Assembly (NCBI GenBank): GCA_010909165.1
Contig: VJWM01000063.1
Coordinates: 496,001 to 560,000 of the forward strand
DNA from: Anthoceros angustus
Taxonomy: Eukaryota; Plantae; Anthocerotophyta
Reading direction: 5' to 3'
DNA length: 64,000 nucleotides
The notes under the pieces were generated by a model. It did not search any database and was not told the DNA's origin. It was given only the letters and a program-made list of their open reading frames with translations. The translations under genes and the position numbers were made by a program. Of this stretch, positions 1 to 64,000 are shown piece by piece; position 1 is the stretch's first letter; each line of letters opens with the position of its first letter.

Positions 1-299
1 TATCACGAGGACATGTACTGCTATTATGTTTACGGTGGAGTGACGTCCAATACCATTCTCAAGTATAATCAAGTATGCTGTTATGAGTAACACCAATATC
101 ATTTATCTTGCATACGTGATATATGGTGCTAAAGCCATATGTTTTGTAGTAGGAATGGCCGGACGAAGAGTGGTCCGGGCCGAGAATGCCCGAATCAGCG
201 TGGATGAACACCTACAAAACTCAACAAAACCAGCCCAACTAACCGTTTTCGGTGAATAAGGTTGGATTTTTCCAAAACCCTTTGACAGGAGAAACCCCT

Positions 300-2162
300 T
301 TTCGTAAAGCTATCCTACTCATGGCGGAGCCCGCTATTCTCGTGTTTGTGGATGATTTCACTAGGAAGACTCGACATATCTTATGAAGGAGAAATCCGTA
401 TTTACACTCTTCAAGGAATGGAAAGCCATGGTGGAGAACGCAAGTGGACAACGTCAAGACTGCGAGTGACAACGGAGGTGAATACATCTCCACTTTCCAA
501 CGCTTTGCAAGGAGCATGGAATTGAAGGCAACTAACCATCCTCACACACCGAGCAAAATGGAGTGGCGGAGCGCAAACTTAGGAGTCCGTGGAGGCTAAA
601 TGCATGTTACATCATAGTGGCTTGAAGTACGTTTTGGGGTGAGGTCTGTTACAAAGAACCTATGTTTTGAATCGAGTTCCAACCAAAGCTATTGTTGGAA
701 TGACCCCGAGGAAGCGTGGTCTCAAGCCCGACATAAGCCATTTGAGGATCTTTGGTTCGCTGGTTTATGCTCACGTTCAAGCAAACCCGAACAAAATGGG
801 ATCCAAAAGGCGTGAAGTGCCTTATGCTTGGATACTCTCGAGATTAAGGGCTACCGGCCATGTTGATCTTTCAAGGAAGAAGATCATTTTTAGTGGGTTG
901 TATTTAATGAGGTTGTGGAACCCATCAAAGGAGTGGGAGCTCCAACCCCATTATCATGAAGGATCCGACGGCGTTGACGACAATGATGAGGATTCTATAT
1001 GATGACACTCTTGAGCAACCCGCCCCGAGCCCAACGAACCTTCTCAACAATGCGACATAGAGGGGGAGAAAGGGAAATTCGATGTCGCGATTGGAGAAGT
1101 AGATGAAGATCAAAGCATTGTCAATTGACGAAGAAGAGGAAGCTCAAGTATTCGAGAGAGACAACCAATCTTGAGAAGATCAACGAGACAATGGAAACCT
1201 TCTAAGATCTTGGAATCCATGAATGCGTGTGTATGAGGAGGCATGGTTGGCGATGTCACAACCACAAAGCCTAAGGAAGCATTGGAAGGACCAAAGGCAA
1301 AGGAGTGGAAAGAAGCCGTGGACAAGTGAGTATAACTCTCTTCTCAAGAACAAAACTTGGGCAATCACTCCTCTACCTCACGGAAGGAAGAGCATAGGAT
1401 CAAAGTGGACATTCAAGATTAAGCGCAAGGTGATGGAAGCATAGAGCGCACAAGGCTGGTGGGAAAGGATATACACAAGTCCTGTGTGGATTATCGATAC
1501 CTTCTCCCCGCCGCTAAGATAGCATCTATCCGAGCTCTCCTAGCTATCGCAGCCGACATGGAGATACATCATATGGATGTTCGCCTGCCCTCGAATGGAG
1601 ATCTCGGATGAAGAGATCTACATGGACCACCGAGGATGTAAAATGTGGACGCGAGGGAGAGGTATGTAGGCTACTAAAGGATCGACAGCATGGATTTTGT
1701 GGTTGGATTTGCGATTGATGGGCTGGAGATGTCGATGGCCGCCCGCCTGGATATGTGCTATGCTATTTGGGGAGCCATTTCATGGAGTAGTAGGCCGACC
1801 CTCAGCTTTATCCTCTGAAGCGGAGTACATGGCAATATCTCTGTAATGCAACAATGCTAATATGGCTACACACGATTGCTCGAAGAAATGGGATTTAAGG
1901 AAGGTGCAACAACCATCTTCAACGACAATCAAGGTTGCATTTATTTAGCAAAGAATGCTACTTTCCACGCGAGGACGAAACACATTAAAGTAAAGCATCA
2001 CTTCACCAGGGAGAAAGTTCAATCCAAGGAGATAGAGCTAGCGTATTGTCCCATGCGGACATGCTGCAGACATGTTTTGACCAAAGGGTTGACTTTAGAG
2101 AAGCAATGCTAAGTTTAGCAAAATGTTAGGCTTAAAAGAGTAATCGATGTGTTGAGTGGGAG
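300..2162 (+). mobile_element. Degenerate Ty1/Copia internal region (integrase, RT, RNase H remnants) ending in a polypurine tract
   Basis: Frameshifted fragments in Copia order: integrase (FVDDFTRK..., KEWKAMVENASG..SDNGGEYIS; PDISHLRIFGSLVYAHV), RT (EYNSLLKNKTWAITPLPHGRKSIGSKWTFKIKRK), RNase H (IFNDNQGCIYLAKNATFHARTKHIKVKHHFTREKVQSKEIELAYCP). PPT GAGTGGGAG directly precedes the LTR. Confidence 0.9.
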
Positions 2163-2358
2163 TGTTAGAAATCTATAGGATTGGTGCAACACATCACATA
2201 TTAGAGTTATGAGTATAAGTCCTAGAAGTATATAGGATTATCCCAGGAGTGAGATAGGGTTTCATACTATCGAGAGTATGACAAGGCCAAAGGCTATATA
2301 TGTATGCATAGCACACCATTTCTAATGTACTGAACCTGGGAATTACTGTTTTCTAACA
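2163..2358 (+). mobile_element. 3' LTR of the Copia remnant (196 bp)
   Basis: Begins TGTTAGAAA right after the PPT and ends TTTCTAACA (perfect 9-bp terminal inverted repeat, TG...CA); internal TATATA motif. Confidence 0.8.
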
Positions 2359-2899
2359 GGTCTTTCAACTTTTATCGCGTGCCCTGCTTTGAGCATAGCG
2401 CTCTCTCCGCTCTCGTTCTCAACTGAAACGAACGAAGGGCGAGCAATATGGCCGCGGAAATTGCCAAGACAATCAGGGCGACGGGAACTAAATTAGTTTC
2501 CCGTCGCTCCCGGTGGCTCGGTCGCGGGTTGGCACGGATAAGAGAGAGGAGTATGGGACAGGAAGGCCATGCTCATGGCATGGCATGCTGGTTCGCCAGG
2601 CCGTACCCTGGCGAACCGATATTTAGGCCTAGCGGCATATCCGGGGGAGGGGCGAGCGTCAGCACTCGGCCAATTCCAGGAAGGACCTGAGACTCTGGAA
2701 GAGAGCGTGTGCACGTGGACAATTGCAGGGTGACAGCACGCCGAGTAGCCGCCGCGGAACGTCCAGCCGCGTTCCGCCCAGTTTCCGACACGGAAACAGC
2801 TGAAGAGTCACGCGTGGGCGTAGCCTCGTTCATTCGCACCTTTCCGGAGCTGGGCGCTCAGACGCTGAGATGTTGCTTGCAGGCGCTCCGGCAGCGCAA

Positions 2900-3400
2900 T
2901 TGCCGGCCATGGGGACTGCTAGCCTAGCCTGATTCTGTGGCGGCCAACCATTGCTGCCGTGGTGCGTATCGGCAACTCCGTTTGATGCTTGAGTGCATTT
3001 GCCTATCAGGCTGACATTTCGTCGGCGTCTTGATTGCCAGTGGAGTAACCCGGGGCCGAACACCGCTGCCGCCCGGATTGGCAGGAACCTGCCCTGCACT
3101 GCCCTGGATTGGCAGGAACCTGCCCTGCGGTGCGTATCGGCAACTCTGTTTGATGCTTGAGTGCATTTGCCTGTCAGGCTGACATTTCGGCGTCTTGATT
3201 GCCAGTGGAGTAACCTGGCCGAACACCGCTGCCGCGCGGATTGGCAGAAACCTCCCCTGCACTGCACTGCACTGCACTGCACTGCCCTGCGGTGCGTATC
3301 GGCAACTCTGTTTGATGCTTGAGTGCATTTGCCTGTCAGGCTGACATTTCGGCGTCTTGATTGCCAGTATAGTAACCCGGGGCCGAACACCGCTGCCGCG
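2900..3400. repeat. Modular tandem repeat array (constant ~95-bp core plus alternating linkers), 3 cores
   Basis: Core GGTGCGTATCGGCAACTC(C/T)GTTTGATGCTTGAGTGCATTTGCCT(A/G)TCAGGCTGACATTTCG...TTGATTGCCAGTGGAGTAACCCGGGGCC at ~2961, 3128, 3291; linkers include (CTGCA)n. Confidence 0.92.
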
Positions 3401-3657
3401 CGGGGGCCGGGCTTGGTTACTGTCACACCATGTCTTGAGCATCAGCAAGGAACGAGGGCGAAAGACTTGGAAGCGGATTGGCAGGAAGGCGGACCAGGTG
3501 TGTGCCGTGTCTTTGATGAAGTGTGTTTGATTCTTCGGTGCATTTCAGTGTCTCGCCCACACTTCGCGGTCGTGATTGCAGGACTGGTGCCGCGGGCTCT
3601 TGGTTGCACACTTGAGCTTGAGCAAGGAGCACGCAAGGAGCCTGGCAGGGAGCTCGC

Positions 3658-4020
3658 GTGGGAGCTACTAGCGGATTGGATTATGTGATTCCGTGTGGAT
3701 ATTCTATCATGAGTGAACGACTAGCAAACCTCCGTTCCTGCCAGTGGCCGAATACTTATGTTCAATCGCCTGGGCGGGTTTCGTCTCCAGATGAATTCCA
3801 AGCTGGCAATGCATGTGGTCCGAATGCAACAGATCGCGAGATACAAGTTCCAAGTGTCGCCATCGACATGCCCAATGGAGTGGCGGGACGAGGTGAAAGT
3901 GTCGCGATCGACATCGCGAATCTTCCAGTGGACGAACGGGAGGAACAGGTTGGGAGTGGCCAGAAGAGGTTGCAAGTGTTCTAGCGAGTCACTTGGACCA
4001 GGAAACGGATACTAAGAAGG
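3658..4020 (+). pseudogene. Truncated copy of the three-TM ORF family (N-terminal part only, TTG in place of ATG)
   Basis: Translates DYVIPCGYSIMSERLANLRSCQWPNTYVQSPGRVSSPDEFQA..., homologous to 15197-15820; lacks the TM region. Confidence 0.7.
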
Positions 4021-6129
4021 TTAAGTATCTGACTTGGCAGCATGTCCGTGTAATTGAGTCTGAGCCTGACTCTGTGACCTCACTGTTAAAAGATATTGCT
4101 CATGCTATTAAGCTGTGATCTTGATCTGTGTTTCCTAACCCATGATCAGATTCTTTACGCGGGTGACAGAGCTTTATGCAATCTAGGGAGACGAAGAATA
4201 CGTAGAATTATGAATCATTGTAGAAACGGTTTTACAGGCTGTAGGGCAACAGCGTTCAATTCCAATAGACCAGAAGATTCCAGTAGTTGGACAGTCTATC
4301 CATCACATTACGAATTCTGTCAGACCTGATCATGATGCTACACTGCCAGTCAAATGTACGTAGGCGCTATCTTTTCCAACGTCTGCCCTTCCTTGGCCAC
4401 GGGGACTGTCTGTAACACCTTCCCTGAACAGCAACAACAATTGGCGTTGATGGCCATGACCACAAGCACAACTACAAAACTCAAAATGACTTCTGGCTTA
4501 GCATGTTGTATCATGTTGAAATGCAACTGCCCGTGGCAAACAATTAAGATCTGCTCCTAGCTTGAGAGCATACGGAGTTGTTCCTTCAATCCAGCCCTTG
4601 ATCTCTTCTCCCATTTCTCGGAGGTCCAGCTCCATTTTCGGTGCAGATGAGAATGCAGGGTTCTATGACAAATTCAATGCAGTCAACCATGCTATCCCTG
4701 TTGCTGTCCATGCGAGGAACCACAATGAAAATTCAGGTTCACTTCTGCAGCACATCGCCTCCAGGAAATTTTAGCTGAGAGCTTACCAGCCAGAACGGAG
4801 TTCCTTTTTCTCCAAGGCATTTAAAGTCCATTGCCACACCTCCACTTCAGGAAACTTGGACACTGATAGCTTATAAAAGACACAATTAGACAGCTTTCTC
4901 AGAGGGTCACGGTGAGATACCTGTGTCATCAAGGCTGATTATTATCGTCATCAATGTGCATAGCATAAACTGCGCCAGTCCCTGAGTTTTGGGTCAAGGG
5001 CACATCAGACATGTCAATCACGAAAACGCTAGAAAAACATCTCCGAGAGCCAGCAGGAACAACCTACTGCATAAAGCCTAACTATTCGCGGCTGTAATCA
5101 CAAACACCTGCATGCTGGCAAAATGGCTAGGAAGGATATCGATGGCTGAGCTACACAGTAGAGGTCAACCGAGTGTTCTTCACTCAGATTTCTCACTCGG
5201 AGTCCGAGGGACCGGGACCGAATCAACCCCGCGTAGCTTTAGCTCTCTCTGAGCGGCGCAAGCAACTCAGTTTGCGCTGTTGATCAAGCAAACTTGCAGC
5301 TGGACAAGTGGCAGAAAAGAAGATCTGCCCCCTCGCATCACAACACAAAGCACAGAAATCATGCCAGGAGTGCCGCACCAGCTCGTCCAGCTGACTGGCT
5401 TCGGCTCCACGGCCACTCTAAACCTACGTCCCGACTCGGTAGTTCGGGATGTGGATCGCGCCATTTTCAACCATCGTCTGTCTAGCGATAAAGATAAGCC
5501 TGTCCTCAGATCAAAACTGGAGTGAAGACACAGGTTGAGAGTGGCTGCGCGCGAAGCAACAACGAGAAGATCAGTGCCCGGCGCGCCAGCAGTCCCGATT
5601 GCGCTGCCGGAGCGGTCGGGCACCTGGAAGCACCAAAGCGTAGCTCCGGATAGAACGTTGCACGCCAGCAATCATCCCATACACATTGATTGTTGGGTGG
5701 TCTACGTGTCATGTCTGGAGAGACGAGGTCTTCTGATGCTCCCTGCAGAGCTTTGCACGCTGGTGCCCTGCGCCAAATCCATCGATCCATCTCCATCCAA
5801 GCAGACTTCATGGCCTGAGCATAGCATGAATTTCATGGAGGCTCGTCCACCACCTGTGACAGCCCTCCCAGTTCTGGCTAGACAGCCCAGATGTGGTTGA
5901 CCTGGTCTGATTAAGCCAAGTGTACTCCTCTCATAACATGCAAAATGAAGCGGTCCTCCCGGCGAGTGGAGGACTTCAGGGTGCGAGTTTCGCCAGAGCA
6001 TTGAAACTTGAGGATGGGGAGGGTAGTCTACTCCGGCCAAGAATTTTCAGAGTACTCGACAACTCCGGCCAAGAATTTTGCGGCTGATCTTATGGTTTAG
6101 GGTTTACCACATTGTACATGCATACACAC

Positions 6130-6362
6130 ATTAGGTTTCCCTCGACCTGGCCGTGGCAGTATGATCATCTTCGCGCGGGGTTTTCTCGGAGGCACCTGTC
6201 GGTAGACACTTACAGCTTCTTGCTGTGCCCACACAAGGATGTTTTCTCATGAAACATGCCCATAAATGTGGCTCACATCCATCTTTCAGCCTTGCTTCAC
6301 TTCCCTGATACTTCTTGTCCGCAACTGAAAAACTCAGAACCAGTCATCCATGTCTGCCCACC
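6130..6362 (-). pseudogene. DYW deaminase domain remnant
   Basis: Minus strand encodes ...SLCGHSKKL* (HSEKL motif) followed by EDDHTATARS (CxDCHTAT-like); duplicate of 10470-10790. Confidence 0.65.
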
Positions 6363-6730
6363 AACTCTGTTTGATGCTTGAGTGCATTTGCCTGTCAGGC
6401 TGACATTTCGTCGGCGTCTTGATTGCCAGTGGAGTAACCCGGGGCCATGGGGACTGCTAGCCTAGCCTGATTCGCTGTGGCGGCCAACCATTGCTGCCGT
6501 GGTGCGTATCGGCAACTCTGTTTGATGCTTGAGTGCATTTGCCTATCAGGCTGACATTTCGTCGGCGTCTTGATTGCCAGTGGAGTAACCTGGGCCGAAC
6601 ACCGCTGCCGCGCGGATTGGCAGGAACCTGCCCTGCACTGCACTGCCCTGGATTGGCAGGAACCTGCCCTGCACTGCACTGCCCTGGATTGGCAGGAACC
6701 TGCCCTGCACTGCCCTGGATTGGCAGGAAG
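6362..6730. repeat. Modular tandem repeat array, 2 cores
   Basis: Same core at ~6362 (5'-truncated) and ~6501, followed by GGATTGGCAGGAACCTGCCCTGCACTG modules. Confidence 0.9.
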
Positions 6731-7189
6731 GCCATGCTCATGGCATGGCATGGCACTGCGGGAAATGGGTGCATCGCCATCGCCATGGATGTGAAAAACT
6801 AGACTAGAGACAATCGCTTTGTTATCTCTCATTATTTGTTCGCCGCGTGCGCGGTTAGGAAGTTGGTAATGCGATTTCACAACCAACGCGAATCGCAAAT
6901 CACAAATCGCAAATCGCATATCCAGTGGAGGGGCGAGCGTCAGCACTTGGCCAATTTCAGGAAGGACCTGAGACGCTGGAAGAGAGCGTGTGCACGTGGA
7001 CAATTGCAGGGTGACAGCAGGCCGAGTAGCCGCCGCGGAACGTCCAGCCGCGTTCCGCCCAGTTTCCGACACGGAAACAGCTTAAGAGTCACGCGTGGGC
7101 GTAGCCTCGTTCATTCGCACCTTTCCGGAGCTGGGCGCTCAGACGCTGAGATGTTGCTTGCAGGCGCTCCGGCAGCGCAATTGCCGGCC

Positions 7190-7700
7190 ATGGGGACTGC
7201 TAGCCTAGCCTGATTCGCTGTGGCGGCCAACCATTGCTGCCGTGGTGCGTATCGGCAACTCCGTTTGATGCTTGAGTGCATTTGCCTATCAGGCTGACAT
7301 TTCGTCGGCGTCTTGATTGCCAGTGGAGTAACCCGGGGCCGAACACCGCCGCCCGGATTGGCAGGAACCTGCCCTGCACTGCCCTGGATTGGCAGGAACC
7401 TGCCCTGCGGTGCGTATCGGCAACTCTGTTTGATGCTTGAGTGCATTTGCCTGTCAGGCTGACATTTCGGCGTCTTGATTGCCAGTGGAGTAACCCGGGG
7501 CCGAACACCGCTGCCGCGCGGATTGGCAGAAACCTCCCCTGCACTGCACTGCACTGCACTGCACTGCACTGCACTGCACTGCCCTGCGGTGCGTATCGGC
7601 AACTCTGTTTGATGCTTGAGTGCATTTGCCTGTCAGGCTGACATTTCGGCGTCTTGATTGCCAGTATAGTAACCCGGGCCGAACACTGCCGCGCGGGGCC
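7190..7700. repeat. Modular tandem repeat array, 3 cores
   Basis: Same core at ~7243, 7408, 7588; (CTGCA)9 tract at ~7539-7583. Confidence 0.92.
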
Positions 7701-7949
7701 GGGCTTGGTTACTGTCACACCATGTCTTGAGCATCAGCAAGGAACGAGGGCGAAAGACTTGGAAGCGGATTGGCAGGAAGGCGGACCAGGTGTGTGCCGT
7801 GTCTTTGATGAAGTGTGTTTGATTCTTCGGTGCATTTCAGTGTCTCGCCCACACTTCGCGGTCGTGATTGCAGGACTGGTGCCGCGGGCTCTTGGTTGCA
7901 CACTTGAGCTTGAGCAAGGAGCACGCAAGGAGCCTGGCAGGGAGCTCGC

Positions 7950-8348
7950 GTGGGAGCTACTAGCGGATTGGATTATGTGATTCCGTGTGGATATTCTATC
8001 ATGAGTGAACGACTAGCAAACCTCCGTTCCTGCCAGTGGCCGAATACTTATGTTCAATCGCCTGGGCGGGTTTCGTCTCCAGATGAATTCCAAGCTGGCA
8101 ATGCATGTGGTCCGAATGCAACAGATCGCGAGATACAAGTTCCAAGTGTCGCCATCGACATGCCCAATGGAGTGGCGGGACGAGGTGAAAGTGTCGCGAT
8201 CGACATCGCGAATCTTCCAGTGGACGAACGGGAGGAACAGGTTGGGAGTGGCCACAAAGAGGTTGCAAGTGTTCTAGCGAGTCACTTGGACCAGGAAACG
8301 GATACTAAGAAGGTTAAGTATCTGGACTTGGCAAGCATGTCCGTGTAA
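7950..8348 (+). pseudogene. Truncated copy of the three-TM ORF family (N-terminal part only)
   Basis: 132-aa frame homologous to 15197-15820 up to ...DQETDTKKVKYL, then joined to unrelated sequence. Confidence 0.7.
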
Positions 8349-10469
8349 TTGAGTCTGAGCCTGACTCTGTGACCTCACTGTTAAAAGATATTGCTCATGC
8401 TATTAAGCTGTGATCTTGATCTGTGTTTCCTAACCCATGATCAGATTCTTTAACATGGGTGACAGAGCTTTATGCACCTAGGGAGACGAAGAATATGTAC
8501 GAAGAATTGAATCATTGTAGGAAACGGTTTTACAAACGCTGTAGGGCAACAGCAAGTTCAATTCCAATAGACCAGAAGATTCCAGTAGTTGGACAGTCTA
8601 TCCATCACATTACGAATTCTGTCAGACCTGATCATGATGCTACACCAGTCTAATGTACGTAGGCGGCTATCTTTTCCAACGTCTGCCCTTCCTTGGCCAC
8701 GGGGATCGTCTGTAACACCTTCCCTGAACAGCAACAACAATTGGCGCTGATGGCCATGACCACAAGCACAACTACAAAACTCAAAATGACTTCTGGCTTA
8801 GCATGTTGTATCATGTTGGAAATGGCAACTGCCCGTGGCAAACAATAAGATCTGCTCCTAGCTTGAGAGCATACGGAGTTGTTCCTTCAATCCAGCCCTT
8901 GATCTCTTCTCCCATTTCTCGGAGTGTCCAGCCTCCCATTTTCGGTGCAGATGAGAATGCAGGGTTCTATGACAAATTCAATGCAGTCAACCATGCTATC
9001 CCTGTTGCTGTCCATCTGCGAGGAACCACAATGAAAATTCAGGTTCACTTCTGCAGCACATCGCCTCCAGGAAATTTTAGCTGAGAGCTTACCAGCCAGA
9101 ACGGAGTTCCTTTTTTCTCCAAGGCATTTAAATCCATTGCCAACACCTCCACCCTTCAGGAAACTTGGACACTGATAGCTTATAAAAAGACACAATTAGA
9201 CAGCTTTCTCAGAGGGTCACGGTGAGATACCTGTGTCATCAAGGCTGATTATGCCATCGTCATCAATGTGCATAGCACAAACTGATCGCGCCAGTCCCTG
9301 AGTTTCTCAGGGTCAAGAATACATCAGACATGTCAATCACGAAAACGCTAGAAAAACATCTCCGAGAGCCATAGCAGGAACAACCTACTCGCAAAGCTAA
9401 CTGCTTCAAGCGGCTGTACTCACAAACACCTGCATGCTGGCAAAAATGGCCAGGAAGGATATCGATGGCTGAGGCTCACAGCAGAGGTCAACCGAGTGTT
9501 CTTCACTCAGATTTCTCACTCGGAGTCCGGGAGGGGGACCGGGACCGAATCAACCCCCGCGTAGCTTTAGCTCTCTCTGAGCGGCTGCGCAACTCAGTTT
9601 GCGCTGTTGATCAAGCAAACTCAGTTGGACAAGTGGCAGAAAAGAAGATCTGCTCTCTCGCATCACAACACAAAGCACAGAAATCATGCCAGGGAGTGCT
9701 GCACCAGCTCGTCCAGCTGACTGGCTTCGCTCCACGGCCACTCTAAACCTACGTCCCCACTTCCAGTTCGGGATGTGGATCGCGCCATTTTCAACCATCG
9801 TCTGTCTAGTGATAAAGATAAGGCTGTCCCTAGATCAAAACTGGAGTGAAGACACAGGTTGAGAGTGGCCGCGCGCGCGAAGCAACAACGAGAGACCAGT
9901 GCCCGGCGCGCCAGCAGTCCCGAATTGCGCTGCCGGAGCGGTCCGGGCACCTGGAAGCACCAAAGGCAGCTCCGGATAGAACGTTGCATGCCAGCAATCA
10001 TCCCCACATACACATTGATTGTTGGGTGTGTAGTCTGTCATGTCTGGAGAGACGAGTCTTCTGATGCTCCCTGCAGAGCTTTGCACGCTGGTGCCCTGCG
10101 CCAAATCCATCGATCCATCTCCATCCAAGCAGACTTCATGGCCCTGAATAGCATGAATTTCATGGAGGCTCGTCCACCACCTGTGACAGCCCTCCCAGTT
10201 CTGGTTGTGGACAGCTCAGATGTGGTTGACTGGTCTGATTAAGCCAAGTGTACTCCTCTCATAACATGCAAAATGAAGCGGCTCCCTCCCCGGCGAGTGA
10301 GGACTTCAGGGTGCGAGTTTCGCCAGAGCATTGAAACTTGAGGATGGGGAGGGTAGTCTACTCCGGCCAAGAATTTTCAGAGTACTCGACAACTCCGGCC
10401 AAGAATTTTGCGGCTGATCTTATGGTTTAGGGTTTACACATTGTACATGCATACACACATTAGGTTTCC

Positions 10470-10790
10470 CTCGACCTAGCCCGTGGCAGTATGATCATCT
10501 TCGCGCGGGGTTTTCTCGGAGGCACCGTCGGTAGACACTTACAGCTTCTTGCTGTGCCCACACAAGGATGTTTTCTCATGAAACATGCCCGCCAAATGTG
10601 GCTCACATCCATCTTTCAGCCTTGCTTCACTTCCCTGATACTTCTTGTCCGCAACTGAAAAGCTCAGAACCAGTCATCCATGTCTGCCCACCAACTCTGT
10701 CCTGGCTCCTTCCAGGCTCCAATTCCGGCTTTCGATGCCTGCAAATCCCGTGCACGGTCTACATCTGGGCATCAGCATATACGGTCTTCC
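10470..10790 (-). pseudogene. PPR E2/PG-box/DYW remnant
   Basis: Minus strand: YADAQM*, then KAGIGAWKEPGQSWWADMDDWF (PG box, WKEPGQSWW at 10688-10714), then LCGHSKKL*. Confidence 0.72.
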
Positions 10791-10794
10791 TCTA

Positions 10795-11005
10795 GTTTGC
10801 AAATTGTTGGCAAAGGTGTCTGCAAGTGTTTTGCCTGAAGTGCTTTATGTACCTAAGCACGCTAAGAACTTGGTTTCATTAAATCAACTCATGAAAATGG
10901 ATGAGTTTCAACTTGCCATGTATGAAGATTCTTGCCGCTTGTTTCGGCGGAGTGCTCCCTCAATTTGCATCTTCCAGGATTTCTTAGTTGCAGACCTGTA
11001 TCGGC
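10795..11005 (+). mobile_element. Isolated Copia pol fragment (protease-distal region)
   Basis: Translates VLPEVLYVPKHAKNLVSLNQLMKMD..., matching the Copia LxDVLYVPxLxKNLLSVSQL motif. Confidence 0.65.
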
Positions 11006-11044
11006 CAAGGAGGAGGCCAAGGATCATCGCCATGGGTCATGAGG

Positions 11045-12680
11045 GATGGCATGGCACTGCGGGAAATGGGAATTGCATCGCCATCGCCATGGATGTGAAA
11101 AACTAGACTAGAGACAATCGCTTTGTTATCTCTCTCATTATTTGTTCGCCGCGTGCGCGGTTAGGAAGTTGGTAATGCGATTTCACAACCAACGCGAATC
11201 GCAAATCACAAATCGCAAATCGCATATCCAGTGGAGGGGCGAGCGTCAGCACTTGGCCAATTTCAGGAAGGACCTGAGACGCTGGAAGAGAGCGTGTGCA
11301 CGTGGACAATTGCAGGGTGACAGCAGGCCGAGTAGCCGCCGCGGAACGTCCAGCCGCGTTCCGTCGACGAAACGCCCAGTTTCCGACACGGAAACAGCTT
11401 AAGAGTCACGCGTGGGCGTAGCCTCCTTCATTTGTACTCGGGGCTGATGGTTGCACCTTTCCGGAGCTTAGACGCTGAGATATTGGTTGCAGGCGCTCCG
11501 GCAGCGCGCTTGCCGGCCATGGGAACTGATAGCCTAGCCTGATTCGCTGTGGCGGCCAACCATGGCTGCCGTGGTGCGTATCGGCAACTCCGTTTGATGC
11601 TTGAGTGCGTTTGCCTGTCAGGCTGACGCCAACCCTGGCTGCCATGGTGCGTATCGGCAACTCCGTTTGATGCTTGAGTGCGTTTGCCTGTCAGGCTGAC
11701 ATTTCGGCCTCTTGATTGCCAGTGGAGTAACCCGGGGCCATGGGGACTGCTAGCCTAGCCTGATTCGCTGTGGCGGCCAACCATGGCTGCCGTGGTGCGT
11801 ATCGGCAACTCCGTTTGATGCTTGAGTGCGTTTGCCTGTCAGGCTGACATTTCGGCCTCTTGATTGCCAGTGAGTAACCCGGGGCCATGGGGACTGCTGG
11901 GCCCAGCCTGATTCGCTGTGGCGGCCAACCATGGCTGCCGTGGTGCGTATCGGCAACTCCGTTTGATGCTTGAGTGCGTTTGCCTGTCAGGCTGACATTT
12001 CGGCCTATTGATTGCCAGTGGAGTAACCCGGGGCCGAACACCGCTGCCGCGCGGATTGGCAGGAACCTGCCCTGCACTGCCCTGGATTGGCAGGAACCTG
12101 CCCTGCGGTGCGTATCGGCAACTCTGTTTGATGCTTGAGTGCATTTGCCTGTCAGGCTGACATTTCGGCGTCTTGATTGCCAGTGGAGTAACCCGGGGCC
12201 GAACACCGCTGCCGCGCGGATTGGCAGAAACTCTCCCTGCACTGCACTGCACTGCACTGCACTCTGCGGTGCGTATCGGCAACTCTGTTTGATGCTTGAG
12301 TGCATTTGCCTGTCAGGCTGACATTTCGGCGTCTTGATTGCCAGTGGAGTAACCTGGGCCGAACACCGCTACCGCGCGGGGGCTTGGCTTATTACTGTCA
12401 CACATGTCTTGAGCATCAGCAAGGAACGAGGGCGAAAGACTTGGAAGCGGATTGGCAGGAAGGCGGACCAGGTGTGTGCCGTGTCTTTGATGAAGTGTGT
12501 TTGATTCTTCGGTGCATTTCAGTGTCACGCCCACGCTTCGCGGTCGTGATTGCAGGACTGGTGCCGCGGGCTCTTGGTTGCACACCTGAGCTTGAGCAAG
12601 GAGCACGCAAGGATCCTGGCAGGGAGCTCGCGTGGGAGCTACTAGCGGATTGGATTATGTGATTCCGTGTGGATATTGTA
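11045..12680. repeat. Segmental duplication, partial copy 3
   Basis: Repeats the 6760-7990 portion (TCACAAATCGCAAATCGC block, repeat array, promoter-like block) and breaks off after GGATATT into PPR sequence. Confidence 0.88.
11515..12375. repeat. Modular tandem repeat array, 6 cores
   Basis: Same core at ~11572 (partial), 11646, 11792, 11941, 12105, 12268. Confidence 0.92.
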
Positions 12681-12689
12681 TCAAGTTCT

Positions 12690-13485
12690 GGGTACCCAAG
12701 TTTTGGAGGAGGGGAAGCAGCTTCATGCGCAAATCAGAGAACGGGGCCATGAAGCTGATGCTTTTGTAGCCAACATTTTGGTGAACATGTATGCAAAGTG
12801 TGGCAGCGTAAAAGACTCCCAGTGAGTTTTAATGTGCTTGGACGACTGGGTGTGGTGACTTGGAATGCCCTGATAGACGGGTGTTCCCAGCAGAGCGTGG
12901 GGCAGGAAGCCTTTCATCTCTACAGGAAGATGTCAGCAGAAGGCATGGCCTGACCTATTTCTGTGACATTTGTTTGCCTCCTGCAGGCATGTGCAAGTTA
13001 AGGCAGCTCAGCCTTGGAGAAGGGGAAGCAGCATCATGCTCAAATTAGAGAACAATAATCTCAAGATGATGTGTTTGTGGCCAACAGTTTGGTCAACATG
13101 TATGCTAAGTGTGGCAGCCTGGGAGATGCTCAGAGACTGTGTAACGGACTTGGTCAAAAGAATGTGGTGAGAAAGCTGCCCAGAATGTTGATGGACTTGG
13201 TCACAAAAATGTGGCGACCTGGAACGACCATGATAGCAGGGTATTCGCAGCAGGGCATGGGGCAGGAAGCACTTCATATGTAGACTGGCATGCAAGACGA
13301 AGGCATGGCTGCACCCATTTCTGTGACATTTATGTGCCTTGTACAGGCATGTGCAACTGTGGGCACCTCAGCTTTGAAAACGGGGAAGCAGCTTCATGGA
13401 AAAATCAGAGAACACGTACATGAAGCTGATATGTTTGTCGCTAACAGTCTGGTCAACATGTGTGCCAGCGTGGCAGCCTGTGTGG
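12690..13485 (+). pseudogene. PLS-class PPR pseudogene fragment
   Basis: Repeated motifs GKQLHAQIRERGHEADAFVANILVNMYAKCGS, FVANSLVNMYAKCGSLGDA, TMIAGYSQQGMGQEAL, MQDEGMAAPISVTFMCLVQACA; stops and frameshifts; runs into the satellite. Confidence 0.88.
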
Positions 13486-14386
13486 CAGGGCAGGGCAGGG
13501 CAGGGCAGGGCAGGGCAGGGCAGGGCAGGGCAGGGCAGGGCAGGGCAGGGCAGGGCAGGGCAGGGCAGGGCAGGGCAGGGCAGGGCAGGGCAGGGCAGGG
13601 CAGGGCAGGGCAGGGTGGGGCAGGCAGGGCAGGGCAGGGCAGGCAGGGCAGGGCAGGCAGGGCAGGGCAGGGCAGGGCAGGGCAGGGCAGGGCAGGCAGG
13701 GCAGGGCAGGCAGGGCAGGGCAGGGCAGGGCAGGGCAGGGCAGGGCAGGGCAGGGCAGGGCAGGGCAGGGCAGGGGCAGCAGGGCAGGCAGGGCAGGGGC
13801 AGCAGGCAGGGCAGGGCAGGCAGGGCAGGGCAGGGCAGGGCAGGGCAGGGCAGGCAGGGCAGGGCAGGGCAGGGCAGGGCAGGGCAGGGCAGGGCAGGGC
13901 AGGGCAGGGCAGGGCAGGGCAGGGCAGGGCAGGGCAGGGCAGGGCAGGGCAGGGCAGGGCAGGGCAGGGCAGGGCAGGGCAGGGCAGGGCAGGCAGGGCA
14001 GGCAGGGGCAGCAGGGCAGGCAGGGCGCAGGGCAGGGGCAGCAGGGCAGGGCAGGGCAGGCAGGGCAGGGCAGGGCAGGGCAGGAGCAGGGCAGGGCAGG
14101 CAGGGCAGGGCAGGGCAGGCAGGGCAGGGCAGGGCAGGGCAGGGCAGGGCAGGCAGCAGGGCAGCAGGGCAGGGCAGGGCAGGGCAGGGCAGGGCAGGGC
14201 AGGCAGGGCAGGGCAGGCAGGGCAGGGCAGGGCAGGGCAGGGCAGGGCAGGGCAGGGCAGGGCAGGGCAGGGCGCAGGCAGGGCAGGGCAGGGCGCAGGG
14301 CAGGGCAGGGCAGGGCAGGGCAGGCAGGGCAGGGCAGGGCAGGGCAGGGCAGGGCAGGGCAGGGCAGGGCAGGGCAGGGCAGGCAG
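13486..14386 (+). repeat. (GGGCA/GCAGG)n pentanucleotide satellite, ~900 bp (about 180 units)
   Basis: Directly visible tandem GCAGG with occasional GCAG/GCAGGG variants. Confidence 0.98.
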
Positions 14387-14640
14387 GGCCTTCGACAGGC
14401 AGGGCCTTCGACAGGGCAGGGCCTTCGAGGCAGCTGCTGCAGGCAGGGCCTTCGACAGGGCAAGGCAGGGCAGGGCCTTCGAGGCAGCTGCTGCAGGCAG
14501 GGCCTTCGACAGGGCAGGGCAGGGCCTTCGGCAGGCAGGGCCTTCGAGGCAGCTGCTGCAGGCAGGGCCTTCGACAGGGCAGGGCCTTCGACAGGGCAGG
14601 GCCTTCGAGGCAGCTGCTGCAGGTGCAGCTGCCTCGAAGG
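14387..14640 (+). repeat. Derived minisatellite: GCAGGGCCTTCGACAGG and GCCTTCGAGGCAGCTGCTGCAG modules
   Basis: Tandem 15-30 bp modules; mirrored in reverse complement at 16377-16570. Confidence 0.9.
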
Positions 14641-14788
14641 CTCCTTCACTAAACTGCCTGCACTGGCTTGAGGTCGAGGGCGGGGGAATAGCGGGAATGG
14701 CGCCACCGCTCCCTGCTCTTCCCAGTCCACAGCTGCAGGCTGCCTCGAAGGCTCCTGCTGCAGGTGCAGCTGCTTGAAGGCTCCTTTG

Positions 14789-14890
14789 ATACGAAGTAGC
14801 AAACTACGCTGCAAAACTAGTTTGCTGCAAACATAGTTTTGCAGCGTGGAGAGAGGGCATAGGTTTGCAGCGTCGTTTGCTATATCGTAT
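14789..14890. mobile_element. ~100-bp hairpin/MITE-like insertion
   Basis: Outer inverted repeat ATACGA..TAGCAAACTACGCTGCAAAACTA / TAGGTTTGCAGCGTCGTTTGCTA..TCGTAT; inner palindrome ACGCTGCAAAACTA-GTTTGC-T-GCAAAC-A-TAGTTTTGCAGCGT; TA flanks the GCAAAC...GTTTGC core; absent from the paralogous block at ~18060. Confidence 0.5.
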
Positions 14891-15196
14891 TAAACACACT
14901 TCATCAGCTCACACACACGCTAGCTCACTGCTCGCTGAGCTCGCTGCTCACTGCTCACGGGCTCGTGGCTCAGCAAGGGCGAGGGCGAAAGGCTTGGAAC
15001 CTCGCAGGAAGGCGGACCAGGTGTGTGCCGTGTCTTTGATGAAGTGTGTTTGATTCTTCGGTGCATTTCAGTGTCACCTAAACTTCACGGTGTTGATCGC
15101 AGGACTGGTGCTGCGGGCTCTTGGTTGCGCACCTGAGCTTGATCAAGGAGCACGCAAGCGGCCTGGCAGGGAGCGCGCGTGGGAGCTACTAGCGAA

Positions 15197-15820
15197 ATGG
15201 ATTATGTGATTCCGTGTGGATATTCTACCATTAGTGAGCGACTACCAAACCTCCGTTCCTGCCAGTGGCCGAATATTCATGTTCAATCGCCTGGGCGGGT
15301 TTCCTCTCCAGATGAAGTCCAAGCGGACAATGCATATATTCCGAATGCAACAGCTCGCGACATTCAAGTTCAAAGTGTCGCCACGGACATGGCTACATGG
15401 ATAGGAAGTGGAGTGGCGGGACGAGGTGAATTTGTCGCGATCGACATCGAGGATTGGATCGGACCTGAAGTGGAGACACAGGTGGAGAGTGGCCATAGAG
15501 TGCCAGCAAATCAGTTGGGCCAGGTAAAAGACACTGAGGTTAAGGATCTAATTAAAGTGGCAGGACTGATTGTTACACTTGGTGTTACGTTGTTACAAGG
15601 AGCGGCGGTACATGACAATGCTTCAACCAGATTTTGGTTGGTCTGCTTTCCGTGGGTCTTTTTCATTACAGTTCTTTTCGCATTCGGCTTGGTCATTTTG
15701 CTTTTCCATGACGGAACACTTCTATGTGCTGGAACTCTTGGCAATTGGATGCGATTGGTCATGATAGCAGTTATGGCTTTTGCCTTGTCGACGTGGGTAT
15801 ATTTTGTGCAAAGCAAGTGA
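15197..15820 (+). CDS. Uncharacterised 207-aa protein, polar N-terminus plus three predicted C-terminal TM helices
   Basis: ATG at 15197 (MDYVIPCGYS...), single open frame to TGA. Hydrophobic segments VAGLIVTLGVTLLQGA, FWLVCFPWVFFITVLFAFGLVILLF and WMRLVMIAVMAFALSTWVYFV. Several paralogous fragments in the window. Confidence 0.6.
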   Translation: MDYVIPCGYSTISERLPNLRSCQWPNIHVQSPGRVSSPDEVQADNAYIPNATARDIQVQSVATDMATWIGSGVAGRGEFVAIDIEDWIGPEVETQVESGHRVPANQLGQVKDTEVKDLIKVAGLIVTLGVTLLQGAAVHDNASTRFWLVCFPWVFFITVLFAFGLVILLFHDGTLLCAGTLGNWMRLVMIAVMAFALSTWVYFVQSK

Positions 15821-16087
15821 TGGTAGGAAGGGTCCAAGCCTGTTAGTAGTATGTCAAATTATAGATTAGAAACATTTGTTTTGTCTACCTCTGTTGTGTG
15901 TGTCGCCGCGTGCGCGGTTCTTTATGACTTGATTTATGTTTCACATCATCCATTCCGCTAGTAGCTCCCACGCGCGCTCCCTGCCAGGGAAGGTGAGCTC
16001 TGAGCTGAGCCACGAGCCCGTGAGCAGTGAGCAGCGAGCCCAGCGAGCAGTGAGCTAGCGTGTGTGTGAGCTGATGAAGTGTGTTTA

Positions 16088-16189
16088 ATACGATATAGCA
16101 AACGACGCTGCAAAACTATGCCCTCTCTCCACGCTGCAAAACTATGTTTGCAGCAAACTAGTTTTGCAGCGTAGTTTGCTACTTCGTAT
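16088..16189. mobile_element. Second (inverted) copy of the ~100-bp hairpin/MITE-like sequence
   Basis: Reverse complement of 14789-14890 within the right palindrome arm. Confidence 0.5.
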
Positions 16190-16376
16190 CAAAGGAGCCT
16201 TCAAGCAGCTACACCTGCAGCAGGAGCCTTCGAGGCAGCCTGCAGCTGTGGACTGGGAAGAGCAGGGAGCGGTGGCGCCATTCCCGCTATTCCCCCGCCC
16301 TCGACCTCAAGCCAGTGCAGGCAGTTTAGTGAAGGAGCCTTCGAGGCAGCTGCACCTGCAGCAGCTGCCTCGAAGG

Positions 16377-17053
16377 CCCCTGTCGAAGGCCCTGCCCTGT
16401 CGAAGGCCCTGCCCTGTCGAAGGCCCTGCCCTGCCCTGTCGAAGGCCCTGCCCTGTCGAAGGCCCTGCCCTGTCGAAGGCCCTGCCCTGTCGAAGGCCCT
16501 GCCCTGTCGAAGGCCCTGCCCTGTCGAAGGCCCTGCCCTGTCGAAGGCCCTGCCCTGTCGAAGGCCCTGCCCTGCCCTGCCCTGCCCTGCCCTGCCCTGC
16601 CCTGCCCTGCCCTGCCCTGCCCTGCCCTGCCCTGCCCTGCCCTGCCCTGCCCTGCCCTGCCCTGCCCTGCCTGCCCTGCCCTGCCCTGCCCTGCCCTGCC
16701 CTGCCTGCCCTGCCCTGCCCTGCCCTGCCCTGCCCTCCTGCCTGCCCTGCCCTGCCCTGCCCTGTCGAAGGCTGCCCTGCCCTGCCCTGCCCTGCCCTGC
16801 CCTGCCCTGCCCTGCCCTGCCCTGCCCTGCCCTGCCCTGCCCTGCCCTGCCCTGCCCTGCCTGCCCTGCCCTGCCCTGCCCTGCCCTGCCCTGCCCTGCC
16901 CTGCCCTGCCCTGCCCTGCCCTGCCCTGCCCTGCCCTGCCCTGCCCCTGCCCTGCCCTGCCCTGCCCTGCCCTGCCCTGCCTGCCCTGCCCTGCCCTGCC
17001 CTGCCCTGCCCTGCCCTGCCCTGCCCTGCCCTGCCCTGCCCTGCCCTGCCCTG
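16377..17053 (-). repeat. Right palindrome arm repeats: 15-bp minisatellite (16377-16570) and (CCCTG)n satellite (16571-17053, about 95 units)
   Basis: Reverse complement of the left-arm satellites. Confidence 0.97.
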
Positions 17054-17849
17054 ATTAGATCCTTGACCTTATTGTCCTTTTCCTGGTCCAACTGATTCGC
17101 TGGAACACTATGGCCACACTCTCCACCTGTGTCTCCACTTGAGGTCCGATCCGATCCCCGATGTCGATCGCGACACTTTCACCTCGTCCCGCCACTCCAC
17201 TTCCTGTCCAAGTAGCCATGTCCGTGGCGACACTTTGAACTTGAATGTCGCGATCTGTTGCATTCGGAATATATGCATTGCCAGCTTGGACTTCATATGG
17301 AGAGGAAACCCGCCCAGGCGATTGAGCCTGATTAGATCCTTAACCTCCTTTTCCTGGTCCAACTGATTCGCTGGAACACTATGGCCACTCAAGTCACTAT
17401 GCTTCAACCAAAATCTGGTTGAAGCATTGTCATGTCCCGCCGCTCCTTGTAACAACGTAACGCCAAGTGTGACAATCAGACCTGCCACTTTAATTAGATC
17501 CTTGACCTTATTGTCCTTTTCCTGGTCCAACTGATTCGCTGGAACACTATGGCCACACTCTCCACCTGTGTCTCCACTTGAGGTCCGATCCGATCCCCGA
17601 TGTCGATCGCGACACTTTCACCTCGTCCCGCCACTCCACTTCCTGTCCAAGTAGCCATGTCCGTGGCGACACTTTGAACTTGAATGTCGCGATCTGTTGC
17701 ATTCGGAATATATGCATTGCCAGCTTGGACTTCATCTGGAGAGGAAACCCGCCCAGGCGATTGAACATGAATATTCGGCCACTGGCAGGAACGGAGGTTT
17801 GCTAGTTGTCACTCATGGTAGAATATCCACACGGAATCACATAATCCAT
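17054..17849 (-). pseudogene. Minus-strand copy of the three-TM ORF family, truncated and internally duplicated
   Basis: ATG at 17849 (MDYVIPCGYSTMSD...), runs to ...GAAGHDNASTRFWLK. 17054-17325 repeats 17493-17764 (offset 439), with a third short repeat at ~17330-17388. Confidence 0.75.
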
Positions 17850-18516
17850 TCCGCTAGTAGCTCCCACGCGCGCTCCCTGCCAGGCTGCTTGCGTGCTCCT
17901 TGATCAAGCTCAAGTGTGCAACCAAGAGCCCGCGGCACCAGTCCTGCAATCAACACTCGTGAAGTGTGACACTGAAATGCACCAAACACACTTCATCAAA
18001 GACATGGCACACACCTGGTCCGCCTTCCTGCCAATCCGGTTCCAAGCCTTTCGCCCTCAAGCCAGTGAAGGAAGCCAGCGAAGGAGCCGTCGAGGCAGCT
18101 GCAGCTGCAGCTGTGGACTGGGAAGAGGAGGGAGGGGTGGCGCCATTCCAGCTATTCCCCCGCCCTCGCCCTCTATCCAGTGAAGTGAAGGAAGCCAATG
18201 AACTAAAGGAAGCCAGTGAAGGAGCCTTCAAGGCACCTGAAGCTGTGGACTGGGAAGAGGAGAGAGAAGTGGTGCCGTTCCAATTATTCCCCCGCCCTTT
18301 AACAAGCTAGTGCAGGAAGCCAGTGAAGGAGCCTTCGAGGCAGCTGCCTCGAAGGCGCGCCTTTTCCGTGCGACTGCCTTGTCTGTCAGTCACATACGAA
18401 CGCGAAGCCGTGTTTTGCCGTATTTGGCCGTGTTCTGCCCTGCCCTGCCCTGCCCTGCCCTGCCCTGTTCCAGACTGCCACACAGGCTGCCACGCTGGCA
18501 CACATGTTGACCAGAC

Positions 18517-18816
18517 GTCACGTTGCTACAAGGAGCGTCAGGAGTCCTGACGCTCATTTTGACCAACCAAATTCTGGTTGAGCCATTGTCATGTCCTGAC
18601 TCAGGACATGACAATGGCTCAACCAGAATTTGGTTGGTCTTCTTTCCGTGGGTCTTTTTCATTACAGCCCTTTGCGCGTTGGGGTTGGTCATTTTGTTTT
18701 TGCATGACGGAAAAGTTGTGAGTGATGGACCTCTCAGCACTTGGATGCGATTGGGCATGATAGCCGTTGTGGCTTTTGCCTTGTCGACGTGGGTAGACTA
18801 TATGCGAAGCAAGTGA
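18517..18816 (+). pseudogene. 5'-truncated diverged paralog of the three-TM ORF (TM region), with an in-frame 63-nt footprint insertion
   Basis: VTLLQGASG[21 aa]HDNGSTRIWLVFFPWVFFITALCALGLVILFLHDG...WMRLGMIAVVAFALSTWVDYMRSK*, same stop position as 15820. Confidence 0.72.
18533..18639. other. Hairpin-type DNA transposon excision footprint (hAT-like, inferred 8-bp TSD GTCAGGAC)
   Basis: Two perfect hairpins with 1-nt apices: GAGCGTCAGGA-G-TCCTGACGCTC (18533-18555) and 39-bp arms 18561-18599 / 18601-18639 with apex C at 18600; 5-nt filler ATTTT. Confidence 0.75.
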
Positions 18817-19529
18817 TGGCAGGAAGGCTGCAAGGCTACAAGGCTCACAGAAAGAAAGTGGCGGACAGCAATAACGATAGCGCCACAGCTTTGTAGCATT
18901 CCTGGGTAGGTGTCACCGTCCAAGCCTGTTGGTAGTATGTGAAAAAATAGACTAGAGACAATCCCTTTGTCTATCTCTCTCGTTGTGTGTGCCGCGTGCG
19001 GTTAGGAAATTGGTATTGCAATAAGGTCGAGCGACCACGATCACCGTTGCCCAAAACAAGCAGAGTCACATCCCTCCTTCCCAAAAATCAAGCCAAAACT
19101 CAAAGAAGTTGAGACCGTAGGAGGAACTGAGGCAGTTCTCAGGTTGTCAAACCGGTTGCCCGGCACACCGGATCCGGAGGATGATGGCACTCGTGCCTGC
19201 CTTAACTTGCATCACCTATCCACAGGTTGTCCCTAGTATGCAGTGTAGTGTAGTGTTGTATACAGCATTCCTGGGAAAATACAATTCTTCGTCCTTCTTC
19301 TCCCTGCGAACATATCTTCCAAGGGAGGAAAGAACTTTGAGTCAGGGCAACACACATCAAGGTCACCACATCACACAGCATGATGCATAATATAGCATGA
19401 CCAACATCGATCTACATAAACACTGAGATCACAGAGTACGCAGTCAGGCTGGGAATCAAGAATCCAGTCCTTGCAGAGCCGTGGGAGAGTCTGTTGTTGA
19501 GTGGAACGATTGGACTGGCACTGTACGCA

Positions 19530-21000
19530 TGCAGCCATAATCACCGTTGCACAATAAAATAAGAATGACATCCCTCCTCAGCTCTATCCACTTACACCAT
19601 GGCTGCAACTGACGACAAACACAAAACAGCATTCATTCTGCACTGAGATTCTAGGACATCGGCATGAATTCATACTGCACTGAGATTTGGGGCATTAGCG
19701 ACAAGCGCCCCTTGGCCAGCACGCTACGCATTGGAATCCAGTCCTTCCTGCCTAGCTTCAACAGCGCAAGCTTAGGGCCTACATACTGAGATGCAGGAAG
19801 GAATCGATACTCAACTCAACACTGGTCAACGATCGGTTAGCACAAGCTTTCCGGAGGGCTCGGCACAGTGCAAAAGTCAGCTCAGTCCAGCAATCGACTA
19901 TGGAGGTTGCCTCTTCAAGTCTTCACCACTTTCGCACAGCGCTTCCTCACAGCAGGCACCAGGCCCGCCCGATAAGCCGCGCAAGGATGAGATATTGCCG
20001 AGTTCCTGCGCAGAAGGCCGATTCACTGCTCACATGGACCTCAACAACGTGCTGCGGCAGGCGCCTTGCCACCTCACAGATGCCAGCGACGTGATGTGTC
20101 ACTCTTGTCAGAGGTAGGCCCCAAAACCCCAAAATGGGTACTGTAGTCACAAATGCGGTGACCCGGGTCAAACCCTGTAGGAAGATAGCACGATGAGCGT
20201 TTTCTGGGAGTCTTGTTCAGCACGATTGATGAATTCCTCCCTTGCAACAATTGCGGCCATAGTGCAGGAAGAAGGCATGGCACCAGTCGATTTCGTTACA
20301 TTGTTTTGTCTGGTGCAGGCATGTGCAAATGTGGCAGCCTTGAATCTGGCCAAGGCAGCTTCATGCACAGATGAAGAAGCAGGTTGTTTTGTCTGGCGCA
20401 GGCATGTGCAAATGTGGCAGCCTTGAATCTGGCCAAGGAAGCTTTATGCACAGATGAAGAAGCAGGTTGTTTTGTCTGGTGCAGGCATGTGAAAATGTGG
20501 CAGCCTGGATCTGACCAAGGCAGCTGTAAAGCAGGGCTTCAAGCTGATATGCTTGTACACCAAGGGAGGACACAAAAGAGGTCTCTCACTTGGTTCTCAG
20601 ATTGTGAGAGAGTGGCATACTGCATTCTGCCATACAGCCAAACAGCATCGCTTTCTCTTGTGTATTAGCAGGCCTCGCGAAATAAGGGTTGAGGAGATGA
20701 GCAGAGAGTTTTTTTTTGTATATCGATTTATGAGCAGACAGTATGTGAGCAGAGAGTTTTTTTTGTAGATCGATTTATGAGCAGACTGTATGTATAGCAT
20801 GGCATTACTCCTACTGCTGCGCTCTCATGCATGGTGGATCTCCTGGGTCGTGCAGGACATCTGGATGAGGCACTATCGATAGTAAGGACAATGCCTGTTG
20901 CACCTGATGCAGTTTGTAATACTCTGGTGGGTGCTTGTCTAAAGTGGAGCAATGTGGAGGTGCGTCGCCGTGGTTTTGATGGAGCAGCCAATTGTCGGTC
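19530..21000. repeat. Diverged direct duplication, paralogous to 23660-24950
   Basis: Shared blocks, e.g. GACGACAAACACAAAACAGCATTCAT (~19612, ~23675) and CAGTCCTTCCTGCCTAGCTTCAAC, then the PPR L2/S2/E region. Confidence 0.8.
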
Positions 21001-21330
21001 AAGAACGATGCTGCGGCATACCTGTTGGTGTCAGACGTATATGCTGATGCCCAGATGTAGACCGTGCAAGGGATTTGGGCAGACATGGATGACTGGTCCT
21101 GAGCTTTTCAGTTGAGGACAACAAGTATCAGGGGAGTGAAGCAAGGCTGAAAGATTGATGTGAGCCACATTTGGCGGGCATGTTTCATGAGAATACATCC
21201 TTGTGTGGGCACAGCAAGAAGCTGTAAGTGTCTACCGAGGGTGCCGCTGTGAAAACCCCGCGCGAAGATGATAATATTGCCACGGGCTAGGTCGAGGGGA
21301 ACGTGATGTGTGAATGCATATGTACAATGT
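20240..21330 (+). pseudogene. PPR PLS-E-DYW pseudogene
   Basis: VQEEGMAPVDFVTLFCLVQACANVAAL (with an ~83-bp 3x tandem duplication at 20313-20520); E motif [41 protein letters not shown]; DYW remnant ENTSLCGHSKKL* at ~21190-21230; stops and indels. Confidence 0.85.
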
Positions 21331-23465
21331 GTCAAGATTCAATCCTGTGGGGCCACTCGCACCCTGAAGTCCTCACTCGCCTGGGAGGGAACCGCTTCAT
21401 TTTGCGTGTTGAGACGAGTACACTTGGCTTAATAAGACCAGTCAACCTCATCTGAGCTGTCCACAACCAGAACTGAGAGGGCGGTGACAGGTGGTGGACG
21501 AGCCTCCATGAAATTCATGCTATTCTGGGGCATGAAGTCTGCTTGGACGGAGATGGATCGATGGATTTGGCGCAGGGCACCAGCCTGCAAAGCTGCGCAG
21601 GGAGCATCAGAAGATTCGTGTCTCCAGACATGACAGACAAAACACCACACATGGAAGGACCCATCGAGCGGCCATTGTAAGGCCCGTCGCAAACTAAAGC
21701 CCGTGAGCACCCGCTACGGGCACCCGTGCACACCAGTCACGAGTAGACAGCACGGTCAGGCAATCAATGTGTATGTGGGGATGATTTGTTGGCCTGCAAA
21801 GCCCTAATCGGAGCTGCCTTAGGTGCTTCCAGGTGCCCGGACCGCTCCGGCAGCGCAACTGGGGACTGCTGGCGCGCCGGGCACTGGTCTCTCGTTGTTG
21901 CTTCGCGCGCGCGGCCACTCTCAACCTGTGTCTTCACTCCAGTTTTGATCTAGGGGCAGCTTTATCTTTATCACTGGGCAGACGATGGTTGAAAATGGCG
22001 CGATCCACATCCCGAACTGGAAGTGGGGACGTAGGTTTAGAGTGGCCATGGAGCGAAGCCAGTCAGCTGGACGAGCTGGTGCACAACTCCGTGGCATGAT
22101 TTCTGTGCTTTGTGTTGTGATGCTAGAGAGCAGATCTTCTTTTCTGCCACTTGTCCAACTGAACTGAGTTTGTTTGATCAACAGCGCAAACTGAGTTGCG
22201 CAGCCGCTCAGAGAGAGCTGAAGTTGCGCGGGGGTTGATTCGCTCCCGGTCCCCCTCCCGGACTCCGAGTGAGAAATCTGAGTGAAGGGGACTCGGTTGA
22301 CCACTGCTGTGAGCCTCAGCCATCGATATCCTTCCTGGCCATTTTTGCCATCATGCAGGTGTTTGTGAGTACAGCCGCTTGAAGCAGTTAGCTTTGCGAG
22401 TAGGTTGTTCCTGCTATGGCTCTCGGAGATGTTTTTCTAGCGTTTTCGTGATTGACATGTCTGATGTACTCTTGACTCTGAGAAACTCAGGGACTGGCGC
22501 GATCAGTTTATGCTATGCACATTGATGACGATGGCATAATCAGCCTTGATGACACAGGTATCTCACCTTGACCCTCTGAGAAAGCTGTCTAATTGTGTCT
22601 TTTTATAAGCTATCAGTGTCCAAGTTTCCTAAAGGGTAGAGGTGTTGGCACTGGATTTAAATGCCTTGGAGAAATAAGGAACTCTGTTCTGGCTAGTTTG
22701 CAAACGGTAAGCTCTCAGCTAAAATTTCCTGGAGGCGATGTGCTGCAGAAGTGACCCTGAATTTAATTGTGGTTCCTCGCAGATGGACAGCAACAGGGAT
22801 AGCATGGTTGACTTCATTGAATTTGTCATCGAACCCTACATTCTCATCTGCACCGAAAATGGGAGGCTGGACACTCCAAGAAATGGGAGAAGGTATCAAG
22901 GGCAGCATTGAAGGAACAACTCCGTATACTCTCATGCTAGGAACATATCTTATTGTTTGGCACGGGCAGTTGCCATTTCCAACATGATACAACATGCTAA
23001 GCCAGAAGTCATTTTGAGTTTTGTAGTTGTGCTTGTGGTTATGGCCATCAGCGCCCATTGTTGTTGCTGTTCAGGGAAGGTTTTACAGATGATCCCCGTG
23101 GCCAAGGAAGGTCAGACATCGGAAAAGATAGCTGCCTACGTACATTAGACTAGTGTAGCATCATGATAAGGTCTGACCGAATTCGGAATGTGATGGATAG
23201 ACTGTCCAACTACTGGAATCTTCTGGTCTATTAGAATTGAATTGCCTGTTGCCCTACAGCGTCTGTGAAACCGTTTCCTACAGTGATTCAATTCTCCGTA
23301 CATATTCTTCGTCTCCCTAGGTGCATAAAGCTCTGTCACCCATATTAAAGAATCTGATCATGGGTTAGGAAACACAGATCAAGATCACAGCTTAATAGCA
23401 TGAGCGATATCAAGATAAACAGTCAGGTTACAGAGTCAGGCTCAGACTCCATTACACAGACGTGG
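20990..23465 (-). repeat. Inverted, more diverged copy of the right half of the 4.3 kb unit
   Basis: Reverse complement matches ~8340-10760 (e.g. GGCACAGCAAGAAGCTGTAAGTGTCTACCGA at ~21208; GAGTCTGAGCCTGACTCTGT at ~23440). Confidence 0.88.
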
Positions 23466-24349
23466 TTGCCAACCCAAGGAATTGGATGGCAAGAGTCCTT
23501 GGTTGGGTTGAAGGATTGGATGAGGAATGCAATGGGAGCATGCGGCCACAATCACAGCAGCCGGCCGAAAGAAGAAGAGTGATATCCATCCTTACCAAAG
23601 TCTTTAAGCACGCAAGGTTGATGTGCAGCACGAAGACTTGCCCCAGTTCTGTCCAAGTACACAATGGTTGCAAGTGACGACAAACACAAAACAGCATTCA
23701 TATGCACTGCAATTCTGGGACTATCATAATGAAATCATACTGCACTGAGATTCTAGGGCATCGATGTGAGGCGCAAGGGCCCCTTGGCCAGCGCGCTACT
23801 CATAGAATCTAGTCCTTCCTGCCTAGCTTCAACATCGCAAAGGAAAGACATTTAAATGCCAACAAAATATCGTAGTGCAGGAAGGAATCGAGAATGGAGG
23901 TAGCCTCTTCACCACTTTCAAACAGCTATCCTTCACATCAGGCCCGCCCACTGAACCGCGCAGGGATGAGAGTGGAGCCCTGTTCCTGCGGTGAAGGTGA
24001 TACCATGGAGCTCAGCAAGGTGCTTCAGCAGGCGCACTCCGTACATATGAACATAACTTCCCAGCGCGACTGTCAAACATGCTAGCCGCGTGTGACGTGT
24101 CATTGTTGTCAGAGGTAGGTCCCAAAAGGGGTACAGTATGTAATCAGAATGGAGGTGACCCTGCCTGAAAACCTGCATAACATAGTACGAGCGTTTTTTT
24201 GGAGTCCTTCAACATGATCCATGAATGCCTCCCTGGCAACATCTTGGAAGAAAGTAAAACAATTGCGGCCAAAATCTCATCATACTTGAGTCTGGGAGGC
24301 CCTGAGTCCTTACAAGGCTGGCTATGCAGGAATAAGGCATGGCAGGAGC

Positions 24350-25040
24350 CGATTCCGTCAAATTTTTTTGGTCTGGTGCAGGCATGTGCAAATCAAGCAG
24401 CCTTGAATCAAAGCCAAGGCAGCTTCATGCGCAAACGAAAGAAGCAGGGCTTCAAGCTGATATGCTTGTAGCAGGCCTAGGCAGTTTGATAAACATGTAT
24501 GGAAAGTGTGGTAGCATGGAGGATGCACAGCAGGTTTTTGAGGCAATGGCCAAAAGGGATACACTTGGACGATAAGAAAAGAAAAGGATTCACTGATTGC
24601 AGTGTATCCTTCAGCCTACAGCCAGACGGCATCACCTTCTCTTGTGTATTAGCAGTCTTTGTAATTAGTCGTAGCGTAACGGGTCGAGTGAACGAAGGGA
24701 GAAAGTACTTTGAGGCGATGAGCAGACAGTACTCTTGCGTGGTGCATCTCCTGGGTCGTGCAGGATGTCTGGATGAGGCACCATCGTTAGTAAGGACAAT
24801 GCCATTTCCACCTGATGCTGGAGTTTGGAACACTCTGAAGGGTGCTTGTCGAAAGTGGAGCAATCTGGAGGTGGTCGCCATGCTTTTGATGAAGAAGTGA
24901 AGCTGGACAACAACGATGCTGCATCGTATTTGATCATGGCAAGCATTTTTGCTTACGTCTAGATGTGAGAGTGTGCACCGGAGGTGCAGCCATGGAAAGC
25001 AGGAGTTGGAGCCTGAAAGGAGCCAGGCCAGAGTGATGTG
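24350..25040 (+). pseudogene. PPR PLS-E(-PG box) pseudogene
   Basis: QLHAQTKEAGLQADMLV..SLINMYGKCGSMEDAQQVFEAM; SLQPDGITFSCVL; YSCVVHLLGRAGCLDEAPSLVRTMPFPPDAGVWNTLKGACRKWSNLE; KAGVGA*KEPGQS. Confidence 0.85.
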
Positions 25041-25960
25041 ATCTGTTCAGTGCTATGTTGTGTGACACAACAGCTGGGCAATTGGCATACCAACTGTTGG
25101 CATGTGTCCGTCTGCTCCCAATTATCACAACTTGCGTTGGTATGCTTCCAGTGGGTATGCGGTACTGCGGTTCCAAATTCCAAAGCTATCACAGACTGTC
25201 AAAGATGTCAGAAGCGTGAGATATGTCAGACAGTTGTCATTGAGAAAAATAGGCCCCGAAATGGGCAGCCAGAACTACAGAAGCGGTTCTCCGGGTCAAA
25301 ATCCTGTCAGGATACACTGCGAGGAGCGGTTTTTTGGAGTATACTGTATGTACCGTCCTCAAGGAAGTTGGGCTGTGAGATTCTGTGAAACATGAACAAT
25401 GTGAACATGAATTCCTCTCCCTTGCAACATCTCAATGGAAGGAAGCAAAAGAATTGCGGCCAAAATTCTTAAACTTTGAATATGCTACATAATTCGGGAG
25501 GAGTATGATTCCCAATCTAATGATGACACTAACCTATGTAGAATTCTATGAAGAACAGCTCATGGACTTCAGAATTAGAATCAAAGCTCTCACACAAACT
25601 TCCGCTCAATTTGTTGGCAGGCGGAAACCTTGGAGAGGCTTCTCAAGATTCCGAGGCTGAAGTTCGTGGGAACCGATTTTCCATACACATCATCAACACT
25701 TTCAAGGTAGTGAGATGCCTGAGAGGTAGAAGTGGAGCAAAGGTGCCCATTGCCTGCAACCAGAAGGAAGAAATTGTCACGTACTGCGAAGAGCGTAGAG
25801 ATCTTCAGTGACCAGTGCCAAATCACAGATCAAAAGTAGCCGGAAGCCAAATGTTCAGCACAGGTGTCCGATGGCACACAGCTGTGATTGCAGGCAATAA
25901 AAAATCATAAATCATGGAGGGGAAGGAAGTGCACCTCCTATTCAAGGCAGAGTCGATCCT

Positions 25961-26317
25961 CTAAGGGCAGAAGGTCGGACAATTGTTCTTCACAAGGAGG
26001 AGCCTGCTGAGCGGATCTGGCAAAGAGCAGACATCGATCGGGGCTTTCTCCAGGCGGCATCCTCTGGCCGCGTCCAGCGCCAGAAGGCAGCAATTTGCCA
26101 CCGTGAGCGGCAAAGGCGCGTGGATAGTGTTGATCACCTCAATCTGGCACATCCGGAAAGCTCGCCGAAATGCTCCCACTCCGCACGCCTTGTTGTGGTG
26201 CCCGCGCGTCACCGCGTCTGTCTCTCCTTCACTGCCGGTGCCGGCCATCACCACCGGGATCAAAAATGCTACCAGAATCGCTGCTGCAACACTTCTTCCC
26301 CTCCGGATTGCAGCCAT
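25961..26317 (-). CDS. Small secreted cysteine-rich protein (118 aa), prolamin-like/ECA1-type Cys spacing
   Basis: ATG at 26317; signal-peptide-like MAAIRRGRSVAAAILVAFLIPVVMA; 8 Cys spaced C-x11-C-x18-CC-x9-C-x9-C-x15-C-x3-C; single exon. Confidence 0.72.
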   Translation of the reverse strand: MAAIRRGRSVAAAILVAFLIPVVMAGTGSEGETDAVTRGHHNKACGVGAFRRAFRMCQIEVINTIHAPLPLTVANCCLLALDAARGCRLEKAPIDVCSLPDPLSRLLLVKNNCPTFCP

Positions 26318-27665
26318 GCTTGCTCCCACTCCCGCTGCCGAATTTTCCTGTCAGTCTTGCTTCAAAATCTTGAGCCTGTTGCAGCTGGCCACAGGAGGTC
26401 CTAGAAGCTCGGATACCGCGTCCTCCCAGCAGAGAAAGCGGGAAACCAGCTCGAGGAGAGAAGCATCCAGACAAGAGCAGGCGAGGCAGTTCCAGTGTCC
26501 GAATCGATCCAGTAATGTCGGATTAAGACAAGCTCCCGTACCCTCCGCTCGCAGGACAGGCTCATAGTCTTAGCTGCACACAGCACAGCGGCGGAAATCA
26601 AATTTGTGGCCGTGCGGAGGGAGCGGCGCAGGCGCATGGATCGAGGTGGAGCGGCATCCCTGCTGAGCACGGCTGGCGTCCAATGTGCATGGCCATGCAT
26701 TGCGGCGAGGTGAGGCTGTGCGCGTCGCGCTGCGACGTGGGAGGCGGGCAGGAAGGAAGTGGAGGGAACGGGACGGCGTCGCATTGGGTGGCTCTATCTT
26801 CCTGCACGGGATTCCGAGCCGTCCGCACCACACGCTTCTTCCATCTTACACTTGACCCCAGGAAATAATCTCAAATAGTACCCCTTCTGATGAGCCTCGT
26901 GTCTGCACTTTCTCGCTGCACAGTACCGTGTGCACTTCGGCCAATCGTGGTCTAACTTCACTCTATCGTATCTGACCTGTGAATTCACAACCATGTGGAT
27001 CGATCTGAAAAATATTAAATGCCCTTTGTTCGAGACATCCCAGTATACGGCTTTTAAGTGCTCTTGGTTCGACATCCCAGTACACGGCTTGCCTTTCTGT
27101 CATCGTGAATGATTGTTGCTTCGACTTTTCAAGCACCCTCAGTGGAATCTTCCTACCCCTTACCCAATCAGGTGGTTGCTGGCTACTCTTCCATTCTGAT
27201 TTTCGTCAAAGTGAAGAGGAGCTCGGGGTCCTTGCTGCCCCACGTATCTGCAAGATCTTATATCTCTTTCACCTCTACACATCAGAATCCAGCACTATCT
27301 ATGGCTGCAATATTTCCATGAGTTCACCTCTACACATCAGGAAACCAGCACAATCCATGTACGCAAGAATACACACCTCTGATACTGTGCATCAGAAACC
27401 AGCACCTGTTTAAGGTTGCATGTGCTCTAGATTGATGCGCACAGGTGTATAGATTTTTGCGTCTGATCTCTCAGAATGTACAGAAGGTATTGTTCTTACG
27501 GTGCAGCGGAACTTGGCGAAGTAACCGCTTAATTAAGTAACGTTTCGTGATTGGCACGAAGCGTGCCCTAATGCTTAGGACGCTACATATCTCAACACTC
27601 CCACTTAGCGTGCATGCATTAGGTACTTAAGTTGTGATGCTAGTCTAGCCTAGCTCGAACTACTA

Positions 27666-30600
27666 CTAAACATCTCTGATAATTTTCTCAGCCCCATGGA
27701 TGCGCAGTGTTGTTGATGCTTGACGGAGCTGAGTGCCTTGGTCGGGATATCTCGCCATTTGCTCTGGACAATACAAAACTTCTAATTTACCATCTTTAAC
27801 CACTTTTCGGATGAAATGAAATTGCACTTCAATGTGCTTGGTGCGCGCATGGAACTTGGGATTATAGGTGAGTGAGATGGCGCCTTGGTTGTCGCAGTAG
27901 AGAGGTCTTGGCAAAAGTTGCACTTCTCCCACCAAAGTTGGAGCGTTGCCAAAGTCCCTCCTTGCTAGCATGTGTTAATGAGTGCATACTGTGGAGCTTA
28001 AGGCTACAACTTGTTGCCGCTTGCTACTCCAGCTAGTGGTCATCCCTCCTAGCGTGTATACATAGCCGATGCTCCTCCCGAGGCCATGATCTCCAGCCCA
28101 ATCAGCATCACTGAATCCTTGGAGTTGGAGAGGCTCACCTGGCTTGGTGGATGACTGATATAGAAGTCCCATGTCAGAGGTGGATCTAAGATATCTGAAG
28201 ATCCGCTTGATGGCCTTCCAGTGCTGTTGTGTAGGAGAGGACAAGAACTGGGAGAGAGCTCCCACTGGAAAAGCGAGGTCTGGCCTGGTGCAAACCATTA
28301 AATACATAAGGCTGCCGACTGCTGAGGAGTAAGGAAAGTCATTGGAGTTGAGACTTTCACTTGAGTCTTCGTCTGCCTTAATGAGCTTGAGATTCACTTC
28401 CATTGGTGTGGAAATGGGTTTAGAGTCGACATGTTATACTTAGATAGGACCTCATGAACGTATTTGGATTGATGTATTAATATGCTTCTAGATTCCTGCG
28501 TCTAACTATAATTCCTAGACAATAAGATAGGTCCCCGCATGTGGTCATAGCAAAACGTTTCGAAAGCATTGACCTGGTGTCTTCTAACATAGACTTGGAA
28601 TTGGACATAAGTACTATGTCATCTACATATACGGCAAGAAGAATGAAGTGGTTATTCGATCTATTGATATAGATATTGCTATCAGACTCTAGCTTAGCAA
28701 ATCCTAGTGCTTCTAGGGTTTCATCTAGCTTAGCATACCACTCCATAGCACTTTGTTTTAATCCGTAAAGTGCCTTCAATAATAAGCAAGTATTGTATAG
28801 TCTCCTGTCAACCTTTAATCCTTCAGGTATCTCCATATAAATGGTATGTTGGAGGTCACCATAGAGAAAGGCAGTTTTTATGTCCAGTTGCATGAGTTCA
28901 TAGTCATGATGAGAAGCTAGTGCTATGAGGGTTCTAAGTGAGGTGATCTTAAGTACTGGACTAAATGTCTCATCATAGTCAAATCCGTATTTTTGTGAGT
29001 AACCCTTGGCCACTAATCTAGCCTTATACCTTTCTATGCCGCCATCGCATTCAACTTGATTTTAAATGTCCACTTAGACCCTACAAGTTTTCTTCCTGGT
29101 AAGGTAGTAAGGGTCCAAGTTTTATTGGCTTTTAAGGAGTCTAACTCGACTTGATTGCTATCTTCCAATTTTCTCTTTCGGGCATGTGATGGCTTCCGAT
29201 AGTTAGCTGGGACAAACTGATCAATTGCGGCGGATAGGCAGTAAGCTAAAGTGTTTTTAGGATCTCTCCAATTAGTGGGTGAATATCTACGTATCTGACC
29301 TGCATTGCTACGTTGAGTGCGTCTTCCTCTTGTGTCGGGGATATTCGATGGCTGTGTTACATTTGCATCCAAGTCCTCAGGGTCAATGTCTTCATTTCCT
29401 AATAGGTCTTGAAGTTGTGTGGTATCCCTGGAATTATGTATATTAGATATACCATAAGAAATCTGATTCTGCTTGCTTGAGTGCCGATGAAATGAGATGT
29501 TTGAGGAAAGCGATGAGAAGTGGTCCGAAGTATGCGGTATGGGTCGAGCGCGAGCCACGGGTTGCCGGTGGCGATGTGTTGATCGCGCTCCGATGTGCAC
29601 GCGCGGTGAGTCTGCGCTGCCGGCGATGAAGTCGCATGCCTCGCGCACGATCCGGAAGGTAGTCATCTCGGTCTTCGCGTAATTGCTCGGCTAGACTCGG
29701 ATCTGCTTGTCCCGTCGCTCAGGGCCGGGATCGCGAAGGCCCGAGGGGCGGTGTGAGGGAGGCCGCAAGCGTCAAGTCAAGGTCGCCAAAGTGGATGGCT
29801 GGGCTCGAGGCTGGTTGTGCGGGTGTAGGAGGAGGCTGAAGTGGCTGCTGGAAAGGTGGAGGCTGGGCTAGGATAGGTGCAGGGGGAGCGGAGAGGTCGA
29901 CGACGGCCTCATCGTCGTCGCTGCTGTCAGGGTGAGGAGGAGACAAAGGTGTGAGGGCTCCCACTGCAGGGGGACCCGACATGTCCTCAAGAAAGGTAAC
30001 ATCCCTGGAGTGTGTGATGCGGTGAGTGTGAGGGTCCATAAGCTTGTAGCCTTTAATCCCAGCGGTGAAGCCAATGAAGAGGTAACGGCGGGCTCTATCA
30101 GCTAATTTGGTGCGAGTGGCCTTGGGGACGTGTGCATAAACAGGGGATCCGAAGACTCTAAGGTTGGAGAGGTCGGGTTTAGTGCCAGTCCAAGCTTCAT
30201 AGGGTGTCTGGTTGGGCAAGGCGGAGGTCAGTGTCCTGTTGGTGAGGTAAACAGCATGAGACATAGCTTCAGGCCAATAAGTCCGAGGGAGGTTGGCGTG
30301 GATAAGCATGGTAAGGCCACGATCCTGTACTGTCCTGTTCATCCTCTCGGCAACCCCGTTCTGCTGAGAAGTGTGGGGGGTTGTAATTTGTCTCACAATA
30401 CCAGATGTGGTGCAGAACTGCTGGAACGCATGAGAACCGTATTCACCTCCGCCGTCTGTGCGAATACATAAGAGGTGTGCGCCTGTTTGTTTCTCGGCCC
30501 AGGTCTGGTACTCTTGAAAACATTGTAGAGCTTGTTGCTTGTGCTTGAGGAGGTAGAGAACTGTGAATCGGGTGAAGTCATCAATGATTAGCATGAAATA

Positions 30601-32956
30601 GAGATAGCCGTGGATGGATCGTTGAAAAGGGCCGCAGAGGTCAGAGTGCACTAATTGCAATTTGTCGGTGGCTCTTGTGGCAGGGCCCTTGGGGAAAGGG
30701 GTACGATGACTTTTCCCAATAGTGCAGGCTGGGCAAATGCCGAAGTCTTCAATCTTCGTGAGGGGAAGACCAGTCGCTGCAGCTGTGGAGAGGGTTGCCT
30801 TCATCCTTTGTAGATTCATATGTCCCAAGCGTGCATGCCAGAGGAAGGTCTGACGTTGAGAAAGAGTTTGGGTGTGGGCAGAGAGGGAAGAGGGTGGGGC
30901 TTGGGGTGAGGTGACGTTGAGATGGTATAGGTCATCTTGCTGCAGGGCCCCTGTAGCGAGGAGTTCCCCTTGAGGGGTTTCAATGATGCAGCGACCGTCT
31001 CCGAAGCAGACATAGCAGCCGGATTCGTCGATTTTGCGGACGGAGAAGAGGTTTTTAGTGAGGCCCGGGACATGGAGGACATCTGTAATCTGAAGGGTGG
31101 AGGCGGGCTGCAAGGTGATTTCAACGGAACCCTGGCCATGTATGAGATGCCGGGTATCATCTCCAAGGCGATTGAGGTGGGGAGGCGGGGTGGAAGTCTG
31201 TGAAATAAGTGAATGGGAGTCATGTGTTGGGATGCCCCGGAGTCTATGTACCAAGTATGAGGGCCCTGGGCTATGAAACAGAAGCGACAAGGGCGAGAGG
31301 GTCATGGAGGTATGTGAGGTACGCCTTGGCATGTCGTCGCATAGTGATTGCGAGTTGTCCAAGAGGGTCGTCTTGAAGATTGGGTGTTGACCATGGATAA
31401 ACGTTTCCGCATTCCTCATAGGTGTGGCCGGGTATCTTGCAATAACCACAAGTAGGCCTCAAGTAGGGTTATATTGTCCTCGCCTCTGGGAAAGTTCCTC
31501 GGCCTCGTTGAAGTTGTCCGCGTGAACGGCCTCGCCTCAATCTTCGTGAGGGAAGACCCGGTGCAGTGGAGGGTTGCCTTCATCCTTTGTAGATTCATAT
31601 GTCCCAAGCGTGCATGCAGGAAGGTCGGCGTTGAGAAAGAGTTTGGTGTGGGCGAGAGGGAAGAGGGTGGGGCTTGGGGTGAGGTGACGTTGAGATGGTA
31701 TAGGTCATCTTCTGTGAGGTTCCAGGGGTTTCAATGATCGTGACCGTCTCGGCGGACATAGCGGGGATTCGTCGATTTTGCGGACGGAGAAGAGGTTTTT
31801 AGTGAGGCCCGGGACATGGAGGACATCTGTAATCTGAAGGGTGGAGGCGGGCTGCAAGGTGATTTCAACGGAACCCTGGCCATGTATGAGATGCCGGGTA
31901 TCATCTCCAAGGCTGACGTATTGAGGTGGGGAGGCAGGGTGGAAGTCTGTGAAATAAGCTGAATGGGGAGTCATGTGTTGGGATGCCCCGGAGTCTATGT
32001 ACCAAGTATGAGGGCCCTGGGCTATGAAACAGGAAGCGACAAGGGCAGAGGGCTGTGAGGTATGTGTGAGGTACGCCTTGGCATGTCGTCGCATAGTGAT
32101 TGCGAGTTGTCCAGTAGGTCGTCTTGAAGATTGGGTGTTGACCATGGATAAACGTTTCCTGCATTCCTCATAGGTGTGGCCGGGTATCTTGCAATAACCA
32201 CAAGTAGGCCTCCAAGTAGGGTTATATTGTCCTCTGCCTCTGGCTGGGAAAGTTCCTCGGCCTCGTTGAAGTTGTCCGCGTGAACGGCCTCTGCCTCTGA
32301 ATCTTCTACCAGTGAAGTAGGCGCTAGAGGTTGTATCCCCTGCGAAGGAATTATTGTGGAGTTTTCTTCTGGCCTCCTCAGTCAGCATTGCGCTGATGAC
32401 TTTGTTAACGGTGAGGGGCTTGACACCTTGTAGGGATTGGACCACGCTCACCCAGGATTCCGGCAGGGTAGAGAGCAAGAGGGCGGCGGAGAGGTCCTCT
32501 GAAATTGCGAATCCTGTCGCAAGGAATTTGGTCATCCAGCTCCTGAAGTTTATGGTATGATGATCTACTTGGTCCCCTTCATTCATCCTTAATCCGAAGA
32601 AATTCTTGATGGTGTGCACCGTGTGCATTATGTCTGTAGATGCGTAGATATCATGGAGCTGGGTCCAGGCTTGGGCAGCGGTTTCGACTCCAGCGATTTG
32701 TTGTACGTTTCCTGACCGCATGGATTGCATAATAATGTTTTTCGCCTGTTGGTTCTTGTCTTCCCAATCTTCTCTTTCCGCTTTCGGGCTGAGGCACCAG
32801 GTTGTGCTGACTATCGGGGTTGCCTATGCCCCCAACGTAGGCCCATAGCTTACGTTCCTTTAGTATTTCAGTGATTCTAAATTTCCAGACGGCGAAGTTA
32901 TGCTGCTGTCCGTCGAAACGATCCTCCTTTGATAGGCTGATGGAAGAGCCTGACAT
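27666..32956 (-). CDS. Copia gag-pol (frameshifted as assembled)
   Basis: gag start MSGSSISLSKEDRFDGQQHNFAVWKF; zinc knuckle CGYCKIPGHTYEEC; protease TWYIDSGASQHMT; LWHARLGH; integrase LVHSDLCGP / IRTDGGGEY / QQNGVAERMNRT; RT QLDIKTAFLYG / YVDD; RNase H SDADWAGD / CDNQGAI. Confidence 0.9.
30758..32306 (-). repeat. Internal ~0.78 kb tandem duplication in the Copia (knuckle-protease-pre-integrase)
   Basis: CGYCKIPGHTYEEC and the DSGASQH/DVLHVPGLTKNLFSVRKIDES region each occur twice; junctions share GAAGATT (AATCTTC at 30751, 31539, 32300). Confidence 0.88.
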
Positions 32957-33010
32957 TTTGGTGTGTGTAGTATGTATGTGTGCAGGCCAGTGGTGCTATT
33001 GTTGGATTGA

Positions 33011-33552
33011 CTATAGGAGGAAGACAGTATGTCTCACGAGGTGGTCTATGTTCAGCCTCATGGTAATAGAGATCAGGTATTTTCTGATTGTGTTTGTGCT
33101 TGGCTCTGTGGGATTGTAGTGAAGGGCTGTCAGTTTGTTGAGGATGCTATCCTGTATTTCCGTGATCTCCTGATCTGTGGGCACGATTATCAGATTGTGC
33201 TCTCGGCAGATGTTGGAAATGTGTGTAGATATCTTGTCTCTTATGTGTGGGACGGAGAGGTGCGATGTAATCTCGAAGTATGAAGTATAATCCTGGTGCG
33301 TCATGTTGTAAACAGGAACGCTACTTGAATGTAGCCCCAATCATGTTCAGTGGGGTCAACGAATCCTCGGAGGCACAATTCTTCTCCGATTAATGAGAGT
33401 ACTGAGCATGTTGTCGACCATGCATGGTGAAGTAAATCTTCATTGGCCTCCTTGAGAGCCTGCTGCTCCCTATGGAATCTTTGTGATTCCAAGAGCTCCG
33501 CTTGTCTGACGGCTCTGTTTTGTAGCCGTTGTTGCCTGCAGTAGCCTGGCAT
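33011..33552 (-). CDS. Extra ORF in the Copia 5' leader upstream of gag (two overlapping frames, ~180 aa if joined)
   Basis: ATG at 33552, 37 nt after the PBS (MPGYCRQQRLQNRAVRQAELLESQRF...); overlaps frame 33011-33340 (...HQDYTSYFEITSHLSVPHIRDKI...); ends 55 nt before the gag ATG. Confidence 0.45.
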
Positions 33553-34573
33553 AATAACCTGAGAGAGTCAGGGCTGCAGGAGCGCCCTGCTCTGATACCA
33601 TGTTTAAGGTTGCATGTGCTCTAGATTGATGCGCACAGGTGTATAGATTTTTGCGTCTGATCTCTCAGAATGTACATAAGGTATTGTTCTTACGGTGCAG
33701 CGGAACTTGGCGAAGTAACCGCTTAATTAAGTAACGTTTCGTGATTGGCACGAAGCGTGCCCTAATGCTTAGGACGCTACATATCTCAACAGCACCGACA
33801 CCGACTAATGCCTGCAAGATTTCAGAACCATGTCAGATGTTAACCCAGTCCAAAACATGGGAAATGGAACAGAAGGGAATTCCCACCTCCTCTAATGCAT
33901 GCAAGACGCATGTTTTCACAGTCTTCCGCTTTTCTCCCGTCCTGCATGTCACAACTTACAAGTTCATAGCCATAGCAGTACCACAAATATTGCGGTCGAA
34001 TGCTTCTAGGTAGTGAACAGCCTTAGGTAGTCTCACCAGGCCCTTGGCACCTTTGTTCGAAGGACTGCTCACTGTGGCCAAATGGAGCAGAGCTCACTCC
34101 AAGTGCGCAAAGGTCCCACCGTGTGAAACATATGTCCACCGAGCAGTTGCCAACAACAACATCGGCTCTCAGTTTCTGTACCTCATCTTGACAAGATCGC
34201 CCTTCTAGATCTGGATTGCCAATCGGTTGCTAAGCAGTCACATACCCTAACTTGAGGGCAAAACCTCAAGCAATGCACGACATCTCCTACCTCCACATTT
34301 GGCATGAACAGAGAGTCCTCTCAGTTCAGCCCCTGCCATGATCCCTCGTTCGATTGTAGCTGCCGTTCCATAACACATACATAGGGAGCCTGGGCATGCT
34401 GAGCCATTCCATTGTCGGCATACCCAACACTGCAGGCTCCTGCTGAACGTCCCAAGTGGAGTGCTTCTAAAACCGAGCTTCTCGGATATTCTCAACCCTA
34501 AACCGATTCCTGAGAGGCTTGTTCATTTCGGAGGCGAGGAGTCTGCGATTGTACAGCTTTTGCCAGCACCGAG

Positions 34574-34963
34574 ATGTTGCGCGCCGCCGTGCTGCGGTCC
34601 AGGCAGGCAGTGCGCTGCAAAGAATGCGGCCCATCATCCTCTCTTCGCCGGGGCGTTCTTCCGAATCGTGAATTGGCACAACTTCCAGAGGTTGCGAGGA
34701 AGCAAGTGCGGGGCCTGTCATACGTGGGGGATCACACGTCCAAGTGGTTGTCCAAGACCAGTGGCAAGACGCCGATGGAGCTCATAGCAGAAGTTCCTCC
34801 GATCACTGTCAAGAGTAGGATTGTTGCTTGCGAAGGACTCAAAGATCCTGCTCTCGGCCATCCGGTGGAGTACATCTGCCTGGACCTTCCAGACCCCGCA
34901 GTTTGCAAGTATTGCGGGCTTCGATACGTGCAGGACCATGGTCATGGCGGAGGACATCACTAG
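34574..34963 (+). CDS. NDUFS6: Mitochondrial complex I 13-kDa subunit (NDUFS6, zf-CHCC), intronless
   Basis: GDHTSKW..KTPMELIAEVPPITVKSRIVACEG..DPALGHPVEYICLDLPDPAVCKYCGLRYVQDH; Arg-rich presequence. Confidence 0.95.
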   Translation: MLRAAVLRSRQAVRCKECGPSSSLRRGVLPNRELAQLPEVARKQVRGLSYVGDHTSKWLSKTSGKTPMELIAEVPPITVKSRIVACEGLKDPALGHPVEYICLDLPDPAVCKYCGLRYVQDHGHGGGHH

Positions 34964-35709
34964 GGTTTTCGTTCTTCGTGAGAATGAAGTCCTCACAGTT
35001 TGTTGACATCAAAGTTCTGTAACATGCATCATTTTGGCCAGGGCCACATTTTGGTGTGCACATCCTGCTGATCATGGATTCATCGACTGGTGGATTCGTG
35101 TTATGGATTTGACAGTCAGGAAGAGCCTGTTGTCTTTCTGGAAGGCTTCAGAAGCCATGGCGGTAGGCACTGGTATTATGGCAACTTTCACAGTTTTCCG
35201 CTGGACTCCAGCAGCCTTACTAGTCGGTACTGAGGTTTTCTTTAGGAGATGGATAGTCGGATTGAATCCGAGGCATTTGAAAACTGTCTCAAACTGCTCT
35301 GTTCTCTAGTCATGTGCGGTATTTGCGGTGCAGTGATCGCAGATGGCTCAAGCTAGATTGCAGTGATCCCAGATGGCTCAAGCTAGTACAGTCTTCCTTG
35401 AGAATTTCTTGGCCCCGAATTGTCTCTCTCCGTTGAATAGGATACAATGGTTGTTATAGCTACTCCCCACAGCATTCCAATCTCCAACTTCACCCGGCGC
35501 CAACAACTCTCTCTCCCGACGATTGATCCACGTCAACAACACTACACCAAAGTGCACCAGCTGCGAGCCCTAAGCGCGTGCCAACGTCCCTGAATCAAAG
35601 GCTGGTTCGAGTCTGACGTTTCGGAATTTCGCCAACGGGTTTTGCCATACCCGAACCCTTCGTATGGTTGCCAAGCTCCCTTGAAAGTGGTGGGAAATCT
35701 CCGCCGACA

Positions 35710-37411
35710 ATGGTAATGGCTTTGGCGCCGGGAGCGCGCCTCTGTCACGGCCATCAACCGGAAACGTTCATGGTAAGCTCCAGATTCGGGAATGGTGTTG
35801 CCCTAAGGACGAGGTGCACTCCCAGCTTGGGCGGTGCCAGGCCAAAGCATTCTCTCGTCATTTCCAGTTTGCTTGGTGGAGGGAAGAAGTCTGAAGACAT
35901 CGGGAGCTCCGATGAGCAGAAGAAGGTGTGGTAGATTTTCGGCATGCGTTTGAATCTCCTATGCAACGGGCCTCATTCGCGCTCGTCATGTGCAGGCAGG
36001 GCTGTTTAGGAACATCGAGGGCTTGTACGAAACTGTTCAGGAGGTAAGGCGGGTGGAAGCAGTGAAGGAAGTGAAAGCTTGCTGCAGAATTAGAAGAGCA
36101 ACATCTTGGGGTGGAGTGAGCTAATGATCGGCCCTGTGCACCTGTGCAGCAAAAGCAGGAGTTGTATACTGTCGGTGACTTCATGACTCCTGTCAGTGAG
36201 CTCCTTGTTGCCAAAAAAAGTACAACACTTGACGAGGGTAAGAGTGCATTTGTGTAACGTTCATTGGAGGGAGCCTTAACGTTGGTCATATGGTTTCTGG
36301 TTTTTGACGAGTTGTGCGCTTTGTCTTTTGTCAGCTCTGGAGGCTCTGGTGGACAATCGAATAACAGGCATGCCAGTGGTTGACGACGATGGCAAATTGG
36401 TGCCTCCCCGCCTTCATGCATTAGCTTGTTGATGTTAGTCAATTGATGAGAGTCACAAGTAGGAGAAGTATTTTCAGGGCATTCTGTGAATGTTTCGCTG
36501 TTAGGGAGCTGTTATTCCATGCATGGTAACCGTGGGAAGTCACAGCAGGTATGACCAGCTATTTTGTGCACTTGTTGTGTGGTGCTGCAGATTGGTGTGG
36601 TCTCTGATTATGATCTGCTTGCGCTGGACTCGATATCAGGTATGTAGTATTCTTACGCTGCTAGAGGTCATGTGCAGCTTCCTGAAAGAGAACTGGAATT
36701 GAATTAGCAGGGTCCTTCACTGGCAAGTCAATTGAACCTCATTGTCTCTTGACAGGAAAGCTGCCAGCTGAGATGGGTCTCTTCCCTGAGCCCGGAAGGA
36801 CTTGGAAGGTATTTTCCTGCTTGACGAGTTCGAGATTGTTGTGAAGTTGTGCCCGTGCGAGAATATGCCTCTCATTTCTCTGTAGTCAAAGCTTGGGATT
36901 CTGTCAGCTAACTGGAATGTGTTTCCATTGCTTCCATGCTGTATAAATGAGATCAGGCATTCAAGGAGATACAGAAGCTTCTCATCAAGACTCATGGCAA
37001 AACCGTGGGTGAAGTGATGACACCCTCACCTCTTGTAGTTCGAGAGATGACTAACCTTGAAGACGCAGCCAGGTGAACATTCAGCTTTAATTCGGATGGA
37101 TTGACGTAGTTGACAGATGCCCTGGGCGCTGTTACCTGATCTGGGCCTGTTCTTATTGTTCCAGGTTGCTTCTGGACAGCAAATATAGGCGACTACCTGT
37201 TGTTGACGACGGAGGAAAGCTAGTGAGTTCACCTTTGAAGGTTCTAGGTGTAACTATCCTGCAATGTGACTTCTGGTGGACTAATTGACGTTGCTATCGT
37301 ACTGTTTGGTTTATGCTGCAGGTTGGGCTGCTTACACGGGGTAATGTAGTAAGGGCTGCTCTGCAAATGAAACGGGCGGCAGTGAAGGTTTATAAGGAAA
37401 GTCGACCGTAA
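35710..37411 (+). CDS. CBSX1: Plastid-type CBS-domain protein (CBSX1/2-like), 8 exons
   Basis: Exons ~35710-35925, 36150-36237, 36335-36399, 36591-36639, 36756-36808, 36957-37072, 37165-37222, 37322-37411 with GT-AG introns; YTVGDFMT, ALEALVDNRITGMPVVD, VSDYDLLALDSISG, KYRRLPVVD, TRGNVVRAALQMKR. Confidence 0.92.
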
Positions 37412-38175
37412 GCGTTGCCTTACTCCCGGCTATAAATACAAACGAGGCATGATGTAACCCTTCCAATCCCGTTCATGTCTTCGCAATTGAGTACCCACGA
37501 CATTGTCACTTTGTACCAAGCTAAGTACCGAGTTGATGTATATATGATTGTAAGCCAAATTGCCAGCCTCTAAACAGTATGACCTTAGGAGAAAAGGATG
37601 CCAGGAGCTCTGGCATTCCAATGTCGCTGGGTTGTGTGCCAATTTACATGTGAGCAGCGGAGCGAGAGAAACGAACAAAGATGCTATCTGCCATCTGAAT
37701 GAGCATAGCTAATTCTGTTATGGTAACATCGGTAAACCTCTTTAACTAACCTGAATGTACGGCCACCTTGCCTGGTTGGCCTTAAACATAGTTACGCGTA
37801 ACTTACCAGGGTCTGTGTGCAACAAAGGTTCTAAGGTGAAGCCCTAAAGGCAGGCAGCTTTCCCCTGCAAACAGGTGGTTTCTGTTGGGGTAGTACCGTC
37901 TGCGGCTAGGAGGGTAAAATCGTCTTCCTGGATTTCAATGCCCCCTTCAGATGTAGGACTTAGTGTTCCTGTTGCTATGTGTTGGTGGGGAGGGCCGCTG
38001 TCTCCAAGGGACCTGATCAAACATGATTGACTCCCCTGGATCTAATGCGGGCAGTTCCTACTCTATCTCCCCCGTGGGTGTGGTATCTGTAGGTGGTCAC
38101 CTTAGATGATTCAGGCATTCATGGCTGAGGAATTTCCCCATGAGAAGGCCTGATATGAGCTAGTAAGGGAAAAGG

Positions 38176-41100
38176 TCAGTTGATTATGGAACTGAGCTCA
38201 GAAAAATCCCACAGCAGAACATCAGAGCTGAGAACTCCGTCAATAGCAGCATCAGCGGCAGCTAGGCTGGTGCTGCTGCAGCTGCTTCCACTCGCCGAAG
38301 GGCTCCAAGGATTTTTGCTGTCTTCTTGATTTGGGCTGCCATCCTTCTTCCCCAGGTCACTGGAATCGGCGATCTGCATGTTCTGGCTCTGGCTCGGGCT
38401 GCACCCGCTTTCACTGGGACTGGCAGGCGGGCTGCTCCTTCCACCTTGTCCCATATCTTGCTCCTCAATATCTGTCCGTGGTTTTCCGAAGGAAGAAATC
38501 AGAAGCTCCTGCTGCACCAGCTGCCCATGATGTGGCACCTGCATCGCTGCCGTCTGCCCATACAGACCAGCCTGGCGGTCATGGGACTCATGCAGGTCCA
38601 AGAAGCTGCGGAATCCCTGGTTCTGGGCCTGGTGGTGATGCTCCTGTACTGGCGAGCTCGGCAGATGTAATCCCAGGCTGGTAGGTGGAGAAGACCCAGG
38701 GAGCCATGCGGACAATCCCTTGCACAGGCTCTGAGGCTGCATCTGAAAATCCATGCCCCCCATGTTCGGCATAATGCCCATCGATGTTCTCGCATTCACT
38801 CCCTGCGGGTCCATGAACATGTCCATCACCGACTTCGATGCCGCCTCTGATCCTCCCACGCCAGGACCCAGAGATATGAACTGGTGCCCGGGTATGCCGT
38901 AGTTCTGGGTTGCCTCTCCAGAAAACCTGCTCCTCATAGCTGCCACAGCCATGTTGTGAGAATACTGATCAGGCTTCAAGAAACCGGAGTTTGGATCCGC
39001 CAGCATTGTCCCGTTGCAGTGAGGGCTGTTGGGAGTGCTTCCTGCGTTCCCCACTACGTGCATCCCCTGCACAGACGTCCCCGGGACGTTGGATTGCACG
39101 GCCTTGGTCAAGCTGCATTTAATCTTCTGCACAACAGCGTCAGACATGCGTGCCGACGCTGGGTCGCTCCCACATCGCTGATCGCTCAGCGACCCAGACT
39201 CGTACGCTGTGGCAAGAACCGACTTCGGGCTGGCTGTGCCTCGAGGCATCTGAGAAACAAAAAAATTCCGGACTCAGATGTCACGAAATCTTCAAGTGGC
39301 CATGATGGCAAAATTTATGTATGATCTCAATGGAGTTCGGGAAATTTCATGTGTGTATACCTGACTGGTGGTTGCAACCAAATCAGACCACGATTGCCTC
39401 CCACTTGTGCCTGAGGTGCGAGGATTAGCGTTGGCACCCATCGATCCTTCAAGCTGCCAGTCTGGTCTCTTTCTCATGAGGACGTTGAGCATGTCATCCT
39501 TGAAGCAACCCAAAGCAGCTTCAGCAATCTCCCCCCCTTTGGGCAGCGCCATGCTGCCAGCCAGATCTGCCAGCAGCTGCGAGATGGGTTTGTGCGTGAT
39601 GGGATCAATTCCCATCTCGCACAATTTCTTCTTCAATCTGGTGTTCCAATAGTTCTTCACATCGTTATCCGTGCGGCCTGGTAATTGAGCAGCTATGAGA
39701 GACCATCTGTAGCACATCAAGCACGGAACCAAGGCATGCCGTGTCGTGTTAAACGACCTGTGTGCATAATCTGAATGATTAACACGAACAGAATCTAATT
39801 ACCTCTACAAGTCGAGCAGAAATTTATTAGAGAAGAATTTTCCGGGAATCGAACCCAGGACCCCTTATAAGCTAGGCCAACGCTCAAACCACAGCATTAC
39901 TCTTCCCTGGTAACACGTATCAAAGCTCGGAACCGCCAGCCGCCGGTCAACAAGTCAACACGTCAACACTCGACAGGTACAAACAAGTGGTGGGAGGAAG
40001 GAGACAGGGAAAGGAAGGAGGAAGAACAAGGGGCCCAGTCGTGACACGCTGCTGGTACGACATGGCCGACAGCTTCTCGTGACGAGGCTGCCTTCCAGGC
40101 AAGGACGAGGAGGGTGTAGAAGAAAGAGAGGTTGCGGAACGGTGAGGAGATCATGAGCTGCCGTTGTACAGTGTCACAGGGTACTTCAGAGAAAGCAGGA
40201 CATTAGCACTCACAGGCTCCAGGTTTCTGTTCCACCACCTGAGAAACTGTTAGAAATGTCGAAAGACCGTGGACACCAGCAGGGGTGCTGGCCATGGATC
40301 CACGTCTGCTACCCTACTGTAACCGACCTGGTGATAGCTCAGCAACCATGCTGTACACAACCCACTGTACTGATCTTGACAATCTGAAAGCACAGAGTGA
40401 CAGCAGCAAAGCAGGGGCTGCCTCAGTGCGCCAACTGTGGTGTAGACTGGGACACCTGTCGAGCAATTCCTTGACAGGCAGGCCTAAGGAAGATTCGGCA
40501 GATAGTCGCACATCTTGTTGATTCTACTAGAGGAGCTTCCAGGTTCCATCCGGGCAAACGGACAAGGCGGCCCAGGCCTACAGCAGCAGCCATGGCCGTG
40601 AGATACCCACGAGGAAGACGTTCTGAAAGCCTTTGGAAACCCACTATGAAAAATGAAGAAGCGACGAAGGCCGAGAAAGACCCTGACTTGAGACCCACCA
40701 GCGGCAGGAAGCGACTGCGAGACCCTGACTCCAGACCAACAGTCGGAAGACGCGACTTCAAGACCCAGCCTATCGCCTGGAGAAAACAAGGCTTGTCCTT
40801 GGGCCAAACAAATTCAGACAGCAGAACCATGTTGCCTGAGAAACACGCCAAGATGGGATGGGCAGCTGCTGCGACCTTGGCGGTGAAATCATTCCGCCTA
40901 CGGCATGCCCATACTTGTCTCTCAGGATACGACAGAGTTCGTCTGGACCAAAATTTGTATGATCTCTGTACAGACCAATGCATCATTCTCGAATGATGCA
41001 CCGGTGTACATCCATCTCTAAAATCTTTCCAGTACGAGTACACAGCGGCAATCTTTCAGGTACTTCCAAGTATATGGATGGTAATGGTACCCACTGCGGT

Positions 41101-41825
41101 ACTCACCGTAACAAGCAATCTAACACGGTTCACTCACTCATACACAGAGGGAATCGCTATCTGCAGGTTTGGACAGACCTAAATGACCCACCATCAATTT
41201 AAGCAATCTCGCACAGAAGAAAGGGCAGAGAGTTTCGAGCTTCATTTCCAAAGGAAGGCAGCAGCTCAGACTGACCTGCTTCCGAGGGCGGCGTGCAGGT
41301 TGACAATGAGCTGCTCTTCGTGGTCTGTGAACCTGCCGTGCTTCAGGTCGGGCCGAAGATAATTCGTCCATCGCAGTCGACAGCTTTTTCCGCACCTCTG
41401 CAAACCTGTTCCAGGAATGGGAACATTGTTAGCAATATTGACAAGCTTCGAATGTGGATGGAACACCAGCTGCGGACTCATAACCTCGCATTCCAAGAGC
41501 TCGCTGATAAGACGACGTTGTAATACAAATTTACCAAAAGTAGGCAATGCAGCTCATGCCCAACCCATTACGCTTTCAAATCCTTCTGCCTCAAGGAGCA
41601 AGCATGACATCTACTCTACTTCAGCCTGATGGGTTCCAGACAGAAGGTGGGTCTGTGTTCCTACTAGGGCAAGTTATGCGACGAATTCTCACCAGCCTTT
41701 TTGGGAAGAGTCCGCCAGCTGCCTGTACCATGTTGCCCTATGCAGGCCATGAGCTTGGCATCCTCCTCTGGAGTCCAGGGCCCCCGTTTCACACTATCTT
41801 TCTCGCAGCATGGAGCCCTCCCCAT
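38176..41825 (-). CDS. MYB80: R2R3-MYB transcription factor, MYB80/MYB103(MS188)-like, 4 exons, ~560 aa
   Basis: Exons 41825-41693 (133 nt), 41405-41276 (130 nt), 39706-39361, 39249-38176; [45 protein letters not shown]; post-R3 motif [30 protein letters not shown] characteristic of MYB80. Confidence 0.92.
39842..39907 (-). mobile_element. tRNA-derived (SINE-head-like) fragment in MYB intron 2
   Basis: Perfect B-box/T-arm CTGGGTTCGATTCCCGG, A-box-like TAATGCTGTGGT ~35 nt upstream; no intact anticodon or acceptor arm. Confidence 0.45.
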
Positions 41826-43955
41826 GCAACCCACTTTCTTTACAAAACTGCAATGTGGAAAAATTGCTCTCCTCGCTTGCTTGCTGTTACGAACTCGCTC
41901 AAAGCCGAGGAGCAGATCGGAATACGAAATCTGGGCGCTAGTTACATCCCTGTGGACATCCCAAGCGGTTGAGTTCGAGCACAGGTTCTCGCAACCAGCT
42001 CCTGACGACTCGTCCCAAGCCTTGAATATGCAGGAAGCCCGGTCCAAGAGAGGGAGAGAATAATTTCAGGACTGTGACTGCCTTCGAGCTCGACGGCTGC
42101 CACAATTACTTCCACAATTCCGCAGATTGCGCGCACCAGCAGCTTAATTCAGTCGCCAATGTTCCCTATGACATGAACACAGCCAGGGCTGGGGAAATCA
42201 TTCAAACTCGTGATCCGATGCGCACAATACTTTGAAACACGCCTTCTTGTGTCCACGGAGGCCGAAGAATTGGCTTCCTTACACCCCACGCAAATACGTC
42301 TGACCACTGACCAGCTTGCAAGCTCGCAGCTTCCAGTTGGCAGCTTGGACACAGAGAACCAAAAGCAGAGAAGGACAGTATTGCGGCAGTTCCTGAGGGA
42401 AAGTTCAGGCATCCATTGACAAGGAGAGAGAGCAGCGGCTCAAAGCTCAATTCTGGCGGGGGACCAGTTCCGGTTCCTGCACCGGCAGTTGCAGTCGCAA
42501 TTTCAATTCGGGGAGGTGAGACTCGGGGAAGGCGGCAGCGGGGGAGGGGCAAAAGAGGAGCTGGAGATGGAGCTGGAGCTGGAGTCGGAGGTGGAGCGGG
42601 GTGTGGAGCTGAGAGGAGGAAGGCGGAGCACGGGGGGCTAACACAGTGCCGCGGGGGATCATCTGGCCGAGCCGCCGGAGGAAGCAGGCAGCAGGCAGGC
42701 AGGGAGGCGCTTGCAAGCACAGGCCTGGGCCGAGGGAATCAATCCATGAACCGGTCCTGCTTCCGCTGTATAAGCAAGGGCGGCATTGGAGGGGAGAGAA
42801 ACAGCACCCAACAGCGGCGGCAGCGACAGCGGCAGCAGGGAGAGAGAACCAGAGCGCGAGATAATCACACCGGCCCAGCAGCGGAGAGAGATGAAGCTCC
42901 CCGACCCCGACCCCGACCCCGTCCTCGTCCCAGCCCTCGTCCCTGTCCTGTCCTGGCCGAGTTGCGATGAACCACCTGTCCTGCTCCGACGTTGAGGAGC
43001 CGGAGGCGGGGCAGAGAGGCAACCATTGCAGCCGCGGTCAATGATCATTTACTGCAATCCACTGACTGACCCGGCTGCTGCTCCAAAATCTCTGCGAGCT
43101 TCCATGAATTCTCCGTTCCTGGAGAAATCCTTGGAGGCATGCAAGTGCAGTACAGCCTCCTACGTCAGGCCGCGGTGTTGGGTAGTGTCGGAACCGGAAC
43201 TTGTCAGGCCCAGGTCCTCTCTCCTCCGTCCGGCTCCTCCACACACGGCCAGTCCGAGCTCAGATGGAGCAGGCGGTTGGAGTAATTACAGAGCTCCGCA
43301 ACATCCTGCCAAAATGTGGTACAGTCTGATCTGGTTCGCCTTTTCGGCAGAGCCAGACCTCAAACCGCGCGAGACCTTGTTCAGTAGTGAGACCTCAAAG
43401 CGCCCCAGTTGGGTGAGACCTCAAAGCGAGAGACCCATCTTTCAGCTTTAAGTGAGGCCAGGCCGGGCCAGACCTGACGGCCATGCCCATGGCCATGGCC
43501 ATGAAGGGCCGGGCGGTATTCGGGGGGAGGGGAGGCCGGTCACGGGACACCCGGCGAGGCACGAGGGCCCGGCCGGTGGCCCAGCCTCCCGAACTCCGTG
43601 CCCTGCCGGTGGAGCCAGGCCAGCCGGTTTGTTTTAATTTCGGGCGGATTATTCAAAAACCCAAGCGGAGGAGGCGGAAGAGGGCGGGCCAAGACAGTGG
43701 GGCGGGCACGGAACGGGACCGGGAGGTGTGAACGGGGTCCGTACGGTCAGCACGCAATGTTGACTTTGACGCGCGGTGGACCCGATTTGACCGCTTGACC
43801 GGCCCCTAATGGCGTGAAAGGCAGGCTGATGGCGACAGCCGCGGACGGGCCGAGCCCTAACGCGGAAACGGGGCCCGTTGCGTGGCAGCGCAGAACATGT
43901 GAGGGCCCCGTTGCTGGTTGCTGCCTTTGCCCCTTCGCTTGGCTCGGATGGAGCT

Positions 43956-44004
43956 CAACAGTAACAAGTAACAGTAACAGTAACAGTAACAGTAACAGTA
44001 ACAG
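43956..44004. repeat. (TAACAG)n microsatellite upstream of the MYB gene
   Basis: CAACAG plus six tandem TAACAG units. Confidence 0.85.
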
Positions 44005-46609
44005 TAGCAGTCACGTGATCTCAACGATCCATAACGGAAAAACGAAACCCTTTTCGGTTGCGAATCGCGAATCATGCTGTTGCGCGTTTCACAGCTTTCA
44101 AGGCGCGGGGGTGCGCGGGGGCGCGGGAAGGGGGGCAGGCCTGCATCCTGAGGGCGGTGCGGGTAAGAAGCTCGGGTGAAGAGGTGCTTCGGGTTTCACC
44201 CTTTGTTACCTTCGGGGGTAATTTTGGTGCTTGGACGGGGCTGCGGGAGGAGCAAGGGTCTTCAGGACGGGAGGGAGAAAGGAAGAGGACGAAGGAGAAG
44301 GAGACGGAGAAGAAGAAAGAAGAAGGGAGCTCATGATGGACTGATGAGGTTAAGGAAATGAGGTCTGTTAGGGCAGAGTGTACAGGAGCTGGCGAAGAGG
44401 GATCCCATGAAAGAATGGAGTCAAGCAAATGAGGTTGCTTAGAGCGTGTTGTATTCTTCAGCATGGATTCTAGAAGGTGCGATGCCGTGGACGGCTGGAG
44501 CACCTGCAGGCGTCATCTTGTGCTGCTATTGTGGCACGAGGTAGCAAAGGAAGGAGTGAGGAAGGAGCGATACATGGTCCTGGATCCTGCGGCTGCTAGC
44601 TTCGGGCTCGTGCCGATCTGGAACACGAGCCAGGACTCTAAGAGCTGGAGCAGGATGAGGGCCGGGCTGCAGCTGTGATGTCAGGAACCGCGGTTCTTCT
44701 TTGTCTTGTGTGCCCTAGCTTGACTGGAGCATAAAGGTTGTTTGTCTGATTGTCGAGTGCTGAGGTAGGAATGTGCTGGGACGAGGAACATGGGATACGG
44801 AAACGTGGCTGGAGGGCTGAGAAGTTGTTTACATATGTGTGTGTTGTGTGGGCATGGGGTGCACATGTATGTACAAGCTTGTGGCGCGGTAACATAGTGC
44901 GTGAGATGGGAAAAGTCTGTGAGCGATGGAGCAGGACTGGAGACTGGGCCTGGAGAGTCAGTGACGACGACCAACACATGCGGATGACCAGGCCGTCCGT
45001 GCAAGGTTATGCAGGGAATATATGGGCCCATGGGTGCGCCCGCCACAACGGAAGCATGATGGATAGTGCGGCAAGGCATTGCAAGGACTGATAATCCAAG
45101 ACCCCCTTTCTGGCGCTGTAGCAACCAACGCCACTCATGAAAGCCTCATGTTCCGGCTTCCCTTCCACACCACATCACCCTGGCTACTTGCTTTCATTCA
45201 TCGCCTTATTTTATTAGGCTGCTTGCTTCCAAGCAGATACGGATATCTGTATGTGTGCACCAGGTGTCTGGGAATGTGTGACTGTCCCCCCTCCGCCCCT
45301 CCCCCTGGCTCCTTTACTGGGTGGAGTGGAGTTGAAGTGGAGTAGACAAACCAGCCCATGAGCTGTTGATCGGAAGCAGCACCCCGCTGCTTGCTTGTAG
45401 CCCATTCTTGAGCGACCTGTACTCTGCTAGGCTGATTCTGCCTGTGGGCATGTTAGTGACATCCAAGAGGGGGGCTGTTCGAGGTGAAGGTGACTGGTGT
45501 GACTGAGCTTGACTGTCTTCCCCGAGGGGTTGAACAGACTTTGACGACCCCAAACCCCATGTTGCTTTGCACTAAACCGGGTCGGGCCGGGCCGGGCCGG
45601 CCCTGGCATACGGAATCCGGAAGTACCTTAGACAGGACTGTAATGGAGAGCAAATTTGAGAGAGAGGGGAGGGGAGAGCACACTTTCGCTGAGTTTGCCT
45701 GCTGGTACGCAGGAATCTTGGGCCTTTCGATCCTGCATGTTAGATCTGCTAAAACGCCTGCAGGATTCTGTAAGCAAAGCCAAGTGCAAAGCAGAGTTCC
45801 CTAGGAGATTACAGGAGACATGTATGTGGAGGGCTCATCAAGCACCAGATGGAGAAAACGATGGGTTTGCAGATGGGTGGGATCATGAGGTAGGCGTGAA
45901 CTGGAACCCATTATAGCCAGGCAGTACTGACCATTCAATGATGCTGTGGTAAAGATAGTGGGCGTGAACCTCATCGTTGCTGGTGGTGCTGCGCATACAC
46001 ACTGGTAACTCCCCCTCCCTATGCTCGTCAATTCATGCTCGCCGGTTCAGTTGCAAGATGCGACATACGCACCGGTCTCTCAAGAAACACATCGCAACTA
46101 AATTTCACAGCTCCGAGTCATTCCTGCAGGCACAATCCAGGCATACTGTCTTGTCTGGAACACACTTTCCATGCCTCGCGCGAGCCTTACAGCCCACATG
46201 GAGTTTGGCTCTTCTTCCCACAAGAGAAAAAGACCCGCCTCTTCATCGTGATCACCCATCCCTCGGACGCAGTGGGTTTTCGGCAGCTCAACACCGCCCC
46301 TATGCCTAACCAGTACATACCAACGACATGCCCCAGGTTAGTGTCTCAGACATTTGACATAAACGTAACCACCCATGTCTAAGCTACGTCTCAATCATTC
46401 TGATACACCCGCAAATGGAGACAGCACCAGGGTCTCTGTCCTGTCTTATTGTTCATGATCCTTCTACAAAACTGTGGAGGGCGACGCCGACAACCTCCAG
46501 GTCCACCAGTTTTGGTGGTCAAAGTCTGGTTGGACCTTGAAACGGGCTTCGAAAGATAAGGGCCGATGACGTACTCATCGGGTCAGGAAACGGTGAAGCC
46601 GGTTGATTG

Positions 46610-49245
46610 TTACTTCGCCCCTTTGCTTTGAGAATGTAAAAACACGGCAGCGGACACCATCCTGAGGACCAAACCAAGTGCGACTGTCAGCTTCCAGCAG
46701 TGCAGGGTGATGCCTTCACTCACAGGCACACTATAGTGATATGTTGCACTTACAATGTACCGACAACGAAGGGCAAACTCAGCTTGTAATTGAAGAAGAT
46801 CTTCGACACAAGCGCTGTGAGAAGCATTGCCACTGAGGTGGCATACACCTGCACATCAGTTAAGGTAAAAGCATCAGTGCTCAATGACCTGTCCAGACTA
46901 GGGACCCCACAAAACTGGATTGGGAAAGTCGTACCTTCACAATGTTGTCAGCATACTTCATCACCATTGAGACAGCAATTCCACTGCAATTCCACGAAGG
47001 AAGCAATGTTAGTAATCTCGATGCTGGCAAAGGAAACAGAGGCTGCAGCCCCAGAAGGTTCACTAAGCCACACTCACCTGAGAGCGTGGTTGATTATCAT
47101 AATCACCACAGCCCATGTATAGCCATAGAATATTCCTCTGCATCAGCCGGCATCTGCTTGAGCAACATAGCCAGACATCTCTGATTGTGTGGGGCTTGAG
47201 ACGCAGTTACCTGTCAGCAATTTGATTGAAATCTTGTGTAACCATGGCGAACACATTGAACACCACACCAAACACATAAAGCCAGAAGTTCTGGACGTTT
47301 ATGTTCCTGAAGGGCCTCTCTTTCATAATCACCTAATAGGAGAACCACGACAAGCGCAGTTGCAGTGATTATGCACGTGAACAATGCACTGGCACTCCAT
47401 GAGTGCAGAATAGAAGCAGCAACAAGGTCAGACTAACCTCTGTATAGATGCCCGCGGCACCACTAAGTAGTGCCATAACCTGAACACGTAACAGATTAGG
47501 AGGCCAGCCACGAATGTACAGCATGAAAGACAATTACATAGACGAAGATAGGGGAAGAAACATACAATCGAGATTATCCATCCCTGTATCGGTGTGTCAA
47601 ACACATAGTAGGATCTGCAAGACCAGACATACGAAAGAAAATAAATAATTCCATGGGTCGCATTCAATCTGGAGCTCTGCAAGAAAGAAATTGAAGGACT
47701 GAATAGCAAATAAAAAGGAAGAGCAAAAAGGGAGACAAGGTACACGGAGTTCAGCTGCGCAGTTGTGCATCCTATTGTTAGCAGTGCGAATGCTGCCCAT
47801 TGTCTGGTGCTCAGCCTGGGACCGTCATGCCATATCAGGAATAATCAGGAGTCTGCCCATCTTCAAACTGCATTGCCATCCTTAAATTTCCTACGACTCA
47901 CGTTTTTTTCAGAAACATCCAATATAGTAGACCAGTGGAGATGATGTTCAGGTTCTTCAATATTTGATATGCGGGTGCATCAACGTACAGAAAGATGTGG
48001 TACTGCAGGTGAACAGATCACGGAAATGAGAAGCCATGTAGGTCACCAGCAAGTTTGTAGATTGAGTGTAAAGCACATCCACCAACCTGAAGAAGGTTCT
48101 TGATGAGGTACAGAGCAGCTGGAATTGGGTAGACCTTCAACTCATCCCACGAGGAGCTTAGGCTGCAGAATGAAGTGCTCAGAATCAACTTCCTCACGGA
48201 CTACACTACGCATGCATGCTACCCTCCTCGGTGTCTTTCTACCCTGTTCTTTCTCAAGAAAGTACCAGCTCCACATTACAGTGCTTTGCCAGATTGCATA
48301 ATTTCTCAAAAGACTCCTGCTTGAGTGTGCAGATTACATATTTACTTGTTATCTTCAGAGACGCCCTCTGTCACCCAAGTTCGTACAAGAGCCAGCAGTG
48401 AGATGCAACACTTCAGGACCTCGACCTGATCAGCGTACACATCCCAGTTCTGAAGATCACCATCACACAGAAGAGACTGCGAAATTTCTTCTTCCAACCT
48501 TCCCACAGGCATCTCTACCTTGACCACACAAGAATGAAGGTGGAAGTACTAATACCATGCAATTTGCTGAAGTGATGCTGTAATCGTAACGTTGCGTCTT
48601 CCTCTTGGACCAAGCAATCAAAATGCCCTGGGAGCTGGTTAAAAGTGTGAGAGCCACAGTCACGACGGCCCTGAGCATGTGAAATTTGTCCGTTAGACGC
48701 ATGACCGCTCAACCAATGCCTGCCATACACCAATTACCGTGGACTCACTTGCGCCCCCATTGTGAAACTACCGCAGATGTCTGGCACTCCGTACGCCCTT
48801 TCAGACAAACTGCACCAGGAAAGAGACCATACCAGAGGTCAGAAACCCAACAACATTTTGCAATTCCCTTCTCCAAGAAGCAAAACAAAAAAGAAGAGAC
48901 ATCATACAGACCCCCGTCATCTGCCTCCGGCTTCACAGTAGCCTCCTCTTCGTCAATGAGCTTGCGCTCCTGCAAGCCATTGGCAATTGCAGTGTATTTT
49001 GCTGGCAGAGTTCGTTCGAATTGCAATACTTCCAAGAAAGAGGGGGCCAAGGGAGGGGAGTGTCCACTTGCTGCAAACCTGGTCCCTGAGCTTCCTGTTC
49101 TCCATGCCCACAAAATACTGTGCTGAGTGACGGCAAAGATGAAATTGGGTCCGTCAGTCACATCGCATTGCGGCCATCGCCTTGGGCACGCACACCCACA
49201 GACACACAATAGAGTGCCAGGTGGCGCGTAAATGCCGCCTTCCAT
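46610..49245 (-). CDS. Nucleotide-sugar transporter, SLC35A/CMP-sialic-acid-transporter-like (CSTLP); start codon uncertain
   Basis: Exons encode WGRK|AVVTVALTLLTSSQGILIAWSKRK..YDYSITSAN, VEVLKCCISLLALVRTW..GVSEDNK, SGIAVSMVMKYADNIVK, VYATSVAMLLTALVS, MVSAAVFLHSQSKGAK* (TAA at 46610-46612). Confidence 0.88.
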
Positions 49246-50220
49246 CTCTGATTTTTGCGGATGTTTTTGGGGTCTACAACCCGGTTCACACAGCGGGGTG
49301 GGCGACGAAACGACGGCCGCGGGATGATGGCAGCGGGATGATGGCAGGCCACGCCTGACGGAGTCAGACAAAAGCGATGCGTAGAAGCTCGCAGATCGAT
49401 ACACGGCAGCTCTATACTTGCCAAGTCCGCAAGCTGATCTTGCCTGTGGCGAGTGGGCATTGCTAGGCCTGGTGCTCGCTGCCTGCGACGAAGTCCTGCC
49501 CACACTGCTCTCTCGAGCGGGTACCTGTAACCTGCTCTGCTTCTGCTGTAGCTCCTCTGAGATAGAGCCTGCTGCTCCTGCTCAACTGCTGCTGCACCTG
49601 TACCTCCCTCAGGACCTGCACCTGAACTTGCAGCTTTTCTCGCTGTCTGTGGCTGTTGCTGGGGTGGTGCCCAGTTTGTGATCTCGGCTTCCCATGAATG
49701 CAGTTGTCCGGACCCAGCCTCTGGATGCGGTCGCTGCATGCGCAAGGAATCGGGAGGTACTGGGGGCTGCCCTAGGGAGGTAGGTCGGGGTGGATTGCGT
49801 GCTGGGTTGTGTTGCTGAATTCGGAGCAGGCAGTGGAATGCGATGACAGGGATTCTCGGGGACGATGGTGGGTCTCCGGCTGCTGCCGCACAGATTGTGG
49901 GAAGTGGGAGGCGTTGGAGCTGGTTGAGGTGGATGGGCTCCAGCTGAGCTGAAGGAGGAAAGTGCGGTGGGGCAGGAATTTTGGGAGGGGTTTAGCACAG
50001 GTTTGGAAGGATTGGGATGAGTAGCAGCGGCATTCTCTCAGGAGAATATGAATGCAGCGAACATTTTCTGTAAGAAGTTGACGGATATCCCTGGATAGGA
50101 CTGGCTGCTCATGTGAAGCCTTAGGGTAGGCTCAGGACGAGTGAGAGTATCGTTGGAGGAGCAGGAGGAGTTTTCTTTGCAATCGGTTTATTGTAGCTGG
50201 CACAGTCGTCAGCAGCTATG

Positions 50221-53200
50221 ATGCAGTTCGCCAAGCTGGATGATTCTCCTATGTTCAGGAAACAGGTACATATCGTGCCTTCATATTTTCGGTTGGCTAT
50301 TGCTGCGGAATGAAGCCATGCATTGATGTTGGTTGAGCTGTTTCAGCTTCAACAACTGGAGGAGAGTGCCGAAGCTCTGCGCGACCGATGTCAGAAATTC
50401 TATAAAGGGTGCAAGAAATACACGTAATGTCCTGGACGCGCTGATGAGGGAGATTCAGTACCTGTACCGCTCTTGCTGGCTGAAGTCGGGTGCGATGATT
50501 ACTGTGTGTGAACGTTGATGCAGGGACGGGCTGGGTGATGCCTACGATGGAGACCTTGCTTTTGCAACTGCGTTGGAAAATTTCGGAGGTGGCCATGATG
50601 ATCCTATTAGCGTGGCGGTCGGAGGTTGTGCTCTATCCGGATTATACTTTTGTGGCATTGCTAGGATTATAGGGTCTGGAAGGCAGCCCATAACATTGCA
50701 TGGTCATCTTGCAGGCCCAGTGATGACCAAATTCACTATTGCTCTCCGAGAGATTGGTACCTACAAAGAGGTCCTTCGATCACAAGTAGGTGGTCACTGT
50801 GAGCTGAGGAAAGCTTGTGTTTCAGTTCAAGAAACCAAAGATATACTTGATGTGTGATCGGATTATCTTCTGCACTGTAAATGGGCTACTCTAACTATCT
50901 GCTAGCATCTCGACCTTGACCGGTCGGTGTTTTCTGGCATGTAGGTGGAGCACATGCTAAATGATCGTCTTACGCAGTTCGTGAGTGTGGATCTTCAAGA
51001 CGTCAAGGTGTGTCCTCAATTCAGTTGCATGTTCTCTGCCGTTCTCCAAAGCCCCTGTCTGTCGTTAGTGGGTCTGCAGGCTAATTGCTCCCTAATAACC
51101 AGCTTCCTATTTTTTGGGGTGACTGATCGCAGACTGTCAAGGTTGGTGACGCGCTTACAACTCAGGATATGCTGGCTTATTTTCTGCATAGCTGGTTATA
51201 CTGCTTTGGGCTTTACAGCTCTATGCTGCAGGAGAATCAAAAAAATTGGTTAAATTCTTGTGTAGCTTTCTGGTGATGGTGATATTAGGGCATGTTCCAG
51301 GTCTGCTAGCTGCAGAGCTATTCCCTGGCCTTGAAACCAGTGAAAGACTCATCATGTCGATGTTGCTGTAGAGTAAACCAGCATTAGCTTACTTGTAATA
51401 TGGTTCGAGACCCTTGCTGTGTAGAACCCCAACCAGTGGTTCTTCTCATTCTATCTCCCAGCCTTCACTGCTCGTTAGATTTTGAACAGTATGCTGCATA
51501 GTAAGTCAGGAGAATATGGTGCAGTTGAAGTTTGTAAGATGTTTACTGACGAGGTCTGTTCAAAATTCATGCATGATACCTGAGCTGCTGTTTATTTGCA
51601 GGAAGTGAGGAAACGATTCGATAAGGCAAGCCTGCAATATGACCAGGTAGTAATGCCCCTATGAGCGCCAAACGCTTTCAATTTCTCTTACCATCGAAGC
51701 TACAGGCAGTTTGCTCTTTCGGGATGCTGGGTTGGAGCTGTTATTGCTGGTAGGCCTTTTTGCTTGTTCTTATTGAGCCCTGAAACAGGTCCGAGAGAAG
51801 TTCTTATCATTGAAGAAAGATGCAAAACCTGATGTTATTGCTGAAGCTGAGGAGGTATGCTGTCTTATTTAAGCTTAGCTGTAGTGAAGGTGAAGCTTTG
51901 TGCAGATATCCTCTACATTTTGTGTCCACTGACATCTTGCATGACACTTTGCAGGACGTAAGGAATGCAAGGTCACTGTTTGAGCAGACGCGGTTCAACC
52001 TTGTATGTGATCAGTCACCCTTCTATAGTACTAAGGGAAATGAAATGGACAGATCCAAATAGGCTTTAATTTGTCTTTGTTTGATGTGGCCCCCGGTTGA
52101 CAATGTGCAAACTCTGCTTGCAGGTGACAGCTCTCTCCAACATTGAATCAAAGAAGAAGTTTGAGTTCTTAGAATCCGTGAGTGGTACAATGGATGCACA
52201 TTTACGTTACTTCAAACAGGTATGTCTCCTCCCCAGGTTGTTTCTACTATATCACGTCCTTTGAGATCTAGTGTTGAAAAGCCAATTTTAAGGGCATTGA
52301 GCTTAACAAGTCGGTTGTAAACACGTGGGTTCCTAGGGATATGAGCTACTTCATCAAATGGAACCATACATTCATCAGGTAAGCCACTTGGGTTTTCCAA
52401 TCCAGAGAATCTTAATTCATTGGGTCGACCAAGCACCTGCTAAAAACAGTGGATTCATCAAAACCTCGTGCACAGGTTCTCACATATGCTCAACAATCTC
52501 GCGAGCGAGCTAATTTTGAGCAAGCAGCACTAGCAGACAGGATGCAAGAGTTTAGAAGACAAATGGAAAGGGAATCTCTTCGCTCCAGTGATGAAGTGTC
52601 ATCAGCCGGTGATGGTATTCAGGCTGTTGGGAAGAGTTCTCATAAGCAAATTGAAGCTGTCATGCAGTCAACTCCCAAGGGCAAGGTGTGGACAGTTTGT
52701 AGTTTGTACGTGTAGGCTCGAAGATTACTTCGGTTTTGTTTCCTTCTTGACATTGCTTGTGCCTCCATTCCTGCAGATACAGACAATAAAACAAGGGTAT
52801 CTACTTAAACGATCCTCCAATTTACGTGGTGATTGGAAACGAAGATTCTTTGTTCTCGACAGCCGAGGCATGCTGTACTACTATCGAAAACAGTGGGGCA
52901 AGCCAACTGTAAGTCTAACTACTTGGCTTCTCTTGACGTTGAAGGGACCTAGGCTTCTGCCCAGATGCTTTCAACGGCATGGTTGCTGGATCATCATGCC
53001 GGTAAGAAGTCATAACATCTTTCTGAGTTGCTGAGGTACTTCATCACTTGCTCCCTGAGACGTTGCAGGATGACAAGACAATTGCACACCATACAGTGAA
53101 TTTGCTTACAGCTACCATAAAAGTTGATGCCGAGCAGAGTGATCTTCGATTCTGCTTTCGAATAATATCGCCTACCAAGAACTACACGCTCCAGGTGAGA

Positions 53201-55460
53201 GAGCTTTCGGTCCTTTTTGCACTTTGTTTAAGCTGTCATCCAGGTAAATGGAGAATTTGTCACCGTGACACCAACTGGTTTCTCCTAGTGCATGATTGTA
53301 CCTTTACTGCTAATGTTTCTATTGTGCAGGCTGAGAACGCAATTGATCGAATGGATTGGATGGACAAGATCACTGGAGTGATTGCCTCCCTTTTGAACTC
53401 TCAAGTGACAGACCAGGTAATGGACAAGCCCACAAATTACCGTCCAAATCTCCAGCACCTGAATTGAGCATGATGATAAATCATGTTGGGACTCAGTGGA
53501 ATCCTAGAGCTGCAGTAGAATGTCCGCACATCTCAGAAAACGTTGTGTTTACTTCAGAGACCTCCTCGGAGTCCAATGCTCGGGCACAATCGCACGGCCA
53601 GTGAGAGCAGCTCTGTGGGCTCGGATTTTGACCATGTGACGCTGGATGAGAGGGGCCATTATTCAGCCCCTCGGCGTGACCCCTCTTCCCGGGGCATGCA
53701 ATTGACCTATCCTGGGCATGATTATCATGAGAGGCCCCTCGACATTTTGAGGCGTGTAGCCGGGAATGATGTGTGTGCAGACTGTGGGGCCCTAGATCCA
53801 GATTGGGCCTCCCTAAACTTGGGTATTCTTGTGTGTATAGAGTGCTCAGGTGTACACAGAAACCTCGGGGTTCACATTTCCAAGGTATTGTACACCTTCG
53901 TTTTCCTTTTCTGCGTGATTGAGCCTTCACCTGGTGGAGAAATATCTCTTCTCTCCGTTCACTGATGCCTGTACTGGTTCATAGGAAATGTGGGATCAAT
54001 TTTATTGAAATCAAACGAATTTATAGGCGGAAATGCTTTGAGTGGACTAACAGTTTGAATGGTTTTTTTTTGGGTACAGATGCGGTCGTTGACGCTGGAT
54101 GTGAAGGTGTGGGAACCTTCAGTTATTGGATATTTCCAATCCATTGGCAATCAATATTCAAATTCAATATGGGAGGAGCTTCTTCCACGGTGGGAAAATG
54201 ACCGAAGGGCTCGAAGTGCATCAACTGGTGGCATACTAGATAGGTGTATATTTGATATACACCTATCTAGCATAATTTTTTTATATTATATTTTATTAGA
54301 GTGACATGTGTACTAGTGTTCGTGTCTTTTATGCTGATGCCTTAGCAGAATTTGTGCTAACCCTGTCTGTGGTCTGCTGAGCAGAGCTGCTGACAGACCC
54401 TCTGTGGATGTACTCAGAGTGAAACCAGATGCAAGGGATCCACTTCCGATCAAGGAAAGGTTTATTCAAGCTAAGGTAGACTCATATTGTTGAGGGCTTC
54501 TAATGAGCAATTTGTTTGCCTGTTTGTGTGTTTGTCTATTTTCATCTTTTCTTGCTCCGGTTCCTTGCACATTGCTGATTCACTTTGCCCCCAAAGAAGC
54601 AGAAAAGTGGCTGGTTACTGAAGCAAGGTTATCGATGTGAAAGTCTGATAATATTCTTTGTGGGCAGTATGTGGAGAAGAGGTTTGTGCAGAGGCTGAAG
54701 TACGATCCTAGAGGTCCAACGGTGGCAAGAAGCATGTGGGATGCAGTTCAAGAGGGTAATAAGCAGGTTGTACTTCGTCTGATAGTCACAGCAGATGGTG
54801 ATGTAAATACCACGTATGAGCAAGCAATGGCTGCCGAAGGATCTCCTCTTCTGCGTGGATCAAGCGGAGCTAGAAAGTTCCTGGATATGTCCAACAGCAC
54901 CAGGAGCAGTTGGAGTGGCCCCATCGGTGTTGGCTCCACCTCCCCCTCCTTAGTGCATTCCCGGTCGGTTGCCTCTTCACTCACATCAAGCCCTGTCTCT
55001 AGGACTGTGGCTAATGTCGCGGCGTCTAATGCTTTCCTGAAAATTGAAGTGGAGAAGGATATGCATGGGTGCACATTGCTTCACTTGGCCTGCCAGATGG
55101 GTAATCTGTCTATGGTTGAGCTGCTTCTTCAATACGGGGCTGCAGTCAATGCTACCGACAGATTGGGAAGGTCACCGCTTCACCATTGTATTCTATATGG
55201 CAAAAATTACTGTGCCAAGTTGCTGCTATCCAGGTATTCTCCCAAGCTAAGCAAATCTGTAGTGTGATGTGGATTCAGTTGTCCTGCTCTGAGACTTTTG
55301 GTATGAGAAGAACGATTATGATTCATTCTGTACTTGCAGAGGAGCTGACCCTTCAGCTGTGGATGGTGGAGGAAAGACTCCACTGGAGAGTGCTGTGGAG
55401 ATTGGTGCTATTACGGACGAGGAGCTGTTCGTCATGTTGGCAGAATCCTCGCACAGCTAA
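50221..55460 (+). CDS. ARF-GAP with BAR-PH-ArfGAP-ankyrin architecture (AGD1-4/VAN3 class), multi-exon
   Basis: [15 protein letters not shown]; [25 protein letters not shown]; [39 protein letters not shown]; Arf[40 protein letters not shown]; ankyrin [10 protein letters not shown]; ends LAESSHS*. Confidence 0.95.
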
Positions 55461-56089
55461 TATTTAGTTCCAACCATCAGGTGTATAGTACAACAAATTG
55501 CTGATTGTGATCATGTATGATGGTAAACAGTTAGACGATTCTTTCTCCAGCATGGAGGGGGAGTTCATTTGGTGGCCGGTGGAAGCAGGCTTCAATCAAG
55601 GGATTGGGTGTGGAAACCATGAGATAGTCTTGTATCGTGGATCAGTCTTCTGAGATATCTTGTGTATTTAATTCTTGCTCAGAAGCCAGCGAAGGAATTT
55701 GAACTGCAGAATTCACATACTAGCAGTCTTCAATACATGGAATTCACAAAATTTACCCACTCTCATCGCTTCCAAGTTCTCACTCGTCGAATTCGATCCC
55801 GAAATCACGCTCGGGCCTTAAGTGACAAAGGCGAGGATTACAAAAAGCCAAAGGCTGATATCAAGGTTCCTATACCCCCTGAGTCTCACGACCGATCCCT
55901 GCTTGGTTTGCGTCACTTCTGTATCAGCAGTACCCTTCGGCAGCCAGATGCAGGCCACTGTTATCTTGGTTCTTTTGTCTGTATCTGCTCTCACCGTACA
56001 TGTTGTGCTGGCTTCAGACAAGTGTGGCCAGCTTGCCTCTCAGACTTTTGGCAACAGAAGATTTAATGTGATTCATTCTGTACTTGCAG

Positions 56090-56216
56090 AAGAGCTGACC
56101 CTTCTGCTGTAGATGGTGGCAGTGGAGGAAAGACTCCACTGGAGAGTCCTGTGGAGATTGGTGCTATAACAAATGAGGAGTTGTCCATCATGTTGGCAGA
56201 ATCCTCACACAGCTGA
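56090..56216 (+). other. Tandem duplicate of the ARF-GAP terminal exon (intact acceptor, frame and stop)
   Basis: Homologous to 55340-55460 at offset 750; identical acceptor GTACTTGCAG; reads [41 protein letters not shown]; 3' flank also duplicated. Confidence 0.85.
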
Positions 56217-56899
56217 TATTTAGTTCCAGCCATCAATTGTACAGTACAACAAGATGCTGATTTGTGATCATGTATGATGGTAAACAGTTAGACGATTCTT
56301 TCTCCAACATGGAGGAGAGTTCATTTGGTGGCCGGTGGAAACCATGAAAAAGTCTTGTATGTACCGTGGATCAGTCTTTGGAAATACCTTGTGTATCTCC
56401 CTAAACCCTAAACCCAATTCTTGCTCAGAAGTCAGCCAAGGAATTGAACTGCAGAACTCACATACTAGCAAGATTTAGAGCAGGAGCCCGTTTGGTTGTT
56501 GCCGCATAAATTCAGCAGTGGCTTATTCCTCTGCCTTTGGATCCATCCTTGAGAATCCCGTTCCCGGCTTTCAGTTATGTACGCGAAATATCTTAGTTCA
56601 CGCATTCGAAATATCTAAATTCACGCATTCGGAATAGGTACAGACATATCTTAAGGTTGACGCATTCTCAGCAGTCAGTGCCGGCCACGTTATCTTGGTT
56701 CCTTTGTCCCTAGCCTCTGCCGGCTATGACGGTCATCCGTCCTTAGTGGACTGAAAAACAGTTTTTCTTCTTTTCTCACTGTAGGTGTTGAGCCGGCTTG
56801 GGGTCAGCTTGCCTCTGCCAAGTCAACTGGCAGGGCCCATGCCTTCCATAAATCCGTCAGCCGCAAGATTGGCTGGAGGATTCCTCAGGCCCTCTCCCA

Positions 56900-59027
56900 A
56901 TGGCGAGCACGAAAGCCTTCTTGCTTGCTTTCGTCGGTTTAGCCCTCATACTCGGCAACTCTGCTTCGGGATTCAAGATAATCGAGGCCAGCATCTCCGA
57001 CGTGCAACTGGCATTCCGGGGAGGAAGGGTCACCTCTGTCCGACTAGTGAAGCTCTACCTCAAGCGAGTGAAAAAATACAACTCCCAGCTCAACGCCATC
57101 ATCGAGATCAACCCCGATGTCCTGTACTGGGCCAAGAAAGCCGACCGAGAAAGGTGCAAAACGCCTGCAGGCTGCTGCACGATGCATCTCAGGCTGGTTC
57201 TGTAAGAAATGAGCATGGACGGGAGAGTGACGTCCATTATTGCATGTATGCGCCAGGGCTGCGGCAGGCGGGCACATCGGAGGCCTCCACGGCGTCCCGG
57301 TCCTCCTCAAGGACAGCATCAACACCAGAGACAAGCTCAACACCACGGCAGGATCTTTCGCGCTGCTCGGCTCCAAAGTCACCAAAGAGGCCTTCATCGT
57401 CAAGCTCCTGCGCCGCGCGGGGGCCATCATTTTCGGCAAGGCCAACCTCAGCGAGTTCTATCACCTCCGCTCCCTCCAGCAGCCACAAGGCTTCAGCCCT
57501 AGAGGCGGCCAGACCAATGTACGCCCAGTGTCGCGCAATTTCATCTACGCCGCAGCCGATCTTGATTCCGTGTTCCAATGCCTCCGCATTCGGTTATCCC
57601 TGTGATCTGCCTCTCCAGGATGCGTACAACGTCACGCTGAACCCCAGCGGAACCAGCTCAGGCTCGGCAGTGGCCGTCGCCGCCAACTTGGTGCTTCTGT
57701 CCATCGGCTTCGAGACACAAGGCGCCATCACCCAGCCAGTCAGCAGGAACGCGGTAGCGGGCCTCAAGCCGACCCCAGGGCTCACCTCCCGCACCGGGAT
57801 CGTCCCCATCTCCTTCAGCGCTGATACGCCAGGGTAAGCGTCTCCAACCATTGCGTCTTGGCACATTCCTGGATTGAAGCGCCTTCTCACACATTCCTGG
57901 AATGAAACCCTATCTCACTGAAGACTGAATGCTGAAAGCTGAAAGGTGGTCTGAATCCTGAGTGCTGAAAGAAGGTCTCACTCTTTGGAACAAACCGCAG
58001 GCCGATCGGGAAGTACGTAGAAGACGTCGTAGCGCTGCTGGACGTGATCGCGCACCGCGATCCAGAAGATCCTGGCAGCCCATACCATTGCCAGCGGCCG
58101 AAGAGGGGATACCAGGCGCATAAGCTGCTTGACGGGCTGGTCGGCAAGCGCATTGGCATCGCACGCGACTTCTTCCAAGGCCTTCCCGACTTCAAGCTAT
58201 CGGTCCTCGATAACATTGTCTCCGTGCTTGTGTAAGAAGTTGTCCCATCCGAGATTCGAGCGCAGGATCCGCTTCCTGCGAGGCCACCGCCTCCACCACT
58301 CCGCCAACACTCACACCTCATCGTTTGTCATTTCAGCCAGCACGGCGCGATCGTCATCGACAACACCACCATCAACCCCGACCTGTTCGACGAGATCTTC
58401 AATGGCGTGGCGCCGTTCCCGGCGCCGCTCACCGCCGACAAGTTCGTGCTCCTCTCCGACTTCAAGGTGAACATCAACAATTATCTGGCCACGCGGAAGG
58501 AGAGCCGCGTCGCCACGCTCAAGGACCTCATCGCCTTCGATCAAGCCGATCCCCGCGAGGTAGGTTCTCCAACACCGTCTTCAATTTCTGTCTGGAAGAA
58601 ACACACGTGTCTCCAGCAACTGATCAGGAAGAACTCGGATGGGCGCGTTTGGCCATGGCAGCAATTCAGTAAGTTCCCGGACGAAGTGTTCATCGCAGCA
58701 CAGAACCTGACCTCGGGTCAATCCAGCCAGGAGTACTTGCTGGCGCAGCAGATCGTGGCGAGGCAGAACCAGCAGGGGCTGGTGCAGGTGTTCAGCGCCA
58801 ATGAGCTGGACGCGCTGCTGGCGCCGGCAGACAGCAGCATAACTTTGCCAGCCGCGTTGGGGGGATTTCCCACTTTCACTATCCCGGCCGGCTACGATCC
58901 CACATCGGGCCTGCCGTTCGGGGTTTCCTTCCTGGGGAAGGCTTGCAGCGAGGCCAAGCTGGTTGAGATTGTGTTCCCGCTGGAAGAGATTTTGAGGGTC
59001 AGGAAATCGCCACCGGCGTTTCCTTGA
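56900..59027 (+). CDS. Secreted amidase-signature family protein (At4g34880-like), catalytic Ser residues substituted; 6 exons
   Basis: Exons 56900-57153, 57257-57518, 57619-57833, 58001-58231, 58337-58559, 58662-59027; signal peptide [24 protein letters not shown]; [66 protein letters not shown]. Confidence 0.92.
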
Positions 59028-60514
59028 AATCTTGTGGGTCAAGGTGCGGGGTGTGGCAGGCGCCGGCTGGACGCATAGCCGAAACCTTTGATCATCACTT
59101 CAGTTTCGTGGACATCGACAATACGACGTAGGCTGTGGTATTTCATGGTGCCCGGCTGTGAGATGCAACGCACCTGGGTTTTGGGTTTGGGCATTTAACT
59201 TTGTTGTAGTTTGAAAGGTCGAATCCTTGCATCAAACACCTCTGCACCCGACCCCCAGACCTTGGACCCTTTCGTCCCCTCTTGAATTCAAACTCAAACA
59301 AAGAGCATACCCTCCCGCGCACGGCAGTCGAGGGATATGAGGCAGCTGGCGGGGAAGTCTCGAGAGAGCGGCCTAGGCATGGGGCCGACCAACGTGGTAG
59401 GGCAAGAACACGGCTGAGCGGATTGTGGGAAGGGAACCTTTCCGGGAGAGGAAACAAACAGACCCGCGAGGAAACCCCTCCCGGCTTCTCTTGGCGACAT
59501 GCGGCCAAATGTTGGGCGTCGTTGCAGAAGGCAATAGCCAAGCACGAGTACCATGTTCAGGTATTGGCAGATTGGCGGGAGACGATGAAAAGCATTCGTG
59601 AGGAGCAACCAACTTGGGGACCCGGCTCCTATTCTCGAAGTGGCCGCCTCCTCATTATGTTCTGGTGTAACAGCTTGAGAGTTCAGTTGAAACATGGCTT
59701 TGGTGTGTTGTAGGAATGGTCCTTAGCTTCGGGGCGCGGATTAGGTTAGGAACCTTCCTTCGCCCGGATGTATTCGGTGGTCCATTTGTTTGGCCGCGCA
59801 TTCATTGTTGTACATCCGCCTGATCTTTAGATCCCTGCTAAGATTCATTCTCTTTACATGAAGGCTGTTGTATTCGGTGGTCATTGCTATTTCCTTTGTC
59901 ATCACTTGTGCTGTTGTTGAAGGTCGGGTTTGGCCTGCTTGATACAAGATCACTTGGACAGATATGTGTCTTTTGTAAGAGACCGGATGAGGATTTGCGT
60001 CACTTGCGATCAGCGGTAATCGGTGGGCATGTATGCATTGTCAGCATCCGTGTGTTAACATTGTAACGTTGTGTGACATGGTAAGCATTCCACGGCACCG
60101 AATGTCATCATCCGTGTTGTTGGGAAGATCAAACGACAAGTGTAAACTGTGTGCTTCTTACAAACGATGAAATGTGAGCTTTCACGTTTTGGGAACCTCA
60201 AACGAGAAGGTGCAACTGCAGACCCGTGCACTCCCACACACAGGCTGCTGTACACAGTGTAAACAACAGCCAAATTCCATGGAAACACATCCCGCGTGGC
60301 ACGGTATCACTCAATGCAATCAGAAAACATAGTTTCAATCATCTGCCGTGCACCCACGAGGCAGGTGCATACAAGGTAATGTATAATGGTCAGCAGTAAT
60401 CGGTCCCTGATGATCTATTTGTCACAACAGCCTCCGTGCGCCAACAAACAAGCAAGGAGGAATTCCACTGTCGTCATCTTTCCCCGTACAAACCCGGCCG
60501 GCACGAAAAGCGTT

Positions 60515-60810
60515 TGGGAATTCCACTTTCACGATCCTGTTCGGCTACTACCCTGAGGCGGCGGGCCTGCCGTTCGGGGTTATACTTCCAGGGAAGCCTT
60601 GCAGCGAGGCCAAGCATAGCAGGTTGAGATTGTGTTCCCGCTGGAAGGTATTTTGGGGATCAGGAAATCACCCCTGCCGTTTTCTTGAATTTTCATGGGT
60701 CAAGGTGCAGTCAGGAGCAAGCGCCGGCTGGAGGCAGAGCCGAACTTTGATGATCACTTCAGTTTCGTGGACATCGACCACGCCGTAGGCTGTTGTGTCT
60801 GGTGGTGCCT
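60515..60810. repeat. Diverged direct duplicate of 58860-59150 (amidase 3' end plus ADPRM 3' end)
   Basis: Shares GGGCCTGCCGTTCGGGG, TGCAGCGAGGCCAAG, GTTGAGATTGTGTTCCCGCTGGAAG and ATCACTTCAGTTTCGTGGACATCGAC. Confidence 0.88.
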
Positions 60811-62488
60811 CCAGGATTGCCTCGAAGGTTACAAAATGTGTGTTGCCAAGACAAGCGTAGCCTCCTACATGGTAGTGACCTGGAAGAAGAGAGCATGCAG
60901 CATGTTAACAGGCAAGCACGTTGGTTCTTGGGGCAAGAGAATTTGAGAAAAGCATGTGAGAAGAGAATTTGGGTTTACCACAAAGAAAGAGCTTCACTGC
61001 TGAGCTCTTGACCAACATGGATGCCACCTGATGGATCAGCCAGTAGTTTTAGGAATGAGATGCCTCAAAAGCACACGATTTTGTCACGAAGCTGAGCTCT
61101 GTGGTGCAGTTTTTCAGAACCTCTTCGTGGTTCCACAGAAGATGGGTAGGAGGACATGATCCGACTCCCACAGGGTGATGAGCCGCTACAATCAGCTTAG
61201 TCCCATCTCTACACGCACCATTGCCCATAGACAAAGCATGGTTTCAGACACCACTCAAAGTCTCGGAAGCCCAGAACAGGCCGAAGAAACATAATGCTGG
61301 GACAACTGTCACGCTTTTGAGCAGCTAGAATATTTGAGATCAAGACAAATCATGAACCAACCTCTCAGCGCTAGCTATTATTTCAGCCAGCCAAGCTTTC
61401 TGCTCTGCCCCAATACCCCATTCCAGTCTACAGACTGTGGGTACACATCGCTCAGCGGGTGAGCTTCTAGATACTTAACTGCTTCCTGCATCACCAGAGA
61501 ACAAGTGGAAGGGACACATGAGCTAGAAATCTCGTTTGAATAATCACAGTGTAGCAGAAGCTCGTATACCAAACAGCTACGGATGTACTGGCCTGGTAGT
61601 TAGCTGAATCTTCTGGCCACCTTAGACTTACATCCATCGAGTCCAGCACGACCTGCAACAACCAAACCCAGAGGAGTAATACTCTGACTTTCATCAGGAG
61701 TCTAGAGGAGAAGGCTTGGCGTTCCAGGAAGGCAGGAGAATGAATATACCAAAGCCCAGCTTGGTGCGATGTCAGCTCGGTAGTAGCGGCTCTTCATGGC
61801 CAGCTTTGACAGCATGACATCTCTTGGCAATGCCAAACAATGATTGCCAAGCAGATGATAAGCAGGGACCTCAAGCTGCAAATCCATGCAACGTTAGCTT
61901 ACACCTGCTAAGTTGTTTGAGCTGTCAACAGCCAAGGAAACCCTTCCAACCCTCATACCTTGGCAAGACCGTCCAGGACAACATTGAAATCCTCCAAACT
62001 CTTCTCTGATGTAGTGTTACCGTCGATTATGTCACCCAAAGTCAGGACAAACCTACACAACATCCAGGTCACATCACTGATGAACCAAGGTTATCCCATG
62101 CAAGCTGAAAGCAGGACAGTATGTGGGTTAACAATTCCTTCAAAGCACGTTTTCAACATATAGCAGCATTGCAACCTCTTCTTGTCCTTACGGCAGGTCT
62201 TGCTTCAGAGCATTGAATGCCGTCACTGCTGTTTCCAGCTTCCCTGCTGCTTCCCGGTATCGTTGAACACGTCCTTCATACCCTGCACCACCAACAGCCC
62301 ACAGTCCATTGGAGAAACCAAGCAGAAGCATCCGTACAGCAAGAAAGACCATGCCCCCTACATACAGAGACGACAATACCTCCATTCTCTTTATCCGCAT
62401 ACTGCACGTCAGCAATCAAGCCGAAAGAAAACAGAGGCTTCTTGACAGCAGATAACGGTAAACCCTCCATGTTTCTTTTTCCACTCAT
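60700..62488 (-). CDS. ADPRM: Mn-dependent ADP-ribose/CDP-alcohol diphosphatase-like metallophosphoesterase (two small homopolymer deletions as assembled)
   Basis: KPLFSFGLIADVQYAD, LGDIIDGN, YHLLGNHC, VVLDSMDVS, WNG[G]IGAEQKAWL, AHHPV, LLWNHEE, GHYHVGGY, HFVTFEAILEAPP; indels at ~61416 and ~60745. Confidence 0.88.
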
Positions 62489-62802
62489 GTTTCTTCTACC
62501 AGTCCAACAGTTCTGTATTATGAATTGCACAGACGTCTCACAACACGAGACTCATATCCAGCTTGCAAACAAATGGATCATACCTCACATGACAAACCAG
62601 GGAAGAATGTCTCTGGGTAGATCTACAACCAGCCACTTCTCAGACTCTTCCCCAATATTGCACCTGAAGGAACTCCTGGCCAGTTCCATATCCAGCTCCT
62701 TTGAATATTCCTTCCGATCCGAATCACCCCATGTTTTTGTGATAGAAGCCCTCTTGCAACTTAAACCACATTTCCCAAAACTCAGGTGCGGAGTCACTTG
62801 GG

Positions 62803-64000
62803 GCTATGATATCGTGTTGAAGTATGAGAAAATGAAAGATAGAACAAGAGCCTTATAATATGAATTAAAATATAAAAGAATAAAATAATAACAAGAATTT
62901 TATAGCAGAGCGCATAGGCTTAAGATATCAAAAAGTATAACATTAGGACCTTTATATAGGAGCGTGAACTACATTGATAAGAGATTATTATAATAGTTCT
63001 CCTATTACTTATAATAGTTCTCCTCATGAAAGTCCCATTTCGTTTAGGAACTCCTCATAGTTCTCCTCCATGTAAAAGTATCTCGCCATGAGTTGTCATC
63101 AAACTCCTCCTTGTAAAACGGTTCTCCGCAACCGTGTGTCCTTCAAGCTCACAATGGTTATGGTTCATCTTCATATGGGGTCTTTCTCTCATGATTGAGA
63201 CCAAACCATGTGTCCTTCAAGCTCACAATGATTATGGTTCATCTTCCATGGGTCTTTCTAATCATGAGACCGAACCATGTGTCCTTCAAGCTCACAATGA
63301 TTATGGTTCATCTTCATATGGGGTCTTTCTCTCATGATTGAGACCGAACCATGTGTCCTTCAAGCTCACAATGATTATGGGTCATCTTTGTATGGGGTCT
63401 CACCATCTCAAGATTGAGTATGATAGATGGCGAATCAAGGCCACTTGGAGAGACCAAAATATGAGTATGATAGATGGCGTAATCAAGGCCACTTGGAGAG
63501 ACCAAAATATGTTATGCAATAAGGATGTTGAGACCAAAATATGTTATGCAATAAGGATGTTGAGACCGAGAAACGGTGTCTTCTTATGCCTGGCCCCACG
63601 AAGACATCTTCACGAGGTTTTTACTATCAAGGCACCGAGAGTTTATTAAAAGAAGAGATGGAAACCCATCTACCCCGAATCAAGGGGAACAACCCACTAA
63701 AGGGCGAAGAACCAGGGGCCTAGCCCCAGTGCCAACCCGGAAGCTACCTATCGCCCGATCATGTCGTGGTCCAAGATGAGGAAAGGCCCGCCATCGGTGC
63801 CGATAATGCCACGCCTCCTACACTCGTTGCGTCCTATAATAGTATTAACAGCGCCTCTGGCGATGGATACCCACTTTCAAAGAAAGGCACCAGCGAGGAA
63901 AGAGGGAGACCCACCCGTTCAACGTGGTAGGCTTTGCACAATTCTTAATGAGCTGGAAAATCCTTGCCCGTAGCCCTATGAGTCTCAATGGCAAGGGGAT
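62803..64000 (-). mobile_element. Probable degenerate LTR (with PBS-like remnant) of a retroelement
   Basis: GCTATGATATCG|TGTTGA at 62803-62820 resembles reverse-complement PBS plus LTR end (GCTCTGATACCA|TG); AT-rich with minus-strand CCTATATAAAG; internal tandem repeats. Confidence 0.4.
63134..63575. repeat. Tandem repeats: ~70-74 bp x3.7, then ~45 bp x2 and ~31 bp x2
   Basis: Unit ATGTGTCCTTCAAGCTCACAATGATTATGGTTCATCTT...GAGACC; GAGTATGATAGATGGCG..GAGACCAAAATAT x2; GTTATGCAATAAGGATGTTGAGACC x2. Confidence 0.92.

Follow-up and report, generated by a model that had tools for sequence, protein, structure and literature searches.

The orphan ORF family and its rearranged surroundings

A 64-kb window of a hornwort genome, which is the whole stretch of DNA analysed here and is eukaryotic and plant-like in content, contains a small family of orphan ORFs in copies that we term A, B and C (Table 1). 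Copies A and B run without interruption across the site under study and serve as references for it, and copy C is the focal copy. No significant Pfam family was found for copies A, B or C, a word search with the 97-amino-acid focal ORF and the 213-amino-acid paralogue returned no homologues, and a protein atlas offered no convincing neighbour, all scores being below 0.9. Copies A and C have diverged by ~15%. Their 10 synonymous and 24 non-synonymous differences correspond to a dN/dS of ~0.67, and constraint on the host ORF, as judged from these sequences, appears weak.

The surroundings of the family are extensively rearranged. Two pentamer satellites (13484-14389 and 16564-17053), made up of ~184 units of (GGCAG)n and ~99 units of its complement, lie on either side of a kilobase-scale inverted repeat with 99% identity between its arms (14599-14974 versus 16004-16379), an arrangement by which an array of PPR-gene fragments appears to be split. 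Copy C is abutted on its left by an inverted copy of the junction between one such fragment and the (GGCAG)n satellite. The neighbouring repeat parts of this segment are 68-91% identical to their partner, compared with complete identity over the 42 unique nucleotides. The boundary at 18516/18517, 28 nt to the left of the left apex described below, is apparently a separate and recent rearrangement junction. In copy B, on the minus strand at 17404, there is a 439-bp tandem duplication with 99% identity (17054-17334 and 17493-17773). Farther away, a Copia-type LTR retrotransposon occupies the minus strand at 27975-32730, with its gag, integrase and reverse-transcriptase ORFs split across frames.

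Table 1. Features of the interrupted site, the orphan ORF family and the adjoining junction, in coordinates of the 64-kb window.
Feature	Position	Strand	Basis or remark
Paralogue A, full-length 213-codon orphan ORF with hydrophobic C-terminus; uninterrupted reference	15179-15820	+	
Paralogue B, 5′ part of the family; second uninterrupted reference across the site (17404-17460)	17404-17956	-	
Inverted copy of the PPR-gene fragment/satellite junction at 13447-13503; abuts copy C at 18516/18517	18455-18516	+	42 unique nt 100% identical
Focal copy C, 3′ part of the family only	18517-18837	+	
ORF of 97 codons in copy C, reading through the 63-nt scar	18523-18816	+	No ATG start
Left flank, original sequence of copy C; ends in target copy GTCAGGA, 18537-18543 (7 of 8 bases)	18517-18543	+	Collinear with paralogues A and B
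Left apex base G, complement of the lost eighth target base C	18544	+	GTCAGGAC on minus strand at 18544-18551; simulation
11-nt inverted copy of left flank 18533-18543 (palindromic 'P' addition)	18545-18555	+	100% complementary, 1-nt spacer; not in paralogues
Filler ATTTT linking the two processed ends	18556-18560	+	No local or window-wide template for junction words
39-nt inverted copy of right flank 18601-18639 (palindromic 'P' addition)	18561-18599	+	100% complementary, 1-nt spacer; not in paralogues
Right apex base C, complement of the lost first target base G	18600	+	GTCAGGAC on minus strand at 18593-18600; simulation
Right flank, original sequence; begins with target copy TCAGGAC, 18601-18607	18601-18639	+	Collinear with paralogues A and B

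Two perfect palindromes and a duplicated octamer

Within copy C, two perfect palindromes of the form 11+1+11 and 39+1+39 stand side by side, linked by five nucleotides. Each has a single unpaired base at its centre, and none of the 50 paired positions is mismatched. The inverted flank copies of 11 and 39 nt and the ATTTT between them are exactly as the original prediction had described. Across the whole window there are five perfect palindromes with arms of at least 10 nt and a loop of at most 4 nt, three of which fall within 18331-18639; five shuffles of the sequence produced none with arms of 11 nt or longer, and chance does not explain the palindromes. When folded as single-stranded DNA, the segment 18520-18650 has an energy of -60.4 kcal/mol, against -14.5 +/- 2.8 kcal/mol for shuffles (z = -16).

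Two further palindromes in the window are set apart from this pair. A perfect 13+13 palindrome without a spacer lies at 18331-18356. Its arms recur in paralogous units (for example at ~16340-16380) with a short spacer between them, so that the palindrome looks like an older satellite inverted repeat that has undergone an internal deletion and does not resemble a second transposon scar. The other, at 54236-54270, has perfect 16-nt arms and a 3-nt loop, lies beside an AT-rich stretch and is without a paralogue for comparison.

Comparison with the paralogues distinguishes the original sequence from the added sequence. Paralogues A and B can be followed collinearly along both outer arms and contain nothing that corresponds to the inner arms or to ATTTT. 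Copy A (15584-15841, plus strand) and copy B (minus strand, ~17404-17460) each contain a single GCGGCGG(T/G)ACAT, at the place where the focal copy reads GCGTCAGGA ... TCAGGACAT. If 18544-18606 is deleted, so that 18543 is joined to 18607, copy C aligns without gaps to A over 258 nt and to B over 58 nt. The net gain at the site is thereby 63 nt, and a single ancestral target, proposed earlier from the paralogues, is supported by this alignment.

The duplication of the target can also be read from the locus itself. Read on the opposite strand, 18544-18551 and 18593-18600 each give the complete 8-mer GTCAGGAC, and the direct strand keeps a 7-nt copy on each side. Since both inverted arms contain the complete 8-mer, the 8-bp duplication is demonstrated independently of the paralogues, in each of which the homologous hexamer occurs once. 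The occurrence of GTCAGGAC at both pivots as 7 nt in direct and 8 nt in inverted orientation means that each flank carried the same 8-mer, one strand retaining seven of its bases and the other all eight. The replacement of the inner base of each target copy by its complement (GTCAGGA-G and C-TCAGGAC), which had been noticed at the outset, is borne out by G 18544 and C 18600. The complete lack of mismatches at the 50 paired positions, set against the ~15% divergence of copies A and C, dates the event as recent relative to the duplication of the family.

Such features bear on the trustworthiness of the sequence itself. A fold-back chimeric read or a polishing error might be expected in a repeat-rich region, and the long satellites and kilobase-scale inverted repeats of this cluster are hard to assemble. 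In a fold-back chimera, however, the entire molecule is fused to its reverse strand, which does not leave palindromes of 23 and 79 nt within otherwise collinear sequence; nor would an artefact yield an exact 8-bp duplication with apex bases that conform to transposase chemistry. We therefore regard an assembly or sequencing artefact as highly unlikely.

Probable transposon excision and competing accounts of the scar

In the hairpin model of hAT excision, each chromosomal end is left with a one-base overhang, after which a hairpin forms by joining of the top strand to the bottom strand (PMC2921059). The asymmetry of seven and eight bases on the two strands, seen here at both flanks, is what this model predicts. 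Applied to copy C, the model would begin with the insertion of an element in the 8-bp target GTCAGGAC, which would duplicate the target. On excision, the transposase would nick each flank 1 nt outside the element, and the freed 3′-OH would be joined to the opposite strand, so that each chromosomal end would be sealed as a hairpin with seven target bases on one strand, eight on the other and one unpaired base at the apex. Host enzymes would then open both hairpins 3′ of the tip, which is the Artemis-type side, cutting the left one 11 nt and the right one 39 nt away from the apex, and each flank would thereby gain an inverted copy of itself. Finally, the two long self-complementary 3′ tails would be joined with five extra nucleotides (ATTTT) and filled in, for the net gain of 63 nt. 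Biochemical work on Hermes by Zhou and colleagues in 2004 reportedly established both the position of the nick, 1 nt outside the element, and the strand on which it is made.

This scheme was simulated from the inferred pre-insertion sequence with its 8-bp duplication. Flank hairpins recessed by 0, 1 or 2 nt were opened in either arm on either side, and the products of the 12 resulting models were compared with the exact sequence of 18500-18680 (181 nt). A single model out of the 12 reproduced it exactly: its hairpins are recessed by 1 nt, both flanks are nicked 3′ of the tip, at 11 nt (left) and 39 nt (right) beyond the apex, and the 5-nt filler is added. Blunt hairpins (offset 0) and hairpins with a 2-nt recession failed, and the other three polarities gave the wrong apex bases. 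At 18544 G replaces C and at 18600 C replaces G, in agreement with the 1-nt offset expected from published footprints (PMC5873905, PMC2921059). The target also has T at its second and A at its seventh position and so fits the nTnnnnAn consensus at which Hermes makes its 8-bp duplications (PMC10368747), which is weak evidence as the fit would arise by chance in ~1 of 16 cases.

The failure of the blunt model bears directly on other transposon superfamilies that make hairpins on flanking DNA. A Mutator-like element would account for an 8-bp duplication, since Muta1 forms hairpins on flanking DNA and makes duplications of 8-9 bp (PMC5499845). The Muta1 flank hairpin, however, is blunt, of 43+43 nt and without a recessed base (PMC5499845), and a blunt hairpin leads one to expect a palindrome of even length, whereas both palindromes here are of odd length with one apex base. 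In addition, MULE excisions in yeast are mostly precise. We consider an element of this or another flank-hairpinning superfamily very improbable as the source; Transib, with a 5-bp duplication, and CACTA or Harbinger, with a 3-bp duplication, are misfits with the 8-bp duplication.

An origin without any transposon, through repair of a break or a stalled replication fork by template switching, with two strand switches each yielding a reversed flank copy, would suit a region that is so rich in inverted duplications and junctions. It would also suit the position at which the longer arm ends: the right flank holds a natural 17-nt quasi-palindrome (18620-18636) just inside the end of the inverted copy, and the 39-nt arm extends 3 nt past it to its outer end, at a place equivalent to the breakpoint in copy B. 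Fold-back inversions, moreover, do form at breaks (PMC7467729). Against this account, two independent switches and a filler would be required, each beginning without microhomology and precisely on the base that comes next in the same-sense strand, and the 8-bp duplication with its seven-to-eight asymmetry at both pivots would not be predicted. Hairpins of self-primed single strands have loops of at least 3 nt (median 3-4 nt; PMC7467729), compared with the 1-nt apices observed here. On this evidence we judge template switching quite improbable, even if the local fragility of the cluster of inverted repeats and satellites might have contributed to the scar.

Several simpler variants were also considered and rejected. 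A single template switch would yield one contiguous reverse segment, with the inverted segments in the opposite order to that observed. Self-primed fold-back or snap-back synthesis does not suit loops of 1 nt, inverted copies that start from the very next base and pivots with neither microhomology nor a prior inverted repeat, and self-priming from the quasi-palindromic target GTC-AG-GAC predicts a different product. Insertion of a tiny element is likewise not tenable: the 57-nt insert is bounded by direct copies of one 8-mer and lacks inverted ends, and its parts are copied from the flanks.

We return to hAT excision as the reading that we favour: the locus is probably the donor-site scar of a cut-and-paste transposon of the hAT type. 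The insertion and excision of such an element had been proposed originally, and the proposal gains support from the 8-bp duplication, the 1-nt-offset model and the fit to nTnnnnAn, with the scar itself pointing to the superfamily. No hAT element or transposase fragment was found in the 64-kb window, whose ten longest ORFs contain only Copia gag, integrase and reverse-transcriptase domains. A window-wide scan for an element with terminal inverted repeats and an 8-bp duplication gave only palindromic 8-mers inside the large inverted repeats. The indels between paralogues included no other short footprint of the hAT kind, and exact words from the right flank had no match among metagenome contigs.

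Proposed opening of the hairpins and significance of the scar

The hairpins in question would have been processed in one of two ways. The long arms could stem from a single distal nick, for example a cut of the Mre11-Rad50/COM1 type, and could equally stem from a cut close to the apex, after which the 5′ strand is resected and the 3′ end extended with its own strand as template. The two routes give the same product and are indistinguishable by sequence. The original prediction had both hairpins opening to 3′ overhangs unusually far from the apex; the simulation upholds the 3′ polarity, and the distance does not follow from it, since opening near the apex with resection and self-templated extension leads to the same product. 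Artemis:DNA-PKcs also cuts hairpins 3′ of the tip, at a distance of 1-4 nt (PMC2175297); the scar shares this polarity, but at a much greater distance from the tip. Failure of normal opening gives rise to P nucleotides of unusual length, and Mre11/Rad50/Nbs1 has been proposed as an alternative nickase (PMC2193825).

Local structure may have influenced where the cut or the extension stopped on the right, as the quasi-palindrome and the breakpoint of copy B both lie close to the arm end, which we offer as an observation and not as an explanation. The copy B duplication has its junction at ...TTTGGTTG, no more than 3 nt from where the 39-nt arm would have its outer end if projected onto that copy, and breakage or strand switching may have recurred at the quasi-palindrome CAACCAGA(A/T)TTTGGTTG. 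For the filler ATTTT, a search with junction words found no template either locally or anywhere in the window. A near match at ~18503-18513 (CATGTTGACCA, 10 of 11 bases) and GGTTGGTCATTTT at 18683 were set aside as misfits in orientation or sequence.

Among known systems, the scar most resembles the footprints of Ac/Ds and other hAT elements in plants and yeasts, in which the 8-bp duplication is kept, additions are centred on the complement of the element-adjacent base and filler is occasionally present (PMC5873905, PMC2921059). Arms in plants are usually 1-5 nt. Arms of at least 3 nt occur in 20-30% of footprints in Arabidopsis and in 47% of those in Saccharomyces cerevisiae, where the longest arm is 20 nt, and arms in Candida albicans do not exceed 3 nt (PMC5873905, citing Lazarow 2012 and Huefner 2011). 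The 39-nt arm described here is about twice the longest reported arm that we found, and it occurs with an 11-nt arm in one event, with both fully retained. The present case differs also in being a natural, fixed scar whose element is no longer in view. The scar is an extreme instance of known palindromic hAT footprints, with no new mechanism.

Other systems share parts of this behaviour. V(D)J coding joints with long P nucleotides, as in scid or in deficiency of DNA-PKcs or Artemis, likewise come from hairpin-sealed ends opened 3′ of the tip and have palindromic and non-templated additions (PMC2193825, PMC2175297). RAG hairpins, in contrast, are blunt, without a 1-nt recession or a target duplication, their P tracts are 1-7 nt in Artemis-null cells with longer ones rare, and the setting is the vertebrate lymphocyte and not the plant germ line. 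Muta1 excision shares the flank-hairpin intermediate and a target duplication of 8-10 bp (PMC5499845) and differs in its blunt 43+43 nt hairpin and its mostly precise excision; the blunt model misses the present sequence. Fold-back inversions at resected breaks also duplicate a flank in inverted orientation at the break, with involvement of the Mre11/Sae2 pathway (PMC7467729). They use short inverted repeats that are already present, have loops of at least 3 nt and produce inversions on the scale of chromosomes, whereas here the apices are of 1 nt, no prior inverted repeat exists at the pivot and the product is a local insertion of 57 nt.

The original prediction also held that the net gain of 63 nt adds 21 codons in frame without a stop. 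The arithmetic is correct, as the ORF at 18523-18816 attests; the significance attached to it is not sustained. A 63-nt insertion that keeps the frame open is expected by chance in ~1 of 8 cases (1/3 x (61/64)^21). Copy C is a truncated orphan with no in-frame ATG upstream, and its homology to the family starts only at 18517, at the rearrangement junction; for these reasons the in-frame 21 codons very likely have no functional significance. The ORF that carries them probably does not work as a gene, and the biological consequence at the locus is likely nil. On the minus strand, 18390-18758 is also an open frame, of 122 codons, that passes through the scar and encodes nearly the same peptide segment (..NQILVEPLSCP..) owing to the palindromes, so that ORFs across palindromes are no evidence of coding.

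The importance of the scar lies instead in what it preserves. One fixed sequence records transposase chemistry unusually cleanly, including the 8-bp duplication, the hairpin recessed by 1 nt and the side on which each hairpin was opened. If read as an excision scar, it implies that a plant germ line can open or extend hairpin-capped ends up to 39 nt from the tip and still rejoin them. In the hornwort lineage, hairpin-sealed breaks might even be opened routinely tens of nucleotides from the tip, for example with Mre11/COM1-type clipping as the default over Artemis/SNM1-type opening at the tip, an idea that we regard as unlikely. Were distal opening routine, transposon excision would be a regular source of long perfect palindromes, which could lengthen peptides in frame or give rise to hairpin-RNA loci. 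The scar would, in addition, indicate fairly recent mobility of the hAT type in this hornwort genome.

Follow-up and report, generated by a model that had tools for sequence, protein, structure and literature searches.

The bacterial amidase Pam of Stenotrophomonas maltophilia (1m21, 1m22, 5ac3) is a single-domain amidase-signature protein and an active hydrolase, with a published catalytic triad of Lys123, Ser202, and Ser226 (PMC11732141; this numbering equals chain numbering plus 37). In plants, Toc64 carries Gly in place of an active-site serine (Ser170), and it showed no amidase activity (PMC2174300). Toc64 and OM64 are thought to act through binding (PMC2174300; PMC8393822). Another branch of the family, the clade of At4g34880, is uncharacterized and has no known substrate, ligand, or partner (PMC8393822). 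Proteins of this clade have N-termini that resemble secretory signals. To our knowledge, Toc64/OM64 is the only catalytically dead case described in the plant amidase-signature family. More generally, catalytically dead relatives of enzymes often acquire binding or regulatory roles.

Here we describe a plus-strand gene of the plant At4g34880 clade (56900-59027) in a stretch of 64,000 nucleotides of Anthoceros angustus DNA, which as a whole we call the window. An earlier note on this DNA had read the gene product as a secreted amidase-signature protein without its catalytic serines. Like Pam, the window protein has a single domain, and the two share the motif frame GSSSGS...GTETDGS...CP; in contrast to the full Lys123/Ser202/Ser226 triad of Pam, however, the window protein has Lys/Thr/Ala. 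Like Toc64/OM64, it is a plant amidase-signature domain in which an active-site serine has been replaced (Gly170 in Toc64, Ala208 here). However, Toc64 is anchored in a membrane, faces the cytosol, is fused to a TPR domain, belongs to the other branch, and carries a single substitution, whereas the window protein has both serines replaced, no TPR domain, and a signal-peptide-like N-terminus. Consistent with the lack of a TPR domain or anchor, Pfam gives only Amidase matches, and the protein ends where its At4g34880 homologs end.

An intact six-exon gene

The coding sequence spans 1551 nt and encodes 516 amino acids. It contains no internal stop, all five introns (100-167 nt long) have GT-AG borders, and three codons, for Arg, Gly, and Val, are split by introns. 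The gene is thus intact and free of frameshifts, as the earlier note had claimed. Database searches and family scans were run exon by exon. Exon 1 (56900..57153) starts with the ATG at 56900, encodes the signal-peptide-like N-terminus, and ends at a GT donor. Exon 2 (57257..57518), which carries the Lys of GVPVLLKD, matches Pfam Amidase with E=1.1e-17, and exon 3 (57619..57833), which holds the amidase-signature core, with E=6.4e-16. Exon 4 (58001..58231) is identified by a Pfam Amidase match (E=1.9e-4), its splice sites, and a spliced contig from run X16; exon 5 (58337..58559) by alignment to homologs and its fit to the length of an X16 contig; and exon 6 with its TGA stop (58662..59027) by a match to the C-terminus of Pfam Amidase (E=3.9e-5), alignment, and an X16 joint. 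All six lie on the plus strand, and the profile positions of the PF01425 (Amidase) matches on exons 2, 3, 4, and 6 are colinear.

Contigs from X16, a run on a related organism that we guess to be RNA, give a probable view of the processed transcript. One contig of 747 nt connects 57832 with 58000 and 58559 with 58662, in both cases with GT..AG borders in the window. Between 58230 and 58351 the same contig carries 15 letters, in agreement with the length predicted for the exon 4/5 junction. Among the loose ends of X16 contigs, one has the end of exon 1 abutting exon 2, and the one at exon 6 reads CAATTCAG.... The related organism thus appears to make a spliced copy with the same borders, which supports the gene model. 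Directly upstream of the ATG, about 700 bp are tandemly duplicated (55287-55979 versus 56037-56708) as several blocks that are 84-93% identical.

The N-terminus of the window protein consists of Lys5, a hydrophobic core of 13 residues (6-18), and then N-S-A-S-G. By hydropathy and the -3/-1 heuristic only, the peak is 3.04 with a candidate site at SAS-G, and the N-terminus is similarly hydrophobic in 93 of 104 homologs, which agrees with the signal peptide named in the earlier note. There are five N-x-S/T sequons in the protein. We infer that secretion via an N-terminal signal peptide is plausible.

The nearest full-length relative that we retrieved is P0012 from Selaginella moellendorffii, named "probable amidase At4g34880", which is 51% identical, colinear with all six exons, and has Ser at both catalytic serine positions (Ser/Ser). 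Two trees place the window protein as sister to P0012 (support 1.0), within the land-plant members of the At4g34880 clade, and both proteins have the unusual Gln of GTETQG. The best solved relative is Pam, with E=1.2e-19 and 4.3e-16 for exons 2 and 3, respectively; among solved structures, Pam also lies nearest to the clade as a whole. For residue comparisons we aligned the window protein with 104 full-length plant homologs using mafft --addfragments; in hmmalign output exon 6 was shifted by about 16 residues, and the exon 3 results are the same by both methods.

Database searches returned only more distant relatives. With exon 3 as the HMMER query, the best match has 64% identity and no match has the Thr/Ala combination. 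A word search with P0012 returned plants that are all Ser/Ser, except for the orchid protein P0211 and a fused gene model from Prunus. Word searches with the open frame around exon 3, against proteins of 192-612 and 83-262 amino acids, yielded no close relative, and a metagenome scan yielded only bacterial amidases. Because the protein searches gave no close match, we take the window's own protein to be absent from the collections searched. Among the fetched sequences, P0004, P0005, and P0006 are proteins of 840-1550 amino acids with two amidase-signature domains each, and their second domains are without the catalytic serines (Thr/Gly, Ala/Gly, and Ser/Asp). In the Prunus model (P0154, Prunus campanulata, 773 amino acids), the nucleophile position of the second domain is occupied by Ala and the preceding Gly is replaced by Val; this domain probably represents a tandem copy in decay.

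Both catalytic serines are replaced

In the window protein, the cis-Ser position is Thr184 (ACC, 57652..57654) and the nucleophile position is Ala208 (GCC, 57724..57726). The two codons are exactly 24 codons apart in the frame of exon 3, and the phmmer alignment with Pam (1m21/5ac3) is ungapped, placing Thr184 on chain Ser165 (Ser202) and Ala208 on chain Ser189 (Ser226). Thus the Thr and the Ala that the earlier note had reported are confirmed at the level of codons and alignment. The catalytic Lys is kept, again as that note had stated: Lys103 (AAG, 57309..57311), in VLLKD, falls on chain Lys86 of Pam (Lys123), and 103 of 104 homologs have Lys there. Comparison with At4g34880-like and bacterial amidases, which the same note had suggested, underlines how unusual the two replacements are. 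Pam and all 104 full-length plant homologs are Ser/Ser, so that neither Thr at the first column nor Ala at the second occurs in any of the plant homologs; among the domains aligned from all fetched proteins, 311 of 321 are Ser/Ser.

The changes extend beyond the two serines into the surrounding catalytic loop. Where relatives read GSSSGS ... GTETDGSILCP, the window protein has GTSSGS, a correctly spaced stretch that departs from the Gly/Ser-rich signature (GGSS[GS]GS type) in having Thr for its first Ser. Phe203 (TTC, 57709..57711) replaces a residue that is always Thr or Ser in the homologs, namely the first T of GTETDGS. Downstream of the nucleophile position, the window protein has Thr210-Gln211 (ACC CAG, 57730..57735) where the family has Leu/Ile and then Cys, and this Cys is 95% conserved among the 104 homologs. 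The changes at Phe203, Thr210, and Gln211 are found in none or few of the 104. For instance, Thr210 is absent from all of these canonical homologs and is common to a clade of Thr-type orchid proteins. At the nucleotide level, Thr to Phe at 203 needs at least two base changes and Cys to Gln at 211 needs three.

An active hydrolase of this family has the triad Lys/cis-Ser/Ser, and the window protein has Lys/Thr/Ala. Because both catalytic serines are replaced, no amide hydrolysis is expected: amidase-signature catalysis passes through a covalent acyl-enzyme, which is very unlikely to form here, and the window protein is very likely unable to hydrolyze amides. We infer this loss of activity from the established knowledge of the triad and the precedent of Toc64. 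We also considered RNA editing as a route back to Ser and rejected it, as converting GCC to UCC would take a G-to-U change.

Parallel changes in orchids

We screened every fetched protein at the two serine columns. The combination of Thr and Ala at the same positions is found in Phalaenopsis equestris P0211 (XP_020587271) and in Platanthera zijinensis P0301 and P0310 (KAK8934977/78), and Platanthera P0076 and P0309 (KAK8951791/92) have Thr and Ser. All five of these orchid proteins have, as does the window protein, Thr two residues past the nucleophile. P0310 retains the Lys and has a signal-peptide-like N-terminus. The orchid Thr-type proteins differ from the window protein in keeping the Cys and in reading TDL where the window protein reads FET, and none is annotated as inactive by its source. 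Although the source of P0301 calls it "Toc64", this protein groups with P0310 ("Amidase 1") at 90% identity or more and has the motifs of the orchid Thr clade.

When these three columns are masked, the tree groups the orchid proteins together (support 0.999), next to Ser/Ser proteins from Dendrobium, nested within the monocots and far from the window protein. Given this distance, the tree indicates that the three substitutions (Thr, Ala, and Thr) arose independently in the orchids and in the lineage of the window protein. The two orchid lineages with Thr/Ala are not each other's closest relatives, which suggests that loss of the nucleophile, following the Thr changes, may have happened twice. 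As a control for chance sharing, single canonical homologs have 0-3 otherwise unseen residues in common with the window protein. By this measure the number of residues shared with the orchids is unremarkable; what is remarkable is their position in the catalytic core.

The orchid proteins also bear on whether the window protein could still be catalytically active with altered chemistry, perhaps with Thr184 or a neighboring Ser of GTSSGS working with Lys103 on another substrate. The Lys and a hydroxyl at the cis-Ser position are indeed kept, Ser185 and Ser186 are intact, and in P0076 and P0309 (Thr/Ser/Thr) the Thr variant occurs beside a nucleophilic Ser. However, the residue that would form the acyl-enzyme is Ala in the window protein, and Phe203, Thr210, and Gln211 alter the nucleophile-positioning loop. 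In every tested amidase-signature enzyme that we know of, changing the nucleophile from Ser to Ala abolishes activity. Toc64, with Ser changed to Gly, likewise showed none (PMC2174300). We therefore regard altered chemistry as improbable.

Much of the remodeling predates the split from related organisms

Contigs from other sequencing runs allowed us to assess both the accuracy and the age of the changes; 40 of the 281 differences between contigs and window are listed, so that the absence of an entry, as at 57652-54 and 57724-26, carries no weight here. The DNA contigs of run X1 have no substitution over 57286-57820, a result that speaks to consistency only since X1 may be the source sample. 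They do have single-base homopolymer deletions at 57071, 57419, 58418, and 58934, within four exons. These look like errors of that run's contigs rather than real frameshifts, because the frame of the window matches homologs on both sides of each site.

The X1 deletions imply errors in at least one of the data sets, and so raise the question of whether the loss of the serines is itself a product of assembly or base calling, or else is bypassed by an alternative exon that restores GSI. Several lines of evidence speak against this. No substitution separates X1 from the window across 57286-57820, at least five separate catalytic-loop codons are changed, and the window's frame fits the homologs on both sides of every homopolymer. 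The splice form restoring GSI that the earlier note had named as a possible refutation was sought with tblastn, which found no second exon-3-like sequence within the window; it follows that no alternative exon there could restore GSI. An artefact is close to refuted as an explanation, and we give it almost no weight.

Together, the changes at invariant codons of exon 3 require at least 10 base substitutions. Within exon 3, 5 bases separate the spliced X16 contig from the window, and both have A at 57734, the middle base of the Gln211 codon. Likewise, one X8 contig differs at 4 of 174 bases and also has A at 57734. Set against the 10 or more changes needed, the 5 differences of the X16 contig mean that half or more of the exon 3 remodeling predates the split from the X16 and X8 organisms. 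In contigs of more divergent paralogs (X1, X2, X8, and X16), A>T at 57734 is among the differences listed, and with T at this position these paralogs are also unable to encode Cys. In run X2 (organism B), six contigs with a summed depth of about 360, versus about 50 for single contigs, all have T at 57734, which suggests a multi-copy paralog family in that organism.

A decayed copy reveals selection on the 3' end of the gene

A second, decayed copy of the 3' end lies downstream of the gene on the same strand. By blastn, 58862-59152 and 60516-60809 are 80.7% identical, and the duplicated unit is a tail-to-tail junction of the amidase 3' end and a convergent minus-strand neighbor. The amidase end of the first copy is intact. 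In the second copy, what is left of the gene is a partial version of its final ~53 codons (60516..60682, plus strand), recognized by blastn, its indels, and its loss of invariant family residues. Pfam scans of short ORFs from the neighboring minus-strand gene and from its fragment gave no match.

The amidase fragment serves as a neutral comparator for the intact gene, with differing codons polarized by the alignment of 104 homologs. Of 53 shared codons, 18 differ; at 14 of these the gene has the more common family residue, at 1 the fragment does, and 3 are ties. Changes at invariant columns (two Pro, Ala, Phe, and Leu) are found in the fragment only. Frame-breaking indels occur in the fragment alone: it has a 3-nt and a 5-nt insertion and a deletion at its start, making three indels in ~170 nt, whereas the gene has no indel in 1551 nt; at the fragment's indel rate, the reading frame of the gene would have been broken many times. 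The 14:1 retention of family residues indicates that the C-terminal part of the gene was under purifying selection throughout the ~19% divergence of the copies, in a test that spans the last 53 codons only and does not date the loss of the serines. This result favors the earlier note's view that the gene is not a decaying pseudogene.

We also examined the rate of evolution of the whole protein. Relative to the Ser/Ser sister P0012, the window protein has 57-65 versus 40-48 unique changes (chi2 1.6-5.5), which suggests evolution that is only mildly faster overall, as judged by a test that spans a very long branch and is insensitive to recent relaxation. At invariant columns, there are 18 changes in the window protein versus 8 in P0012. 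Those in the window protein are concentrated in exon 3, where they fall at 7 of 33 such columns versus 11 of 105 elsewhere.

Could the gene have encoded an enzyme until recently and have only just been inactivated, as a member of a tandem birth-and-death array that has acquired no stop or frameshift yet? The decayed amidase fragment within the window itself fits such a history, as do the 18 versus 8 changes at invariant columns and a branch somewhat longer than that of the sister. It is less easily reconciled with the catalytic loop, in which codons changed by several steps (two bases for Thr to Phe, three for Cys to Gln), or with the contigs of other organisms, in which half or more of the derived bases (10 or more in all) are also present. 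The gene also lacks any indel in 1551 nt while an equally old fragment gained three in ~170 nt, and in orchids the Thr/Ala/Thr state persists in two genera. For these reasons we consider a recent inactivation unlikely.

Discussion

Based on these data, we propose that the gene probably encodes a non-hydrolytic protein of the amidase fold that enters the secretory pathway, is maintained by selection, and acts through binding. The signal peptide would bring the protein into the secretory pathway. There it would present the amidase fold with the catalytic Lys and the Gly/Ser-rich loop retained and the nucleophile gone. It could then act by binding either a ligand, such as an amide or peptide, or a partner protein such as a tandem paralog. 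A binding role is the most likely one because selection maintains the gene without hydrolysis.

In a full-text search, we found no paper that uses both "amidase signature" and "pseudoenzyme". What is new here is the replacement of both serines in a secreted-type, Pam-like protein and its recurrence in orchids. A broader possibility, which we advance only tentatively and consider doubtful at present, is that secreted plant "pseudo-amidases" of this kind have arisen repeatedly and form a class with its own specific non-hydrolytic function, as opposed to accidental losses of activity. In such a class, Thr would replace the cis-Ser, a second Thr would appear two residues past the nucleophile, and Ala would then replace the nucleophile itself. 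If the class exists, its members might capture amide or peptide signals or regulate active paralogs.

For the family, a secreted and maintained member without catalytic serines would offer a handle on the At4g34880 clade. A dead enzyme may retain its ligand, and so may help to identify it. In addition, the occurrence of the same residue changes in orchids suggests a repeatable evolutionary path. The present value of the gene is that of a well-founded lead.
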